The notes below the pieces were generated by a model, which was given only the letters and a program-made list of their open reading frames with translations, searched no databases and was not told the DNA's origin. The translations under genes and the position numbers were made by a program. DNA of 64,000 bases from an uncultured Chloroflexia bacterium (GTDB lineage Bacteria > Chloroflexota > Limnocylindria > QHBO01). The stretch is taken from the NCBI GenBank assembly GCA_963825525.1, contig CAWGTN010000002.1, positions 480,001 to 544,000 of the forward strand. The letters are read 5' to 3'. Below, in pieces: positions 1-64,000 of the stretch (positions are counted from its first letter, which is position 1; every line of letters begins with the position of its first letter).

Positions 1-95
1 CCCACGCTGGCCTCGACCCGATAGGCGTCGCCGAGCAGGCGGGCCAGCGTTCGGGCCTTCGCCGGCGACTCGACGATGACCAGCGGCTTCGACAT
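1..95 (-). CDS. topA: DNA topoisomerase I, N-terminal fragment (runs off window start)
   Basis: Manual translation from ATG at 95: MSKPLVIVESPAKARTLARLLGDAYRVEASVG, the TOPRIM start of type IA topoisomerases; GAGGAG RBS upstream. Confidence 0.93.
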   Translation of the reverse strand, partial: MSKPLVIVESPAKARTLARLLGDAYRVEASV

Positions 96-305
96 CGGGG
101 TCAGCTCCTCGAGATGCGGACGATCGGCGGGGCCCCGTGGCGGGACGCGACGATCATGAGGGCGTGAAAGCCAGCGCGGTTCGGAGCATTTGGTGAGGGA
201 GTGTAGCACCGGCCCCGTGCTCGGCCGCCGAAGCGAACCGAGACACGGGGCCGTGTGGTGCCTGGGTGAGCGGGCCCGCCGTGTGCACGGCGACCCGGTG
301 GGTCC

Positions 306-1974
306 TCAGTCGGTGAAGTTCCAGGTGATGACCGTGCGCCCACCGACCGTCGCGATCCCGACACCCATGCGCCGAGCATTCGGGTTCAGGATGTTCGCGA
401 TGTGGTTCCAATGGCCGGGATAGGGCTCAGCCATGAACTGCGCGTGGCACCAGTCGAGCGTCGCCTGCTGGCTCATCCCGACGTGATAGCACTGGTTCTC
501 GCCGGACCAGCTGAACCCGACGCCGCCGGCACGGAGCCGGGACTCGCGGGTGCTGCCGTTGGCACCGGTGTGGCTGAAGTAGCCGTTCGTCGCCTGGTCC
601 CAAGCATGGGATGAGGCGACTGCGGAGACTCCCGCGTCGAGGACCACCGGTGCGAAGCCGTATGCGGCCCGGGCAGCGTTGACCTGGTTGAGGGCGTAGC
701 CCGCCAGGCTGGTTGCTGGTGCCGCCGCCGGCACGACCGGTGCGCTGCGCACCGACGTTGCCGCGCGAGCCACCGCCACCGGCGCCGGCGCCGCCTTGGT
801 CGTGAACGACAGGCCGGCCTTGACGACGTTGCCATCGGCATCGCGCGGCACCACCGTCGAACGCGACGGTGTAGGACCTTCCGCCGGCCAGGGGCCGGTC
901 CGGCGTGTAGACGAGCTGAGTCGCTGCCTCGTTCCAGTTGAGGAGCCCGCCGACCAGCTGGCCGGTGGCGTCATCGGTCAGGCCGAACACCTTGTTGGTG
1001 GCCTCGACCGCCATCGGCTGGCTGAACCAGAGCTCGACGGTCGTCGGCTCGACGCCGGCTGCTTCCGCCTCGGGCGTCGTCTTCGTGACCTGCGCGCCGG
1101 GCTGAACGATGAACGAGAAGTTCCCCTTGCCACCGACGACGTTGCCGAGCCTGTCATGCGCACCGATCACGCTGATCGTGTAGCGAGAGCCCGGCTCCAA
1201 CCGACCGGAAGGCCGGAAGACGAGGTCGTTGGCGATCCATTCGATGTCGCCTTCCACCGCTGGGGTGATGGCGAACCGCTCTTCGACGTCGGCGTGGTCC
1301 ATGTCGCCGGAGAAGCTCACGCTGATCGCGCTCGTGGCGCTGACCTCGGTCGCGGTCTTGCTCGGTGGATTGACCAGTGCGACGTCAGGCGCCGCCTTGG
1401 CCGCCGCAGCGTCGAGCGGGGTGTCGACGGAAGCCGCCGCCGTGGCGGTCTCGGCGAGGCGCACCTGGAAGTCGGTGACGCGCGGCGCCGTCTGGGTGGT
1501 GAACGAGAACCGATGGGCCTGGCTCAGCGCGCCGCCGTCCGTGGCGACTGCTTCACCGCCGACCACCACGAGGTAGGTCTCATCGGTGCGCCAGCGCTGC
1601 TCAGGGGTGAGCTTGAGCTGATCGAGGTCCTGATTCCACGACGCGCGAACGGCATCATCGGGCAGGATCTGCAGGTGATCTTCGACGGAACCGGGGTTCA
1701 TGGCGGCGTCGAAGTCGATGGTGATGGAAGCATCGGTGGTGACACCGATACCCACGTTCTGCGGCAGCATCGACTCGGTAACGACCGGAGCCGGTTCCGG
1801 GCCGGCCACGGTGACCGGCGCCTGCTGGCTGAACGCGATGACAACTGTGAACGAGAGGGCGGCAATCGAAACCCGGGCGAGGGCTCGATGGCTGCTCAGC
1901 AAACTGCCGAGCGACTCGAACAGGGCGGCCGCAGCCGCGACGGTTCGGATCGGACGCAATACACAAAACTCCAT
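306..1974 (-). CDS. Secreted/membrane-anchored protein with Ig-like (Big_5/SbsA-type) repeats and C-terminal CAP/SCP domain; one frameshift near 845
   Basis: ORF 427-1974 has a hydrophobic N-terminus and repeated 'ITIDFDAAMN/ISVSFSGDMD/VELWFSQPM...FSFTT' units; ORF 306-974 continues with CAP motifs (NAARAAYG, YFSHTG, GEN, HIANILNP, GVG). Confidence 0.8.
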
Positions 1975-2057
1975 GGGGATTCGGGGCTCACCCGTCGTTG
2001 GGCACGGTCAGGCAAGCCGAGAGGCGGCACAAGGATAGCCCACTCGTACTGGGTCTG

Positions 2058-3182
2058 TCATACGGCCTCCGCAAGCCGGCGAGCGGCCAGGGTGGGGTGG
2101 AAGGTGGCTCCACCGTACGAATCCACCAACCCGCGACCCTCCAGCATGACCAGCGCACTGGCGACCGAGGCAGCCGGCTGACGGGCGCGATCCACGAGCT
2201 CCTCGATCGAGCCGGGCCGCTCCAGCAGGTATCGCATCAGTACCCCCTCCACCTCAGACAACGCGTTCACCGTCGGCGGCCGGCGATCGCGCGTGAGGCC
2301 GATCTGGCGCAGCAGCGAGGCACTGGACGTCACGAGCACCGCATGCTGATCGGCGATCAGGCGGTTGCACCCGCGCGACGCCATGGAATCAATGGGGCCC
2401 GGGACGGCGTACAGCTCACGGCCGATGGTGACTGCGGCCGCCGCAGTCAGCAGAGCGCCGGAGTGATCGGGAGCCTCGACCACCACGACGGCCTCCACCA
2501 GCCCGGCAATGATCCGGTTCCGGCGCGCGAAGTCCGGCTTACCGACCGCGCCGCCGACGGCGATCTCGCTGACGAGCGCGCCGCCGGCGCGCACGAGATC
2601 GCGCGCCAGCGCGCGGTGCCGCGGCGGATAGATGCGATCGAGCGGCGACGGAAGGACGGCGATCCCGCTCCCGCCAGCAACGAGGCCTCCGCGGTGCGCC
2701 GCGCCGTCGATCCCCAGCGCAAGGCCCGAGACGACCATCACGCCTGCCCGCACCAGCTCGTCGGCGATCTCGGTGGCAACCGAAAGGCCGTAGCCCGAGG
2801 CCCGTCGGGTCCCGACGATTGCCACGGCGCGCTCGTGGAACACCACTGCCGGGCCGACGATGAACAGCGTCGGTGGACGTGGGTCAAGGCTGCGGAGCGC
2901 GGGAGGGTAGTCCTCGTCGAGCGCGGTGACCACCTTGCCCCCCGCCGCCCGGGTGACGGACGCGATTCTGCGCGCAATCGCACGCGGATCGTCGGCGGGG
3001 ATCCACGCGGCTCGGCGCTGCCCCGATCGTGCGGGGCCCGGCGCATCAAGACCAGCCGGTCCCGCGCTCCACGCGTCGAGCGCCGAGCCGTATCGAGCGA
3101 GAAGACGAGCGAACCCGACCGGGCCGATCCCGGGAACGGTCGAGAGCGCGATCCATGCGTCACGCTCGGTGGCGCGACTCAC
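2058..3182 (-). CDS. dprA: DNA-processing protein DprA
   Basis: Motifs YPPALR..PP, VAIVGTRRAS, VSGLALGIDGAAH, FARRNRIIAG, SGALLTA, AVPGPI, GCNRLI. Confidence 0.95.
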   Translation of the reverse strand: MSRATERDAWIALSTVPGIGPVGFARLLARYGSALDAWSAGPAGLDAPGPARSGQRRAAWIPADDPRAIARRIASVTRAAGGKVVTALDEDYPPALRSLDPRPPTLFIVGPAVVFHERAVAIVGTRRASGYGLSVATEIADELVRAGVMVVSGLALGIDGAAHRGGLVAGGSGIAVLPSPLDRIYPPRHRALARDLVRAGGALVSEIAVGGAVGKPDFARRNRIIAGLVEAVVVVEAPDHSGALLTAAAAVTIGRELYAVPGPIDSMASRGCNRLIADQHAVLVTSSASLLRQIGLTRDRRPPTVNALSEVEGVLMRYLLERPGSIEELVDRARQPAASVASALVMLEGRGLVDSYGGATFHPTLAARRLAEAV

Positions 3183-3221
3183 CGCTTTCCCGTCCGGATG
3201 TGCGACCCGTGGCCACGCCGA

Positions 3222-4727
3222 TCATGCCTCCCCCTCCGGTGGCCGGTGGGCCAGGGCCTCGTCGAGGTGCTCCCCGCGCACGACGGACGAGCCGGCAAGG
3301 TCCGCGATCGTGCGAGCGACGCGTGCGGCGCGGTGGATGCGGCGCATCGACAACCGCAGCTGGCGCGCGCGGAGGTCGAGCTGCGAGCCGATGCCCGGCG
3401 AGAAACCCGTTCGCGCGTCAAGCCACGTCGGCGGCAGCTCGACGTTCGACAGCTGCTGCCGCTCCTGCTGGATGGCGGCGGCGAGCGCAACGCGGGCAGC
3501 AACCACGTCCGAGGCCTCGGCAACCGCCGGCTCGTGCGTCGCCGGGACGGCATCCAGCGGGACGACGAGGTCCAGCCGATCGCGCATGGGACCGGAGAGT
3601 CGAGCCTGGTAGCGACGACGGACGCCGTCATCACATGAGCAGGATCGCCCCCGAGCGCCGTACCAGCCGCACGGGCAGGGATTGAACGCAGCGAGCAGCA
3701 TGAATCGCGCGGGAAGCAGGAGGACGCGCTCGACGCGGGCGATCGTCACGGTCCCGGAGTCGAGGGGTCCGCGCAGCGCATCGAGCGCATCCGCACGGAA
3801 CTGGAGCGTCTCGTCCAGAAACAGGACGCCGCGATGGGCAAGGCTGACCTCGCCCGGCCGAACGCGCGGACCACCCCCGACGAGTGCCTGCATCGAGATC
3901 GTGTGATGCGGCGCTCGGAACGGCCGACGCCGCGAGAGCGAGGCCTCCACCGTCGTGACGCCGGCGACCGAGCGAACGCGGCTCACCTCGGCCAGCTCCG
4001 CATCGCCGAGCGGTGGCAGAATCCCGGCCGCGATCCGCGCCAGCAGCGTCTTCCCCACGCCGGGCGGGCCGGTGAACGCCAGGTTGTGCCGGCCTGCCAC
4101 CGCGATCTCGAGTGCTCGCCGCCCGACCGCATGTCCGACGACGGATCGCATGTCGGGGACGTCGTCAGCCAGCGGCCCCTCGACCAGGCACGGTGCGTCG
4201 GTGGTGGGGAGCCGGTCGAGACCGGCGAGGTGTCTCGTGACCTGGCGCAGCGTCCCGGCGCCGCGGACCTCGGCGCCGGGGACCGCCGATCCCTCGGCGG
4301 CAGCTGCGGCGGGCACGATGACCTCGGACGCACCGGCCTCGCGCGCTGCCGAGACAAGCGCCACGATGCCGGGCACGGACCGCAGGGTCCCGTCGAGAGC
4401 AAGCTCACCGATCAGCGCGACCCGGTCGAGCCCCTGTGCATCCAGCTGCCCGGACGCCACCAGGATTCCAACGGCCATGGCGAGGTCGTGGCCCGTGCCC
4501 TCCTTGGGCAGGTCTGCCGGAGCGAGGTTGATGGTGATCCGTCGGGCCGGCACCTCGAAATCCGAGTTCCGCAGAGCCGATCGGACGCGCTCACGCGACT
4601 CGAGGACCGCACTCCCGGCCAGGCCCACGATGGTCAGGCCCGGCAACCCGAAGGCGACGTCCACTTCCACCCGGACGGGGACGCCGTCGACACCCACCGT
4701 GGATGCGCTCAGCGTGGTGGCGAGCAT
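3222..4727 (-). CDS. comM: YifB/ComM family Mg-chelatase-like AAA+ ATPase
   Basis: ESRERVRSAL, ITINLAPADLPKEG, GPPGVGKT, PFRAPHH, PGEVSLAHRGVLFLDE, NPCPCG; directly upstream of dprA. Confidence 0.93.
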   Translation of the reverse strand: MLATTLSASTVGVDGVPVRVEVDVAFGLPGLTIVGLAGSAVLESRERVRSALRNSDFEVPARRITINLAPADLPKEGTGHDLAMAVGILVASGQLDAQGLDRVALIGELALDGTLRSVPGIVALVSAAREAGASEVIVPAAAAAEGSAVPGAEVRGAGTLRQVTRHLAGLDRLPTTDAPCLVEGPLADDVPDMRSVVGHAVGRRALEIAVAGRHNLAFTGPPGVGKTLLARIAAGILPPLGDAELAEVSRVRSVAGVTTVEASLSRRRPFRAPHHTISMQALVGGGPRVRPGEVSLAHRGVLFLDETLQFRADALDALRGPLDSGTVTIARVERVLLLPARFMLLAAFNPCPCGWYGARGRSCSCDDGVRRRYQARLSGPMRDRLDLVVPLDAVPATHEPAVAEASDVVAARVALAAAIQQERQQLSNVELPPTWLDARTGFSPGIGSQLDLRARQLRLSMRRIHRAARVARTIADLAGSSVVRGEHLDEALAHRPPEGEA

Positions 4728-4860
4728 CGAGACCTCGGCGGAGGCGACGGCATGGGCCTGGCGAAATGCCGGTCGCCACCTGCTCGCCTCCCTACTAACC
4801 AGCGACGACCGGCACCGCCAAGGCTAGGGACGCGGGTCTTATCGCCGGGTTAGGGGCGCG

Positions 4861-6068
4861 TTATCGGGCGGGAACGCCCTCGCTGCCGACCGTCGCCGCG
4901 AACATGGCGTCGAGCTCATCGGCAAACTTGGCCACGCTCTGTCCCAGCGGCGCCATCGGGCCGGCTCGACATGAACGGCTCGCCCGAGTTCAGGGCACTG
5001 ATGGCGCCGCGGTACTCGTTGATGACCTGGTAGTCGATCTTGCGACCCAGCGCGGACTCGGCGTTGTCGACGTTGATGCCGGTGTAGGCGTTCGATCGGT
5101 TGAGGACCAGCTGGACCTTGCTCCGCTCGTACCCCAGCGAGTCCATGGTCTCGAGCACCAGCCGGACGTTCTTCAGGCACGACAGGTCGGCGGTCATGAC
5201 CACGAAGATGACATCGGCCTCGTCGAACAGCTGGAGGTTGAAGTCGTCGATCGTCTTCGCCATGTCGACCACGGTGTAGTCGTAGGCGCGGCGCATGAGG
5301 CCCAGGATGTTCGAGAGTGAGCGCGGATGGGTGCGCTGGCGCTCCATGACGAGGTCCGCGGACTCCGGGTTGGGCGGCGCGAGCAGCAGCTCGCATCCCG
5401 GCATGGTGCGTGACCATGAGCTTGCGCAGCAGGTCGGCATCCAGGTCGTTCTCGCTGATGGCGTTCACGATCGACGCAGAGTCCAGGCCCAGGTCCAGGA
5501 AGACGCGCAGGTCGCCGAACTGAAGGTTGGCGTCAACGATGGCGGTCCGTCGCTTGAGGCGCTCGCGTGAGGGCGATGGCGGCGTTGATGGCGATGGTGG
5601 TGGTGCCCACTCCGCCCTTGGCGCCGTAGAAGCAGGCGAGACGGCCGAGCGTCGGGCCTCTCGGCCCCGGCCTTGGGCCTCGGAGTCCCGCCTGAGCGCG
5701 ACAGCAGCGCCTTGATGCGGGCGATGAGCTCGAGCGGATGGAACGGCTTGACGATGTCGTCGTCCGCTCCGGCACGGAGGCCCCTGACCCGCTGCTCCAC
5801 GTCGGCCTCGGCGGTGAGCATGATGATCGGCACGCGACGGGGGGCTGTCTCGGCCGCCCGAATCTGTTGCGGTCGCGGCGTAGCCGTCCAGGCGTGGCAT
5901 GGCCACGTCCATGAGGATGAGGTCCGGCTCGATGGATGCCGCCATCTCGACCCCGGCCTGGCCGTCGGAGGCGACGTGGACCTCGAACCCCTCCTGCTTC
6001 AGCGTGAAGACCAGGACGCGCTGGATATTGAGATCGTCGTCGACGACCAGGACCTTGGTGGCAGCCAA
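4861..6068 (-). CDS. Response-regulator receiver + CpaE/TadZ-type ParA/MinD ATPase (paralog 1); several frameshifts
   Basis: Pieces across frames: [34 protein letters not shown] (REC); [16 protein letters not shown]; [10 protein letters not shown]; [11 protein letters not shown]; LVLNRS; ALNSGEPF; stop TAA at 4861. Confidence 0.82.
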
Positions 6069-6170
6069 TGCAGATCCCCTGGTGAGATGGATGAGGCGAT
6101 TATAGGGTTCGGGTCGATCCGCTCCATGGTCCGTTGGGCGCGATGATCACCCATCGGTACGGGGCATGGA

Positions 6171-7085
6171 CTACCCCAGGTGGCGCTCCAGGAACGCCAG
6201 GACGCGCTCGCGGTACGCTTCGGGGTCCGTGGCGTATGCCTCGGCGTGGCCCGCGCCCGCTACCACGTAGAGCTCCTTCGGCTCCCCCGCCGCGTCGTAC
6301 AGCCGCTGCGCTCTGCCGCCAGCTGATGAGCTGATCCTCGCGCGGGGAGATGAGCAGCAGCGGCACGCGGTGCGATGCGACGCGACGCGCCCGGATGGGA
6401 TCAGATGAGCCGAGACCGAGCCCGGACGGCCGTCGCCGGTCACTACGATGAGGCGCGCGCCGAGCCAGCGAGTGGATAGCCCAGCTGACGCATGCGGTTC
6501 GCGACCGGATGGTGAAGCTCGGCGAAGGCGGCATCGGCCACGACCGCGGCGACCGGCAGGTCGGGGGCGGAGACGAATGGCGGTCGACGGCGCCCATGCT
6601 GATGCCGAAGAGCGCGATCGGCCCCAGGCCCCTGCTCTCGAGGAAGCGGACTGCCGCCGCCACGTCCCGCCGCTCGTGGCGTGCCAAGCGTCACGAGCCC
6701 GGGTCCGCTCTCACCATGGCCGCGAAAGTCGAACTGCAGGACGTGGTGCCGCTCGCGGAGCCATGGCACGAAAGCAGCCAGCTCGCGGAAGTCGGTGCCC
6801 GGAGAAGCCGTGCATGAGGATGACCGCGGTCCTGCGTCGTCGCGCGCGGCCGGAATCAGCCAGCCGGAGAGGGTCACGCCATCGTCGGTCGTGAAGCGCA
6901 CCGTCTCGTACTCGAGGCCGAGGTCGGCCGGGCTGGTCGGCAGCCGTCCTCCGGGTCCGGCATGAACGGCCGGAACGCCGGGCCGCACCAGCTCGCGGGA
7001 GCCCCGGACGCCGACGCACGAGGAGGTAAGACCGCCGTGACCAGGCCGATCAGCCGGCCGACCGCCCGCAGGCGCGCAGCGTCAT
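6171..7085 (-). CDS. Alpha/beta hydrolase; several frameshifts
   Basis: Fragments: [51 protein letters not shown] (nucleophile elbow), [16 protein letters not shown]; ATGA overlap with the SPFH stop at 7082-7085. Confidence 0.75.
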
Positions 7086-7992
7086 CCGGCCGGTCGCGGC
7101 GCCCGGTTCAGCGGCTGCGGACGGGCGCATCTGGCGCATCGCGCTGGCTGATCGGTCGCGTGAGCTCGGAGAGCTCCATCGGCACGATCCACTTCGTGCT
7201 CTCGCCATCGGCCAGCGCCTTCAGCGCGTCGAGGTACTGGAGCGCCATCGTCTTCTCGTCGATGCCGCTTGGCGGCGCCGAAGATCGTCTGCAGCGCGTT
7301 GGCGTAGCCCTCGGCGCGCAGGATCTGCGACTGGCGCTCGCCCTCGGCGCGAAGGATGTTCGACTGCTTGTCGCCCTCCGCCACGTTGATCGTGGCCTGG
7401 CGGGTGCCCTCCGACTCGGTGATGTATCGCGCGCCGGTTGCGCTCGGCGCTCATCTGGCGGTTCATGGCGTCCTGGATGTCGCGCGGCGGCACGATCTCG
7501 CGGATCTCGACGCTGGTGATCTTCACGCCCCAGCGCTCGGTGACCTCGTCCAGCTTGGCGCGCAGGATGTGGTTGATCTCCTCGCGCTTGGCGAGCACGT
7601 CGTCGAGGGGGATGTCGCCGATGACGGCGCGCAGGGTCGTGGCCGCCAGCGCCTGCGAGGCGCCGGTGAAGTCGGTCACCGCGGTGACCGTGACGTCGGG
7701 CTGGAAGACCTTGGAGTAGACGAGGAAGTCGATGCTGATCGGCGCGTTGTCCTTGGTGATGCAGGTCTGCTGCGGCACCTCGAGGAAGCGCTCGCGCAGG
7801 TCGACCTTGACGGCCTGCTGCACGAACGGGATGAGCAGCACGATGCCCGGACCGCGCGATCCCTGCAGACGCCCGAAGAAGAAGACCACCAGGCGCTCGT
7901 ACTCGCGCACGATGTGGACGATGCTGAACAGCAGCCACAGCCCGATGGCGAGGCCGATGACAAGGATGATCGAGCCCGGTCGGGTCTTCCAT
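7082..7992 (-). CDS. SPFH/stomatin (band 7) family membrane protein; frameshifts
   Basis: [86 protein letters not shown]; downstream of nfeD. Confidence 0.88.
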
Positions 7993-8001
7993 GGTGCGTC
8001 G

Positions 8002-9374
8002 CTAGCCCTCCGTTGCTCCCCCGTCGCCGGCTGACGCCGGCTCGACGATCAACTCGAGCCCTTCCACCCCGACCACTCGCAGGGGCGCGCCGGCCCCGAT
8101 CTCGGCGCCACCCTGGCTTCGGGCCGACCAACTCTCGCCGCCAGCATAGGCGATCCCCGTCGGAGCGATGAGCGTCTGGGCTGTGCCGGCGGCTCCGACC
8201 AGGGCCGGCATGACCGGCGGTCGCCGCTCCGCGCATTCCGTCGCATCTGGAGCAGTGCGCGCACGAGGACGCCGATGTAGACCAGGCCGACGGCCACCAC
8301 CACGAGCGACGAGCCACGGGCTCACGGTCACCTCGGCGATGCGAGTCGATGCCCGGGTCGACGCCGGTCCACAGTGCGAAGGCGCCGAGCACGAACGCCA
8401 CGAGGCCGCCGATCGTCAGCAGGCCGTAGCTCGTGACGGTGACCTCGAGCGCGAACAGACCCGATGCCGATGAGGATGAGCAGAAGGCCGCCCGACGTTG
8501 AGCGGCAGTGCAGTTCGACCCGATGAACGCCAGCACGATGGCGATCGCGCCGAGGATGCCGGAGAAGAAGTTCGGGATGGAACAGCTCGGCCAGGATGCC
8601 GTAGAAGCCGATGGTGAACAGGATGAAGGCGATGTTCGGGTCGCTGAGCAGGTGCAGGAACTGCTGGCCGATGTTCATCTCGATGTCGCGGACCGCGAGC
8701 CCGCTCAGGGATGGCAGGGGTTGGCCGTTGAACGTGAACGCTCGCCCGTCGGCCCGGGTCCCCTCGTCGATCGTCGCCAGGAGGTCGTCGATGTCGGCCG
8801 CGATGAAGTCCGCCACCGGCGGCTCGAGGGCGACCGCATCGGCCGCGCTGATGCTCGCCGCCTCGCGAACGGCCGACTCGGCCCAATCGGCATTGCGGTC
8901 ATGCTGCTCGGCCAGGGATCGGATGCGCGCCACCGCATCGTTGGTCACCTTGGCGGCCAGGGTCTCCGGCAGCTCGGCTCCCCCGCTGCCGACGACGGAG
9001 GCGGCGCCGATGTTCGTGTTGGGCGCCATGGCGGCGACATCGGCGGCCAGGGTGATGAAGGTGGCGGCCGAACCGGCGCGGGCGCCCCCCGGCGCCACCC
9101 AGGCGATGACCGGGATCTCGCTGGCGAGGATGGCCTTGATGATGGTGTCCATGCTCGTGAGCTCGCCGCCGGGCGAGTCGATCTGGATGATCGCCGCCGC
9201 GGATCCCTCGTCGACCGCGACGCTCAGCGCCTCCTCGATGAACGTGGCGTTGACCTGATCGATCACGCCGGTCAGCTCGAGGCGGGCAATCTGGTCGCCA
9301 TCGGCGGCCGCGGGCGCCGCGATGCCGATGATTCCGATCGCGACGGCAAGGGCAGCGAGCACGCGTCGAGGCAT
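8002..9374 (-). CDS. nfeD: NfeD family membrane-bound ClpP-class serine protease; frameshifts in the TM/C-terminal part
   Basis: IDSPGG, WVAPGGARAGSAATFI, AAMAPNTNIGAA, KVTND, DPNIAFIL, C-terminal OB-fold 'GESWSARS..VVGVEGLELIVEP'; canonical pairing with SPFH. Confidence 0.88.
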
Positions 9375-9445
9375 GGATCGAGTATAGGTGGCACCCGTTG
9401 TGTTGCCCGTTGGGCGGGTGGGCCTGAGCGGCGGTCGACCACCGT

Positions 9446-9572
9446 CCGGACATACGCTTGCGAGGTTCGCATTAGCGGGCTCCCGCGCACCGAGGTGGAC
9501 CGACGCGAGCGTGACCCTGGCCGCCGAACGTCGCTGAGAGCCGCTAATGCGCGTCAGGCGCGCAGTTGTCAG
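9446..9572. repeat. Intergenic imperfect inverted repeat (core CGCATTAGCGG 9468-9478 / CCGCTAATGCG 9541-9551)
   Basis: Perfect 11-bp inverted pair separated by 62 bp, with weaker flanking complementarity. Confidence 0.55.
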
Positions 9573-10191
9573 GCGGAGCGGCCGCCCGAGCGACGCCCCG
9601 CGCGACGCTCCAGCTCGGCACCGACCAGCTGCGACCAGGTCTCGAGCCGATCCGGCTCCCGCATGACGTCCTCCAGATGTCGCGAACGAACCCGTCAGCT
9701 TCTCGTGCTCCCGCACGTCAACCGACCGACCGCCGGCGTCGACGACGAACACGACCCCAAGGTGCACCGAACCCACGGGATTCGTGTCGTCATTGAGCAG
9801 GCCGACAAGCTCGAAGCTCGGCTCCCAATCGGCTGCGAGCTCTTCCGCCCATTCGCGACGCATGCCGGCCATGAGCGGCATCGTCCCCATCGTCCACCGG
9901 ATTGAGGTGACCACCGACGCCGATGCTGGACTTGCCGTGCAGCCGCGCGTCGCCACCCGCATCGGTCCGGTGCATCAGGAACACGGACGATCCGTTGCGG
10001 ACCACGACGTATGGAATGAGCTGCTTGTGCGCCGGGTCCTCCTCGGCAGCCGCGCGGTCGAGGTACGTTCCGTGGTTGGCGACGGCAGCGCGCAGCCGCC
10101 CAAGCAGCCCTTCGTCGGCGCCACGGATTCCGTGGAAATCACAGCCGTCCGGTACGGCGGACCGGGGCAGCACCAGGACCTGTTCGGACAT
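9569..10191 (-). CDS. NUDIX-family phosphoesterase (COG4112/YmaB-like); frameshifts
   Basis: AEEDPAHKQLIPYVVV, RLHGKSSIGVGGHLNP, MRREWAEEL, GLLNDDTNPVGSVHLGVV, LETWSQL. Confidence 0.8.
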
Positions 10192-10462
10192 CGATCGAGT
10201 CTATCCGGTCCTGCGTAAGGTGCCTCGCAAGGTCGTCGCCGTAGGCTGGTTTCCTCACAAGGTTGCACCGCTCCACACCGCACCGCCCATCGGCCGCGGA
10301 ACTGCGGTGCACACCGTCACCGATTGACCATGGATTCCGTGGTAAATGCATGGGTCAGGGTACTAAGGTACTGCCTCAACGCAGAGGGGAAGATCGAGCG
10401 CACCTCCAGGGACCATTGCCTGCACTGCCCGCCGGTACGACTGCCCATCGTGTGCCCACACC

Positions 10463-11095
10463 ATGTCGACAGCAGACGTAGACCCAACTCCACAGCCGGT
10501 CGTCCCGGCGAGTTCGACCCGCGGGCAGTCAGTCGTCGAGTTTGCGCTCGTCCTGCCGATGCTCCTGGTCCTGCTGCTCGGCGTCGCCGACTTCGGTCGG
10601 GTCTTTGCGGCCGGAATCACCGTCGAGGCCGCTGCGCGCAATGCGGCCGAGGCGGCGGCCCAAGAATATTTGTTGTTGAAGCGGGACACCACGCTGCCCC
10701 TTCCGGCGGCTGACTACCAGCGCATTCATGAGGTGGCGATCGAATCTGCTTGCGAGGAGGCTGCGACGCTCCCAAATCACTCTGGGGGCGGCCTGTGCAG
10801 CATGCCTATGGTCGCCGTCTGTGTTCATGATGACTTCGACCCCCACTGCGCGGCGGAGAGTGGGTTGGTCCCAGCCGGATGCACCAGCATCCTGTCGATG
10901 CCGTCCAATCCGGTGAATTCGGGACCCGACGGTGCGAATGGTGGGCGGCTGCCTCAGGTGGAGGTTCGAGTCTGCTATCGGTTTACGACGCTCATCTCTC
11001 TGACCGATCTTCGCCTCCCCTTCGGCTGGGGCCTGAGCTTGGGTGACGTCTGGCTGCAAAAGGACAGATGGTTCACCGTGGCGGACTACCGGTGA
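10463..11095 (+). CDS. TadE-like minor pilin/pseudopilin
   Basis: Prepilin motif RGQSVVEFALVLPMLLVLLLGVADFG then AARNAA; Cys-rich C-terminus. Confidence 0.88.
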   Translation: MSTADVDPTPQPVVPASSTRGQSVVEFALVLPMLLVLLLGVADFGRVFAAGITVEAAARNAAEAAAQEYLLLKRDTTLPLPAADYQRIHEVAIESACEEAATLPNHSGGGLCSMPMVAVCVHDDFDPHCAAESGLVPAGCTSILSMPSNPVNSGPDGANGGRLPQVEVRVCYRFTTLISLTDLRLPFGWGLSLGDVWLQKDRWFTVADYR

Positions 11096-11799
11096 GGCGC
11101 CTACGTGGGAATGCTGCGAGGTCGCGAGGTCAGACCCTCGTCGAGATGGCCCTAGTTGCACCGCTGTTCTTCATGCTGGTCTTCGGAATCATCATTCTCG
11201 GTATCGGCGTCTTCTATCAGCAGCAAGTTACGAACGCGGCACGCGAGGCCGCGCGGTATGCGGCCATCACGAGCGCAACTGCCCAGTGTCCGACGGCGTC
11301 AACGCTCGACCCGCGATCGGGCGCTGCGGGCGCGTTCGTGCGCCGCGAGTACGTCGCCTGTGACCGACCGACCGAGGGCTGGCCGAAGATGACCGCCGCC
11401 GCCCGTGAGCTGTTGTTCGGAATCGACGGACCGCGGGTGCAGGTGCATGCTTGCTGGTCGGGATATCGCGACACCGCAAATCCGTCGATTTACGACGCAC
11501 CTCCCCCTGGGACCTATCAGATCGCTGGAACTCCGTACACGTACGCCACCACATTCCACCAATGCAGGATTGATGGAATCGATCCCACGACTGACCCGGA
11601 CTCGATACGGTGCGTGGCCGGTATGACAACGACGGATGAAGCGTCAAACATGTCGGAAAAGGAAGGCGTGATCGTAGCCAACCGGGTGACCGCCTATGCC
11701 TGTTACACATGGCGCCCACCCCTGGCTGGCTTCCTCCTCATCCCTCCGTCTGTGGTGCTTCGAGCGAGCATCACCGAACCGATTCAGAGGCAACACTGA
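11092..11799 (+). CDS. TadE-like minor pilin/pseudopilin
   Basis: RGQTLVEMALVAPLFFMLVFGII..NAAREAARYA; GTGA overlap with the previous gene. Confidence 0.88.
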   Translation: MRRLRGNAARSRGQTLVEMALVAPLFFMLVFGIIILGIGVFYQQQVTNAAREAARYAAITSATAQCPTASTLDPRSGAAGAFVRREYVACDRPTEGWPKMTAAARELLFGIDGPRVQVHACWSGYRDTANPSIYDAPPPGTYQIAGTPYTYATTFHQCRIDGIDPTTDPDSIRCVAGMTTTDEASNMSEKEGVIVANRVTAYACYTWRPPLAGFLLIPPSVVLRASITEPIQRQH

Positions 11800-13337
11800 T
11801 GCGCTGTCGCTCGGAGCAAGGACAGATTCTCATTCTCACCGCGGCCGCGATGGTGGTTCTCATCGCGATAGCCGCGCTCGTCGTTGATGTTGGCTTTTCG
11901 TGGATGCTGCGGCGTCAAGAGCAGAACGCTGCCGACCCAGGAGCGATCGCTGCGGCTCGCTGGCTTCGGGATCCCGTGACTGGCAACGCGGTGAGTCCAT
12001 CTGCGGTTCAGGCGCAGATGGACGCGGAGGGTTGCTTCTATGCCCACAGCAATGGGTTTTTCGATGGCGACACGGACTGCGTCGCGGCGTTGGCAGCGGA
12101 TGATCTCCGCGTCGTTTCGCCGCCCGTCAGCGGTGACTACAGCGGCCGCGCGGGCTATGTGCAGGTCATCATCCGCGCCACACATCCTTCGTTTTTCGGC
12201 AGCTTCCTGGGAAGTTCAACAGCGACGGTGACGAGCGCAGCGGTCGCCGCAAATACCACGGCGAGCTCGAACTCGGCCTCACTGGTGGCTCTCCAAACGA
12301 CGTGCACTGGCGGGTCGTCCGCTAACGTCAATGGAGGCGGGACGGTGCGTATCTTTCCGGTGATCCCGGGAACAGACGGCGGTTACGTCCACGTGAACTC
12401 TCCGTGCGGAAATTCCGATGACCACATCTGCCAGAACGGCGTCGGTTCATCGGCTCTCTCGATCAGCGGCACCTTGCGCGCCCCCAAGGTCAATGTTGTC
12501 GGATCGTGCACCTACAACGGCGCTGGAGCTAGCGGACTGCAGTGCGAACCTGTGGGAACCACGGGGTGCCTGGACGAGACCGCGCTTCCTCTCGGCGATC
12601 CCCTCGCAAACCTTCCAGAGCCGCGCCTCGCGGACTTCCCGAACGGGACATGTCCGCGTGGCGACGCCTCGACACCGAGCTCCACTCAGCCATGCCCGCT
12701 GGATCGAACCGGCCCCAAGCAGTGCCCAACCACTCCCGTGTGTCGCCTGACGCCGGGCGTGTACTACGGCGGATGGAAGGTTGGATCCAATGTCTCCGTC
12801 CAGCTAGAACCCGGCATGTACATCTTGGCCGGGGGCGGTATCAGCCTCTCCGGCAGCTCGACCATCGAAGCGGTCACCAACCCGAGTGGCGTTGACGCTC
12901 GGGTGATGATCTTCTCCACGGATGGGCCGGGTTGCCCCAGCATCGCAGCACAATGTCAGGGCGCAATCACCTTCACGGCGAACCAAGCGTTCCGCGCGAA
13001 GGCGCTGAACGATGCGACGTGTGGAGCGGTGAGTCCGCAGGCCTGTCCTTGGCGCGGCATCCTCCTCTGGCAGGACGGCAGCGCGACGAACCCTACCGCG
13101 ACTGTGAAACTGGGCGGGCAAGCAAGCACTGTCTTAGCCGGAACGATCTATGCCCCGAAGGCTGATGTGCAGATTTCCGGCGGCACGAGCACCACTGGCT
13201 GCACTGGTTCGACGTTAGGTTGTCTCTCCATCCAGATCATCAGCTGGACCTGGAAGATCACGGGTGGCGGTACGGTTGAAATGCCGTACAACCCGACGGA
13301 GCTCTACCAGTTCCCCGAGCGTGGCCTCGTTGAGTAA
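11799..13337 (+). CDS. TadG-like Flp pilus-associated protein with long Cys-rich extracellular domain
   Basis: EQGQILILTAAAMVVLIAIAALVVDVG..QNAADPGAIAAA; later DPLANLPEP, LTPGVYYGG, GTIYAP motifs; TGATG overlap. Confidence 0.82.
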   Translation: MRCRSEQGQILILTAAAMVVLIAIAALVVDVGFSWMLRRQEQNAADPGAIAAARWLRDPVTGNAVSPSAVQAQMDAEGCFYAHSNGFFDGDTDCVAALAADDLRVVSPPVSGDYSGRAGYVQVIIRATHPSFFGSFLGSSTATVTSAAVAANTTASSNSASLVALQTTCTGGSSANVNGGGTVRIFPVIPGTDGGYVHVNSPCGNSDDHICQNGVGSSALSISGTLRAPKVNVVGSCTYNGAGASGLQCEPVGTTGCLDETALPLGDPLANLPEPRLADFPNGTCPRGDASTPSSTQPCPLDRTGPKQCPTTPVCRLTPGVYYGGWKVGSNVSVQLEPGMYILAGGGISLSGSSTIEAVTNPSGVDARVMIFSTDGPGCPSIAAQCQGAITFTANQAFRAKALNDATCGAVSPQACPWRGILLWQDGSATNPTATVKLGGQASTVLAGTIYAPKADVQISGGTSTTGCTGSTLGCLSIQIISWTWKITGGGTVEMPYNPTELYQFPERGLVE

Positions 13338-13339
13338 CC

Positions 13340-13870
13340 TCAATCGGGAGCCAGGGCACCCTCCGTGGCGAGCCTGAGTGCCAGGATCACCGCTTCGCGA
13401 GGATCGCGCGCACGGTGAACTCTCGGGCCGCCGAGCCGGTGCTCCGACTCGACGCGCCACGAGCTCAGGGTGACGACGTGGCGTCCCATCCGCAGAGCGA
13501 GTCCGATCTCAGATAGCGTCCCGTGCCGTCCGCCGACCGCGACAACGGCGTCGGCTGATGTGACGACGACAAGGTTGCGCATCACACCGAGCCCCGTCGC
13601 GATGGGGATGCTTACGTAGTCGTTCGCCTCTGCCGCATCGGCTCCGGGAAGAAAGCCGATCGTTCGACCCGCTCCGGCGCGCGCGCCTCGCGAGGCGGCC
13701 TCCATCACGCCACCAAGTCCGCCCGTGATTACCGTGGCACCGGCCCGCGCGAGCTCGAGGCCGATCTCCTCGGCCCAGTCGAGAATTCGGTGGGCATCCG
13801 GGCCGCGCGGTTCGCCGTCGCCGATGACCGCGATGTACGGCGGCCTGGGCTCGCGTCCCCGTTCAGCCAT
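13340..13870 (-). CDS. TIGR00725 family (LOG/Rossmann-like nucleotide-binding) protein
   Basis: IAVIG..AEEIGLELAR..ITGGLGGVMEAASRGA..TIGFLPG..IATGLGVMRN..GTLSEIGLAL. Confidence 0.85.
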   Translation of the reverse strand: MAERGREPRPPYIAVIGDGEPRGPDAHRILDWAEEIGLELARAGATVITGGLGGVMEAASRGARAGAGRTIGFLPGADAAEANDYVSIPIATGLGVMRNLVVVTSADAVVAVGGRHGTLSEIGLALRMGRHVVTLSSWRVESEHRLGGPRVHRARDPREAVILALRLATEGALAPD

Positions 13871-14435
13871 CGGAAGACCCTCTCAGCGTGATGGAGGCCA
13901 GCGTCTCATAGGTGGCGCCCTGCCTGCCGAGATGGCTTCGCATGAGCAGCATCCGATCGACAGCCAGGGTCCCATCGGGCGCGCCACCATCGGAAATCCA
14001 GGCGCGGAGGTCCGCCGGCGCGCCGACGGCTCGAGCGAGCGTCAGGTGGGGATGAAAAGGTCGCGTCTCCCCCATCCCGAGCGCAGCGGCCACATCGCCG
14101 GCAAGTGCCGAAACTCGTCCCGCCGCACCATCCACTCCGTACCACGCAACCTTCGCCGATTGCGGCCGCGGAAACCCGCCCAGGCCGCCGGTCGGCAGCG
14201 ACATCGGCTCGTGGCGTGCCGCCACTCCAACCAGCGTGCGCTCGACCTCCGGAACTCGCGACGGCGACAGGTCGCCCAGGAAGGCGAGCGTCACGTGCCA
14301 TCCGCTCGACGTCGTCCAGCGCAAACCGGCCAGGTCGCGCCGCAACCGCCATCGCTCAACCGCCACCCCGAGCTCGCGCCTCAGATCGTCACCGATCGGG
14401 AGTGCCACGAAGCAGCGCCACCGCTCGTTGGTCAT
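13863..14435 (-). CDS. thpR: RNA 2',3'-cyclic phosphodiesterase (2H phosphoesterase)
   Basis: RCFVAL start; two HxT motifs WHVTLAFLG and FHPHLTLAR; C-terminal LMRSHL..Y. Confidence 0.88.
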   Translation of the reverse strand: MTNERWRCFVALPIGDDLRRELGVAVERWRLRRDLAGLRWTTSSGWHVTLAFLGDLSPSRVPEVERTLVGVAARHEPMSLPTGGLGGFPRPQSAKVAWYGVDGAAGRVSALAGDVAAALGMGETRPFHPHLTLARAVGAPADLRAWISDGGAPDGTLAVDRMLLMRSHLGRQGATYETLASITLRGSSDG

Positions 14436-15160
14436 CTGGCCAGGCGCGCGTCCACCATCGGCAACAGCTCGTCGAGTCCTCGGATCACGGGAACGCCGTC
14501 TGGAATCTCATGCGCGCGATAGCGGCCCCCACGATCGATGAGGACGCCACGGATCCCGACGCTCGCCGCGCCCTCGACATCGGCATCCAGGTGGTCGCCG
14601 ACATGGATGACGGCACCTGCCTCGACGCCCGCCTGCTCGAGGGCCCACTCGAAGATCCTCGGGTGAGGCTTCTCGAAGCCAATGCGCGCGGACGCCGCGA
14701 TGAAGTCGAAATGCTCGACGATGTCCAGCGAATGCAGCAGCTCGGGCAGGTTCCAGACCCAGTTGCTCACCGCGCCGACCACCATGCCGCGCTCCTTCAG
14801 TCCGGCCAGCGTCGGCCACGCATCGGGAAAGATGTGCCAGTGGCTGGTCACCATGAACAGCTCACCGAGCCGGCGGAAGAAGGCATCCGGCATCGGATCG
14901 AGGCCCATATCGGCAACGGCGGCCGCATCGATCTGGACGGTTCGCCGGAAGCTCACCTCCTGCGAGGGCTCGAAGCCACCCTCCATGCCCCAGCCGCCAT
15001 GGTGATAGGCGCGGCGCAGGGCTCGATGGAGGTCGTCGATGTCGACCTCGACCCCGAATTCGCTGAACGCCAGCGCGTACACGTGCTCCCACGAGGGATT
15101 CGGGCGCATGACGGTGTCGCCGATGTCGAGGAAGACCGCGCGGAGTGGGGCTTCGCTCAT
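14432..15160 (-). CDS. HAD-superfamily hydrolase (REG-2-like)
   Basis: AVFLDIGDT, VSNW, EKPHPRIF, HVGDHLDADVEGA; start placed at ATG 15160, 6 nt after TACGCT. Confidence 0.9.
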   Translation of the reverse strand: MSEAPLRAVFLDIGDTVMRPNPSWEHVYALAFSEFGVEVDIDDLHRALRRAYHHGGWGMEGGFEPSQEVSFRRTVQIDAAAVADMGLDPMPDAFFRRLGELFMVTSHWHIFPDAWPTLAGLKERGMVVGAVSNWVWNLPELLHSLDIVEHFDFIAASARIGFEKPHPRIFEWALEQAGVEAGAVIHVGDHLDADVEGAASVGIRGVLIDRGGRYRAHEIPDGVPVIRGLDELLPMVDARLAR

Positions 15161-15214
15161 CGGCCCAGCGTAGCGCAGGGCACCGTCTCCCTGCGCTCGG
15201 GGGATGGGCGAGGC

Positions 15215-15402
15215 TTGCCCTCGATATATCGGAAGGATCTTCACAGGAACCGTCGGCTGCGTGTCGTTTTCCCGATATATCGAGCGCCACCACGCACGAG
15301 GGACACGCCGGGGCGCTGCTCATGCTGTGGGCCGCTCGAAATATCCCGACAACCGCACGCGCCATCGGCCTCGCGTGAAGAACGCGCGATCTATCGAGCG
15401 AA
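15215..15402. repeat. REP/REPIN-like long inverted-repeat element, copy 1
   Basis: Palindromic 10-mers at 15222 (CGATATATCG), 15273 (CGATATATCG), 15337 (CGAAATATCC), 15387 (CGATCTATCG); left and right arms are imperfect reverse complements. Confidence 0.8.
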
Positions 15403-15478
15403 GAGCCTGCGGTCGCGAGCCGACCGACCGGCCACCACCCCTTCCGTGCGCGGGATGCCGGGCACTCGCCCGCCACGC

Positions 15479-15928
15479 TCAGGCGGCCGAGACACCCATG
15501 GTGCGCAGGATCGAGTAGATCTCGGTCCGGTAGCGAATGCCCGATGAATGACGCGAGAGCCACAGGACGTAGTCAGGGTCCTGTCGCGCGAGGTCCTGGA
15601 GGCTCCAGCCCGTGTAGCGCCCGAAGCTCAGGACGCTGCTCCCCTTGCTTGGAGCGGCCGGCGCCGATGCGGGCCGCGCAGCTGCCTGGACACTGACGCC
15701 GGCAACCGTCATGCGCCGGCTGCGATCGAAGGCGGCCCGGCCCGATGGATCGCGCAACATGGCGTACGCGCGGTTGAGCTCAGCCATCTTGTCGGCCGCT
15801 CGGCGAGATGCGTCACGATCCGGGTGGTACTTGAACGCGAGCGCCTTGTAGGCACCCTGGATCACCTCCTGCTCGGCGGTCGGCAGGATCTGGAGCATGG
15901 CGTACGGATCGAACGTCGGGCCGGGCAC
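15479..15928 (-). CDS. J-domain (DnaJ-type) protein with small C-terminal 'FGRYxG..YxxW' domain
   Basis: DPYAMLQI..AYKALAFKYHPD..LNRAYAMLRDP..RAAFD; C-terminal LSFGRYTGWSLQDLARQDPDYVLWL. Confidence 0.85.
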   Translation of the reverse strand: MPGPTFDPYAMLQILPTAEQEVIQGAYKALAFKYHPDRDASRRAADKMAELNRAYAMLRDPSGRAAFDRSRRMTVAGVSVQAAARPASAPAAPSKGSSVLSFGRYTGWSLQDLARQDPDYVLWLSRHSSGIRYRTEIYSILRTMGVSAA

Positions 15929-15938
15929 GGGTCGATCC

Positions 15939-17025
15939 TCAGTCGTTGTAGAGCCGCTCTTCGATCAGCTTCTCGGCCGTGATCCGTCCCGTCGGATCAA
16001 AGCAGCTGTATTCGAAGAGCTTCTCGTATTCGAGGTCGACGTTGTCCTGCCCGCCGCGATTCTTCTCGATCGAGGCGATGATCCAGTCGCGATAGCGCTG
16101 CGCCTGGTACGGGTTGAACTCGATGTTCACCTTCGCGACGATGTTGTACTTGTCGTTCAGGATCAGGATGATGTCGGACTCGTAGTTGATGGCCGATGAC
16201 CCGCGCAGGTGATGGTTTCGCAGCCGCTTGGCCTTGAGGCCCTCCCGGTCGGCGGCGACGATCGCCACGACCGGGATCGACTCGGCGAGCGCGATGTCCT
16301 TGAGGCCGGACACGATGCGGGTGACCTTCTCCTCCTCGGTCGTCGGCTCCGGGATGACCGGGACCTTCTGGAGGTAGTCGACGAAGAGCACCAGGCGACG
16401 CTCATCGTCGCTTCCACGGTGCTCTCGCACCAGGGCACGAAGGTTGTCGATGGTCGAGCACGGTGGCGGTGCCGCGCATGAGGTAGAGGTTCGAGCCGTA
16501 GCGTGCGATGCGCTCCAGCGAGGGCCGAAGGCGAGGATTGGCGCCGAGCTTCGCGCGGGTGCCGGTCTCGGCGGAGGTCGTGTACGAGCTGACGACCTCC
16601 TTCTTGACGTCCTGGATCTTGACTGCGCCGGTCTTCTTCGGGAGGTGGCTGAGTGCCGACTCCATGGCGACCATGCGCTGGATCAGGTACTCCTCGTCGT
16701 GCTCGAAGCAGACGTAGAGCACCGTGGCCTGGCCGGACGCCGCCATGTTGCGAGCCATCTGGAGCGCCATGGTGGTCTTGCCCTGTCCCTGGGCGCCGCC
16801 GATGAGCATGAGCTCGCCCGGTCGCAGGCCACCGCCGATGGTCTTGTCCATGGGCACGAAGCCGGTGGCGATCGGCACGAGGTCGTCGATGCTGCCGGAT
16901 GCGACGCGCTCGTTCAGGCTGGTCAGCACGTCGAGCGCCGAACGCGGCGCCAGGGTGCCGTCTCCGGCATCGAGCTTCCAGTCCGACTCGGACTTCTTGG
17001 GCTGGGCGACGGGCTCGTCGATCAT
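15939..17025 (-). CDS. DnaB-like helicase C-terminal (RecA-fold) ATPase lacking the DnaB N-terminal domain; frameshift near 16460
   Basis: IATGFVPMDKTIGGGLRPGELMLIGGAQGQGKTT, LFVDYLQ, LRGSSAINYESD, IEKNRGG correspond to DnaB H1, H2, H4 and the K-x-R finger. Confidence 0.8.
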
Positions 17026-17188
17026 CAGGTGGCTGGCTCCAGATTCGAGGTCGTGAAGTGCGCGGTCACGTGCGCGATGGGGCAGGTGCCTGAACGCAAC
17101 ACGCCAGCGAGTATACGGCCCACCTCCTAGTGCACCAATGACCCGATTGGACTATGCCGGGAGCACAACGGTGCTGGGCCGGAATGCG

Positions 17189-17214
17189 TGAGGCCCGCCT
17201 CGTGGGCGGGCCTC
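17189..17214 (-). terminator. GC-rich hairpin downstream of ftsH (probable intrinsic terminator, weak U-tract)
   Basis: TGAGGCCCGCC-TCGTG-GGCGGGCCTCA. Confidence 0.6.
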
Positions 17215-17248
17215 AGGTCAGGTGATGCCGATGTGCGGCCGGTGTCGC

Positions 17249-19213
17249 TCAGGCGGGCTGGGGAGCCGGCCCTGGACGTCGGCGTGCGCCGCCGTCCTCA
17301 TCGGCCTCCGGCTCGATCGCTTCGCCTTCCGCCTCGGGCGTCACGACGTGCGTCATGCGCTTCGGGGTCGGTCCGCCGCTCCTCGGCGGGAGCACGCCCT
17401 CGAACAGGGACTCGAACTCCTCGGATTCGATCGTCTCCTTCTCGACGAGCAGGGTGGCGAGCCGATCCAGCACGTCGCGATGCGTGGTCAGCGCTTCCTT
17501 TGCCCGATTGAAGGCGTTGTCGATGATCTCTCGGACCTCGGCGTCGATCTTGGCCGCAACCTCATCCGAGTAGTTCCGCTGCTCGCTGATCTCGCGGCCC
17601 AGGAAGACCATCTCCTCCTTCTTGCCGAAGGCCAGCGGGCCGAGGTTCTTGCTCATCCCGTACTGGGTGACCATGGCACGCGCCAGACCGGTTGCCTTCT
17701 CGATGTCGTTCGAGCTCCCGGTGGTCGTGTCGCCGAAGACGATCGTCTCGGCCACGTTTCCGCCCAGCATGCCCGCGATCTTGTCCTCGAACTCGGTCTT
17801 GCTGTGGAGGTATCGGTCCTCCGCGGGCAGGCTCATCGTGTAGCCGAGGGCCATGCCGCGGCTCACGATCGTGACCTTGGTGACCGGGTCGCACTTGGGA
17901 AGCACGCGCTGCACGACGGCGTGACCGCCCTCGTGATACGCAATGATCTCCTTCTCCTCCTCGCTGATGAGGCGGCTCCGGCGCTCCGGTCCGGCGATCA
18001 CGCGGTCGATCGCCTCATTGAACTCGGACATCCCGACGGACTTCTTGTTGCGGCGCGCGGCGAGGATGGCGGCCTCGTTCACGAGGTTCGCGAGATCGGC
18101 ACCCGAGAAGCCGGGCGATCGGCGTGCGAGAGCCTCGAGGTCAACCGTCTTGTCGAGTGGCTTGCCCTTGATGTGGACGCTGAGGATCTCGCGGCGGCCC
18201 CGGATGTCCGGACGGTCGAGGATGACGGTGCGGTCGAAACGGCCCGGGCGCAGGAGCGCCGGGTCCAGGACGTCCGGACGGTTGGTGGCGGCGACCACGA
18301 TGACGTTGGTGTTCGTGTCGAAGCCGTCCATCTCGACCAGGATCTGGTTGAGGGTCTGCTCCCGCTCGTCGTGGGAGCCGCCGAGCCCGGCGCCACGCTG
18401 GCGGCCGACCGCGTCGATCTCGTCCACGAACACGATGCAGGGCGAGTTGCGCTTCGCCTGCTCGAAGAGGTCACGGACGCGCGATGCACCCACGCCCACG
18501 AACATCTCGACGAACTCGGAGCCGGAGATGCTGAAGAACGGCACGCCGGCCTCACCGGCAACGGCACGGGCAAGGAGCGTCTTGCCGGTGCCGGGCGGGC
18601 CCACCAGCAGCACGCCGCGCGGGATGCGGGCGCCGAGGCTGTTGAACTTCTCCGGGTACTTGAGGAACTCGACCACTTCGGTCAGCTCCTGCTTGGCCTC
18701 GTCCACGCCGGCGACGTCGTTGAAGGTCACGACCGTCTTGTTGCCGAGGAACATGCGAGCGCGGCTCTTGCCGAAGCTCATGGCCTGGTTATTGGTGCCC
18801 TGCGCCTGGCGCATCATGAAGAAGATGAACCCGCCGATCAGGAGGACCGGCAGCAGCGCGGTGATGAGGAGCGTCAGGACGCCTCCGGCGGCGCTGGGTT
18901 CGGTGGCGCCGAGCTTCGTGCAGTCGAATGATCCCGGATCTCCCCCGGCCTGGCAGCCGAGATCGATCGTGACCTGCGTGAGCTCGGATGGCACGACCGC
19001 GATCACCTCGTCGCCGTTGGCCAGGGTGGCGGTCAGATGCGAATCTTCCTGGGTGATGGACACGACGTCGCCGCTGCGGGCGTCATTGAGGAGCTGGCCA
19101 TAGGTGTAGTCGCTGGCGGTCTCGTCGCTGCCCATGAATGTCCAGAGCACGGCCAGTCCAAAGACGGCCAAAACGACCAGCACGACGCTGTTGCGAACGA
19201 TGCGGCTTGTCAA
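17249..19213 (-). CDS. ftsH: ATP-dependent zinc metalloprotease FtsH
   Basis: Two TM segments, [29 protein letters not shown] '[21 protein letters not shown]', HEGGH; start TTG 19213 inferred. Confidence 0.97.
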
Positions 19214-19399
19214 CGTGGTTCTACTTTCGCCTCCGTGCGATCGGCATCCGGCCTGCGGCCGTCGACCGGCGCGGAACAGCACGCTCCGAGCCGGGCAAGT
19301 ATAGGTGCGGCCGATTGACCGAACAAACGACCCATGAGTACGGGGGCCGTCGCTCCTGATACGTGGGCCGTCGCGCCTTGACTCACCCTGCTCCCCGTT

Positions 19400-19473
19400 G
19401 TGCGCCGAATTTGTGCGCCGATCCGGTGCGCCGATCCCGTGCGCCGAGCCTGTGCGCCGATCTTGTGCGCCGA
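19400..19473 (+). repeat. 13-bp tandem repeat, 6 copies (core GTGCGCCGA)
   Basis: GTGCGCCGA starts at 19400, 19413, 19426, 19439, 19452, 19465; variable 4-nt linkers. Confidence 0.92.
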
Positions 19474-19598
19474 TATTTCAGCCGGCACTGAGCGTGGCGG
19501 GCGCCGCCGGGCGCGGTACGCGCTGGGCATCATCCGACATATCGACGAAACCGCGCCTGATACGGCTTCCAGGCCACAGCGCAACCGATCAATCGGCG
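19471..19598. repeat. REP/REPIN-like element, partial copy 3
   Basis: Motifs at 19471 (CGATATTTCA), 19535 (CGACATATCG), 19586 (CGATCAATCG); spacing 64 and 51 as in the other copies; arm sequence resembles the right arms of copies 1 and 2. Confidence 0.65.
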
Positions 19599-19601
19599 CG
19601 C

Positions 19602-20595
19602 TCAGCGCCCGATGCGTACCTGCCTGTCCCTGACGGTCGCCGTCCGTCCCCCACCCAGCTCGATGCGAACCCCGCCCCGATGACTGGCTGCGGCGTCCAG
19701 GAGCGCCTCGACCCGCTCGGCGCTCGGCGCGGGGTGGCCGATCGCGAGCCGCAGGATCCGACGCCCGAGAGCCGCTTCCGGAGGATCCCGCCAGTCGACT
19801 CCCCCGTCCTCGGTGACGCGACGCGACAGCTCCGTCGCCGCCAACCGATCGAGCAGCGCGTCGTCATCGGCGGCCAGGCGAGCGAATTCGCCGATGCGTT
19901 CGACGGATCCTGGGCGGAGTGCTTCGAGGATCGGCATGACCTGCGCCCGGACGCCATTTCGCAGAAAGGCGGGATCAGCGTTCGACGGATCGTCCCGGTA
20001 GGCGATCGCCGGCGGCATCCAACAGCCCACGAAGCGTGGCTCGCCGGACGCCGAGCAGCGGTCGGACGATGCGTCCGCGCCGGGCCGGGATGCCGCGAAC
20101 GCCACTCAGCCCGGCGCCGCGCAGCAGATTGAGCACCACGGTCTCGGCCGAGTCATCGGCGGTGTGAGCGGTGGCAATCAGGTGTCCCTCGGGCGCGACG
20201 TCCTCGAAGAAGGCGTAGCGCGCCACGCGGGCGGCATCCTCGATGGAGCGTCCCTCCGTACGAGCCAGGTCGGCGACGTCGGTGCGTCGCACGTCGCATG
20301 CGAGGCCGAGCGAGCGTGCCGCATCGGCAACGAACGCCGCGTCGTCCGCGCTCTCCGGCCGGAGGGCATGATCCAGATGTGCGACGGCGAGATTCCACTC
20401 GCGGCGCCCGGACTCGACCAGCTGTGCCGCTCCGCTCATCAGGGCCATCGAATCCGCGCCGCCGGACACCGCAAGCAGGATTCGAGCGTCATCCGGGATG
20501 TTGAGCGTGCGAGCGCCCTGGTCGACCAGCCCGGCGAGCCTCGAGAGCGGGGCCGACCTCTCGGCCGATTGCTGTTCCGCGCCAGGATCGCTCAT
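19602..20595 (-). CDS. tilS: tRNA(Ile)-lysidine synthetase, short form; frameshift near 20010
   Basis: LAVSGGADSMAL, AHLDHALR, EDAARVARY, ATAHTADDSAETVVLNLLRG, IVRPLL, DPSN..FLRNGVR; upstream of ftsH. Confidence 0.92.
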
Positions 20596-20666
20596 TTGAG
20601 ATGTATTCCCGTACTGCCCCTCGAGGCGTAGGCTCGGTCGATGAGTTGGATTGCCGGCTCCGATGG

Positions 20667-21230
20667 TCAACCCTCGGGAGGGCCGCCCACGACGCGAACG
20701 GATGGTAGACGCCCCTCAAACGGAGCACCCTGGTTCGTGACCAATTCGGCGAGGCGACTCAGTTCAGCGTCAAGTTCGAGCAGTTCATCACGGTAGTTGA
20801 ACGGGTTGTGCCCTGGAGCGTCGGCCACATCGACGTCGTACGCGACCAATTCAATGAGGTTCGCGTCGACGGCGATCTGATAGATGACGGCGAAAGCTGC
20901 GGCCCGATCCCGTGCGAGGGCGGCTGGCATCGGCTGGAAGGCAACTGAGTCAAGCAGCGACCTGAGGCCTTGGAGCTGCGAGTCATCCAGCCGGCTGGCG
21001 ACCAGATCTGACGGGTCGAGGGAGCTTGCGCGCACATCCACCACGGTCAATCCGTCGTCGTAGACCGTGATTTCCGGCGGTGCGGCGGTGTCGCGTTCCG
21101 AAGTCTCGCGGAACGGCTCGGAGTACGCGCGGACGGCGATGATCTTCGGGGCGGTGGAAGCATCCTGTGAGCAGCCTCCGGCCGCGACCAGGGGCAAGAC
21201 ACACAGGAGCGGCGCCCACGGATGCCTCAC
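20667..21230 (-). CDS. Hypothetical secreted lipoprotein
   Basis: Signal-like N-terminus ending in lipobox-like AAGGC; 187-aa ORF filling the gap between the tRNA and tilS. Confidence 0.55.
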   Translation of the reverse strand: MRHPWAPLLCVLPLVAAGGCSQDASTAPKIIAVRAYSEPFRETSERDTAAPPEITVYDDGLTVVDVRASSLDPSDLVASRLDDSQLQGLRSLLDSVAFQPMPAALARDRAAAFAVIYQIAVDANLIELVAYDVDVADAPGHNPFNYRDELLELDAELSRLAELVTNQGAPFEGRLPSVRVVGGPPEG

Positions 21231-21270
21231 ACGTTCCTCGGCCCGCTGACGTGATCAACGAGAGGGATGT

Positions 21271-21345
21271 TGGTAGCGGAGGGCGGATTCGAACCACCGG
21301 CCAAGGGCTTATGAGTCCCCTGCTCTACCACTGAGCTACTCCGCC
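21271..21345 (-). tRNA. tRNA-Met (CAT), elongator type
   Basis: GGCGGAGTAGCTCAGTGGTAGAGCAGGGGACTCATAAGCCCTTGGCCGGTGGTTCGAATCCGCCCTCCGCTACCA; full cloverleaf with encoded CCA; G1-U72, G2-C71, C3-G70 acceptor like Firmicute elongator Met. Confidence 0.93.
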
Positions 21346-21497
21346 ATGCGGTCCGCCCGAGAATACCGACGCGGACCGGCGCAGGCAACCGCGCCGCACG
21401 ACGCCGGTCCGACGCGAGGCTTGATCCTCCAGCAACGACCAGGAGCCCGACGAGTGCCGGGCCCCTGGTGCCACATCCGTTCTCTCGTCGAGGGTCG

Positions 21498-22661
21498 TCA
21501 GGCCGCCGAGGCCTCCGCCACGCAATCGCGGCCGGCGGGCTCAGTCCGACTCTTCGGCAGCTTGTAGCCACGATCCCCGAGGATCGACCGCAGCCGATCG
21601 GGGTAGTTCGTGATCAGCCCGTCGACTCCGGCATCGATGAGCGACTCCATGGTCGCCGGGTCATCGATGGTCCACGGGACCACTGCCATGCCGGCCGCAT
21701 GAGCGTCGGCCACCAGCTCGGGCGTGGTGTACGGCACGTAGTCCGGATCACCCACCACCCCGTCCTGGGGCATCCCGTGCACCGGTGAGATCACATCCGC
21801 GCCGAAGGACGCGGTCGCGGCCACCAGGCTGCCACCGAAGTCGTCGATGTCGATCCCGCCCAGCCAGGGCGAGGCGCCCGGCTGACCCACCTGCAGGAAG
21901 TCGCCGTTGGTGAGCGCCACGATCGGCAGGCGCGGCTCAACCTCTTGCATGAGCATCAGCGCGCCCCAGTCGAAGCTCTGGATCATCACCCGGTTCAGGA
22001 GCCCGGCCTCGCGGATCTCGCGCGCGGTGATCTCCACGAACTGCTCGCGAGGCGCGGTCTGCTCCGGCGCGCCCGCCTCGACCTTGGTCTCGATGTTGAA
22101 CCAGACCTGGTTTGCCCGATAGCAATCGACCAGCGCGAAGACCTCGCTCAGCAGCGGGATGCGCGCACCATCGACGACGTCCTGGTCGGGAAAGCCCGGC
22201 AGGGGCTGGCCGCAGTCGAGCGTCCTGACCTGCGCCAGCGTCAGATCCTTGATGTAGTCCCCGACGTAGGGGAACTCCGGATCCCCGGGCGTGGCCGGGG
22301 CAGTGTCGTCGCACTTCACGTCGGACACCTGGCGATCGTGCGTCACCACCGCCTGCTCGTCCTCGGTGATCTGGACGTCGAGCTCGAGCGTCGTCACGCC
22401 GACCTCGAGTGCCGCGGCGAATGCCTCGAGGGTGCTCTCGGTCGTCAGGCCGATGCCGCCGCGATGTGCCTCGATGTCGAACTGGCGCGGCCCGGGAGCC
22501 GGCAGGTGACCGCCGACCTGGCCCGGGGCGCCAGACGGCGCTCCGGCCGCTGCGGGCACGACGACCGTGAGGGCCAGCGCCGCTGCGAGACCGATGGCCG
22601 TCAGCGACCGGCTCGAACGGCTCGAACGGCGCGCAGGCCGGCGGATGGAAGCCATGTTCAC
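21498..22661 (-). CDS. Secreted glycerophosphodiester phosphodiesterase
   Basis: Signal peptide; EAHRGG, ESTLEAF, LELDVQIT, VVTHD, NIETK, IQSFDW, PWTIDD, GVDGLITNYPD. Confidence 0.92.
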   Translation of the reverse strand: MNMASIRRPARRSSRSSRSLTAIGLAAALALTVVVPAAAGAPSGAPGQVGGHLPAPGPRQFDIEAHRGGIGLTTESTLEAFAAALEVGVTTLELDVQITEDEQAVVTHDRQVSDVKCDDTAPATPGDPEFPYVGDYIKDLTLAQVRTLDCGQPLPGFPDQDVVDGARIPLLSEVFALVDCYRANQVWFNIETKVEAGAPEQTAPREQFVEITAREIREAGLLNRVMIQSFDWGALMLMQEVEPRLPIVALTNGDFLQVGQPGASPWLGGIDIDDFGGSLVAATASFGADVISPVHGMPQDGVVGDPDYVPYTTPELVADAHAAGMAVVPWTIDDPATMESLIDAGVDGLITNYPDRLRSILGDRGYKLPKSRTEPAGRDCVAEASAA

Positions 22662-22934
22662 GTGATTCCCCTTCTCATGAACGGCCCCGTCGGGGCCTCA
22701 TGGCGCACCGTGGCTGCAAGAGCGCGGCCACCCCAGGTTGGCCCCAAATCAAGTTCAGCCAGGTTTCTCGCGGTATACTGGATGGCAGTACAACGGCCGA
22801 TCCCGACCGTTCAAGCAGCACAGCAAGTGACCGCGAAAGCCGACTCCGGGCCCTGCCCGTGACGCGCGGCCGGTCGACTCGCCAGGCGGCTGTGTGCCCT
22901 CCCGGGGCCGCATCGCGCCGGTAAGGAGGAGACC

Positions 22935-24518
<1,584 letters not shown>

Positions 24519-24524
24519 CGAGGC

Positions 24525-25827
24525 GTGGCCGGCATCAAGCTCGTCTACATCGGCGGCGGCAGCACTCGGGCGCCGGGGACGGTTGCCGCCCTTGTCGAGC
24601 GAGGCGCAGTGTTCGCCGGCTCCGAGGTCGTCCTGGTCGATCTGGACGCTCGAGCGGCTGGACGTGGTGCAACGCCTTGCCGAGGCAATGACCGCGGCCC
24701 GCGGCCACGACATCCGGTTCACGACCACGACGCACCGCCCGGACGCCCTGGATGACGCCGACGTGGTGCTCACCAGCTTCCGGCCCGGCGGCTTCGAAGC
24801 CCGTCAGCTGGACGAGACGATCCCCCTGCGCCATGGCGTCATCGGCCAGGAGACGCAGGGGCCTGGCGGATTCTTCATGGCTCTCCGCTCCATCGCCGTC
24901 ATGCGCGACATCGTCGGCGAGATGGAGAGGCAGTGTCCGGATGCCTGGCTCGTGAACTACACCAACCCGGTCAACATCGTGTCGGAAGCCGTCACCCACC
25001 ACTCCCCCGTGCGGTGCGTCTCGCTGTGCGAAGGACCGATCACCTTTCCCGCGGACGTGGCCAGGACAGCGGGACTCGACCCGGCCCGGCTGCGCGCCAC
25101 CATGGTCGGGCTCAACCACACCGGTTGGTCCGTCGAGCACGAGTACGCCGATGGGGACCTCATGGGCCTCATCGAGGAGTCGGCGGAACGGCTCGAGCTC
25201 ACCGGCGGCCCATCGAGCCGCGACGAGCTGATGCTCCATCTCGCCGCCCGCATGGGGTCGCTGCCGTCCGCGTACCTGTACTACTACTATTTCGCCGACC
25301 ATGCCCTCGACGCGGCGCGGAGGGCACCACGAACCCGCGCCGGGGAGATCATGAGCGAGCTCGACGACTACTGGACCCACTACCGCGAGCAGGCGATCGC
25401 GGCGGACCCGCAGCTGGATCCCCGCAGGTCACGTGGCGGCATCCTCGAGCTGGAGCTCGCCGTCGACGTGATCGACGCCATCGTCAACGACCGCGGCACG
25501 ACCTGGCCGGTGAACGTCCCCAATCTCGGCGGCGTGCTCCCGGGCTTCCCCGACGACCTCGTGGTCGAGATCCCGGCCCGGGTCTCCGCAGCCGGCATCG
25601 CGCCGATCCGCGTGCCGGCACTGCCCACCCACCTCCGCGGGTTGATCGAGTCGCTGGGGGCGTACCAGGCAGCGACCGCGGAGGCGGCATGGTCGGGCTC
25701 GCGACGCGACGGCCTGCGGGCCCTGGCCAGTCATCCGCTCGTGGCCACGCTCCCTCGCGCCGAGGCGATCTACGACGAGATGGCGTCCGCCCACCGGGCG
25801 TACCTCCCGTCTCGCCTCCTGAGCTGA
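24525..25827 (+). CDS. Family 4 glycoside hydrolase (6-phospho-beta-glucosidase-like); frameshift near 24655
   Basis: KLVYIGGGS, GVIGQETQGPGGF..ALR, PDAWLVNYTNP, SLC, GLNH, VNVPN, VVEIPA. Confidence 0.9.
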
Positions 25828-26553
25828 TGACCCTCGATCTGCGCACCGTGGACGATCCGGCCGATTTGGCACGCGCCGCCGCCGATCTCGTGGTCGACCT
25901 CGTGACGACGAAGCCGAGCGCACTGGTCATGGCCGCCACCGGAGATACGCCGATGGGCTCCTACGCGGAGCTGGTCCGGCGGCACGACGAGGGTCGTCTC
26001 GACAGCTCCGCCATGCGGATCGTGCAGCTCGACGAGTACCTCGGGATCGGCCCGGACGACCCGCGCTCGCTGTACGGATGGATGCATCGATCGCTGGTGG
26101 CGCCTCTGGGCATTGATCCGGATCGCGTCATCCGGTTCGACAGTGAAGCTCCCGATGCCGATCGGGCGGCCCGCGACTACGACGAAGAGATCGCAGCCGC
26201 CGGCGGCATCGACCTGGCCATCCTGGGCATCGGCGTCAACGGTCACCTGGGCTTCAACGAGCCACCGTCCGACTGCCGACGCTCCGACGCGGGTGGTCGA
26301 CCTCTCGCCGGATACCCTGACCAGCAACGCCGCCTATTGGGGCGATCGGCCCGTGCCGACGCAGGCCATGACAGCGGGCATGTCGGTGATCCTGTCGGCG
26401 CGTCGCATCCTTCTCCTCGTCTCCGGTCCGTCCAAGGTGGAGATCCTCGCCCGGCTCCTGCGCTCGGAACCCGATCCGTCGCTCCCCGCCTCGCAGCTCG
26501 TGGCCCACCCGGACACCGTGGTGCTCGCCGACCGGGCCGCCCGCGGAGCGTGA
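25827..26553 (+). CDS. nagB: Glucosamine-6-phosphate deaminase; frameshift near 26275
   Basis: ATGDTP, QLDEYLG, GGIDLAILGIGVNGHLGFNEP, VPTQAMTAG, SLPASQL..HP. Confidence 0.9.
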
Positions 26554-27545
26554 GCATCTACCTGGGGGTCGACGGCGGGAACAGCAAGGCGGTCGCGGTG
26601 GTCGCCACGGCCGGTGGCGACGTTCTGGCGGCGGCCCGTCAGCTCGGCACGGCCGACATCTATGCGGCCGGCGGAGAGCGTGCGTCGATCGATCTCGTGG
26701 CTCGGGCAGTCGGCGAGGCGCTCGACATCGCCGGGACCCGCCACTCGGAGATCACACGAGCAGTGTTCAGCCTGGCAGGCGCCGATTGGCCCGAGGACTT
26801 CGCGTACCACGAGCAGGCATGGAGCGAATTCGGGTTCGGCGGCCCCGTCTCGATCGTCAACGATGCGATCGGCGCGCTTGTCGGTGCCGTGCCCACCGGC
26901 CCGGCGGTCGCGGTCTCGATCGGGACCGGCGCGGCGACGGGCGCACGCGGCGTCGACGGCAGCCTGTGGCACTCGAGCTTCTGGCAGTCGCCGCACGGGG
27001 CCGCCGAGCTTGCGCAGCGGGCCTTCCAGGCTGTCGTCCGTGCCGAGCTGGGCATCGGAGCGGCCACCACCATGCGCGACCCGGTGATCGCCATCACCGG
27101 TGACGCCGACGTGGAGGCTGCACTGCACCGGTTCACGGCGCGCGATGCCGAGCCGCTGCCCGTTGGCCCGATTGCCCGGGCGCTGCTTGCCGCCGCGAGG
27201 GACGGTGATGCGATCGCGCGGCGCATCGTCGCGGAGCACGGCAGGGGCCTGGGCGAGATCGCCACGGTTGCTGCCCGGCGGGTATCCATCGACGCGCAGC
27301 CGTTCGCCGTGTCGTTCACCGGCGGCCTCGTGCGAGCCGACTCCACGATGCTCCTCGGCGAGGCGGCGGTCGACCAGATGAGCTCGGAGGGCATGAAGCC
27401 CAGGCGCGTGCGCCCGCGTTGGGAGCCGGCCATCGGCGCCCTCGTGATCGGACTGCAGTCCGATGGGGCCTTTTCAGAGGGCGTCGCAGCGCGCCTGGAT
27501 GCGACCCAGCCGGCGCCCAGCCTCTACGACGTGCTCTCGCCCTGA
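26550..27545 (+). CDS. BadF/BadG/BcrA/BcrD-type N-acetylglucosamine kinase-like ATPase
   Basis: YLGVDGGNSK, LAGADWPED, IVNDA, IGTG, GG; GTGA overlap with nagB. Confidence 0.85.
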   Translation: MSIYLGVDGGNSKAVAVVATAGGDVLAAARQLGTADIYAAGGERASIDLVARAVGEALDIAGTRHSEITRAVFSLAGADWPEDFAYHEQAWSEFGFGGPVSIVNDAIGALVGAVPTGPAVAVSIGTGAATGARGVDGSLWHSSFWQSPHGAAELAQRAFQAVVRAELGIGAATTMRDPVIAITGDADVEAALHRFTARDAEPLPVGPIARALLAAARDGDAIARRIVAEHGRGLGEIATVAARRVSIDAQPFAVSFTGGLVRADSTMLLGEAAVDQMSSEGMKPRRVRPRWEPAIGALVIGLQSDGAFSEGVAARLDATQPAPSLYDVLSP

Positions 27546-27547
27546 AC

Positions 27548-27991
27548 CTAGGGTGCTTCGGCTGACCCGAAGAACAGGTCGAGCCACTGCTCGATCATCG
27601 GCTCTGCAGGTGCCGCAGCGGCAGCCAGCTCCTCGGGCAGCGGCTCCTCGGCGCCGGGCGGAATGATGAGGACCTGCTCGCCACTGGCTCCCAGGTTGGC
27701 GAGCCGCCGCGCCTCGGCGCTGATGTACGCGTCGCTCTCCAGGTAGGCAAGCTCGCGGCGCAGATCGGCGTTCGTGCCCTCGACGGCCTCGATCTCCGCC
27801 TGGATGGCGGCTGCGCGCTGACCGATCTCCCAGTTGGCGTAGACCTGTCGTCCGAACTGGACTGCCAGCAGGACGCCGATGATCAGCACCACCACCATCC
27901 ACGCGATCCCGCCGCGGGAGGCGGGCAACCGCCAGCGAAGCCGTGCCCTCGCGCGGCTTGGTCCAGGAGCGGAGAGATCAATCCCGGTCAT
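27548..27991 (-). CDS. Septum formation initiator (FtsB/DivIC family)
   Basis: Single TM, coiled coil, LESDAYISAEARRLANLGASGE, W..LFF tail. Confidence 0.8.
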   Translation of the reverse strand: MTGIDLSAPGPSRARARLRWRLPASRGGIAWMVVVLIIGVLLAVQFGRQVYANWEIGQRAAAIQAEIEAVEGTNADLRRELAYLESDAYISAEARRLANLGASGEQVLIIPPGAEEPLPEELAAAAAPAEPMIEQWLDLFFGSAEAP

Positions 27992-29162
27992 CGATCGAAG
28001 AGTCTACCCGAGGAGATCCACTCCCCACCGACCATCACCGCCGCCACCTCCAGCGATTCGTCGAGCACGACGAGGTCCGCGGCCAGCCCCGGCGCGATCG
28101 ATCCACGGACGTCGTGCTCTCCCAGGATGCGCGCGGGCGTCGTGGCCGCCGCCCTGGCGGCCTCGGCCATGGGCAGGCCCAGGTTCTGGACCGCGCGACG
28201 CAACGCACGGTCCATGGTGAGCGTGCTGCCGGCCAGCGTGTCCGTGCCCGCGATGCGCGCCACGCCATCGGTGACCTCGACGGCGGCTGATCCAAGCCGG
28301 TGCGCCCCATCGTGCAGCCCCGCCGCGGGAATCGCGTCGGTGACGAGCGCGATCCGATCCGCCCCGGCCGCCTGGAAGGCAAGACGTGCCGTGTCGTCGT
28401 GAAGGTGGGTGCCGTCGTTGATGAGCTCGCACACCACGCCCGGTCGGACGAGTGCCGTCGTCGCCAGGCCCGGCTCGCGATGATCGGACGGACGCATGGC
28501 GTTGAACAGGTGGGTCACGAGCGACGCGCCGGCGTCAAAGGCGGCCGATGCGGCCTCGCGGTTCGCGTCGCTGTGCCCCAGTGCCACGACCACGCCGGCG
28601 GCGACTGCCCGTCGCACCAGGTCGATCGCCCCCGGCAGCTCCGGCGCAAGCGTGATGACCCGCAGCGTGCCGTCCGCGATCTCGAGCATGCGATCCAGAA
28701 CGGCCTCGTCCGGCGCCAGCAGGTGATCGGGATCGTGGGCGCCTGCCCGATTCCGGCTGAGGAACGGCCCCTCGAGATGGCTGCCGGCGACGGTCGATCG
28801 ACCCGCGTCATCGGCCCGCACGAGGTCGCGGACGGCGGCCAGGCCACCGAGCATCTCCTCGAGGGGTGCGCTGACGATGCTGGCGAGGAGTCGACCGGTG
28901 CCGTGGGACGCGTGGAACTCCGCCGCGGCGCGCAGCTCGACCAGGTCATTCGAGAGGAGCGAGGACCCGCCGCCGCCATGGACGTGCAGATCGACGAAGC
29001 CCGGCACGATCCAGCGACCATCCAGCGATCGCTGCTCACCAGCCTCCGGGGGCAGTCCCTCGCCAATCTCGGCGATGGTCGCTCCCCGCACCCGAACCCA
29101 CCCCGGGTCGACGACGCCTGCCTCGGCGTGACGACACGGGCGTGGGAGAGCAGCAGGTCCAT
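27988..29162 (-). CDS. nagA: N-acetylglucosamine-6-phosphate deacetylase; frameshift near 29125
   Basis: PGFVDLHVHG, HLEGPF, GAH, TLAPE, GHS, THLFNAM, DGTH, LVTDA, LAGSTLTM; N-terminus MDLLLSHARVVTP in another frame. Confidence 0.93.
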
Positions 29163-29252
29163 GGACCGAAGCATAGGGTGCCGGCGGCTCGCGACAGGCG
29201 AGGTGTCGCAAGGCCGGGGTTCCCTTCCGAACGCGTGTGCTATGTTGCCGAT

Positions 29253-29268
29253 CAGAACAGGTGTTCTG
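29253..29268 (+). promoter_or_regulatory. LexA/SOS box (GAAC-N4-GTTC type)
   Basis: CAGAAC-AGGT-GTTCTG palindrome just downstream of a TGnTATGTT extended -10 (29238-29246); degenerate second box CGAACGCGTGTGC at 29228; precedes DNA-repair genes. Confidence 0.8.
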
Positions 29269-29302
29269 TTTGGATCACGAGACGGAGCTGGAGGACCGCG
29301 AG

Positions 29303-31582
29303 ATGCTGACCGCCCCACCGGGAACCGCCGATGACGCGATCGGTGCGCTGCTCGGCGATCCGGCCATCGGCCGATTGATCGTCGCCCATCGAATCATCGA
29401 GCCGCGACCTCCGCGCCACGCGCCATGGCCGGAGTCGATCGATCCCCGTGTCGTCGCCGCGCTGCGTGCGCGCGGCATCGAGGCTCCCTACACCCACCAG
29501 GCGGCGACGTTCGAGGCCGTGACGGCCGGGCGCAACGCGGTCGTCGTGACTCCCACCGCCTCGGGCAAGACGCTGTGCTACAACCTGCCGGTCCTCGATG
29601 GGATCGCGCGGGACGAGGCGGCGCGCGCGCTCTACCTGTTCCCCACCAAGGCACTCGCGGCCGACCAGCTCGTCGAGCTGCGCGCCCTGGCCGACGCCGC
29701 ACGCATCGGCTTGAAGACGCACACCTACGACGGCGACACGCCCGCGAACATCCGGTCGGTGGTTCGGGCTGCCGGCCAGGTGGTCATCACCAACCCCGAC
29801 ATGCTCCACGCGGCCATCCTTCCGCACCACACCAAGTGGTTCAAGCTGTTCGAGAACCTGCGCTACGTCGTGATCGACGAGCTGCACACCTACCGCGGGC
29901 TGTTCGGAAGCCACGTCGCCAACGTGATCCGTCGGTTGCGGCGCATCTGCAACCACTACGGCTCGGACCCGATCTTCATCTGCGCCAGCGCCACCATCGC
30001 CAACCCCAGGGAGCTCGCGGAGAGGGTGCTCGAGGCACCGGTCGACCTGATCGACGACAACGGGGCGCCATCGGGGCGCAAGCACATCGTCATCGTCAAC
30101 CCACCGGTGGCGAACGAGGAGCTCGGCATCCGCAGCTCGTCACTCCTGACCGGGCAGCACCTCGCGGAGCGCCTGATCGGCAGCGGCGTGCAGACGATCG
30201 CCTTCTCCCGCTCGCGGACCTCGGTGGAGGTCCTGACCAGCTACCTGCGCGAGACCTTCGCTCCCCCGCCCGGCCATCCGCACGCGATTCGCGGCTATCG
30301 AGGCGGGTACCTTCCGAACGAGCGCCACGAGATCGAGGCCGGCCTGCGCGACGGCCGGGTCCGCGGCGTCGTCGCGACCAATGCGCTCGAGCTCGGGATC
30401 GACATCGGATCGCTGGACGCGGCAATCAGCATCGGCTACCCGGGGACCATCGCCAGCACCTGGCAGCAGATGGGTCGATCGGGACGACGGTCCGGCACCA
30501 GCATCGGGATCCTCGTCTGTTCTTCGGCTCCCATCGACCAGTTCCTGGCGTCCCATCCCGAATACCTGTTCGACGCGTCACCGGAGCACGGCCTCGTCAA
30601 CCCGGACAATCTCCACGTCCTGCTCAACCACCTGCGGGCGTCCACCTTCGAGCTGCCGGTTCCGGCCGGAGAGCGGTTCGGCATCGCCGAGACGGCGACC
30701 CTCCTCGAGGTGCTCCAGGAGGACGGCTGGATTCGCCGCGCGGACGATCGGTACTACTGGAGCCACGAGAACTTCCCCGCTTCCGATTTCAGCCTGCGCA
30801 GCGGCGCTCCGGAGAACGTCGTGATCATCGACACCACCGGCGACCGCAACCGGGTGCTCGGCGAGGTGGACCTGTTCGCGGCACCGCTCCTCGTCCACGA
30901 GAAGGCGATCTACATCCACCAGGGAGTGCAGCACCACGTCGACCGCCTCGACTGGGAGGAGCGCAAGGCGTACGTCACCCGGACCGATGTCGACTACTAC
31001 ACCGACGCGGACCTGGGGATCACCCTCAAGGTGCTCGAGGTGCTGGACGAGGCGGATCCGCCCCCCGCCGGCCTCCGGCAGCACGGCGACGTGATGGTGG
31101 CCTGGAAGGTGACGATGTTCAAGAAGCTCAAGTACCACACCCACGAGAACGTCGGCTGGGGCTCGATCAGCATCCCCGAGCAGGAGATGCACACCACGGC
31201 GACCTGGCTGGTGCCGCCCGCCGAGCTTGTGAATCGCTATGACCGCGATACGCTCGATGGCGCCCTCATCGGCCTTGCGCGGGTTGCGCGCACCACGGGT
31301 GCACTCCTCCTCATGTGCGACCCGCGTGACCTGGGCGTGCTGGCACAGGTCCAGGCGCCGTTCACCGGGCGGCCCACGCTCTTCCTCTACGACGCGACGC
31401 CCGGTGGCGTCGGCCTCACCGAGCGCCTCTTCACCCTGGTCGACGACCTCGTGCGGACGTCCCGCGAGGCCGTCGAGTCGTGTCGCTGCGCCGACGGATG
31501 TCCGGCCTGCGTCGGCCCGGCCATCGAGGTCGGGACGCGAGGCAAGGCAACGGTCGTGGAGCTGCTGGCGGGCATGTCGTGA
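29303..31582 (+). CDS. DEAD/DEAH-box helicase with C-terminal DUF1998 (MrfA/YprA/SftH family)
   Basis: YTHQ, TPTASGKT, FPTKALAADQ, YDGDTP, TNPDMLH, IDELH, SATIANP, YRGGY, TNALELGIDIG, GRSGRR, C-terminal CRCADGCPAC. Confidence 0.93.
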   Translation: MLTAPPGTADDAIGALLGDPAIGRLIVAHRIIEPRPPRHAPWPESIDPRVVAALRARGIEAPYTHQAATFEAVTAGRNAVVVTPTASGKTLCYNLPVLDGIARDEAARALYLFPTKALAADQLVELRALADAARIGLKTHTYDGDTPANIRSVVRAAGQVVITNPDMLHAAILPHHTKWFKLFENLRYVVIDELHTYRGLFGSHVANVIRRLRRICNHYGSDPIFICASATIANPRELAERVLEAPVDLIDDNGAPSGRKHIVIVNPPVANEELGIRSSSLLTGQHLAERLIGSGVQTIAFSRSRTSVEVLTSYLRETFAPPPGHPHAIRGYRGGYLPNERHEIEAGLRDGRVRGVVATNALELGIDIGSLDAAISIGYPGTIASTWQQMGRSGRRSGTSIGILVCSSAPIDQFLASHPEYLFDASPEHGLVNPDNLHVLLNHLRASTFELPVPAGERFGIAETATLLEVLQEDGWIRRADDRYYWSHENFPASDFSLRSGAPENVVIIDTTGDRNRVLGEVDLFAAPLLVHEKAIYIHQGVQHHVDRLDWEERKAYVTRTDVDYYTDADLGITLKVLEVLDEADPPPAGLRQHGDVMVAWKVTMFKKLKYHTHENVGWGSISIPEQEMHTTATWLVPPAELVNRYDRDTLDGALIGLARVARTTGALLLMCDPRDLGVLAQVQAPFTGRPTLFLYDATPGGVGLTERLFTLVDDLVRTSREAVESCRCADGCPACVGPAIEVGTRGKATVVELLAGMS

Positions 31583-31586
31583 GCTC

Positions 31587-32825
31587 ATGCTGACCTCCCG
31601 CTCGCTCGCCGATCGGCTCGAGGCCGCCCGCTCGGCGGCACCCGCGCGAAAACAGGCAGGCGGCTTCGCCGCGGACCGGGTCGATCGGCTCGCCCGCTGG
31701 TTCGACGCCCGGACCGATGTCACGGCCGGCGGTACCGTGCTGGTGGTTGAACGCAGCGTGGTGGCGCCACCCGGCACCGCCTCCGCCCTGGCCGGCCTTC
31801 CACCCGCCGCCTACTTCGATACCGAGACAACGGGCCTCTCCACCGGCGCCGGGACCGTCATCTTCCTGGCGGGCGTGGCTCGCATCGCCGGCGATCGCAT
31901 TCACGCCCGGCAGTACCTCCTCCCGGACTATCCGTACGAGCTGCCGCTCCTGCGTGCCGTCGCCGGCGACCTTGCCTCGTCTCCACGGCTTGTGACGTAC
32001 AACGGCCGCGGCTTCGACCTCCCCATGCTCGCCGCCCGACTCACGTTCCACGGGCTGTTCCGCGAGGCGGCATCCATCCCCGAGGCGCACGACGATCTCC
32101 TTCCCGATGCGCGCCGACTCTTCCGCCGACCGCTGGGCGGTGCCCGACTCGCCGACGTGGAGGCCGGCGTCCTCGGCGTTCGCCGCGCCTCGGACTGCCC
32201 GGGAAGCGAGGTCCCCACCCGCTACTTCGGATATCTGCGTGGAGGCTCGCCGGACATCCTGGCCGAGGTCCTCGACCACAACTTCCAGGACATCGTCAGC
32301 CTCGCGCTGCTCGAGGCCGAGCTGTGCCGTCTCCGCGCTGGTGGCTGGCGGGAGGCGATGGTGCTCGACCCGCGGGGCATGGCTCTCGAGCTCCTGCGCG
32401 CCGGCGCCGTCGATGACGCTCTCGAGCTCGTCGAATCTGCCCAGGCCGTGGCAACCGACCCGGCCGAGGCCAATGCCCTGCGGCGCGTCGCCTCGCGCCT
32501 CCTCATCGCGCTGGGGCACTTCGAGCGCGCGGAGGAGATCTGGCACCTCGGCACGCGGCGAGCTTCCGTCGACGCGGCCGCCGCATGGATCGAGGTCGCA
32601 CGAATCAGGGAGCGGCATCGCGGTGACCTGGCCGGTGCGATGGAAGCGACGGCGGCGGCCTCACGCGTGCTAGACATCGCATTTGCCCTGGGTCGCGGCG
32701 GGTCCATGATCGAGGTCGGTCGCACGCGGATCTCGGTCGAGCGGCGGCTCCGCCGCCTGCGCAGCTGGGTCGCGGCAGCAGAACGGCGATCGCTGCGCGA
32801 GCGTCGACGGTCGGCGGTCGCCTAG
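31587..32825 (+). CDS. RNase H-like DEDD exonuclease (YprB/MrfB family) with helical C-terminus
   Basis: FDTETTGL, LVTYNGRGFDLP, HDDLL, DCPGSEVP..Y, HNFQDIVSL; follows the MrfA-type helicase. Confidence 0.88.
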   Translation: MLTSRSLADRLEAARSAAPARKQAGGFAADRVDRLARWFDARTDVTAGGTVLVVERSVVAPPGTASALAGLPPAAYFDTETTGLSTGAGTVIFLAGVARIAGDRIHARQYLLPDYPYELPLLRAVAGDLASSPRLVTYNGRGFDLPMLAARLTFHGLFREAASIPEAHDDLLPDARRLFRRPLGGARLADVEAGVLGVRRASDCPGSEVPTRYFGYLRGGSPDILAEVLDHNFQDIVSLALLEAELCRLRAGGWREAMVLDPRGMALELLRAGAVDDALELVESAQAVATDPAEANALRRVASRLLIALGHFERAEEIWHLGTRRASVDAAAAWIEVARIRERHRGDLAGAMEATAAASRVLDIAFALGRGGSMIEVGRTRISVERRLRRLRSWVAAAERRSLRERRRSAVA

Positions 32826-33664
32826 CGGAGGCGGCTCTCGAACAGGCGGATCACGCCCTCGGAAGCAGCGTGCGCCGCAGCAACAACGCCCGCCCCGCGG
32901 GCCAGGTGGATGGCAAAGATGACGCCGAAGGTGTCGCCAGCGCCGACCGTCGGAACGCCCTCGACGATGCGCCGCGGCACGGCGGCCACGATCTGGTCCG
33001 CGGCCGGGTCGTCCAGGAGGTAGCCCTGCACGCCGAGGGTCAGCACGATGACCGGCCGCGTGCCGAGCCGGCGCCGAAGCGCCACTGCCTGCGCGAACGG
33101 GTCATCGGCGGACTCCGACAGGTCCTCGGTCGAGAGGACGACGGCATCGGCCCGCGCGAACGCCGCCCAGAGCGCCGGCGCGACCGCGTGGAGCGGGATC
33201 GGGTCAACGTTCGTCCCGACCTCGAGCCGGCGGAGCCATCCCTGGACCAGCAGGACGCTCAACGCTCCGCCGATGCGGGCGCTCAGCGCCTCGATGGACG
33301 GCGCAGGAAGCTCGTCCGCAATCGGCGCCAGGAGGGCGACCGCGGGCTGCCTGGGCGGCAGCCGCGTCCCGGGATCGATCGGGTCGGTGGTTGCCTCCAG
33401 CTCCAGCACGCGCCGCCCATTCCGCTCTCCGTGCCGGTAGGTGACGGTGCGCGATGCCGCTTGGTGGACGAGCGTCCCGAGCTCCGAGAGGATGCGGAGG
33501 CCATCGCGGGCCTCCGGCTCATTGCCGGAGACGGTGAGAAATGCCGTCTCGGATCCCTCGTCCGCGGCCGCAAGGCCGGAATGGATCACCGATCCGCCAG
33601 GGGCCGTGCTGCCATCGGCAAACCGGTCGATGGTCAGCCCGCCCACGATCAGGGTCTCGGTCAT
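32822..33664 (-). CDS. PfkB family carbohydrate kinase
   Basis: GGLTID..PGGS, LTLGVQG, PTVGAGDTF. Confidence 0.82.
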   Translation of the reverse strand: MTETLIVGGLTIDRFADGSTAPGGSVIHSGLAAADEGSETAFLTVSGNEPEARDGLRILSELGTLVHQAASRTVTYRHGERNGRRVLELEATTDPIDPGTRLPPRQPAVALLAPIADELPAPSIEALSARIGGALSVLLVQGWLRRLEVGTNVDPIPLHAVAPALWAAFARADAVVLSTEDLSESADDPFAQAVALRRRLGTRPVIVLTLGVQGYLLDDPAADQIVAAVPRRIVEGVPTVGAGDTFGVIFAIHLARGAGVVAAAHAASEGVIRLFESRLR

Positions 33665-33681
33665 CGGTCTATCATCGGAGC

Positions 33682-34002
33682 ATGCGACTCTTCTTCTACG
33701 AGCTCCACGAGGGCGCGACCGATCTGCTGACCGATGCGCTCCTCGTGTCCGAGCGGGACCATACCCCAGCCGAATTCGCAGCGATGGTCGCGGCGTCGCG
33801 CACCGCCATCCTCGACACGTTCGAGGAGGACACGCTGGTCGAGGCCATCGCGCGCGAGCTTGAGCGCAATCACGGCTTCACCTACATCGCCGACGAGAAG
33901 CTGACTGCCAGCATGAGCGTCGGGATGCAGGACGAGGACAACTACCTGGTCGAGCAGAGCGACGAGTTCCGCAGCATCGTCGCGGAGATGGAACGCAGCT
34001 GA
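33682..34002 (+). CDS. Hypothetical acidic protein
   Basis: MRLFFYELHEG...; typical codon bias; TATCAT 6 nt upstream of ATG. Confidence 0.65.
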   Translation: MRLFFYELHEGATDLLTDALLVSERDHTPAEFAAMVAASRTAILDTFEEDTLVEAIARELERNHGFTYIADEKLTASMSVGMQDEDNYLVEQSDEFRSIVAEMERS

Positions 34003-34008
34003 CGGCGT

Positions 34009-35103
34009 TCAGCGGGCGACGTTGAACAGGATCTGCAGCACGTCTCCGTCCCGGACCTGGTAGACCTTTCCCTCCTGGCGCAGCAACCCGCGCTTGCGCG
34101 CCTCCGCCATCGTGCCGCAATCGATCAGATCGTCGAAGCCGATGACTTCGGCTCGGATGAATCCGCGGGCCAGGTCCGAGTGAATGGCCGCGGCGGCGTC
34201 CACCGCCGAGGATCCGGTCCGCAGCGTCCAGGCCCGGCACTCGTCTTCCCCGGCCGTGAAGAAGCTGAAGAGACCGAGCAGGGCGTACGTCAGCGAGATG
34301 ACCCGGCCGCGGGACGGCTGCTCGATTCCCAGGTCGTCCATGAAGAGTCGGGCATCGTCGGCCGGAAGCTCGGCGATCTCAGCCTCGATCTTGCCGGCGA
34401 GTGCCGCGACGTCGGTTCGCGGCTGGGCATACCGGGCGCGGCCGGCCTCCTCGAGCGAGCCTGACTCCCCGACCCGGGCCTCGTCGATGTTCAGGACGGC
34501 GAGGACGGGCTTCTGGGTCAGGAATCGGTACCCGCGCAGCAGGAACTCGTCATCGGCGGTCAGGTCCAGTGAGCGGATCGGCTTGCCTTCCGACAGGTGT
34601 GGCAGGATCCGCGACAGGACCTCCTCCTCGCGCTGAGCCTGGTCGCGTTCCGCCTGCGAGCCGTGGCGCCCCTGCGTCTTCAGCTTCTCCAGGCGCTTCT
34701 CGATGACCATGAGGTCCGCCACCGTGAACTCCAGGTCGAGCTCCTCGACATCTCGCCACGGGTCCGGAGCCGCGGGATTGGTCGGGTCGGTGAAGGCACG
34801 TGCCACGTGGAGCAGCGCGTCGGCGTTGCGAATCTGCGCCAGGACGTCGGGGTTGATGGTGCCCTCGCGGGCCGCACCGGCCGGGATGGCGACGTCGACG
34901 TACGTGACGTCGGCGTAGGTCGTCTTCTTCGGGTTGAAGAGGGCGGACAAGCGGTCGACGCGCTCATCGGGAACCTTCACGACGCTGACGTTCGGCGCCG
35001 CCCGACCGCCGGAGAACCCGCCGGTCTCGGCGTGGCCGCCGGTCAGGGCATTGAAGACGGTCGTCTTGCCGCTTCCCGGCAGGCCGACGATGGTGACTTG
35101 CAT
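34009..35103 (-). CDS. ychF: YchF/OLA1 family ATPase
   Basis: IVGLPGSGKTT, VKVPDERVDRL, ADALLHV, FLTQKP, FFTAGEDECRAW, IHSDLARGFIRAEV, EGKVYQVRDGD. Confidence 0.92.
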   Translation of the reverse strand: MQVTIVGLPGSGKTTVFNALTGGHAETGGFSGGRAAPNVSVVKVPDERVDRLSALFNPKKTTYADVTYVDVAIPAGAAREGTINPDVLAQIRNADALLHVARAFTDPTNPAAPDPWRDVEELDLEFTVADLMVIEKRLEKLKTQGRHGSQAERDQAQREEEVLSRILPHLSEGKPIRSLDLTADDEFLLRGYRFLTQKPVLAVLNIDEARVGESGSLEEAGRARYAQPRTDVAALAGKIEAEIAELPADDARLFMDDLGIEQPSRGRVISLTYALLGLFSFFTAGEDECRAWTLRTGSSAVDAAAAIHSDLARGFIRAEVIGFDDLIDCGTMAEARKRGLLRQEGKVYQVRDGDVLQILFNVAR

Positions 35104-35109
35104 GGAGCG

Positions 35110-36111
35110 TCAGTACCCGGCTTCGAGATCGACGACGTTGCGCATCGGCTCGCCGGACCGGTACGCATGCAGGTTGCTGACGAACAGCTCGACCGTGCGC
35201 TCGGCGACCCGGTCGGATGCCCAGCTGGTGTGCGGGGTGATGATGAGGTTGGGCGTCGAGTAAAACGGCGAGTCAGGGCCAAGCGGCTCCTCGCTGAACA
35301 CGTCGAGTACCGCGCCCCCGATCCAGCCGGATTCGAGCGCCCGCCGCAGCGCGATCTCGTCGATCAGCCGCCCGCGGGCAACGTTGATCAGCCAGGCGTC
35401 CTCGCGCATCAGGGCGAGCTGCTCCGCGCCGATCATCCCGGCCGTCTCTTCGGTGAGCGGCGCGGTGACGACCACGATGTCGCTGGCTGCCAGGACCTCG
35501 TCGAGGCGATCGAGCCCGTGCAGCTCAACGCTCGACGTATCGTCCGCTCCCCGTTCGGGGCGTCGCTTGGTGGCAATGACCCGGCACCCGAATGGCTCGA
35601 GCAGCCTGGCCAGCTCCACGCCGATGCTCCCGTAGCCGATGATGCCGATGGTCAGCTCTGCCAGCTCCCGTCCGCGGAGCGGCTGCCAGGTACGCTCGCG
35701 CTGCAGCTCCATCAGCTGCCGCAGGCGCCTGGCGATGGCCAGTGACATCATCACGACGTATTCGGCGATCGGGCGGCTGAACACGCCGCGCGCGTTGGTG
35801 ACGACCAGGCCGCGCTCACGCACGATGGGCGTGGTCACGCGATCAACTCCGGCAGCCGCCGAATGGATCCAGCGCAGGCGTGGCGATCGGCCCACGACGT
35901 GATCCAGGACCGAGGCCGGGACCGATCCGAGCAGGAGGACCTCCGCCGCGTCGAAGACCGACTCGTCGGCGTCGCCGTGGATGCGTCCGTCGGCCGCAAT
36001 GCGCGCGCATCTGACGCCGTCGACGCCCTCGATCCGCTCGACGAGCTCGCGGGTCAGCGCCGAGCCCAGGATTGGCGTGGCCAGGACCGTGAGAGGTGAC
36101 GAGCCGCTCAG
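35110..36111 (-). CDS. D-2-hydroxyacid dehydrogenase
   Basis: WIHSAAAGVD, TNARG, GIIGYGSIG, PLTEET, INVARG, LDVFSEEPL, TPH; start inferred at CTG 36111. Confidence 0.9.
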   Translation of the reverse strand: MSGSSPLTVLATPILGSALTRELVERIEGVDGVRCARIAADGRIHGDADESVFDAAEVLLLGSVPASVLDHVVGRSPRLRWIHSAAAGVDRVTTPIVRERGLVVTNARGVFSRPIAEYVVMMSLAIARRLRQLMELQRERTWQPLRGRELAELTIGIIGYGSIGVELARLLEPFGCRVIATKRRPERGADDTSSVELHGLDRLDEVLAASDIVVVTAPLTEETAGMIGAEQLALMREDAWLINVARGRLIDEIALRRALESGWIGGAVLDVFSEEPLGPDSPFYSTPNLIITPHTSWASDRVAERTVELFVSNLHAYRSGEPMRNVVDLEAGY

Positions 36112-37259
36112 GACACCGCCTCCACTCGGGAGATCCACAGATCGGGCTGCCGGATCTCGTCGAGCGAGGGCAGAAGCTCCGGGCCGGTCCAGACGCGGCG
36201 CAGGAATTCCTTTCCCCGTTCGGCGATGACGCGATCGGCGAATCGCTCGCCGGCGGCGTACTGCTCCATCTTCAGATCGAGACCCGTGACGCGCATGATC
36301 GCGCGTTCGACCGCACCTCGACGCTCGCCGCGGCGCTCGAATCGGTCGTGGAGCTCGGTGAAACCGGGGAGGATCTGCGAGCCGGCCGCGTTCATGACGT
36401 GGTTCGAGTACCCCTCCAGCAACGACATCAGGGCCTGCGTGCGGTTGAACGTGTCGCGCTGGGTCGGGGTGAGGATTCGCTCGAGCCAATGGCCCTCGCG
36501 CGAGGAGACAGCGTCCCTGACCCGCTCCATGAGGCCGCCGGACTCGGTGGCCAGCTGCTCGACCGTCTCGCCGACCAGGCCGGCAAAGTACGGGCGAAGC
36601 CAGGGGTGAGCCTCGAACTCGAACGCGTGCGTCGCCTCGTGCAGGGCGATGAAGGTTCGGAAGTCGTCGAGCGGAATGCGCATGGCGCGCGCGGTGGCCA
36701 CGATGTTGGGCTCCACGAAGTGCAACCTGCCGCGCGTCGGTCCCGCGGCGAGCAGGCTGACGTCGTACTGGCCCAGGACCTTGCGACCCAGGAAGGCGAG
36801 CATGAAGCCGAGCTGCTGGTTGCCGAGCGTCCGATTCACCCAGCGCGACAGCGCGCGACCAGTCGTGTCCGGTCCGTCCTGCGCCTGGAGCAGGGCATGT
36901 TCGATGCGCTCGAAGAGAACGCGGAAGGTCGCGAGGTTCAGGTCCACCCAGCCGAGACGATCCACCACGGCGGGAATCTCGAGCGCCTCGGGAAGGTCAG
37001 CGCCGATCTCGGCGGCCACGATCGGCTCGATCCGGGCCAGCGTCGCGCGGTAGAACGCCTCCGCCTCGGCTCGCTGCGCGGCAGGAATGGGTGCCGCGGC
37101 CTCGCCGAGCCGCCGATGCGCGATGCGGCGCACGGCCTCCCAGTCGATGAGCCGAGGTCCCGCCCTGCGCATGATCTCGCGCGATGCGACGGATGCCCCC
37201 AGGGCCAGGAGACCGCCGACGAGAATGCCCGCGCCGAGCCGGACCGTGTGTCGTGCCAT
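36108..37259 (-). CDS. Zinc-dependent metalloprotease (Zincin_2/DUF2342 family)
   Basis: IDW, LGQYD, FVEPNI, IALHEATH, MSLLEGYSNHVM, KMEQYAAGERF, LPSLDEI. Confidence 0.88.
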   Translation of the reverse strand: MARHTVRLGAGILVGGLLALGASVASREIMRRAGPRLIDWEAVRRIAHRRLGEAAAPIPAAQRAEAEAFYRATLARIEPIVAAEIGADLPEALEIPAVVDRLGWVDLNLATFRVLFERIEHALLQAQDGPDTTGRALSRWVNRTLGNQQLGFMLAFLGRKVLGQYDVSLLAAGPTRGRLHFVEPNIVATARAMRIPLDDFRTFIALHEATHAFEFEAHPWLRPYFAGLVGETVEQLATESGGLMERVRDAVSSREGHWLERILTPTQRDTFNRTQALMSLLEGYSNHVMNAAGSQILPGFTELHDRFERRGERRGAVERAIMRVTGLDLKMEQYAAGERFADRVIAERGKEFLRRVWTGPELLPSLDEIRQPDLWISRVEAVS

Positions 37260-37268
37260 GCGGTCAGT

Positions 37269-38117
37269 CTAGGGGAACACGCCCTCGGCCTCGATGCGAA
37301 CGACCTCGATCTCCGGCAGACGCTCACCGAACAGGGGTGAGGCGATCGATCGAAAGCGAGCCGGATCGCCGGTCGTGGCCACCCGGTGACGCGACTCGGC
37401 TCCACGACCCGCCCGACCGCCGACGGCATCCAGGAGGTCCTCGACCGCCAGCGCCGTGGTGAACGCGGAATCAACGACCGCCACATCCGGGCCGACGATG
37501 CGCTCGATCACGGGGCGCAGCAGCGGATAGTGGGTGCAACCCAGCAGCAGGGTGTCGATCCGCGGTCCGGCGGCCATCATCGGCTCCAGGTACGCACGCA
37601 GCACCGACTCCGCGCGGCGACCATCCAGGATGCCGGCCTCCACCATCGGCACGAGCTCCGGGCACGCGAGCTGGCTGACCGTCGTGCCGCTGTCGGCCTC
37701 GACGATCGCGTCGCGGTACGCATTCGACTCCACCGTGCCCGCGGTCGCAATGACGGCAACGTTCGCCGTCCTCGTGGCGGACGCGGCGGCCACCGCACCC
37801 GGCCGCACCACGCCCAGGACCGGGACGGTGGAGCGTTCGCGAACTGCGTCGAGCGCATGCGAGGTCGCGGTGTTGCAGGCCAGCACGATCATCTTCACGT
37901 CCTGGCCGAGCAGCCACTCGGCGGCCTCCAGGGTGAATCGGCGCACCTCGTCGGCATCCCGAGGACCGTACGGCGTGCGCGCGTTGTCTCCGAGATAGAC
38001 GGTGGATTCGGCCGGAAGCCGTCGCTGCAGCTCGGTCAGGACGGTGAGGCCGCCGACACCGGAGTCGAACACGCCGATCGGGCGCGGATCCAGGCGTTCC
38101 CCCGCTGGGTGGCTCAG
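37269..38117 (-). CDS. murI: Glutamate racemase
   Basis: PIGVFDSGVGGLTV, YLGD..PYG, LACNTAT, LGCTHYPLL; start must lie upstream of GTG 38072 (CTG 38117 or 38093). Confidence 0.95.
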   Translation of the reverse strand: MSHPAGERLDPRPIGVFDSGVGGLTVLTELQRRLPAESTVYLGDNARTPYGPRDADEVRRFTLEAAEWLLGQDVKMIVLACNTATSHALDAVRERSTVPVLGVVRPGAVAAASATRTANVAVIATAGTVESNAYRDAIVEADSGTTVSQLACPELVPMVEAGILDGRRAESVLRAYLEPMMAAGPRIDTLLLGCTHYPLLRPVIERIVGPDVAVVDSAFTTALAVEDLLDAVGGRAGRGAESRHRVATTGDPARFRSIASPLFGERLPEIEVVRIEAEGVFP

Positions 38118-39263
38118 CGCTTCACCAGGCTTGGCGCCCGGTCGCGCAGGTGGGATGCCATCGACTCGGCGATGCGGCGGACGCCCTGGGAGATCGGCGC
38201 CTCGGGGCTCGAGGAGACGAAGGCGATGCCCTCGTTATTCGACTGCAGGACGAGCCGTCCGTCGGAGACGATCTCGAAGTCGATCGGCGAGCCCAGCGCC
38301 TGCTCGACGTCCACCCGGTCGAACCCACCCGACGCATCGGACCGGTTGAGCACCGGTCGCGAGCTTGGACGCCGGGTAGCCGATGGCGGCGAACGTCTCG
38401 GCCGACATGGCGAGACTGCGAATGGCCATCGAGTCATAGGTCAGGACCTGGAGGATCAGGTCCGCGGAGTCCAGGAAGACGAGGACGTCGTCGGAGAGGG
38501 CCGCCCGCGTGTCGATGATGACGAACTCATACAGCTGGCGAAGGAGGGAGAGCACCTTCTCGATGTCACGGGTGGTGACCATCTCCGCCATCTCGACGCG
38601 TGGCGGAGCCAGGAGGATGTCGATCCCCGACGGATCGCGCCATGCGATGTCGGCGATGTCCGATTCCTTGATCCGATCAGTGGGCAGGTTGACGATGCTC
38701 GGCGCCACGGCGGGAACGCGAAGCAGTCCGCGCAGGTCGCTGAACTGGAGCGAGCCGTCCACCAGGCACACGCGGTGCGATTCACCCAGCGCCACGGCCA
38801 GGTTGTAGGCCAGCGTCGTGCGACCCACGCCACCCTTCGGGCTGAACAGGCTGATCACCAGTGACCCGGACCGCTCGGACTCCGATGCCCGGGTCTCCGC
38901 CACCTTGCGCACCATGGTCGTGAGGTCGAAGCCGGTGAACGGCATCTTCAGGACGGCGTCGATGCCGTGACTCCCGTCCTCGCTGACCGGGTTCTGCGGG
39001 ACGGTCAGCATGATGATGCCCACCTGCGGCTCGGTGCGTCGAACCTGCTCCGCTACCTGGTGTCCGCTCACCCGACCCTGCAGCAGGGCATCGACGATGA
39101 CGACGTCAGGTCGCATCTCCGCAATGGCAGCCACGGCACGATCGCCGGCGGTGACCACGTCCAGCATCTTGATCTGCGACTGAGCCTGGAGAAGCGCGCG
39201 CACGTGCGATGCAACCTGCGGCACATCCTCGACGATCAGGAGCCTGATCTGTTCGACTGCCAT
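38114..39263 (-). CDS. Receiver + CpaE/MinD-type ATPase (paralog 2); frameshift near 38360
   Basis: LLIVEDV..DVVIVD (REC); FSPKGGVGRTTLAYNLA, VDGSLQFSDL, ILLAPP, VLNRSD, SNNEGIAFV. Confidence 0.85.
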
Positions 39264-39266
39264 CCC

Positions 39267-40085
39267 TCACCTTTCGCCCGGATCCGATTCCGCCGGTCGC
39301 GCAACCACGATGCACCGCATGCTGTCCTCGTCGAACGGATCCAGGTCGTGGGACCCGAATACCGCGTCGACCTCCAGCTCCGCCTCGGCAGCGAGGGCAG
39401 CAAGCGCCGTGGATGATGGATACCAGAGCCGAAAGCTGGCCGGCAGCCGCGATATCGTACCATCGGCCTCGATCACGTCCGTGAGCGTGCTGTACATCAC
39501 CCGGAGGCCCTCGGGAACCTCGTTGCGCGTGATCTGGCTGCGCCGGACGAAGCGCCGCCCACCGGATTCGCGCTCCCAATCGAGGCTCAGAGGCAGGTCA
39601 TGCGGTGGAAGGCCGCCCGGTCCCAGCGTATCGATCACGACCGCCGCGCCGGCCATGCACATGCGCCGAGCGACTCCCAGCACCCGCACCGCATCCTCGG
39701 GACCACTCACATGGCCGATGACGCCGGAGAGCACCACCAGCGAGAAGCGGTCCGGTCTCGAGACTCGCCGGACGTCGCCGAGGGCCAGCTCGATCATTCC
39801 CGCATCACGCGCACGTGCCAGGCCCTGATCGCCGGCGACCCGGCTCCGCGCGCGGTCCAGCAGCGCGCGCGACCCATCGATGCCCACCACACGCGTCGCG
39901 CCGCCGGCCACGAACGAGGCAAAGAGCCGGCCCGATCCGCAGCCGAGGTCCATGACCGCGCCCGGGTGGCGGCGAACCATCTCACGGTAGAACGCGAGAT
40001 CCTCGCCGATCTCATCGTGCTCGAGGTCGTAGAGCTCGGCCAGGAGGTCCGCGTCTGCGGGCTGGTCGGCCAGGATGTCGGTCAG
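39267..40085 (-). CDS. Class I SAM-dependent methyltransferase
   Basis: AELYDLEH..EDLAFY, DLGCGSGR, VVGID, GDVR; start inferred at CTG 40085. Confidence 0.88.
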   Translation of the reverse strand: MTDILADQPADADLLAELYDLEHDEIGEDLAFYREMVRRHPGAVMDLGCGSGRLFASFVAGGATRVVGIDGSRALLDRARSRVAGDQGLARARDAGMIELALGDVRRVSRPDRFSLVVLSGVIGHVSGPEDAVRVLGVARRMCMAGAAVVIDTLGPGGLPPHDLPLSLDWERESGGRRFVRRSQITRNEVPEGLRVMYSTLTDVIEADGTISRLPASFRLWYPSSTALAALAAEAELEVDAVFGSHDLDPFDEDSMRCIVVARPAESDPGER

Positions 40086-41263
40086 GATCGGGCCCTCCGC
40101 CCGCCCCCCTGCCCGCGAAGCTCAACCCATGCCCGCTCGACGAGCTGCGGCTGCTCGATCAGCTCGATGGCAGAGGCAGCCAGCACGCGGATGGCGCGCG
40201 GCAGCATCTCGTCTCCGCCGGTACCCCCGGCGTGCTCCGCGAACTCGTGGGAGTGGCCGGGCGTACCGGCCGGCGCAATCGCCAGGTACGGGTGGATGGT
40301 GGGGACCTCGTGACTCACGTTCGCCATGTCCGTGCTCCCCGCGTTTGGGTCGACCGGGTCGTCCTGGACTCCCGCGTCCGCGAGGTGGCGTCGCCAGATG
40401 CCGAGCAGGGTCGGATTGTTGAGCATGGTTCGGCACCGGTTCATGGGGTCAACGCGCAGCTCGACGGTGCAGCCGCTGGCCTGGGCGGCCGCCTCGGCCA
40501 TGGTGCCGAAGCGTTCGACCATGGCATCCAGATCCTCGTCGATCGGAGTGCGCAGATACCACGCGCCGGTGGTGAGGTCCGGGACGACGTTGGGCGCGGC
40601 ACCGCCGTGGGTGATGATGCCGTGGACTCGCTCACCGGGCCTGAGGTGCTGTCGCCACTGCGCGACCATCGTGTGCAACAGGACGATGGCGTCGAGGGCG
40701 TTCTTCCCCAGCCACGGGTCGGCACTGGCATGGGCCAACGTCCCGTGGAAGGTGACCCCGACCTCGATGACCGCCAGGCACACCGACTCCGAGGCGTTGG
40801 TGTCGGAGGGATGGATCTGGAGGCACACGTCCACGTCGTCGAAGAGGCCGGCCTGGATCAGGTGGACCTTGCCGTTGCCCGCCTCCTCGGCCGGGGTCCC
40901 GATGAACCGAATCTCACCCGAGAAGTCGCGACCGAGCACGTCGGCTGCCGCGATCGCCGCCCCCGCACTCGACGAGCACATGAGGTTGTGGCCGCATCCG
41001 TGGCCGACCTCGGGCAGCGCGTCGTACTCACCGGCGAAGGCGATGACGGGTCCACCCGGCCTGCCCTGCCAGCGAGCCACGAACGCGGTGTCGAGGCCGC
41101 CCGCCGGGCTCGTGACGTCGAACCCCTTCCGGCGCAGCAGCTCAGCGGTCCAGGCCGATGCCTGCTGCTCCTGGAAGGCGATTTCGGGGGTGGCGTGCAC
41201 GCGATGGGAGAGATCCATCGCCTCCGGCATGACCGCGGCGACAGCGGCCGGCAGTCGCCCCAT
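40082..41263 (-). CDS. M20 family amidohydrolase/peptidase
   Basis: HATPEIAFQE, EYDALPEVGHGCGHN, GTPAEE, HP, NALDA, GSTDMANVS, PTIHP. Confidence 0.92.
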   Translation of the reverse strand: MGRLPAAVAAVMPEAMDLSHRVHATPEIAFQEQQASAWTAELLRRKGFDVTSPAGGLDTAFVARWQGRPGGPVIAFAGEYDALPEVGHGCGHNLMCSSSAGAAIAAADVLGRDFSGEIRFIGTPAEEAGNGKVHLIQAGLFDDVDVCLQIHPSDTNASESVCLAVIEVGVTFHGTLAHASADPWLGKNALDAIVLLHTMVAQWRQHLRPGERVHGIITHGGAAPNVVPDLTTGAWYLRTPIDEDLDAMVERFGTMAEAAAQASGCTVELRVDPMNRCRTMLNNPTLLGIWRRHLADAGVQDDPVDPNAGSTDMANVSHEVPTIHPYLAIAPAGTPGHSHEFAEHAGGTGGDEMLPRAIRVLAASAIELIEQPQLVERAWVELRGQGGGRRARS

Positions 41264-41295
41264 GCTGGTTCCGTCGGACAAGGCTGACCTCCGCG

Positions 41296-41697
41296 CTACG
41301 GGTCGCGCCGCGCGAGCAGCCACTCGGCGACACCACCCAGGATGATGACAAAAATGGCGATCGGGACACTCAGAGCACCCCCCAGCCGAAGTCCGGCGAG
41401 CGCAGCGGTGATCAGGCCGACCAGCGCTCCCCGCCGGGCCGCCCGCACCCACGCGCCACGATAGACGATGCGGCGACGGGCCATGACCTCGCCGAGGAAG
41501 GCGAACGGAGCCACGAGCAGCGCCAGCGATCCCGACGCGAGGACCACCACGATCGCCCGGTTGCGTCCGGCGTCGGCACATGGCTGCGCGAGTGTCTCGA
41601 CCGCGCACATCCGCGCCGCGAGGGCGACGAGAGTCACGAATCCCAGGATCGCCAACAGGATCAGCGACGCCACGAGGATCCGATCGCGTCCGCTCAC
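41296..41697 (-). CDS. Hypothetical membrane protein (about 4 TM)
   Basis: Hydrophobic segments; RAARRG motif; GTGA overlap with the helicase stop. Confidence 0.7.
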   Translation of the reverse strand: MSGRDRILVASLILLAILGFVTLVALAARMCAVETLAQPCADAGRNRAIVVVLASGSLALLVAPFAFLGEVMARRRIVYRGAWVRAARRGALVGLITAALAGLRLGGALSVPIAIFVIILGGVAEWLLARRDP

Positions 41698-44600
41698 CGG
41701 GCGGCGTCGGGGCAGATCTCGCGGTACGGGCAGTAGCCGCAGCGCATGGCACTCGGCGTGGCGGCGAATTCGCCGGACCGAATGCCGACCGCCGCTCGGC
41801 TCAGCTGCTCCTGTGCCTTCTCGAGGCGCTTTTCGGTCGGCTTCGAGCGGCCGGTGAGGCCGGACTCCAGGAAGTGCAGCGCGAGCTCGTCTGGCAGCGA
41901 GCCCGTCTCGGCCTCGTGTGCCAGCGCGTAGATCGACAGCTGGAGTGATTCCTTGGAGCGCCGATTCGCCGTGGCCAGGTCACGCACGTCGCTCGACTTG
42001 TAGTCGGTGATCACGACCCGCCCGGCCTCGTCCCGGTCGACCCGGTCGTATCGGCCGCGCAGCCGATCCGGGCCAAAGGCGACCGTGAAGTCTCGCTCCA
42101 CCGAGATCGGGCGCGCCGGATCTCGCTGCTGCTCCTCCCAAAAGCGCCCGATGGTGGCGTGCGCCGCTTCCCGACGCGCCTCCTCGTGGGCGCGCGTGAG
42201 GAAGCCAACCGACTCCCAATTCGCGTCCAGGGTGGCGTGCAGGGCCTCGAGCGGCATCGGCTCTCCGGCCATCTGTCGCCGATGGAAGGCCTGCACGGCG
42301 GCATGCAGCGCGCGGCCGTACACCATCTGGTGCGAGGCAGGGGTCGGGATGCGGACCACGTGCCCATAGCGGTAGCGCGCCGGGCAGTCCAGGTAGTCGT
42401 TGATCTGCCCGTAGCTCAGGCTGAGGGGACGATCCCCGAGGCGCGGCCGGGGAGGCGCTGCCGCGGGCGCGGTCGGCGAGACCTCGTGACGCGCCAGCTG
42501 GTCGAGGAGCGCGGGGCGAATCGCGTCCGCGGACGTGGCGGGTGGAAGGTCGAGGGCCTCGGCCACGAAGCGGCTGGTGCCACGCGCCCGACGTCCCGCG
42601 TAGTCCTGCGCCGAGCTGAGGATGAGCTCCTCGCGAGCGCGGGTCATGCCGACGTAGAAGAGACGGCGCTCCTCCGCCACGTGCTGGTCCGCGGTCGGTG
42701 GCGCCTCGCTGACCAGGGAATCGGGCAGCTCGAGAGCGTCGCGACGCTCTCGTCCCGGGAACCGATCGTCGACCAGGCCGACCATGAAGACGACCCCGAA
42801 CTCGAGGCCCTTGGCCTTGTGGTAGGTCAGGACGTGAACCGCGTCCCCTTCGTCGGGGTCGACATCGGCGGTCGAGGGGTCATCGCCGGTCTCGATCAGC
42901 GTGTCCAGCTGCGCCACCAGGAATGGGAGCCGGTCATCACGCAGCAGGCTCCCCTGCCGGCGGATGATCTCGAAGAAGCGCGCCACGTTCGCCAGCCGTT
43001 CGTCGCCCGCCTCACGGGCCTCGTGCGCCAGCCGGGACAGCCAGCCCGAGCTCGAGATGAAGTGGTAGAGAAGCTCTCCGCTGCTGCGCTCGGTGCTCAT
43101 GGCCCGATGCGCCTCGAGGCTGCCCAGGAGGCGCTGCACGACCTCGATGGCCCGTGACCCGAACGGCGAGCGCTCCGGGTCCGAGACCGCGTCCGCGAGC
43201 GCCACGGCCAGGCTGCTGCGGCGGCGGCGTGCCTTGGTGAGCGCGATCGTGACGTCGGCGGCCGCCAGCCCGAAGATCTCGCTGGTGGCCAGGTCGTAGA
43301 GGCTGACCGAGTCCTCCGGGTCATTGAGCGCGCGCAGGAAGCTGATGAGGACGCGCACCTCGGGCTGGCGATACAGGCCGGCGGTCCCACTGAACCTCCA
43401 CGGGATGCGGGCCATGTTGAGGGCTCGAAGGTACGAATCGGCCTCGCGGTTGCCGCGAACCAGGATGGCGTGGTCGCCGGGTCTCCGGCCGGAGCGCAGC
43501 GAGGCGCCGATCCGGTCCGCGACGGCATCGGCCTCGTCCGAGCCGGTGGCAAATGCGAGCACCTCGATGCTGCCCGCGGGAGGTTCGGGCCGTTCGAAGC
43601 GCACGCGAGCCCGCAGCCGCTTGTCGAGCCCTTCCCGAGCCTCCAGCCTGTCCGGATCGTTGTGCGCGATGAGCTTGTGAGCGGCGTCGAGGATCGGCTG
43701 ACGGCTGCGATAGTTGTCGACCAGGACGACGTTCGTCGCCTTGGGATACGCGTCGCGGAACCCCAGGATGTTGCCCAGCGCCGCTCCGCGGAATCGGTAG
43801 ATGCTCTGGTCGTCATCTCCCACCACGGTCACATTGCCGTGCGGCTCGGCGAGCAGGCGCACGATCTCCCACTGGGCGTGGTTCGTGTCCTGGAACTCGT
43901 CGACCAGCACGTACCGATAGCGCGCGCGCTGCGCCTCGAGGACCGACGGGTTGTCACGCAGCAGGCGGAGCGCAAGGCCGACCTGGTCGCCGAAGTCGAG
44001 CCGATCGGTCGTCCGCATCAGCTCCTCGTACGCCCGGTAGGTGGCGGCCAGCTCCGTGTGACGCGCCGCCTCCTCCGCCAGGGCCTCGTCCTCGGGCCGA
44101 TCGGCGGCCCGGCCGCGGAGCTCATCGGCCGCTGCCACGTATGCCTCGGGCCCGATGTCCTCGTCCCGCAGCCTGCCGATGAGCGTGACGAGGGCGGACA
44201 GGAAGCGGGTCGGATCGCCCAGGGGACGGAAGCGGTCCAACGGCAGCTCGAACAGGTGCTCGCGCAGCAGGATGATCTGCTCGGCCCGCGACAGGACCGT
44301 GGAACGGTCCGACAGGCCGGCCTCCAGGGCATGCTCGCGCAGCAGCCGATCACCGAACGCGTGGAACGTGCTGATCTCCGCGTCGTTGTGGCCGTACGGG
44401 ACGAGGCGATCCACCCGATCCACCATCTCCGCCGCCGCCCGGTCCGTGAAGGTCAGCGCCAGGATCTCGGACGGCAGCGCGCGCTTCTCGGCGATGAGCC
44501 AGGCGATGCGGCGGGTGATCACCGTGGTCTTGCCGGTCCCGGCGCCCGCCACGATGAGGAGCGGGCCGTCACCGTGCGTGACCGCCTTTCGCTGACGGGC

Positions 44601-44747
44601 GGTGAGATCGGCCAGCAGCGGAGGCTGCACACGGAGGTGCGGCCGGCGGGGTCGGGGTGCCGACGCGAGCTCCTCGAAGAACGGGAGCTGATCTGGCGAG
44701 GGCACGACCGGTGGCATTTCGTCGATGGTAACGGAGGACCGGTTCAC
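41694..44747 (-). CDS. UvrD/PcrA-type SF1 helicase fused to a C-terminal PD-(D/E)XK nuclease with four Cys
   Basis: AGAGTGKT, LTFT, TFH, VDEFQDTN, VGDDDQSIYRFRGA, NYRS, HKAKGLEF, EERRLFYVGMTRAR; nuclease LSYGQI..CP, GRYDRVD..ITDYKS, QLSIYA, CGYCPYREIC. Confidence 0.93.
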   Translation of the reverse strand: MNRSSVTIDEMPPVVPSPDQLPFFEELASAPRPRRPHLRVQPPLLADLTARQRKAVTHGDGPLLIVAGAGTGKTTVITRRIAWLIAEKRALPSEILALTFTDRAAAEMVDRVDRLVPYGHNDAEISTFHAFGDRLLREHALEAGLSDRSTVLSRAEQIILLREHLFELPLDRFRPLGDPTRFLSALVTLIGRLRDEDIGPEAYVAAADELRGRAADRPEDEALAEEAARHTELAATYRAYEELMRTTDRLDFGDQVGLALRLLRDNPSVLEAQRARYRYVLVDEFQDTNHAQWEIVRLLAEPHGNVTVVGDDDQSIYRFRGAALGNILGFRDAYPKATNVVLVDNYRSRQPILDAAHKLIAHNDPDRLEAREGLDKRLRARVRFERPEPPAGSIEVLAFATGSDEADAVADRIGASLRSGRRPGDHAILVRGNREADSYLRALNMARIPWRFSGTAGLYRQPEVRVLISFLRALNDPEDSVSLYDLATSEIFGLAAADVTIALTKARRRRSSLAVALADAVSDPERSPFGSRAIEVVQRLLGSLEAHRAMSTERSSGELLYHFISSSGWLSRLAHEAREAGDERLANVARFFEIIRRQGSLLRDDRLPFLVAQLDTLIETGDDPSTADVDPDEGDAVHVLTYHKAKGLEFGVVFMVGLVDDRFPGRERRDALELPDSLVSEAPPTADQHVAEERRLFYVGMTRAREELILSSAQDYAGRRARGTSRFVAEALDLPPATSADAIRPALLDQLARHEVSPTAPAAAPPRPRLGDRPLSLSYGQINDYLDCPARYRYGHVVRIPTPASHQMVYGRALHAAVQAFHRRQMAGEPMPLEALHATLDANWESVGFLTRAHEEARREAAHATIGRFWEEQQRDPARPISVERDFTVAFGPDRLRGRYDRVDRDEAGRVVITDYKSSDVRDLATANRRSKESLQLSIYALAHEAETGSLPDELALHFLESGLTGRSKPTEKRLEKAQEQLSRAAVGIRSGEFAATPSAMRCGYCPYREICPDAAR

Positions 44748-44816
44748 GCCGCCGTTATCACCTGCGTACCGGACAGCTCGGCTGTCGCAACCACTGCGAC
44801 CATGAGGGTTCGCGAG

Positions 44817-45476
44817 CTAGCGGATCGATCGCCGCCGCTGGGGTCGTGGCCGATAGCGCGGACGGTGGCCGGCGCCACGTTGTCCCATGGCGGCCAGGAT
44901 CGCTTCCGCGTGCCGGCGCGAGGTGTGGAGCTCGTCCCGGAGACGGGCGATGCTGAGCGTCCCCGACATGCCCTCGACCCGCACGCGGAGCGCCGACCAG
45001 ACATCGGCCGGATACTCGATCCCCGGGGCGATCTGCCTGAGCTGCCCGGCGGTTCGCAGCTGGTCCACCACGGCCGGCGGGATCCCGAGCCGCCCGGCGA
45101 TGCCCTCGACTCGCGGTGGCTCGGCGCCCGCCGCACGGAGCCCGTCGAGCAGGGTCGCCACCTTCTCGGCCATCTCGGGCGCGAGGCCGGTCTTCGCATC
45201 GGCCAGGCGGATGCGTCGGCCGGTACGAACAAGCTTGCCGGAGGTCACGAGGTCATCGATCACGCGACGGAGATCGGCCTCGGGGAGGTCCAGCTGGCCA
45301 CCGCCCCGATGACGGCTCGAGGGCTGCCGCTCTGCGATGGTCAAGATCCGGGCCACGAGCCCGTCCATCCGAATGTCGACGGCCAGCGGCTGCTCACGGT
45401 GGAAGCGGCGGAGGGCAAGCAGCACGAGGCGTTCGGCCACGTGGCGCTGCTCGGGGTCGATCGCCCCGATCGTCAC
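44817..45476 (-). CDS. Stand-alone SelB C-terminal winged-helix-like protein
   Basis: LRRFHREQPL, GAEPPRV, LRTAGQLRQIAPGI, LSIARLRDELHTSRRHAEAIL resemble SelB WH domains; no GTPase motifs. Confidence 0.7.
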   Translation of the reverse strand: MTIGAIDPEQRHVAERLVLLALRRFHREQPLAVDIRMDGLVARILTIAERQPSSRHRGGGQLDLPEADLRRVIDDLVTSGKLVRTGRRIRLADAKTGLAPEMAEKVATLLDGLRAAGAEPPRVEGIAGRLGIPPAVVDQLRTAGQLRQIAPGIEYPADVWSALRVRVEGMSGTLSIARLRDELHTSRRHAEAILAAMGQRGAGHRPRYRPRPQRRRSIR

Positions 45477-45985
45477 GCCGGGCGCGTCCCCTCGACCGCG
45501 ATCCGGATGGCCTGCGATTCCTCGTCCGACAGGTTGTGCGGCGACGCGCCATCGGCCACCGGCTTGGCGAAGACCCGGGTGTTGGCCCGCCCATGGAGGC
45601 TGCTGATCACGATCCCGTCGCGGGCGTCGTCGAGCAGCGCGATGGCGAAGCTCTGGTCCGACCCCGTGTCATCGAACGGGTTGAATCGCACGAGCCCGAT
45701 GTGCTGGAGGCTGCGCCGTGATCGCTCGACGATGCCGGCATGGAGGGCCTCGATCTCGCTCATCCGATCGGTCGCACGAACCGCCTGCTCGGCACTCCCG
45801 ACCAGCCGATCGTGGAGCGATCCGCCGTCTCCGTCGCGCACGAGGTCGCGATAGCGGCGCACGGCGCGTCCCACCCGGATGCCCTGGACGAGCGTCACGA
45901 CGAGGAGCAGCAGGATGATGGCCGTGAGCGCGCCGAAGGCGAGGGCCAGGTTCTCGGTGAGGAAGCGGTCGAGATCGGGCATCAA
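45473..45985 (-). CDS. DUF4446 family membrane protein
   Basis: N-terminal TM; GLVRFNPFDDTGSDQSFAIALLD..GIVISSLHGR..RVFAKPV..LSDEE. Confidence 0.88.
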   Translation of the reverse strand: MMPDLDRFLTENLALAFGALTAIILLLLVVTLVQGIRVGRAVRRYRDLVRDGDGGSLHDRLVGSAEQAVRATDRMSEIEALHAGIVERSRRSLQHIGLVRFNPFDDTGSDQSFAIALLDDARDGIVISSLHGRANTRVFAKPVADGASPHNLSDEESQAIRIAVEGTRPA

Positions 45986-46064
45986 ATCGGCGGTATCATA
46001 GCCGCCCCACGGCCTCCCGCCCGGCCGCGGGCTGCCGTTTGATCACGCACCAGACGAGGTACCG

Positions 46065-46407
46065 ATGGCTCGGAGAGTCGGCAAGGCAGCCAGTCGCAAG
46101 GCACGCCAGCGCAACGTCAAGCGCGCGTCGCGTGCCGCGTCATCGCCGTCGTTCGGCGAGCCCGTGGCGCCCGCCGCCGACTCCGACCCAGGATGTCTCG
46201 CAGGTAGCGTCTCCGGCGTCGCCTGCACCCGTGCGGCGCCCGGCCAGCGCTTCGACCTCGGCCGGATCGACGCTGACCAGCAGCGAGCGCGCGGAGTACC
46301 ACTACGTGGAGCGGGACCTGCGCAACATCGGCATCCTGACGGCCGCCATGGCCGCCATGCTGCTCGTCGCCTGGCTCATCTTCTCGGCGCTTGGCCTGGT
46401 CGGCTAG
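46065..46407 (+). CDS. Small hypothetical membrane protein; frameshift near 46190
   Basis: Basic N-terminus MARRVGK.. joins a frame encoding EYHYVERDLRNIGIL plus a TM helix. Confidence 0.6.
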
Positions 46408-46429
46408 CGCGGGACGGGGCCGCTCGCAG

Positions 46430-46615
46430 GCCGCTCGATCTATGAGGGCGTGCATCACCGGAGACGTCCGCCACGCGCGGTTCCTTCGATACATCGACTG
46501 CCCGTGCGCGTGAAGTGCGCGGCTGCGGGACTCTCACGCGGCGGAACTCTCGATTCATCGCGGGAACGACACCCAACGCGGCGTTCCGGTGACAATCCTG
46601 CGATCTATCGAAGTG
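46430..46615. repeat. REP/REPIN-like long inverted-repeat element, copy 2
   Basis: 10-mers at 46436 (CGATCTATGA), 46487 (CGATACATCG), 46551 (CGATTCATCG), 46601 (CGATCTATCG); spacing 51/64/50 identical to copy 1; central CGCGTGA..TCACGCG hairpin. Confidence 0.8.
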
Positions 46616-46627
46616 GGGTAAGGCTGC

Positions 46628-47098
46628 TCACCCCACCCAGGCCGCCCACTCCTCGCCGGCATCGCGTTGGAGCGCTCGCAGGTACACGCTGAGCTTGCCG
46701 TAGAAGATGTAGACCGCCTCCCGGTAGATCTCGTGCTGGGTGAACGGCGATGCGATGAAGCCATGCCCACGGTCGATCCGGTCGACGCGCAGCTCGTCCT
46801 CGGTGAATCGGCTCATCGCGTTCTTCATGGCCTCGTCATGCGATTCGAACCATGACCGCAGGCTTGCGATCGTGATCGGCTCCGGCGGCGGAAGCTGCCG
46901 GTGCGTCCAATCGAGGGTCAGCGTCTCGAAGGAGTGCGTGTAGACGCCCTGGAGGTCGCCCATCTCGACCAGCAGCTCGCCCAGCGTCGGGTTGTTGCCG
47001 GGCAGCCGGTAGGCAAGGTCGGCATCGGACACCAATGTCAGGAGATGGTCCCGCATGCTGTGGTGCCCGCGGATCTCCTCTTCGAAGAGGTTGTTCAT
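46628..47098 (-). CDS. DinB/YfiT-like hypothetical protein
   Basis: DADLAYRLPGNNPTLGELL.., all-helical pattern, GKLSVYLRAL tail; GGAG RBS before ATG 47098. Confidence 0.6.
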   Translation of the reverse strand: MNNLFEEEIRGHHSMRDHLLTLVSDADLAYRLPGNNPTLGELLVEMGDLQGVYTHSFETLTLDWTHRQLPPPEPITIASLRSWFESHDEAMKNAMSRFTEDELRVDRIDRGHGFIASPFTQHEIYREAVYIFYGKLSVYLRALQRDAGEEWAAWVG

Positions 47099-47207
47099 TG
47101 TGAATCTCCGTGTGTTCGCATCGAACCCTGGGTGCAACTGCCGTTCCACTCTTCGCCAGCGTCGCGTCCGGCGCCATCAGGGAGACGCTGAGCCTGCCAT
47201 ATCAGTC

Positions 47208-47804
47208 CTAGTCGGAAGGCCTTCCGGCCTGCAACAGCCGGATGCGGCTGGTTCCAAGGAGCTCCAGCTCCTCACCTGTCGCCCGCCAGGACTCGTTGTG
47301 CCGCAGGGCGAGCGCGATGCGGTGATGGAGTCCGCTGAGCGCTTCGTCACACGGCCTCTGTTCACGCAGGCTCAGCCGCAGATCGTCGAAACCAGTGAAA
47401 TTCAGAGCATGGCCATCGGTATCCATAACAACCTCGGACACGCTCTCTCGGCAGCGTGGCGATAGACCCCCGGTGCCCAACACGATATGCGTCACGAGGG
47501 AGGCCGACTCGGCATCGAGGAATAGATACACCTCTCCTTCCGGCACGGTATCGCCGTCAATTTCCGCGACAGTCCAGGAAGTGCCAAGCAGGTCATCGGC
47601 GTCGTGAACGAGCACCTCTGCGAACGCCAGGAGAAGGGGCCCGACAACCGCGAGGGCCGCCGTGCCGAGGAACAGAGCGACGAGACCCCTACGCCGGGAC
47701 ACGCCCGCCCAGGCCGCCGCAATAGCGGCCGGAATGAGAATCCACGGCGAGAGCGCGAAGGCCGTGCCCGCAGCCGACAGCTCGACGAGTCCTTCCACGG
47801 CCAC
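47208..47804 (-). CDS. Hypothetical membrane protein, possible META-like domain
   Basis: Two TM segments then LLGTSWTVAEIDG, two Cys, C-terminal W....EELEL. Confidence 0.5.
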   Translation of the reverse strand: MAVEGLVELSAAGTAFALSPWILIPAAIAAAWAGVSRRRGLVALFLGTAALAVVGPLLLAFAEVLVHDADDLLGTSWTVAEIDGDTVPEGEVYLFLDAESASLVTHIVLGTGGLSPRCRESVSEVVMDTDGHALNFTGFDDLRLSLREQRPCDEALSGLHHRIALALRHNESWRATGEELELLGTSRIRLLQAGRPSD

Positions 47805-47828
47805 AGGTTAGCTCGCCGACGTGGGTGA

Positions 47829-49184
47829 TCACGTGCCCGCCTTCCGGCCGCGCTCCTCCAGCCGATGACGCCGGAGCCGCTGGAGCCGCTCTCCGATCTT
47901 GAGCTCGAGCCCCTCCTCCGACGGCTCGTAGAAGACGCGACCGACGAGCGCGTCGGGCAGGTACTCCTGGTCGACATCGGCGTCGTCGTAGTCGTGGGGG
48001 TAGAGGTAGCCCTTGCCGTAGCCCTGCTCGCGCGCCAACCGCCGATGCGAAGAAGGTCGCAGGTGGAGCGGCACCGGCAGCCGACCGTGCTCCTCGACCT
48101 CGGCCAGGGCCGCGAAGTAGGCCGCGCCGGCACGGTTCGACTTCGGCGCCGATGCGACATAGGCCGCAGCCTGGGCCAGCGCGTACTGCGCCTCCGGCAG
48201 GCCGATCATCTCGACGGCCTGCATGGCCGCCACCGCCACCTGGAGCGCCCGCGGATCGGCGTTACCCACGTCCTCCGAGGCGGCGATCACGATCCGCCGC
48301 GCGATGAACGTCGGATCCTCCCCCGCCGCCACCATGCTGGCGCACCAGTAGAGGGCGGCATCGGGGTCGTTGCCGCGCATGCTCTTGATGAAGGCCGATG
48401 AGGCCTCGTAGTGCTGGTCGCCGACCCGGTCGTAGGCCAGGAGCCGCTGCTGGGCCGCCTCGGCGGCGCCCTCCGGCGTGATCTCGGCGCCGTCGTCGAG
48501 CACCGCGGCCGACGCCTCGAGGATGTTGAGCGCGGTCCGTGCATCGCCACCGGCAAGGTCCAGGATCGTCTCGCGCGCCTCGGTCGACAGCGCCACGCGG
48601 CCGGCGAGGCCACGGTCGGGATCGGCCAGCGCGCGATCAACGATCTCGCCCAGCGCATCGGCATCCAGCGGCTCCAGGCGGTAGACGCGCATCCGCGACA
48701 GGAGCGGCGAGTTGATCTCGTAGTACGGATTCTCGGTCGTGGCGCCGATGAGCGAGATCGTGCCGTCCTCGACGTGCGGCAGGAGCGCGTCCTGCTGGCT
48801 CTTGTTGAACCGATGGAGCTCGTCGATGAAGGCGATCGTCGCCCCACCCGCGTCACGCAATGCCTTCGCGTCGGCGACCAGCGCGCGGATGTCGGCAACG
48901 CCGCTCGACACCGCGCTGAGCTGGCGCCACGTGCCGCCGGCCCGGTCGGCCAGCAGCCGCGCCAGGGTCGTCTTGCCGCTGCCCGGCGGCCCCCACAGCA
49001 CGATGGAGGGCCGATGGCCGGGCTTCACGACCCGGGTCAGCGCTCCCTCGTCTCCCACGAGATGCGGCTGCCCAACGAACTCCTCGAGCGTGCGCGGCCG
49101 CATCCGCGCGGCGAGCGGCGCATCGGCGCTCACCGTGTCGCCGAACAGGGGCTGCGTCGGCTCAGTCCGCGCGCGACGCGGCAT
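47829..49184 (-). CDS. rarA: Replication-associated recombination protein A (RarA/MgsA)
   Basis: APLAARMRPRTL, LWGPPGSGKTT, FIDELHRFNKSQQDALLP, GATTENP, SAFIKS, ASEDVGNADP, YLYPHD. Confidence 0.95.
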   Translation of the reverse strand: MPRRARTEPTQPLFGDTVSADAPLAARMRPRTLEEFVGQPHLVGDEGALTRVVKPGHRPSIVLWGPPGSGKTTLARLLADRAGGTWRQLSAVSSGVADIRALVADAKALRDAGGATIAFIDELHRFNKSQQDALLPHVEDGTISLIGATTENPYYEINSPLLSRMRVYRLEPLDADALGEIVDRALADPDRGLAGRVALSTEARETILDLAGGDARTALNILEASAAVLDDGAEITPEGAAEAAQQRLLAYDRVGDQHYEASSAFIKSMRGNDPDAALYWCASMVAAGEDPTFIARRIVIAASEDVGNADPRALQVAVAAMQAVEMIGLPEAQYALAQAAAYVASAPKSNRAGAAYFAALAEVEEHGRLPVPLHLRPSSHRRLAREQGYGKGYLYPHDYDDADVDQEYLPDALVGRVFYEPSEEGLELKIGERLQRLRRHRLEERGRKAGT

Positions 49185-49236
49185 GCGTACCCCACGGGTC
49201 CATGTGGTCATCCATGCGCCGATTATGATGCGGAGC

Positions 49237-50395
49237 ATGGAACAGAATCTCCGGACGCCGGGGCCAACGCCGATTCCCGATGCCGTTCGCGATGCCCAGG
49301 CGCAGCCGATGATCGACCACCGTGGCACCGAGTTCGCCGAGATGCTGCGCGAGACATCCGCGGGCCTTGGGACACTCATCGGCACCAGCCGGCGACATCC
49401 TGCTCCTGACGGGCTCGGGCTCGGGGGCTCTCGAGGCCGCCGTCGTCAACACCCTCTCCCCCGCCGATCGGGTCCTGGTCGTCACCATCGGGTCATTCGG
49501 TGATCGATTCGCCGCCATCGCCGCGGCCTTCGGTGCCGACGTCGATCGGTTCGAGGTCGAGTGGGGCCAGGCCGCCGATCCGGCGGCTCTGCGTGATCAC
49601 CTCGCGGGCGCAGACCCGTATCGGGCCGTGCTGATCACGCACAACGAGACGTCGACCGGCGTCGCCAACCCGCTGCGCGAGCTTGCCGAGGTCGTGCGGG
49701 CCGCTCCCGGCGAGCCACTCCTCGTCGTGGATGGCATCAGCGGGCTGGGTGCCATGCCATTCGAGATGGACGCGTGGGGCGTGGACCTTGTCGTGAGCGC
49801 CAGCCAGAAGGCGTGGATGGCCTCCCCGGGGATCGCGATCGCCGCGGTTGGCGACCGCGCACGGACCGCCGGCGAGACGGCCCGCATGCCCCGCTACTAC
49901 TGGGACTTCGCCGAGGCCCGCTCGTGGGCCGCCAAGGGACAGACGCCATGGACCCCGGCCATCGCCGTGATGTACGGCCTTCGCGTCGGCGTTCGCCGCC
50001 TTGTCGAGGAGGGTCGCGAGCGAACCTGGGCGCGGCACGCGGCCATTGCGGCTGGGGTGGTCTCAGGATTCGAGACGCTCGGGCTGCGGCCGGTTGCCCC
50101 GGTGGACCGCAGATCAGGCACCGTGACCGCCGCCTGGCTGCCCGATGGTCTGGAATGGGCGCCGTTCAACGCCGCCATGCGCGCCAGGGGACTGGTCATC
50201 GCCGGCGGCCAGGGCAAGTGGACCGGCCGCATCCTGCGCTTCGGTCACATGGGCGATGTCGGGATCGATGAGATGGCCGATGCGCTGCGCATCATGGGCG
50301 ACGTCCTGGGCGAGTTCGGGGTCGATGCCGACGGCTCCGCCGCAGCCGATGCGGCGCGGGAAGGCTTCGCGTCGCGGACCGCCGCGGCGCGGTGA
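49237..50395 (+). CDS. Class V PLP aminotransferase (serine-pyruvate/alanine-glyoxylate type); frameshift near 49390
   Basis: LRTPGPTP, MIDHRG, GSGSGALEAA, THNETSTGV, VDGIS, SASQK, QTPWTP, RFGHMG. Confidence 0.92.
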
Positions 50396-51069
50396 GCGGC
50401 CGGGTGCTGCTCCTCGTCCGGCACGGCGTGACGGACTGGAACCGAGAGGGACGCTTCCAGGGCCACCTCGATCCTCCGCTCGCATCGGACGGGCTGGCTG
50501 AGGCGGAGCTCCTCGGAACTCGGTTGTCCGGCGACGAAAGCCTGCGCCCGGTGCGCGTGATCAGCTCCAACCTGGCGCGGGCTCGTCAGACGGCCGAGGG
50601 CATCGCAAGTCGGGTCGGGGTGGAGGTCGAGCTGGATGCGCGACTCATCGAGATCGGGCAAGGCGAGTGGGAGGGCCGCACGCACGACGATCTCGCGGTG
50701 AACGATGCGGCCCGCTACGAAGCCTGGCGCAACGACACCCGCATTCGGCAGCCGCCTGGCGGCGAATCGCTCGAGCTGGCCTGGACGCGGGTCTCTTCCC
50801 TGCTCGCCGAGCTGGAGGCTGACCCACGCGAGGATCCCATCTGCATCGTCAGTCACGGTGGGACGCTTCGCGTGCTGGCGCGCATCCTGTTCGGCGGAGA
50901 GGTCGAGGAGCGCTGGAGCTTCGACGTCGACAACGCCTCGCTCAGCGTCTGCCGCCAGATCGACGGTCCCGGACCCTGGCGACTCGAGCGCTGGAACGAC
51001 ACGCTGCATCTGCTGGGCACGACGCCGACACACGTCGACGAGGCCGAGGGCCGCCCCCTGGCGCTGTGA
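50392..51069 (+). CDS. Histidine phosphatase family protein
   Basis: LVRHGVTDWN, SSNLARARQTA, L.EI..GEWEG, PGGES, VSHGG, WND..HL. Confidence 0.92.
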   Translation: MSGRVLLLVRHGVTDWNREGRFQGHLDPPLASDGLAEAELLGTRLSGDESLRPVRVISSNLARARQTAEGIASRVGVEVELDARLIEIGQGEWEGRTHDDLAVNDAARYEAWRNDTRIRQPPGGESLELAWTRVSSLLAELEADPREDPICIVSHGGTLRVLARILFGGEVEERWSFDVDNASLSVCRQIDGPGPWRLERWNDTLHLLGTTPTHVDEAEGRPLAL

Positions 51070-51070
51070 G

Positions 51071-53362
51071 CTAGTCGCGCCGGCGGACGATCCCGCGCAC
51101 CGAGCGGCGGATGGCCAACCAGATGAGGGGGATCCGCAGGCGCGACCACGCCTGCTCGAGCGCGGTGGAGGCCGTCGCCGTCATGCGCTGGCCGGAGTAG
51201 GCCTGCCATACCTTGCCGTCGGCCACGGTTCGGATCGGCTCCACGTGGGAGGGCAGCTGGTCCTCGAGCCAGCCGGAATACTCGTAGATGGTCTCGGACG
51301 GACGAGGTCCGACCCCGGCCCGATCGGCGGCCATGGTCAGCTGGCGCCACGCCCGGTCGCCCGCGGGCAGGAACCGCCAGCTTCGTTGCGAACGTCGCAT
51401 CCGGATCCAGACGAACGCTCCGGCGCCGACCAGCAGCACCGCGACCAGCAGGGCATTTCCGCCCCGCGCCTGGTCAGCCGCGCCGGGTGCGTCCGGCTGG
51501 GCCGCGTCCACGCCACCGTCGATGAAGTCCACCGACGGCAGGGCGTTGATGCCGCGGCGATCGGTGGGGTCGAGCTCGAAGTCCAGGAGCGGGTCGCGGC
51601 CGTTGGCGGGCGGTACGACCGTGGCGGGGTCGCCGGTCGGACGGATGAACCGCGGATCGATCGACTTGGTGGACTCGAAGATCTGCCATCCGTAGCCCGG
51701 GAAGTAGACCTCGCCCCAGGCATGCGCGTTCGACTCGCGCACCAGGTAGGTGTCGTCATCCTGCCGCTCCCCGGGAGCAAATCCCGCGGCGACACGGGCG
51801 GGGATGCCGAGCGAGCGCGCCATCATCACGAATGAGCTTGCGTAGTACTGGCAGTAGCCCGTCCGTCCGCTCTCCGGATTGAAGAGGAAGAAGTCCACCA
51901 GGTCCTCGTCCGGACCCGGGACGGGTGCCACCGTGTCGTAGCTGAAGCTGTCGTCACGCTGAAGGTAGGCAGCCAGAGCCTTCGCCGCCTCGTAGGGATT
52001 CTGGGCATCGGCGGTGATTTCGCCTGCCAGCGCGCGCACGCGGTCGGTCACCAGGGAGTCGTCCAGGTAGAGCTCGGTGACCGACGCGGGATACTCGGCG
52101 CCTGCGGCACCCAGCTCGGCCTCGTCGGCGTTGCTGATGGCCACCGAGACCTGGTATCCCTCCCCCTCCCCGATCGGGTTGGCCGCGTCGATGCCACCGA
52201 GGACCGGCTGGCCGCCCGACTCGTGGATCACGACCGGCGCGAAGACCTGGAGCGGCGAGCCGGCGGTGAACAGGTTTCGGCCGAACGTCTGGTGCATGCT
52301 CAGGGTGATGGTGGCGATGTCGTACGCGTCCGCCGGCCGCTCGGAAGTGGCCCCGGGGAACAGCTGCTCGCCGGGCGCGACCTGGCGACGCGTCCCGTCG
52401 GTACGGTCCCAGCCGCGGCCGGTGTACACGTCGTACGTCGTCGTTCGCAGGTACAGGGAGCTCGGAGCGGCGACGGTGAGCACCTCGTCGTCCCGGCTCA
52501 CCCACTCGCCCTGCACCGTGAAGCTTCCACCGAACGTGCTGCCGGTGATCCGCGACTGCGGGTTGGTCAGCGTCCCGAACGCCCCCTCGAACTGGTCGCG
52601 AACTCCGGTCCATACCCCGTCGAAACCGCGCCAGGCGCTGGTCAGCGGGGCGGCCACGGCCACGCTGGTCAGCACCCAGGCCAGGACGACGCTCGCCCCC
52701 GCGAACACGATGCCGGATCGCATGATCGCCGCCGGAACCTCGAGGTTCTCGTTCACCCGCCGCCGCTGCCACCCGTCCTGGCGATCGACGAGCGCAGCTC
52801 GCAGCCACAGCAGCAGCGCCGCGGCAACGAAGAGGAGCAGGTGAGCGAACAAGTCGGTGAAGGTCGCCGACAGGTTGACGATCATCGCCGTGCCCAACAG
52901 CAGGATGGCGTCGATCACCCGGTGGTGGCGATACACCGCGTAGGCGGCCATGAAGGCGGTCGTCCACATGAGCAGCCCCAGGCCGATGGCGTACGGCGAC
53001 ATCTCACTCGGGAAGCCCGTTCGGACCATGGTGACCGTCCATGCCAGCAGGTCCGACCGCAGCGCCCCGATCCTGCCGGCCTGGTCCAGGGCGGGGCCGT
53101 ACTCGCCGCCGACGGTCCACAGCACCACCCCGGTCCCGACGACCGCGCTCAGCGGCAACGTGAGCACGATGCTCATGCGCAGGACGCCGAGCGCAGCGCC
53201 GGCCACCACCGCCCAGAACGCCACCGGCGGGAGGAACTCGAGCTGCTCCAACCACCCGGCGCCCTGGATGGCCCATGACAGAGCGAGAACCATGACCACG
53301 AGAAGACCAAGGCTCAGCCAGCCAGCGCGCGGGTAGAGGATGCGCTCGCGAAGGTCAGACAT
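51071..53362 (-). CDS. Membrane transglutaminase-like domain protein (TgpA/DUF3488-DUF4129 type)
   Basis: Multiple N-terminal TMs; GYCQYYAS, GIPARVAAGF, NAHAWGEVYFPGYGW, C-terminal SETIYEY. Confidence 0.9.
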   Translation of the reverse strand: MSDLRERILYPRAGWLSLGLLVVMVLALSWAIQGAGWLEQLEFLPPVAFWAVVAGAALGVLRMSIVLTLPLSAVVGTGVVLWTVGGEYGPALDQAGRIGALRSDLLAWTVTMVRTGFPSEMSPYAIGLGLLMWTTAFMAAYAVYRHHRVIDAILLLGTAMIVNLSATFTDLFAHLLLFVAAALLLWLRAALVDRQDGWQRRRVNENLEVPAAIMRSGIVFAGASVVLAWVLTSVAVAAPLTSAWRGFDGVWTGVRDQFEGAFGTLTNPQSRITGSTFGGSFTVQGEWVSRDDEVLTVAAPSSLYLRTTTYDVYTGRGWDRTDGTRRQVAPGEQLFPGATSERPADAYDIATITLSMHQTFGRNLFTAGSPLQVFAPVVIHESGGQPVLGGIDAANPIGEGEGYQVSVAISNADEAELGAAGAEYPASVTELYLDDSLVTDRVRALAGEITADAQNPYEAAKALAAYLQRDDSFSYDTVAPVPGPDEDLVDFFLFNPESGRTGYCQYYASSFVMMARSLGIPARVAAGFAPGERQDDDTYLVRESNAHAWGEVYFPGYGWQIFESTKSIDPRFIRPTGDPATVVPPANGRDPLLDFELDPTDRRGINALPSVDFIDGGVDAAQPDAPGAADQARGGNALLVAVLLVGAGAFVWIRMRRSQRSWRFLPAGDRAWRQLTMAADRAGVGPRPSETIYEYSGWLEDQLPSHVEPIRTVADGKVWQAYSGQRMTATASTALEQAWSRLRIPLIWLAIRRSVRGIVRRRD

Positions 53363-54587
53363 GCGTGCGCGCCCTGCCGCCGATGGCATCGGCGATGACG
53401 TCACCGCGTCGAACCAGCCGGTGCTCGATGTCGTATTCGGCAAGCGCGTGGCGCACTGCGGCGAGCTCGGCACGCGCGTGGACGTCCTCCTCGACGCCCA
53501 CGTACGAGGACCGGTCCAGGAGGATGACGAGAGCCGCGACACCCCGACGCCGGAGCGCGGAGAGGCCGCGGATCCAGGCCCGATCGGTGGAGCCGGTGAT
53601 CACGCACAGCGTCACCCCGCGTCGCAGCTGCGGAAGCGTGGAGTTGATGACCTCGGCCAATGAATCGTGACCGTCGGCCTGGACGTTGGCCAGCAGGTGG
53701 AGCAGCTTCTGTTCGACGCGCGGCCCGCGGTCCGGCTGATGCACCACCGAGCGTCGCGCGGACGCGGTCATGGCCACCGATCGGTTGTCCGACAGGGTCC
53801 GCATGGCAACCGAGGCAGCGATGGTGACGGCCGTCTCGACGGACGCCTCGCTGCCGATCCCGGCGTGCACTCCGCGATCGAGATCCAGCACGATCCACAG
53901 ATCGGCCGCCTGCTCGAGGTCGAACTCCTTGACGTGCAGCTCGCCGTGACGAGCGCTCGAGAGCCAGTGGATCCGGTTGATGGCGTCCCCGTGGACGTAT
54001 GGCCGCACGCCGCCGACGAGTGGCGTGACGGCCTCATGACGCCGGCTGGCGCGGGCGGTTCCGTCGATCGGCGAGGGCGGCAGGCGCCAGTGCGGCAGGG
54101 CCACGACCTCCGGGAAGACGACGACGTTCGTCGCCGCACCCACCGTCATCTCGCTCTGGAAGAGCCCGAACGGATCTCCGGTCCGCACGCGGAGGGCGCC
54201 GAGCCGAAAGCTGCCGCGTCGCGTCAGCGTGACCTTGGCCAGCCACTGTCGAGTGCTTCGCGCCGGCACGCCGATGACGCGCCCGGGCAGCGTGGCAGGC
54301 AACGTTGACTCGTTCCAGCACTCGATCCACGGCTTCCCCCAGCGGTCGCCGTTCTCCACGCGGTAGATGGCCTGGAGCACCTCGCCGACATGGGTCCGCG
54401 GATTGAGCACGCGGTAGTCCGCCCGGACGTCGCGAAGTCCACGGCGCGCGTAGAGCCACGATCCGACGCCGATGGCCACCATGAGGTAGGCCAGGAAGAA
54501 GAGGAAGTCGATCCCGGTGCTGAACGCGGCGACGACCAGGGCCGTTCCCAGGAACAGCAGGCGAAGGTGGCGGCTCAGGAGACCCAT
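53355..54587 (-). CDS. DUF58 domain protein
   Basis: RRG.F, DPFGLF, VRPYVHGDAINRIHWLSSAR, VKEF, IVLD. Confidence 0.9.
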   Translation of the reverse strand: MGLLSRHLRLLFLGTALVVAAFSTGIDFLFFLAYLMVAIGVGSWLYARRGLRDVRADYRVLNPRTHVGEVLQAIYRVENGDRWGKPWIECWNESTLPATLPGRVIGVPARSTRQWLAKVTLTRRGSFRLGALRVRTGDPFGLFQSEMTVGAATNVVVFPEVVALPHWRLPPSPIDGTARASRRHEAVTPLVGGVRPYVHGDAINRIHWLSSARHGELHVKEFDLEQAADLWIVLDLDRGVHAGIGSEASVETAVTIAASVAMRTLSDNRSVAMTASARRSVVHQPDRGPRVEQKLLHLLANVQADGHDSLAEVINSTLPQLRRGVTLCVITGSTDRAWIRGLSALRRRGVAALVILLDRSSYVGVEEDVHARAELAAVRHALAEYDIEHRLVRRGDVIADAIGGRARTHV

Positions 54588-54594
54588 GACCGGA

Positions 54595-55569
54595 TCAGGA
54601 GACCCGGCTGCGCCCGGTCTCCGCCGCGGCGGCGGCATCGGCCACCGGGACCGAGGCCAGGATCTCGCGAACGATCTGCTCCGGGTCGACCTCGCGCAGG
54701 GATGCCTGGCTCTTGACGATCAGTCGATGGGCCAGGATGGCGACCGCCAGCTGCTTGACGTCGTCGGGAATGACGTAGTCGCGCCCGTTGAGGGCCGCGT
54801 GGGCCTGGGTTGCGCGGTAGAGGTTGAGTGAGCCTCGGGGCGACGCGCCGAGGTAGACGTCAGGGTGCTCGCGCGTGGCGTGGACCAGCCGAACGATGTA
54901 CTCGGCCACCGCCTGGTCGACGTACACCTCCTTGATGTTGGCCTGCATCTCGCGCAGCTCATCGATGCCGAGGACCTGCTCGACCTCGGAAAGTGGGTGG
55001 CGTCGCTTCTGCTCGTCCAGGATGACGAGCTCCTCCATCGGCTTCGGATAGCCGAGGCGCAGACGGAGCATGAAGCGGTCGAGCTGCGCCTCCGGCAGGG
55101 CGAAGGTTCCCTCGTACTCGATGGGGTTCTGGGTGGCGATGACGAGGAATGGAGTCGGCATCGGGTAGGTCACGCCGTCGATCGTGGCCTGTCGCTCCTC
55201 CATGCACTCGAGCAGGGCGCTCTGGGTCTTCGGCGTCGCCCGGTTGATCTCGTCGGCCAGGACGACCTGGGCCATGATCGGCCCGGGGCGGAACTCGAAC
55301 TCGGTGGTCTTCTGGTTGAAGATGGAGAGGCCGGTCACGTCGGACGGCAGGAGGTCGGGCGTGAACTGGATGCGGCGGAAGCTGCACCCGATGCTCTGGC
55401 TGAGGGCTTTGGCGAGCATGGTCTTGCCGACCCCTGGGACGTCCTCGATGAGGATGTGACCCTGGCACAGGAGCGCCACGAGCGCCATCCGGACCTCGAC
55501 ATGCTTGCCGATGATGACGCGCTCGACGCTGGCGACGACGCGCTCCGCTGGCTGCTGGACGTTCTTCAC
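54595..55569 (-). CDS. MoxR family AAA+ ATPase
   Basis: [75 protein letters not shown]. Confidence 0.96.
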
Positions 55570-55695
55570 GTTGTGGTCATCTCCCCGTCACCGCTGCCGG
55601 GGGCCACCGATCCGGGGGCCCGGTCTTCAAAAGACAATACCCCACCCCGGCTCGAATCGGTTCAGCGGGACCTTGTCAGGCGCTCGCTCGACGCC

Positions 55696-57234
55696 TCAGG
55701 AACCTGCCGAGAGGCGGAGCCACTCCGCCATCACCCGTCCGGCAATCGGAGCTGCTCCGGCCGATCCCGACCCGCCGCTCTCGACGACCACCGCGATCGC
55801 GATCTTCGGCGTCGCCTCGGCCTCACCGGGTGCGAAGCCGATGAACCACGAGTGCGGCGCCTGCTCCCCGCCCAGCTCCGCAGTGCCGGTCTTTCCGGCG
55901 GACCGCGCATCGCCGATGCCGTACAGCGTGACGTCAGCCTGTCCGGCGTAGAGCCGGCCCAGCTCGCCGTTGACCGCGTCGACCATGGCGGCGCGGGTCG
56001 CGCGGGCAGCGGCCGAGCCCACCATGCGCGTGCCACCGCCCGAGCCGAACGTCTCGAGCACTTCCTCGGCCGGCGATGAGCCGTCGGCGTGAGAGCGGAC
56101 GTCCCGGACCACGAACGGCCGAGGTGCGACGCCGTCGCCGGCGATCGCCGCGGCCACCATCGCCATCTGCACCGGCGTCACGGCCGTGCGGCCCTGCCCG
56201 AACGATGCGCTCGCCAGCTCGACGTTGTCCCGGAACGGCCCGCAGTCGCCGTCCGCCTCTGCGGTCACGAAGCTGGTGCCGACCGACAGCGCGCGGCCGG
56301 GAGGGCCGATCTGGATCGGCGCGCAGAAGCCGAAGCGACGGGCGTAATCCAGGAATCCTTCGGCACCGAGCTCGAGGCCGACATGCGCGAAGAAGATGTT
56401 GCTCGAGACCTGGAGTGCCGGAGAGAGCGACCACAGTGCCGGCTCGATGCCACCCAGGTCGTGCTCACGCACGGCGAACCCGTCGACGACGAAGCCGTCC
56501 CGCTCTTCCCGGGGCTGATCGGCGAAGGTCGTCTCGGGCGTGATCACCCCCGCATCAAGGGCGGCCGCGGCCGTGAAGACCTTCATGATCGACCCGGGGA
56601 CGTAGAGCCCCTGCCGGGCACGTGCGAGCAGTGGCTCGGCCGGATCGGCCCGCAGGGCATCCATCGCCTCCTGCGCCCCGTTCGGGTCGCCGGAGATCGG
56701 GGTCGCATCGAACGTCGGCGTCGAGACGAGGGCCAAGATGGCGCCGGTCTGCGGATCGAGCGCGACGACCGCGCCGGCGTTCCCACCGAGCTGGGCCGCG
56801 GCGAAGTCCTGCAGCCGCCGGTCAATGGTGAGCGTGAGGTCCCGCGGCTGCGGCTGCCGGTCCAGGACGTCGCTGATGAGGTCGCGGATCGGGTTGGGAT
56901 CGGTCTGGCCGACAAGGATGTCCTCGAATGATCGCTCGAGGCCGGTCGTGCCGAACCGAAGGCTCGAATACCCGATGACGTGGGTGAAGGCCGGGTCGAA
57001 GTAGGTGCGACGGCTGAGACCATCGATCACCTCGGATGAGGCGAGCATCTGCCCGTTGGCGTCGAAGATGGTCCCGCGCAGCAGGCTGCGACGTGCGGCG
57101 ATGACCTCGGGATTGTCCGAACGCACCGACAGGCCGTGGGCCTCGACGACCTGCCACCACACGATGCTGCCGGAGAGGACGGCAAAGGCAAGCATGAGAT
57201 ACAGGCCCAGGCGCCGGACGTTGGTCGCGATCAC
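55696..57234 (-). CDS. pbpA: Class B penicillin-binding protein (PbpA-like)
   Basis: N-terminal TM, RGTIFD, GLE, LTID, GAVVALDP, PGSIMK (SxxK), SSN (SxN), KTGT, HSWF; GTGA overlap with rodA. Confidence 0.9.
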   Translation of the reverse strand: MIATNVRRLGLYLMLAFAVLSGSIVWWQVVEAHGLSVRSDNPEVIAARRSLLRGTIFDANGQMLASSEVIDGLSRRTYFDPAFTHVIGYSSLRFGTTGLERSFEDILVGQTDPNPIRDLISDVLDRQPQPRDLTLTIDRRLQDFAAAQLGGNAGAVVALDPQTGAILALVSTPTFDATPISGDPNGAQEAMDALRADPAEPLLARARQGLYVPGSIMKVFTAAAALDAGVITPETTFADQPREERDGFVVDGFAVREHDLGGIEPALWSLSPALQVSSNIFFAHVGLELGAEGFLDYARRFGFCAPIQIGPPGRALSVGTSFVTAEADGDCGPFRDNVELASASFGQGRTAVTPVQMAMVAAAIAGDGVAPRPFVVRDVRSHADGSSPAEEVLETFGSGGGTRMVGSAAARATRAAMVDAVNGELGRLYAGQADVTLYGIGDARSAGKTGTAELGGEQAPHSWFIGFAPGEAEATPKIAIAVVVESGGSGSAGAAPIAGRVMAEWLRLSAGS

Positions 57235-58565
57235 GAGCCCTGAGCCTCTTCGGCGGACCCGCTGCGGTGGCTGATCGCCAGCAGCAGGCCGATCATGATG
57301 AAGCTCGCCATCACGCTCGACCCGCCGTAGCTCACGAACGGGAGGGTGATGCCGGTGAGCGGGATGAGCTTGGTGTTGCCGCCGATGATGATCAGGGTCT
57401 GGAGGCCAAGGCTCGCGGTCACTCCGACCGCCAGGAGCGCGCCGAAATCGTCGCGAGCGAGCGCGGCGATGCGCAGCCCCCTGAACACGAGCGCCATCGC
57501 GAATCCAAGGAGCGCGAAGGCACCGAGCAGCCCGAGCTCCTCCGCGATGGCGGTGAAGATGAAGTCGGTGTGGACGTACGGGATCGTGAGCGAGCCGCCC
57601 AGCGTCACGAGGCCCTGGCCGAGCCCCTCGCCGAACACGCCGCCGCGGCCCAGCGCGTAGAGCGCACGGACGGGCTGGAATCCCGCCCCCAGCGGATCGG
57701 CGAAGGGATCCAGCCACACGTCGACGCGCAGCTGAACATGGCCGAACAGCTGGTACGCGACGAAGAACCCGGCGACGAAGAGGATGAGCCCGATGAGCAC
57801 GTAGCTGCGCCTGCCGGTGGCCACGAACAGCATCGTCAGGAAGATGCCGAAGAAGAGCAGCGCGGTTCCGAGGTCGTTGAGGCGCACGACCACGAGCATC
57901 ACCGCGCCGAACAGCACGAGCATGGGCAGGAAATACGGCAAGGGCGGCACGCTGAGGAAGCCGATCCGCATGCTGGCGCTGGTGAGAAGGGTTCGCGTCT
58001 CGGCCAGGTAGCCGGCGATGAAGATGACGAGGACGATCTTCAGCAGCTCGCCCGGCTGAATGCTGACCGGACCGAGATCGATCCAGAGCCGCGCCCCGTT
58101 GACCTCGTATCCGAACAGGAGGGTCGCGGCCAGCAGGCCGATGCCGATCGCGGCCCACGAGTACTTGTAGTGTCGCAGGATCCCGTCGTCGCGCAGTCCG
58201 ACAGCGATCGCCACCATGGCGATCATCCCGACGGCGAACCACAGGACCTGGGTTGCGGCCATGCCCAGCTCGAGCCCGAAGGCATTCGTGCCCGCCAGGT
58301 CCTGGGGAAGCCGGTTGAGCATGATGATTCCGATGCCGCCGAGGGCCCCGACGGCCGGCAGGATCAGCTGATCACCGCGATGGCCGAACGCGACGAGCAC
58401 GAGGTGCGCGACGACGAACAGCGAGACGTACACCAACGCCAGCGTCAGGTCTCCGGCATCCAGCGCTCCGCTGACCGCGATGTTCGTGACCAGGAAGCCG
58501 AACGGAACCAGCAGCAGGATCGGGAGCAGGAGGCGGAACTCGGCCCCGCGCCAGGCGATCCTCAT
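57231..58565 (-). CDS. rodA: FtsW/RodA/SpoVE family SEDS protein
   Basis: NGARLW, IQPGELLK, DLGTAL, WLDP, HTDFIF, IPLTGITLPFVSYGGSS. Confidence 0.93.
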   Translation of the reverse strand: MRIAWRGAEFRLLLPILLLVPFGFLVTNIAVSGALDAGDLTLALVYVSLFVVAHLVLVAFGHRGDQLILPAVGALGGIGIIMLNRLPQDLAGTNAFGLELGMAATQVLWFAVGMIAMVAIAVGLRDDGILRHYKYSWAAIGIGLLAATLLFGYEVNGARLWIDLGPVSIQPGELLKIVLVIFIAGYLAETRTLLTSASMRIGFLSVPPLPYFLPMLVLFGAVMLVVVRLNDLGTALLFFGIFLTMLFVATGRRSYVLIGLILFVAGFFVAYQLFGHVQLRVDVWLDPFADPLGAGFQPVRALYALGRGGVFGEGLGQGLVTLGGSLTIPYVHTDFIFTAIAEELGLLGAFALLGFAMALVFRGLRIAALARDDFGALLAVGVTASLGLQTLIIIGGNTKLIPLTGITLPFVSYGGSSVMASFIMIGLLLAISHRSGSAEEAQGS

Positions 58566-58575
58566 CGGCTGCTGC

Positions 58576-59019
58576 TCATCGGTCCAGGCGCATCCGAACG
58601 CGGCCGACGGTCAGCTCATCCCCGAAGCTCAGCGCCACCGCCCGTTCGATGCGGTGTCCATTCACGTAGGTGCCGTTCGTGCTGCCCTGGTCCTCCACGA
58701 ACCAGCTCCGGCCGCGGAACGTCAGCATCGCGTGGTTGGCGCTTACGAAATCGTCCTCGACGAAGATCGTGTTGTTCACGTTGCGCCCGATGGAGTTGAT
58801 CGGCCCCAGGGCGATGGTGGTCCCGTTGGGCGGCTCGTCGGCGGGCGACTCGAGCACGGAGAGGCGCCCGATCCCCGACCGCGAGCTGATCTGCGCCTCC
58901 TCGGCGCTGCGAAGGTCACGGAGCAGCGAGCCCGCGAAACGGGCAAGGATGAGGTAGAGAAGGGCAACGAAGCCCAGCTGGGCGAGCAACAGGAGAATGC
59001 GCAGGATCTCGGCGGTCAC
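58576..59019 (-). CDS. FHA domain membrane protein (FhaB-like)
   Basis: N-terminal TM; IGR, VSANHA, DQGSTNGT. Confidence 0.88.
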   Translation of the reverse strand: MTAEILRILLLLAQLGFVALLYLILARFAGSLLRDLRSAEEAQISSRSGIGRLSVLESPADEPPNGTTIALGPINSIGRNVNNTIFVEDDFVSANHAMLTFRGRSWFVEDQGSTNGTYVNGHRIERAVALSFGDELTVGRVRMRLDR

Positions 59020-59771
59020 GTGCGGACCTGGAACTCGATCTGCGTGTCACCGATCTCGATCAGATCGCCGGGGCCGAGTGCGATCTGGCTCACCGTCTGA
59101 CCGTTCACGGTGGAACCGTTGCGGCTGCCGAGGTCGGTGAAGCTGTACGCGCCATGCTGCAGCTTCAGCTGGCAATGGTGGCGACTGACCATCGGGTCAT
59201 CGACGATCACATCGTTGTCGCTGGCACGGCCCACGCCGATGAGCGCGCCGCCAAGGTCGAACTGCACCGCCCGGCTGCCTCGCGTGCTCACGAGCAGGTA
59301 GGCACGACGCGCGGAGTCGGGTGCATCGGCACCCTCCGGGCGGTTGAAGACCATGGTGTCGGAGTTGCCCGGCATCGGCATGGCGTCGGGGATGCGCTCC
59401 CCGCGTTCGTCGATGACGTTCGCCGCCACCCGGATCTCTCCGCGCCGCGATTGCTCGTCCGAGATGATCTGGACCCGGGGACGCGCGACGAGGGTATAGC
59501 GCTCATGACGCGCGCGAGCGAGCACGCCATGTGCCAGGTCGTCCTCGAGTGAACCGCGATACGAGGCGAACGCGGCGAAGTCACGCGGATGGAGGTGCAG
59601 GTCGTACTGGTTGGGCACGATGACGCCCGCGTCACGGTAGATCTTGTTCGTGTCCATGGCGCGCTCGATCCGCTTCGCAAGGTTGACCGGCTGGATCGAG
59701 GCACCGAGTCGCCCTGCCGGGGCTTCGAGGAAGCGCTCGAGGAACGACTCGACACGCGAGAGGATGCCCAT
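59016..59771 (-). CDS. DUF3662 + FHA domain protein (FhaA-like)
   Basis: IQPVNLAKRIERAMD, VPNQY; C-terminal GR, VSRHH, DLGSRNGS. Confidence 0.9.
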   Translation of the reverse strand: MGILSRVESFLERFLEAPAGRLGASIQPVNLAKRIERAMDTNKIYRDAGVIVPNQYDLHLHPRDFAAFASYRGSLEDDLAHGVLARARHERYTLVARPRVQIISDEQSRRGEIRVAANVIDERGERIPDAMPMPGNSDTMVFNRPEGADAPDSARRAYLLVSTRGSRAVQFDLGGALIGVGRASDNDVIVDDPMVSRHHCQLKLQHGAYSFTDLGSRNGSTVNGQTVSQIALGPGDLIEIGDTQIEFQVRT

Positions 59772-59905
59772 CGCGGCCGATCCTAGCACGCGGGGTACGA
59801 ACGGCCGCTCGCCGGGTACGATTGCCCCGTAGGGGTCTGGGGGACCTCGTGGCTATACTTCGGGGCCCTGACTGCTGCCGAGCTCCGGGAGAGACCACAC
59901 CACCA

Positions 59906-61306
59906 TTGGCTGACACCCTCACTGAGTCCTTTTGCGAACGTTGCGGGACGCGCTATGAGTTCCAGGCGCCGACCCGCCTGAATCCCCTGCGCAAAACCCG
60001 GGGATTCATCGGTGGGCTGCGAAACTACCTGACCAGCCAGGACGCCCTCTCCGATGCGATGAGCGATGGCATGCGCTCGGAAGAGGAGGGCCTCGCCTCC
60101 GCCCAGCTGGACGCCTTCCACGAGTCGTTCAACTTCTGCATCGACTGCCGCCAGTACACGTGCGTCAATTGCTGGAACGATGATGCCGGCCGCTGCCGAA
60201 GCTGCGCGCCGATCGCCGGCACCGATGACCTGGTCGAGCGGCTCGCCGCATCCGCGGTCGCCACGACGTCGGTTCCCGTTGACGACACGATGCTCATCGG
60301 CGACGGCCACGTGCACCGCGGCGTCGATCAGTGGCCGTCGTCGGACCTCGTGGCCGACCCCGCACCGTGGCCGAGCGCGGAGTCCGCGCCGATGTCGCCC
60401 GAAGTGGAACCCACCTGGGCGTCGGACGAGCCCGAGGTCGTTGAACCAGAGCCCGAGCCGGTTGCTGCCGAGGCCGAGCCCGTGCTTGAGCCCGAAGCCG
60501 AGGCCGAGCCGGTTGCTGCCGAGGCTGAGCCTGCGCCCGTGCTTGAACCCGAAGCCGAGGTCGTGCCCGTTGCTGCTGAGGCCGAGGCCGAGGTCGAGCC
60601 CGAGCCGATCGTGGTCGAGCCCGAGCCCGAGCCCGTTGTCGCCGAGGCTGAACCAGTTGCCGCCGAGGCCGAGGATGCGGCCGCCGTTCATGCACCACTT
60701 CGCGTCGTCGCGTGGGACGAGGATGCCGAGGACGACTTCATCATGCCGGCCGCGGAGGTCGTGCCGGATGCGCCAGCCGCCGTGGTCGGCCCCGAGTACG
60801 AGGCCGAGGACGAGCCGGTCGCGGCGGAATCGGAGATCGCCGCCACGTCCCACGAACACGATGTGCCGGAGCCGGTACAGCCCGCCGCGATCGAGGAAGC
60901 GCCGCTGAGCGTCGCACCGATCTCACAGACGATTCTGCGATTCCCCGATCCACCCGCACCGACCGGGGACGCCTCGAGCGGAGAGGACCTCGCCGCCCAG
61001 CGGCCCGAGCAGGCCGCTCGCCGCGCGCAGCTGGACCTGCTGGGGCTGGGCGACCCGGGAGAGGGGCCGGTCGCACCCGAACGCACGGCCGGCTTGCCGT
61101 ATCGCTCGCGAGGTGCCGCCGTCAGCCGGGCCGAGATGGAGGCACATGCTCGGGCGGGCGGCTCGTTCTGGGAGGCATCCGCTCGGGAGGTCGCCAGCGC
61201 CGCCGGGCAGATCGGCGTGCAGAGCTGTGGCCAGTGCGGCCTCTCCCTCTCGGCAAATGCTCGCTTCTGCCGCCGCTGCGGCACGCGCCAGGCGCAATCC
61301 GCCTAG
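59906..61306 (+). CDS. Hypothetical protein: N-terminal multi-CxxC region, acidic Glu/Pro/Ala repeat linker, C-terminal zinc ribbon
   Basis: CERC, CIDC, CVNC, CRSC; EPEPEPVAAEA-type repeats; CGQC..CRRC; start TTG 59906 inferred after GGAG. Confidence 0.75.
   Translation: MADTLTESFCERCGTRYEFQAPTRLNPLRKTRGFIGGLRNYLTSQDALSDAMSDGMRSEEEGLASAQLDAFHESFNFCIDCRQYTCVNCWNDDAGRCRSCAPIAGTDDLVERLAASAVATTSVPVDDTMLIGDGHVHRGVDQWPSSDLVADPAPWPSAESAPMSPEVEPTWASDEPEVVEPEPEPVAAEAEPVLEPEAEAEPVAAEAEPAPVLEPEAEVVPVAAEAEAEVEPEPIVVEPEPEPVVAEAEPVAAEAEDAAAVHAPLRVVAWDEDAEDDFIMPAAEVVPDAPAAVVGPEYEAEDEPVAAESEIAATSHEHDVPEPVQPAAIEEAPLSVAPISQTILRFPDPPAPTGDASSGEDLAAQRPEQAARRAQLDLLGLGDPGEGPVAPERTAGLPYRSRGAAVSRAEMEAHARAGGSFWEASAREVASAAGQIGVQSCGQCGLSLSANARFCRRCGTRQAQSA
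60430..60672 (+). repeat. Coding imperfect repeats (GAGCCGGTTGCTGCCGAGGC-like, EPVAAEAE)
   Basis: Several in-frame copies inside the acidic linker. Confidence 0.75.
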
Positions 61307-61702
61307 CTGGAGGTCGAGCTCGAGGTCACGTCCTTGGACTTCGCGGTCTCGGTGGAGCCACCGCCGCCCGAATCAGTGCCGCCGCTGCCCGAGCTCGAGC
61401 CCGAGCCGCCCCCCGAGTCGCCACCGGCGGCCCGAGCCCGAGCCGCCCCCCGAGTCGCCACCGGACGTCGAGGTGGATTCCGAGTCCTTCTTCCTCTCGC
61501 CGCCGGGCATCGAGCTGGAGGATGCCGCGCGAGAGTCGTTCCGGTAGAAGCCGGGACCCTTGAAGATGATGCCGGTCGGATGAATCACGCGGCGCAGTGC
61601 ACCACCGCACAGTTCGCAGACGGACGGTCCGTCATCGAGCATGGAGTGGATCACTTCGGTCACGGTGCCGCAGGCGCGGCACTGGTAGTCGTACGTTGGC
61701 AA
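61303..61702 (-). CDS. FmdB family zinc-ribbon protein with Gly/Ser tail; frameshift in the tail
   Basis: (M)PTYDYQCRACG..CELCGG..RRVI..IIFKGPGFYRND; tail contains a duplicated 32-bp unit at 61396 and 61433. Confidence 0.88.
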
Positions 61703-61725
61703 GAGACGCATCATGGCAAAGCGAA

Positions 61726-61748
61726 AGGGTCCGCGCAATGCGGACCCT
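61726..61748 (-). terminator. Intrinsic terminator after CpaE paralog 3
   Basis: AGGGTCCGC-5 nt-GCGGACCCT perfect 9-bp stem followed by TTCGCTTT on the minus strand. Confidence 0.7.
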
Positions 61749-61769
61749 CTGCGCCGGACGATTGTGGCG

Positions 61770-62978
61770 CTACGCGCTCGAGGTCTTGACTCCGAACCGT
61801 GCCCACCAGCTGCGTGTCGGCGACGGAGCCGGCTGGCTGGCCTCGCCCGCTGCCGAGATGAGGCGCGCGACGGCGTGAAGGTCATCCGAGATGCGTTCCT
61901 TGGGGAACTTCGTGACGACGGGCTTCCCCTCGTTGGCCGAGATGATGGCCTTCGGACCGTTGCTGACCACGGTGGCCGCAATCGGCAGGCCCAGGCTCTT
62001 GGCCATGTCCTCGACACGAATCCCGTGATTCGCACGATTCACGATCACTCTGATCATGTTGGCCAGGCCGAGCTCACGGGCGAGATCGAGGAACTGCGAG
62101 CTGTTGCGCAGGGATCCTACCTCCGGCGTCACGACCAGGAAGATCTCATCGGCGACGGCCAGCATGGCCATCGTTCGATCGTCGTAGCCGGGGTGGTTGT
62201 CGATGACGACGTATGAATGATGGTTCTTGGCCCAGCGCAGGGCGGCCAGGAGCAGGTCCACCGTGACGCGCTCCGACTCGGCCGGGTCGGTGCCCCAGGT
62301 GAGGACCCGAACGCCGGACTCGGCATGGGTGGCGACGCACTGGTCGAACGCGGCGTCCGTCCACTCCTCGGGCGGGCTGTCGGCGAGGTCCGCAAGCCCC
62401 ATGCGATAGGGCACTTCCAGCACCGAGGTCACGTTTCCGACGCCGACATCGGCGTCGAACAGGAGCACTTCGGACCGTGTCTGCTGGCGCAGGGCAATCG
62501 AGAGGTTCACCGAGATGGTCGTCTTCCCAACTCCGCCCTTCGGCGCGAAGACGCTCACGGCGTGGCCCTCGCCCGCGATCGGCGCGTTGGAGAGACCGTC
62601 CTCGGAAGCCCAGCCGCTCGACTCCGATGGCAGATGCTGCCCGCTGCGGATGAGCAATGCCTGGAGGCGATACACGAGGGCGTCGGCAGGCAGTGGCTTC
62701 ATGGCCAGCTCGTTCGAGGTCGTCCCGAAGCCGCGCGGGATCTCCATGCTCTCGCCCAGCATGAGGAGCACATGGATGTTGCCCTGCGCCTCGACCGTCT
62801 GGTAGATCGCCGTTGAGACCTCGGAGCCGAGGTCGCAGTCGATGACCGCCAGGTCGAAGGATCCGGCGGGAATCGTCCCATCGGCGGGCTGAACTGTGTC
62901 GAAGCCTGCACGTTCAAGTGCTTCGAGGTAATGATCGGCATCGCCCTCGACGGCGAGCAGAACCGTGGGTCGTTCCAT
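61770..62978 (-). CDS. Degenerate receiver + CpaE/MinD-type ATPase (paralog 3)
   Basis: VLLAVEGD..AVIDCD..MKPL..LVYRLQAL; FAPKGGVGKTTISVNL, FDADVGVG, VIDN, IVNRA, SANEGKPV. Confidence 0.85.
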   Translation of the reverse strand: MERPTVLLAVEGDADHYLEALERAGFDTVQPADGTIPAGSFDLAVIDCDLGSEVSTAIYQTVEAQGNIHVLLMLGESMEIPRGFGTTSNELAMKPLPADALVYRLQALLIRSGQHLPSESSGWASEDGLSNAPIAGEGHAVSVFAPKGGVGKTTISVNLSIALRQQTRSEVLLFDADVGVGNVTSVLEVPYRMGLADLADSPPEEWTDAAFDQCVATHAESGVRVLTWGTDPAESERVTVDLLLAALRWAKNHHSYVVIDNHPGYDDRTMAMLAVADEIFLVVTPEVGSLRNSSQFLDLARELGLANMIRVIVNRANHGIRVEDMAKSLGLPIAATVVSNGPKAIISANEGKPVVTKFPKERISDDLHAVARLISAAGEASQPAPSPTRSWWARFGVKTSSA

Positions 62979-63090
62979 TGCCCTTCCTTCGCGGTGGAGT
63001 GGTCCGGTGACGGATTGCACCAGTCTCCGGCGGTGCGGGGCAGTCGGCAATGGGACTCGGGCGCTGTACGGCCCACCCCAAAAGTACCGG

Positions 63091-63822
63091 TCAGGAGCCT
63101 CGGATCATGCGCATGCCGCACTTCGGGCAGTAGAAGGCGCTGGCATTGCCGGCCTCGAAGCCGCAGTGCGCGCAGGTCAGGCCAGATCGAGCGCCGATCG
63201 AAGGCAGGCGAGCCTGTTCGGCCTCGCCCAGGCTGAGGCCCGAGGCCACGACCTGCTGGTAGAGCGAGCTGAGCAGCTTCTGGCCGATGCGCTCCGTATC
63301 GCCGCGCATGCCCTTGCCGCCCCAGCCGATGACGGCCCGCACGATGAGCTCGCCGGACAGCTCATCCCAGTGCGATGCAAGGCCGCCGACGATCGCGTTG
63401 TACTCGGGATAGCCGCTCGTATCGGGGTCACCGTGCAGCAGGCCGCAGAAGAAGGTGTCGACCGTCATATCGAGCGCGTCGGTCAACTCCAGCACATAGA
63501 GCCCGTGCCGACCGATGGGGCTGACGTCGCGCCGGGCGAGGACCCATTGCTGCATCTCGTTGAAGCGCTCGATCGCCGGCGAGGCATCCGAGTACTCGAG
63601 CGGCAACGGCCCGATCACCTCGACCGGCGTCTCGCTCAACGGCTCGAGGATGCCCGGAATCGCCATGGCGACCGATGGATCGGCCCTCAATCGCAACCCG
63701 TCGCTGCTGCGAGCCACGTACGCCAGGCGCAGGAGGTATTCCTGCGCGGACACCACCTCGTGAACGGGAGTCGGCGGCGGCGGAGCGGCAGGCTCGGACT
63801 TCTTGCGCTTGAGGAACGACAT
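63091..63822 (-). CDS. Hypothetical protein with C-terminal zinc ribbon
   Basis: MSFLKRKK start with GAG RBS; C-terminal CAHCG..YCPKCG. Confidence 0.75.
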   Translation of the reverse strand: MSFLKRKKSEPAAPPPPTPVHEVVSAQEYLLRLAYVARSSDGLRLRADPSVAMAIPGILEPLSETPVEVIGPLPLEYSDASPAIERFNEMQQWVLARRDVSPIGRHGLYVLELTDALDMTVDTFFCGLLHGDPDTSGYPEYNAIVGGLASHWDELSGELIVRAVIGWGGKGMRGDTERIGQKLLSSLYQQVVASGLSLGEAEQARLPSIGARSGLTCAHCGFEAGNASAFYCPKCGMRMIRGS

Positions 63823-63906
63823 GGCAGCAACTCGAGGGGTGGAATTGGTCGGCAGGCGCTCGATTCTACCAGTCACCCCCGGCCCGCCCGCCATGGGCGG
63901 ATCGGG

Positions 63907-64000
63907 CTACTCCCGCGTCCCGCCGAGCTGGCCGCGCTGCTGCTCGAGATCGGCGAGGCGGGCTCGCTCACGCTCCACGACCGCGGCGGGTGCGCGTGCC
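63907..64000 (-). CDS. valS: Valyl-tRNA synthetase, C-terminal fragment (enters from window end)
   Basis: ARAPAAVVERERARLADLEQQ matches the ValRS C-terminal coiled-coil arm; TAG at 63907; hairpin downstream. Confidence 0.8.
   Translation of the reverse strand, partial: ARAPAAVVERERARLADLEQQRGQLGGTRE

Follow-up and report, generated by a model that had tools for sequence, protein, structure and literature searches.

The window analysed here is a stretch of 64,000 nucleotides (C2:480001-544000) of a soil genome of Ca. Limnocylindria (Chloroflexota, a placement taken from homologue names), labelled G000, which measures 2.58 Mb at 68% GC and is 92% complete. Between a HAD hydrolase gene and a DnaJ-domain gene it carries an element built of four 14-bp palindromic boxes, and a second copy of this type-A element, a decayed element of another type and a pair of competence genes lie elsewhere in the window (Table 1). 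A sequence-only reading of this DNA had placed four 10-mers of copy 1 at 15222, 15273, 15337 and 15387, with gaps of 51, 64 and 50 bp, and had given copy 2 identical gaps; both descriptions are confirmed, the boxes of copy 2 starting at 46436, 46487, 46551 and 46601. The arms are also homologous between the copies, as had been proposed, and can be aligned with a mean column identity of 72% including the boxes; overall the two copies are 62% identical. The consensus element comprises four palindromes, CTCGAT-NN-ATCGAG, spaced by 50-51, 64 and 50 bp, and measures 178-181 bp between the outer edges of boxes 1 and 4. Two mismatches to CGATNNATCG occur in box 3 of copy 1, and two in box 1 of copy 2. 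In the column profile, the spacers of type-A elements hold short secondary motifs at fixed columns and the flanks carry no information. Short tandem GTGCGCCGA repeats occupy positions 19380-19470, directly before the decayed type-B element and upstream of ftsH, and a DnaB/RadA-like ATPase gene (15939-17025, minus strand) appears to be split into two overlapping ORFs of 163 and 207 aa by a frameshift or a sequencing error.

Table 1. Features of the window and the candidate partner gene elsewhere in G000; positions are those of the window unless a contig is named.
Feature	Position	Strand	Remarks
comM (YifB) and dprA	2058..4727	-	comM 3222-4727, dprA 2058-3182; competence genes outside the element, putatively in one regulon with the nuclease genes
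Triple 11-bp direct repeat (GRTAAG x3)	4836..4866	-	Putative competence box upstream of comM-dprA, score 22.0
Type-A four-box element, copy 1	15220..15398	.	179 bp
Copy 1, box 1	15220..15233	.	14-bp palindrome CTCGATATATCGGA
Copy 1, left arm spacer	15234..15270	.	Secondary motifs GGA.., TCAC, GTG and TTC at fixed columns; remainder near random across copies (column profile)
Copy 1, box 2	15271..15284	.	CCCGATATATCGAG
Copy 1, central spacer	15285..15334	.	50 bp; inverted pair of secondary motifs, family consensus GCGTGAG ... CTCACGC
Copy 1, box 3	15335..15348	.	CTCGAAATATCCCG, degenerate
Copy 1, box 4	15385..15398	.	CGCGATCTATCGAG
Decayed type-B element	19449..19595	.	GCCGATATATCGGC-type boxes; variant bracketing the paralogous nuclease gene P0001
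Type-A element, copy 2	46434..46612	.	Between convergent genes; gene content at the site variable in relatives
Type-A nuclease gene	G000:C2:1398584-1399285		233 aa; between two full type-A elements; 0.9 Mb from the window copy

The two copies belong to a dispersed family. Distances between sites matching the palindrome form sharp peaks in G000 at 50-51, 64, 114-115 and 164-166 bp, and the fixed four-box pattern occurs at 22 places, within the window exactly at 15222 and 46436, but at none in the reversed genome or in three 2-Mb Markov simulations. The genome scan that the earlier reading had called for, carried out as a census with a PWM and nhmmer, gives 24 type-A elements, one of which is cut off after box 3 and lacks box 4, and beyond these one half element and several decayed variants. 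All 24 are intergenic, with a gene overlap of at most 7 bp under a rough gene model, and their neighbours, which have no common function, are oriented in tandem at 14, divergently at 6 and convergently at 4, close to the background of 556 long gaps (309, 168 and 79, respectively) and with no position bias. Median identity is 63% over 253 pairs, with a single pair at 99%, and agreement between copies is 0.89 at conserved and 0.34 at variable columns; the median marks the copies as old, so that hardly any recent transposition can be seen. Ordinary chromosomal genes lie between clustered copies, for which reason a reading as integron-like cassettes was abandoned. The tyrosine recombinases of G000 are located far from the elements. 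The GC skew of G000 has no clear replichore pattern. A 397-bp duplication, 98.5% identical between C1:17277-17671 and C2:1466401-1466797, has an element at its centre and about 110 bp of flanking DNA to either side; flank co-transfer and an assembly artefact are both possible, and one of its flanks, judged from its translation, presumably corresponds to the start of atpG.

The family had further been credited with the capacity to form a hairpin or cruciform, and here the evidence is weak. Copy 1 is indeed predicted to fold end to end (z -2.2, with 6 of 200 shuffles folding as well), but folding is weak overall and the structure predicted for copy 2 (z -1.5, 12 of 200) is not an end-to-end hairpin. 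The notion of a covarying hairpin did not survive comparison of the copies: across 21 of them (three being left out as truncated, poor or duplicate), arm complementarity is 0.492 within a copy and 0.498 between copies (p=0.66), and for the central half the values are 0.498 and 0.519 (p=0.88). What is conserved in the element is box sequence and box spacing, not base pairing.

A partner encoded elsewhere had been anticipated for a two-arm family of this kind, and a candidate gene does lie outside the window, between two type-A elements. The earlier reading had suggested a look for copies flanking a RAYT/IS200-like or DUF559/Vsr-like gene; the flanked gene encodes an XRE-type HTH domain joined to a domain with a predicted PD-(D/E)XK fold; profile searches of G000 with PF01797 (Y1_Tnp, RAYT) and PF04480 (DUF559/Vsr-like) gave no match, and the latter is absent among the 25 of 27 families listed for 50 homologues, although a remote kinship with it is possible. 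This protein is the candidate for the factor, postulated from the letters of the window, that reads spaced palindromes. Its structural model (pLDDT 92.5) contains the alpha/beta core fold of the PD-(D/E)XK superfamily. The modelled N-terminal domain matches HipB and C proteins (9u9g, Z 10.3; 2b5a, Z 9.1) and the modelled C-terminal domain (residues 95-225) matches NucS/EndoMS (2vld; Z 10.3, rmsd 2.9, 102 aa aligned), with further matches to AF1548 and XisH (Z 9.1). E116, D127, D147, R153 and K158 are invariant in 50 diverse homologues and E140 almost invariant. Paralogues D, E and F have the canonical xK lysine, the E-V-K of paralogue D being in register with E140-I-D142, and the clade of the type-A protein has E or D in its place; with the usual catalytic lysine replaced in this way, the predicted activity would rest on the invariant K158 standing in for it. 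Modelling also predicts a homodimer formed through the HTH domain (score 0.69 against 0.00 for the best control, contacts agreeing to at least 74%, pLDDT at least 81), at a score mark reached by 20 of 30 solved pairs and by 1 of 23 single chains, and the score is probably owed to the likeness to HipB. XRE dimers read palindromes of about 14 bp. PADLOC and NCBIfam matched only the HTH of the protein, its nuclease-fold domain being named by no library; the ESM Atlas returned unnamed Chloroflexota clusters, and a PDB sequence search almost only HTH proteins.

G000 encodes six such paralogues (A-F), three of them more distant, and five have repeats of their own. The type-B gene (P0001, 232 aa), a 50% paralogue of the type-A gene, is bracketed by two decayed-looking variant elements, and the type-C gene lies between elements with the palindrome CGGCCA-N5-TGGCCG. 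Single-query searches with the units beside genes B, C, D and E found about 5, 13, 7 and 5 repeat places, the list of 7 places for gene B including two type-A cross-hits; for gene F no associated repeat was identified in G000. Genes A and B lie in divergent orientation and flank a sigma-54 response regulator gene (C2:1393000-1401000), and in the relative G057 the gene B position holds tandem elements and the gene is absent.

The pairing of gene and element extends well beyond this genome. In other genomes, flanks of homologues attain the four-box score in 22 of 38 cases upstream and in 21 of 38 downstream, whereas control stretches at a distance of 1 kb do so in 0 of 35 and 0 of 38; a flanking palindrome family could be derived de novo for 49 of 84 distinct homologues. 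On a tree of the 84 proteins, CGAT-type repeats occur in a single clade, of 45 rows (SH-aLRT 95), the type-A gene grouping with genes flanked by CTCGA boxes, and other clades have other flanking palindromes (AGTCA-N4, TACCA-N7, GCTCA-N5, GTCAC-N3 and GGCCA-N5); this match between clade and palindrome comes from a quick tree on which kin share labels. Box spacings recur across clades while the sequences change, and the 29 distinct values fit a period of 10.35 bp (range 10.25-10.4; 0 of 5000 random sets), a statistic inflated by the fact that some values are sums of others; the fit gives p=0.009 for 11 collapsed clusters and p=0.012 for the 14 values from non-CGAT clades. Related arrays form asymmetric tandem runs such as 63/62/63 or 50/50/40/50. 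At the level of whole genomes the tie between gene and elements is looser. The inner box pair was found in 21 of 30 genomes with a close gene match and in 15 of 115 without, and within the genus in 14 of 19 and 6 of 16, for a crude gene-match cut-off of E<=1e-74 applied to incomplete assemblies with G000 and five unpublished genomes left out; two genomes without a close gene match, G139 and G030, hold 11 and 5 inner box pairs. The gene itself keeps to a small number of positions, and at 20 of about 43 loci of the CGAT clade it has one and the same downstream neighbour. Taken together, these observations support the pairing of gene and element across genomes well, and we have little doubt of it.

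Upstream of the nuclease gene in all clades there is a triple direct repeat of GRTAAG-like units with an 11-bp period, followed by a weak CANNNT -10 and often by a leaderless start; an 11-bp period recalls response-regulator boxes. A motif matrix trained on 78 nuclease promoters from other genomes finds 25 sites above a threshold of 18.5 in G000, compared with 1 in the reversed genome. Behind these sites lie comEA-comEC, comF, comM-dprA, ssb, radA, radC, recJ, the recA operon and two UvrD-like starts, along with nuclease paralogues B, C, D and E, and the remaining 11 are followed by rplS, by a GntR gene, by genes whose connection is not evident or by nothing recognisable as an ORF; for about half of the 25, no competence gene is apparent downstream. 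Among loci of relatives with enough upstream DNA, the motif precedes comF in 18 of 18 and comM in 23 of 24, at a constant distance, and dnaJ in 0 of 15, with reversed and downstream controls giving 0. For lexA the motif score is -2.2 and for two UvrB_inter-domain genes -3.0 and -3.1, which favours competence over SOS. We therefore consider it very likely that the nuclease gene family belongs to this putative competence regulon. The motif is degenerate in G000 at the cognate type-A gene (5.0) and at paralogue F (8.7), and the closest relatives of the type-A gene (L016 and L017), which are members of the training set, score 19.3 and 29.6. A degenerate type-A promoter fits the age of the type-A copies, in contrast with gene B, whose two elements are 87% identical. 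Of 42 CGAT-clade promoters, 9 have their last palindrome at the position of the first repeat unit, a layout that probably reflects autorepression. None of the elements lies close to a promoter-motif site, the shortest distance being 1.9 kb.

Comparison of orthologous sites indicates that elements come and go. Empty sites in relatives, which the sequence-only reading had proposed to look for, proved to be many. Among 18 relatives with both genes flanking copy 1, nine have a gap of 27-58 bp and two a gap of 78-97 bp without boxes, and the remaining seven hold three CGAT-box arrays and four other fills. The orthologous-looking element of one relative, G154, is closest to copy 1 (74%, against a median of 60%), so copy 1 would be older than that species split. 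Conversely, 27 element loci were taken from six relatives and 19 proved syntenic with G000, where a gap of 17-72 bp lies opposite 11 of them (9 sites), a full element opposite 2 and the half element opposite 2; the spacers of the two same-site full elements are unrelated (18 of 48 variable columns each), a sign of refilling or replacement. Either gain or loss can account for an empty site. Eight filled/empty pairs were aligned, seven of them too diverged to place the element ends; at locus L164 the insert is bounded almost exactly by the outer boxes and sits between two stop codons, without duplication. The idea of a MITE with target duplications accordingly finds no counterpart here, neither in a common flanking direct repeat at 21 copies nor at this one sharp pair, although old copies could have lost duplications. 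Contigs of other strains from four DNA runs, compared with a 19.9-kb stretch that holds six elements along with two nuclease genes, have among the joints listed none that removes an element, a result that is uninformative either way. Where elements have stayed in place, copy 1 and its G154 counterpart agree at 33 of 42 conserved columns and at 31 of 48 variable ones; for three orthologous pairs from G057 and G123 the figures are 121 of 126 and 131 of 144. Such weak constraint in place suggests that the motifs are kept mainly because intact elements get copied, and not for the benefit of the neighbours. The copy-1 site also appears to be a hotspot for several families: in G145 and G089 (L063, L070) it holds another palindromic repeat, TGACCCG...CGGGTCA, and in G153 (L077) a type-C-like repeat.

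The closest parallel is offered by REPIN-RAYT systems (REPtrons) and TIRtrons, described as dispersed intergenic palindromic elements with a low-copy enzyme gene flanked by cognate repeats (10.1101/2021.07.10.451892; PMC3733652; PMC8266576). The likeness includes extragenic palindromic elements of 100-200 bp that are dispersed and patchy between relatives, an enzyme gene at few chromosomal loci flanked by its cognate repeats, and different enzyme clades with different repeats, several pairs occurring per genome. Set against this, the partner here combines an XRE-HTH with a PD-(D/E)XK fold, whereas RAYT is an HUH/Y1 transposase; four phased 14-bp boxes separated by near-random spacers make up the element, whereas a REPIN has two hairpin REPs read single-stranded; and the copies are far more diverged, with a gene family that shares its promoter motif with competence genes. 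The profile contains no GTAG or CGTC tag at the foot of the palindrome, columns outside box 1 carrying less than 0.3 bits, and the G000 elements show no hairpin whose arms have stayed complementary, as in REPIN-RAYT. The available text of another report describes YraN and CoiA as ssDNA or structure-specific endonucleases paired with a helicase (PMC13663708). These have in common with the present protein a PD-(D/E)XK fold and a tie to natural transformation, together with ComM or RadA (PMC13663708), and differ in that the protein studied here is fused to an XRE-HTH and has up to six paralogues, most with their own dispersed repeat family; the same text describes neither an HTH nor repeats for YraN and CoiA.

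Other resemblances are confined to parts of the system. HipB and the C proteins of restriction-modification systems share the N-terminal fold, the dimer mode and palindromic boxes overlapping their own promoter, but in the present case a nuclease-fold domain is fused, boxes also lie downstream and at about 20 unrelated loci, and no toxin or methyltransferase neighbour of the partner gene was seen. The modelled fold of residues 95-225 is that of NucS/EndoMS, XisH, SfsA and the R2 retrotransposon endonuclease, at 10-19% identity, and a common fold is not evidence of common function. MITEs are non-autonomous elements with inverted ends, and PD-(D/E)XK homing endonucleases exist that spread by cut-and-repair. 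Unlike MITEs, the present elements have no detected target duplication and no apparent link to a DDE transposase; unlike homing endonuclease genes, the gene lies outside introns and inteins, and its boxes are also scattered through the genome in its absence. Our search of the main texts of mostly open literature found no description of the present repeat-plus-nuclease system; a paper on Limnocylindria (PMC13212565) has no mention of repeats, palindromes or nuclease, and a paper not singled out for that class (PMC12378983) none of extragenic, Chloroflex- or homing.

How might these parts work together? On balance we lean towards a REPIN/RAYT-like layout served by an unrelated enzyme that is made at competence, the steps of binding, cutting and spreading being ones that we infer. 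The element would be the non-coding half of a two-part system, and the XRE-HTH and PD-(D/E)XK-fold protein its other half. Competence would induce the protein, HTH dimers may then bind the four 14-bp boxes on one face of duplex DNA to give a complex of fixed geometry, and the nuclease domain could nick or cut at the element. Repair with the co-induced RecA, DprA, ComM and RadA, using chromosomal or incoming DNA as template, would copy, replace, multiply or delete intergenic elements without target duplication; where a box overlaps the promoter motif, the protein probably represses its own gene. Given the degenerate type-A promoter and the old type-A elements, the type-A subfamily may now be nearly idle in G000. 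The broader proposal concerns a whole class of nucleases, sequence-specific, switched on at competence and each matched to a helically phased palindrome array of its own, for which natural transformation would be the means of spread: cutting of the array during DNA uptake would lead to its being copied or replaced, at times along with neighbouring genes. We put this forward tentatively, as possible though somewhat short of probable.

Much of the same evidence could be accommodated by a domesticated transformation aid, for which elements would be cut sites or landing pads for incoming DNA, including unrelated cargo at intergenic hotspots, and spread would be a by-product. A competence motif common to the whole nuclease family, the retention of the gene at few loci, 20 of about 43 with the same downstream neighbour, the variable gene content beside copy 2 and the 397-bp duplication with its flanks would all suit such a role, and the PD-(D/E)XK nucleases YraN and CoiA are reported to resolve transformation D-loops (PMC13663708). 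We nevertheless think it unlikely, as motifs enjoy little protection in place, six divergent paralogues with private repeats resemble an element radiation, and elements are patchily present. It might also be that the protein binds and does no more, acting as a repressor or chromosome-organising factor with a dead nuclease fold while its operator arrays are spread by other means. The HipB/C-protein-like dimer of the model, the helical phasing, the palindromes lying on the first motif unit in some promoters and the absence of the canonical lysine in the type-A clade are what such a factor would lead one to expect, but the invariance of the acidic active-site residues over very diverse homologues, the lack of preference for promoter sides, neighbours without shared function and the gain and loss of sites make it decidedly unlikely.

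Helical phasing, which fits duplex DNA, and the asymmetric tandem runs of related arrays argue against a REPIN-like single-strand chemistry in which a loosely paired hairpin would form in ssDNA, such as incoming DNA, with box 1 against box 4 and box 2 against box 3. Some features do point that way, since an end-to-end fold is predicted for copy 1, DNA taken up in transformation arrives single-stranded (PMC13663708) and, the boxes being palindromic and the secondary motifs symmetric, the conserved columns would be able to pair in a fold-back; given the lack of within-copy covariation and the different fold of copy 2, we hold this chemistry to be very unlikely. The imperfect dyad symmetry and the intergenic position, which includes places inside operons, could likewise suggest a structured non-coding RNA, as the first description of the window had considered, or a terminator or mRNA-stabilising hairpin. 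An Rfam search of the window at gathering score returned one tRNA and nothing at the element, and with weak folding, no covariation, no convergent or 3' bias and a sequence symmetry without strand polarity, a function as RNA appears extremely improbable.

Even for REP/RAYT, the spread of bacterial palindromic repeats and the reasons for which hosts retain the helper enzymes are described as an open question (PMC8266576). Here the REP/RAYT layout has been reached with an unrelated enzyme, possibly representing a new class if the transformation mechanism holds, and the putative link of a repeat-paired nuclease family to competence is new. The system points to a time of action, during competence, which could be tested with a 26-kDa protein and a 180-bp substrate, and the many pairs of paralogue and palindrome offer a natural code that sets recognition helix against target. 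The promoter motif in turn defines a putative competence regulon in an abundant uncultured class of soil and freshwater bacteria, and suggests that Limnocylindria are naturally transformable. If the broader proposal is true, no other repeat family would have been connected with the transformation programme inside the cell before this one, its nucleases would form a natural HTH-programmed set whose protein-DNA pairs can be read, and Limnocylindria would gain a first competence box.

Some smaller observations from G000 concern the motif sites themselves. At rplS (C2:252549, plus strand) a competence-type motif overlaps the start region, and strong motifs without a clear gene at C2:813028, 137981 and 88602 and at C1:23705 are candidates for small RNAs or missed short genes. 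The two UvrD-like starts (C2:186383 and 191301, minus strand) have identical promoters 4.9 kb apart, one with an ORF of 206 aa, and represent a local duplication. An AbiEi_4 match lies at C3:49494. A 21-bp near-palindrome, possibly a small element or small RNA family, occurs at C2:943373, 1293081, 1947392 and 1700344 and at C4:23756, in four of the five cases just behind a competence-type motif.
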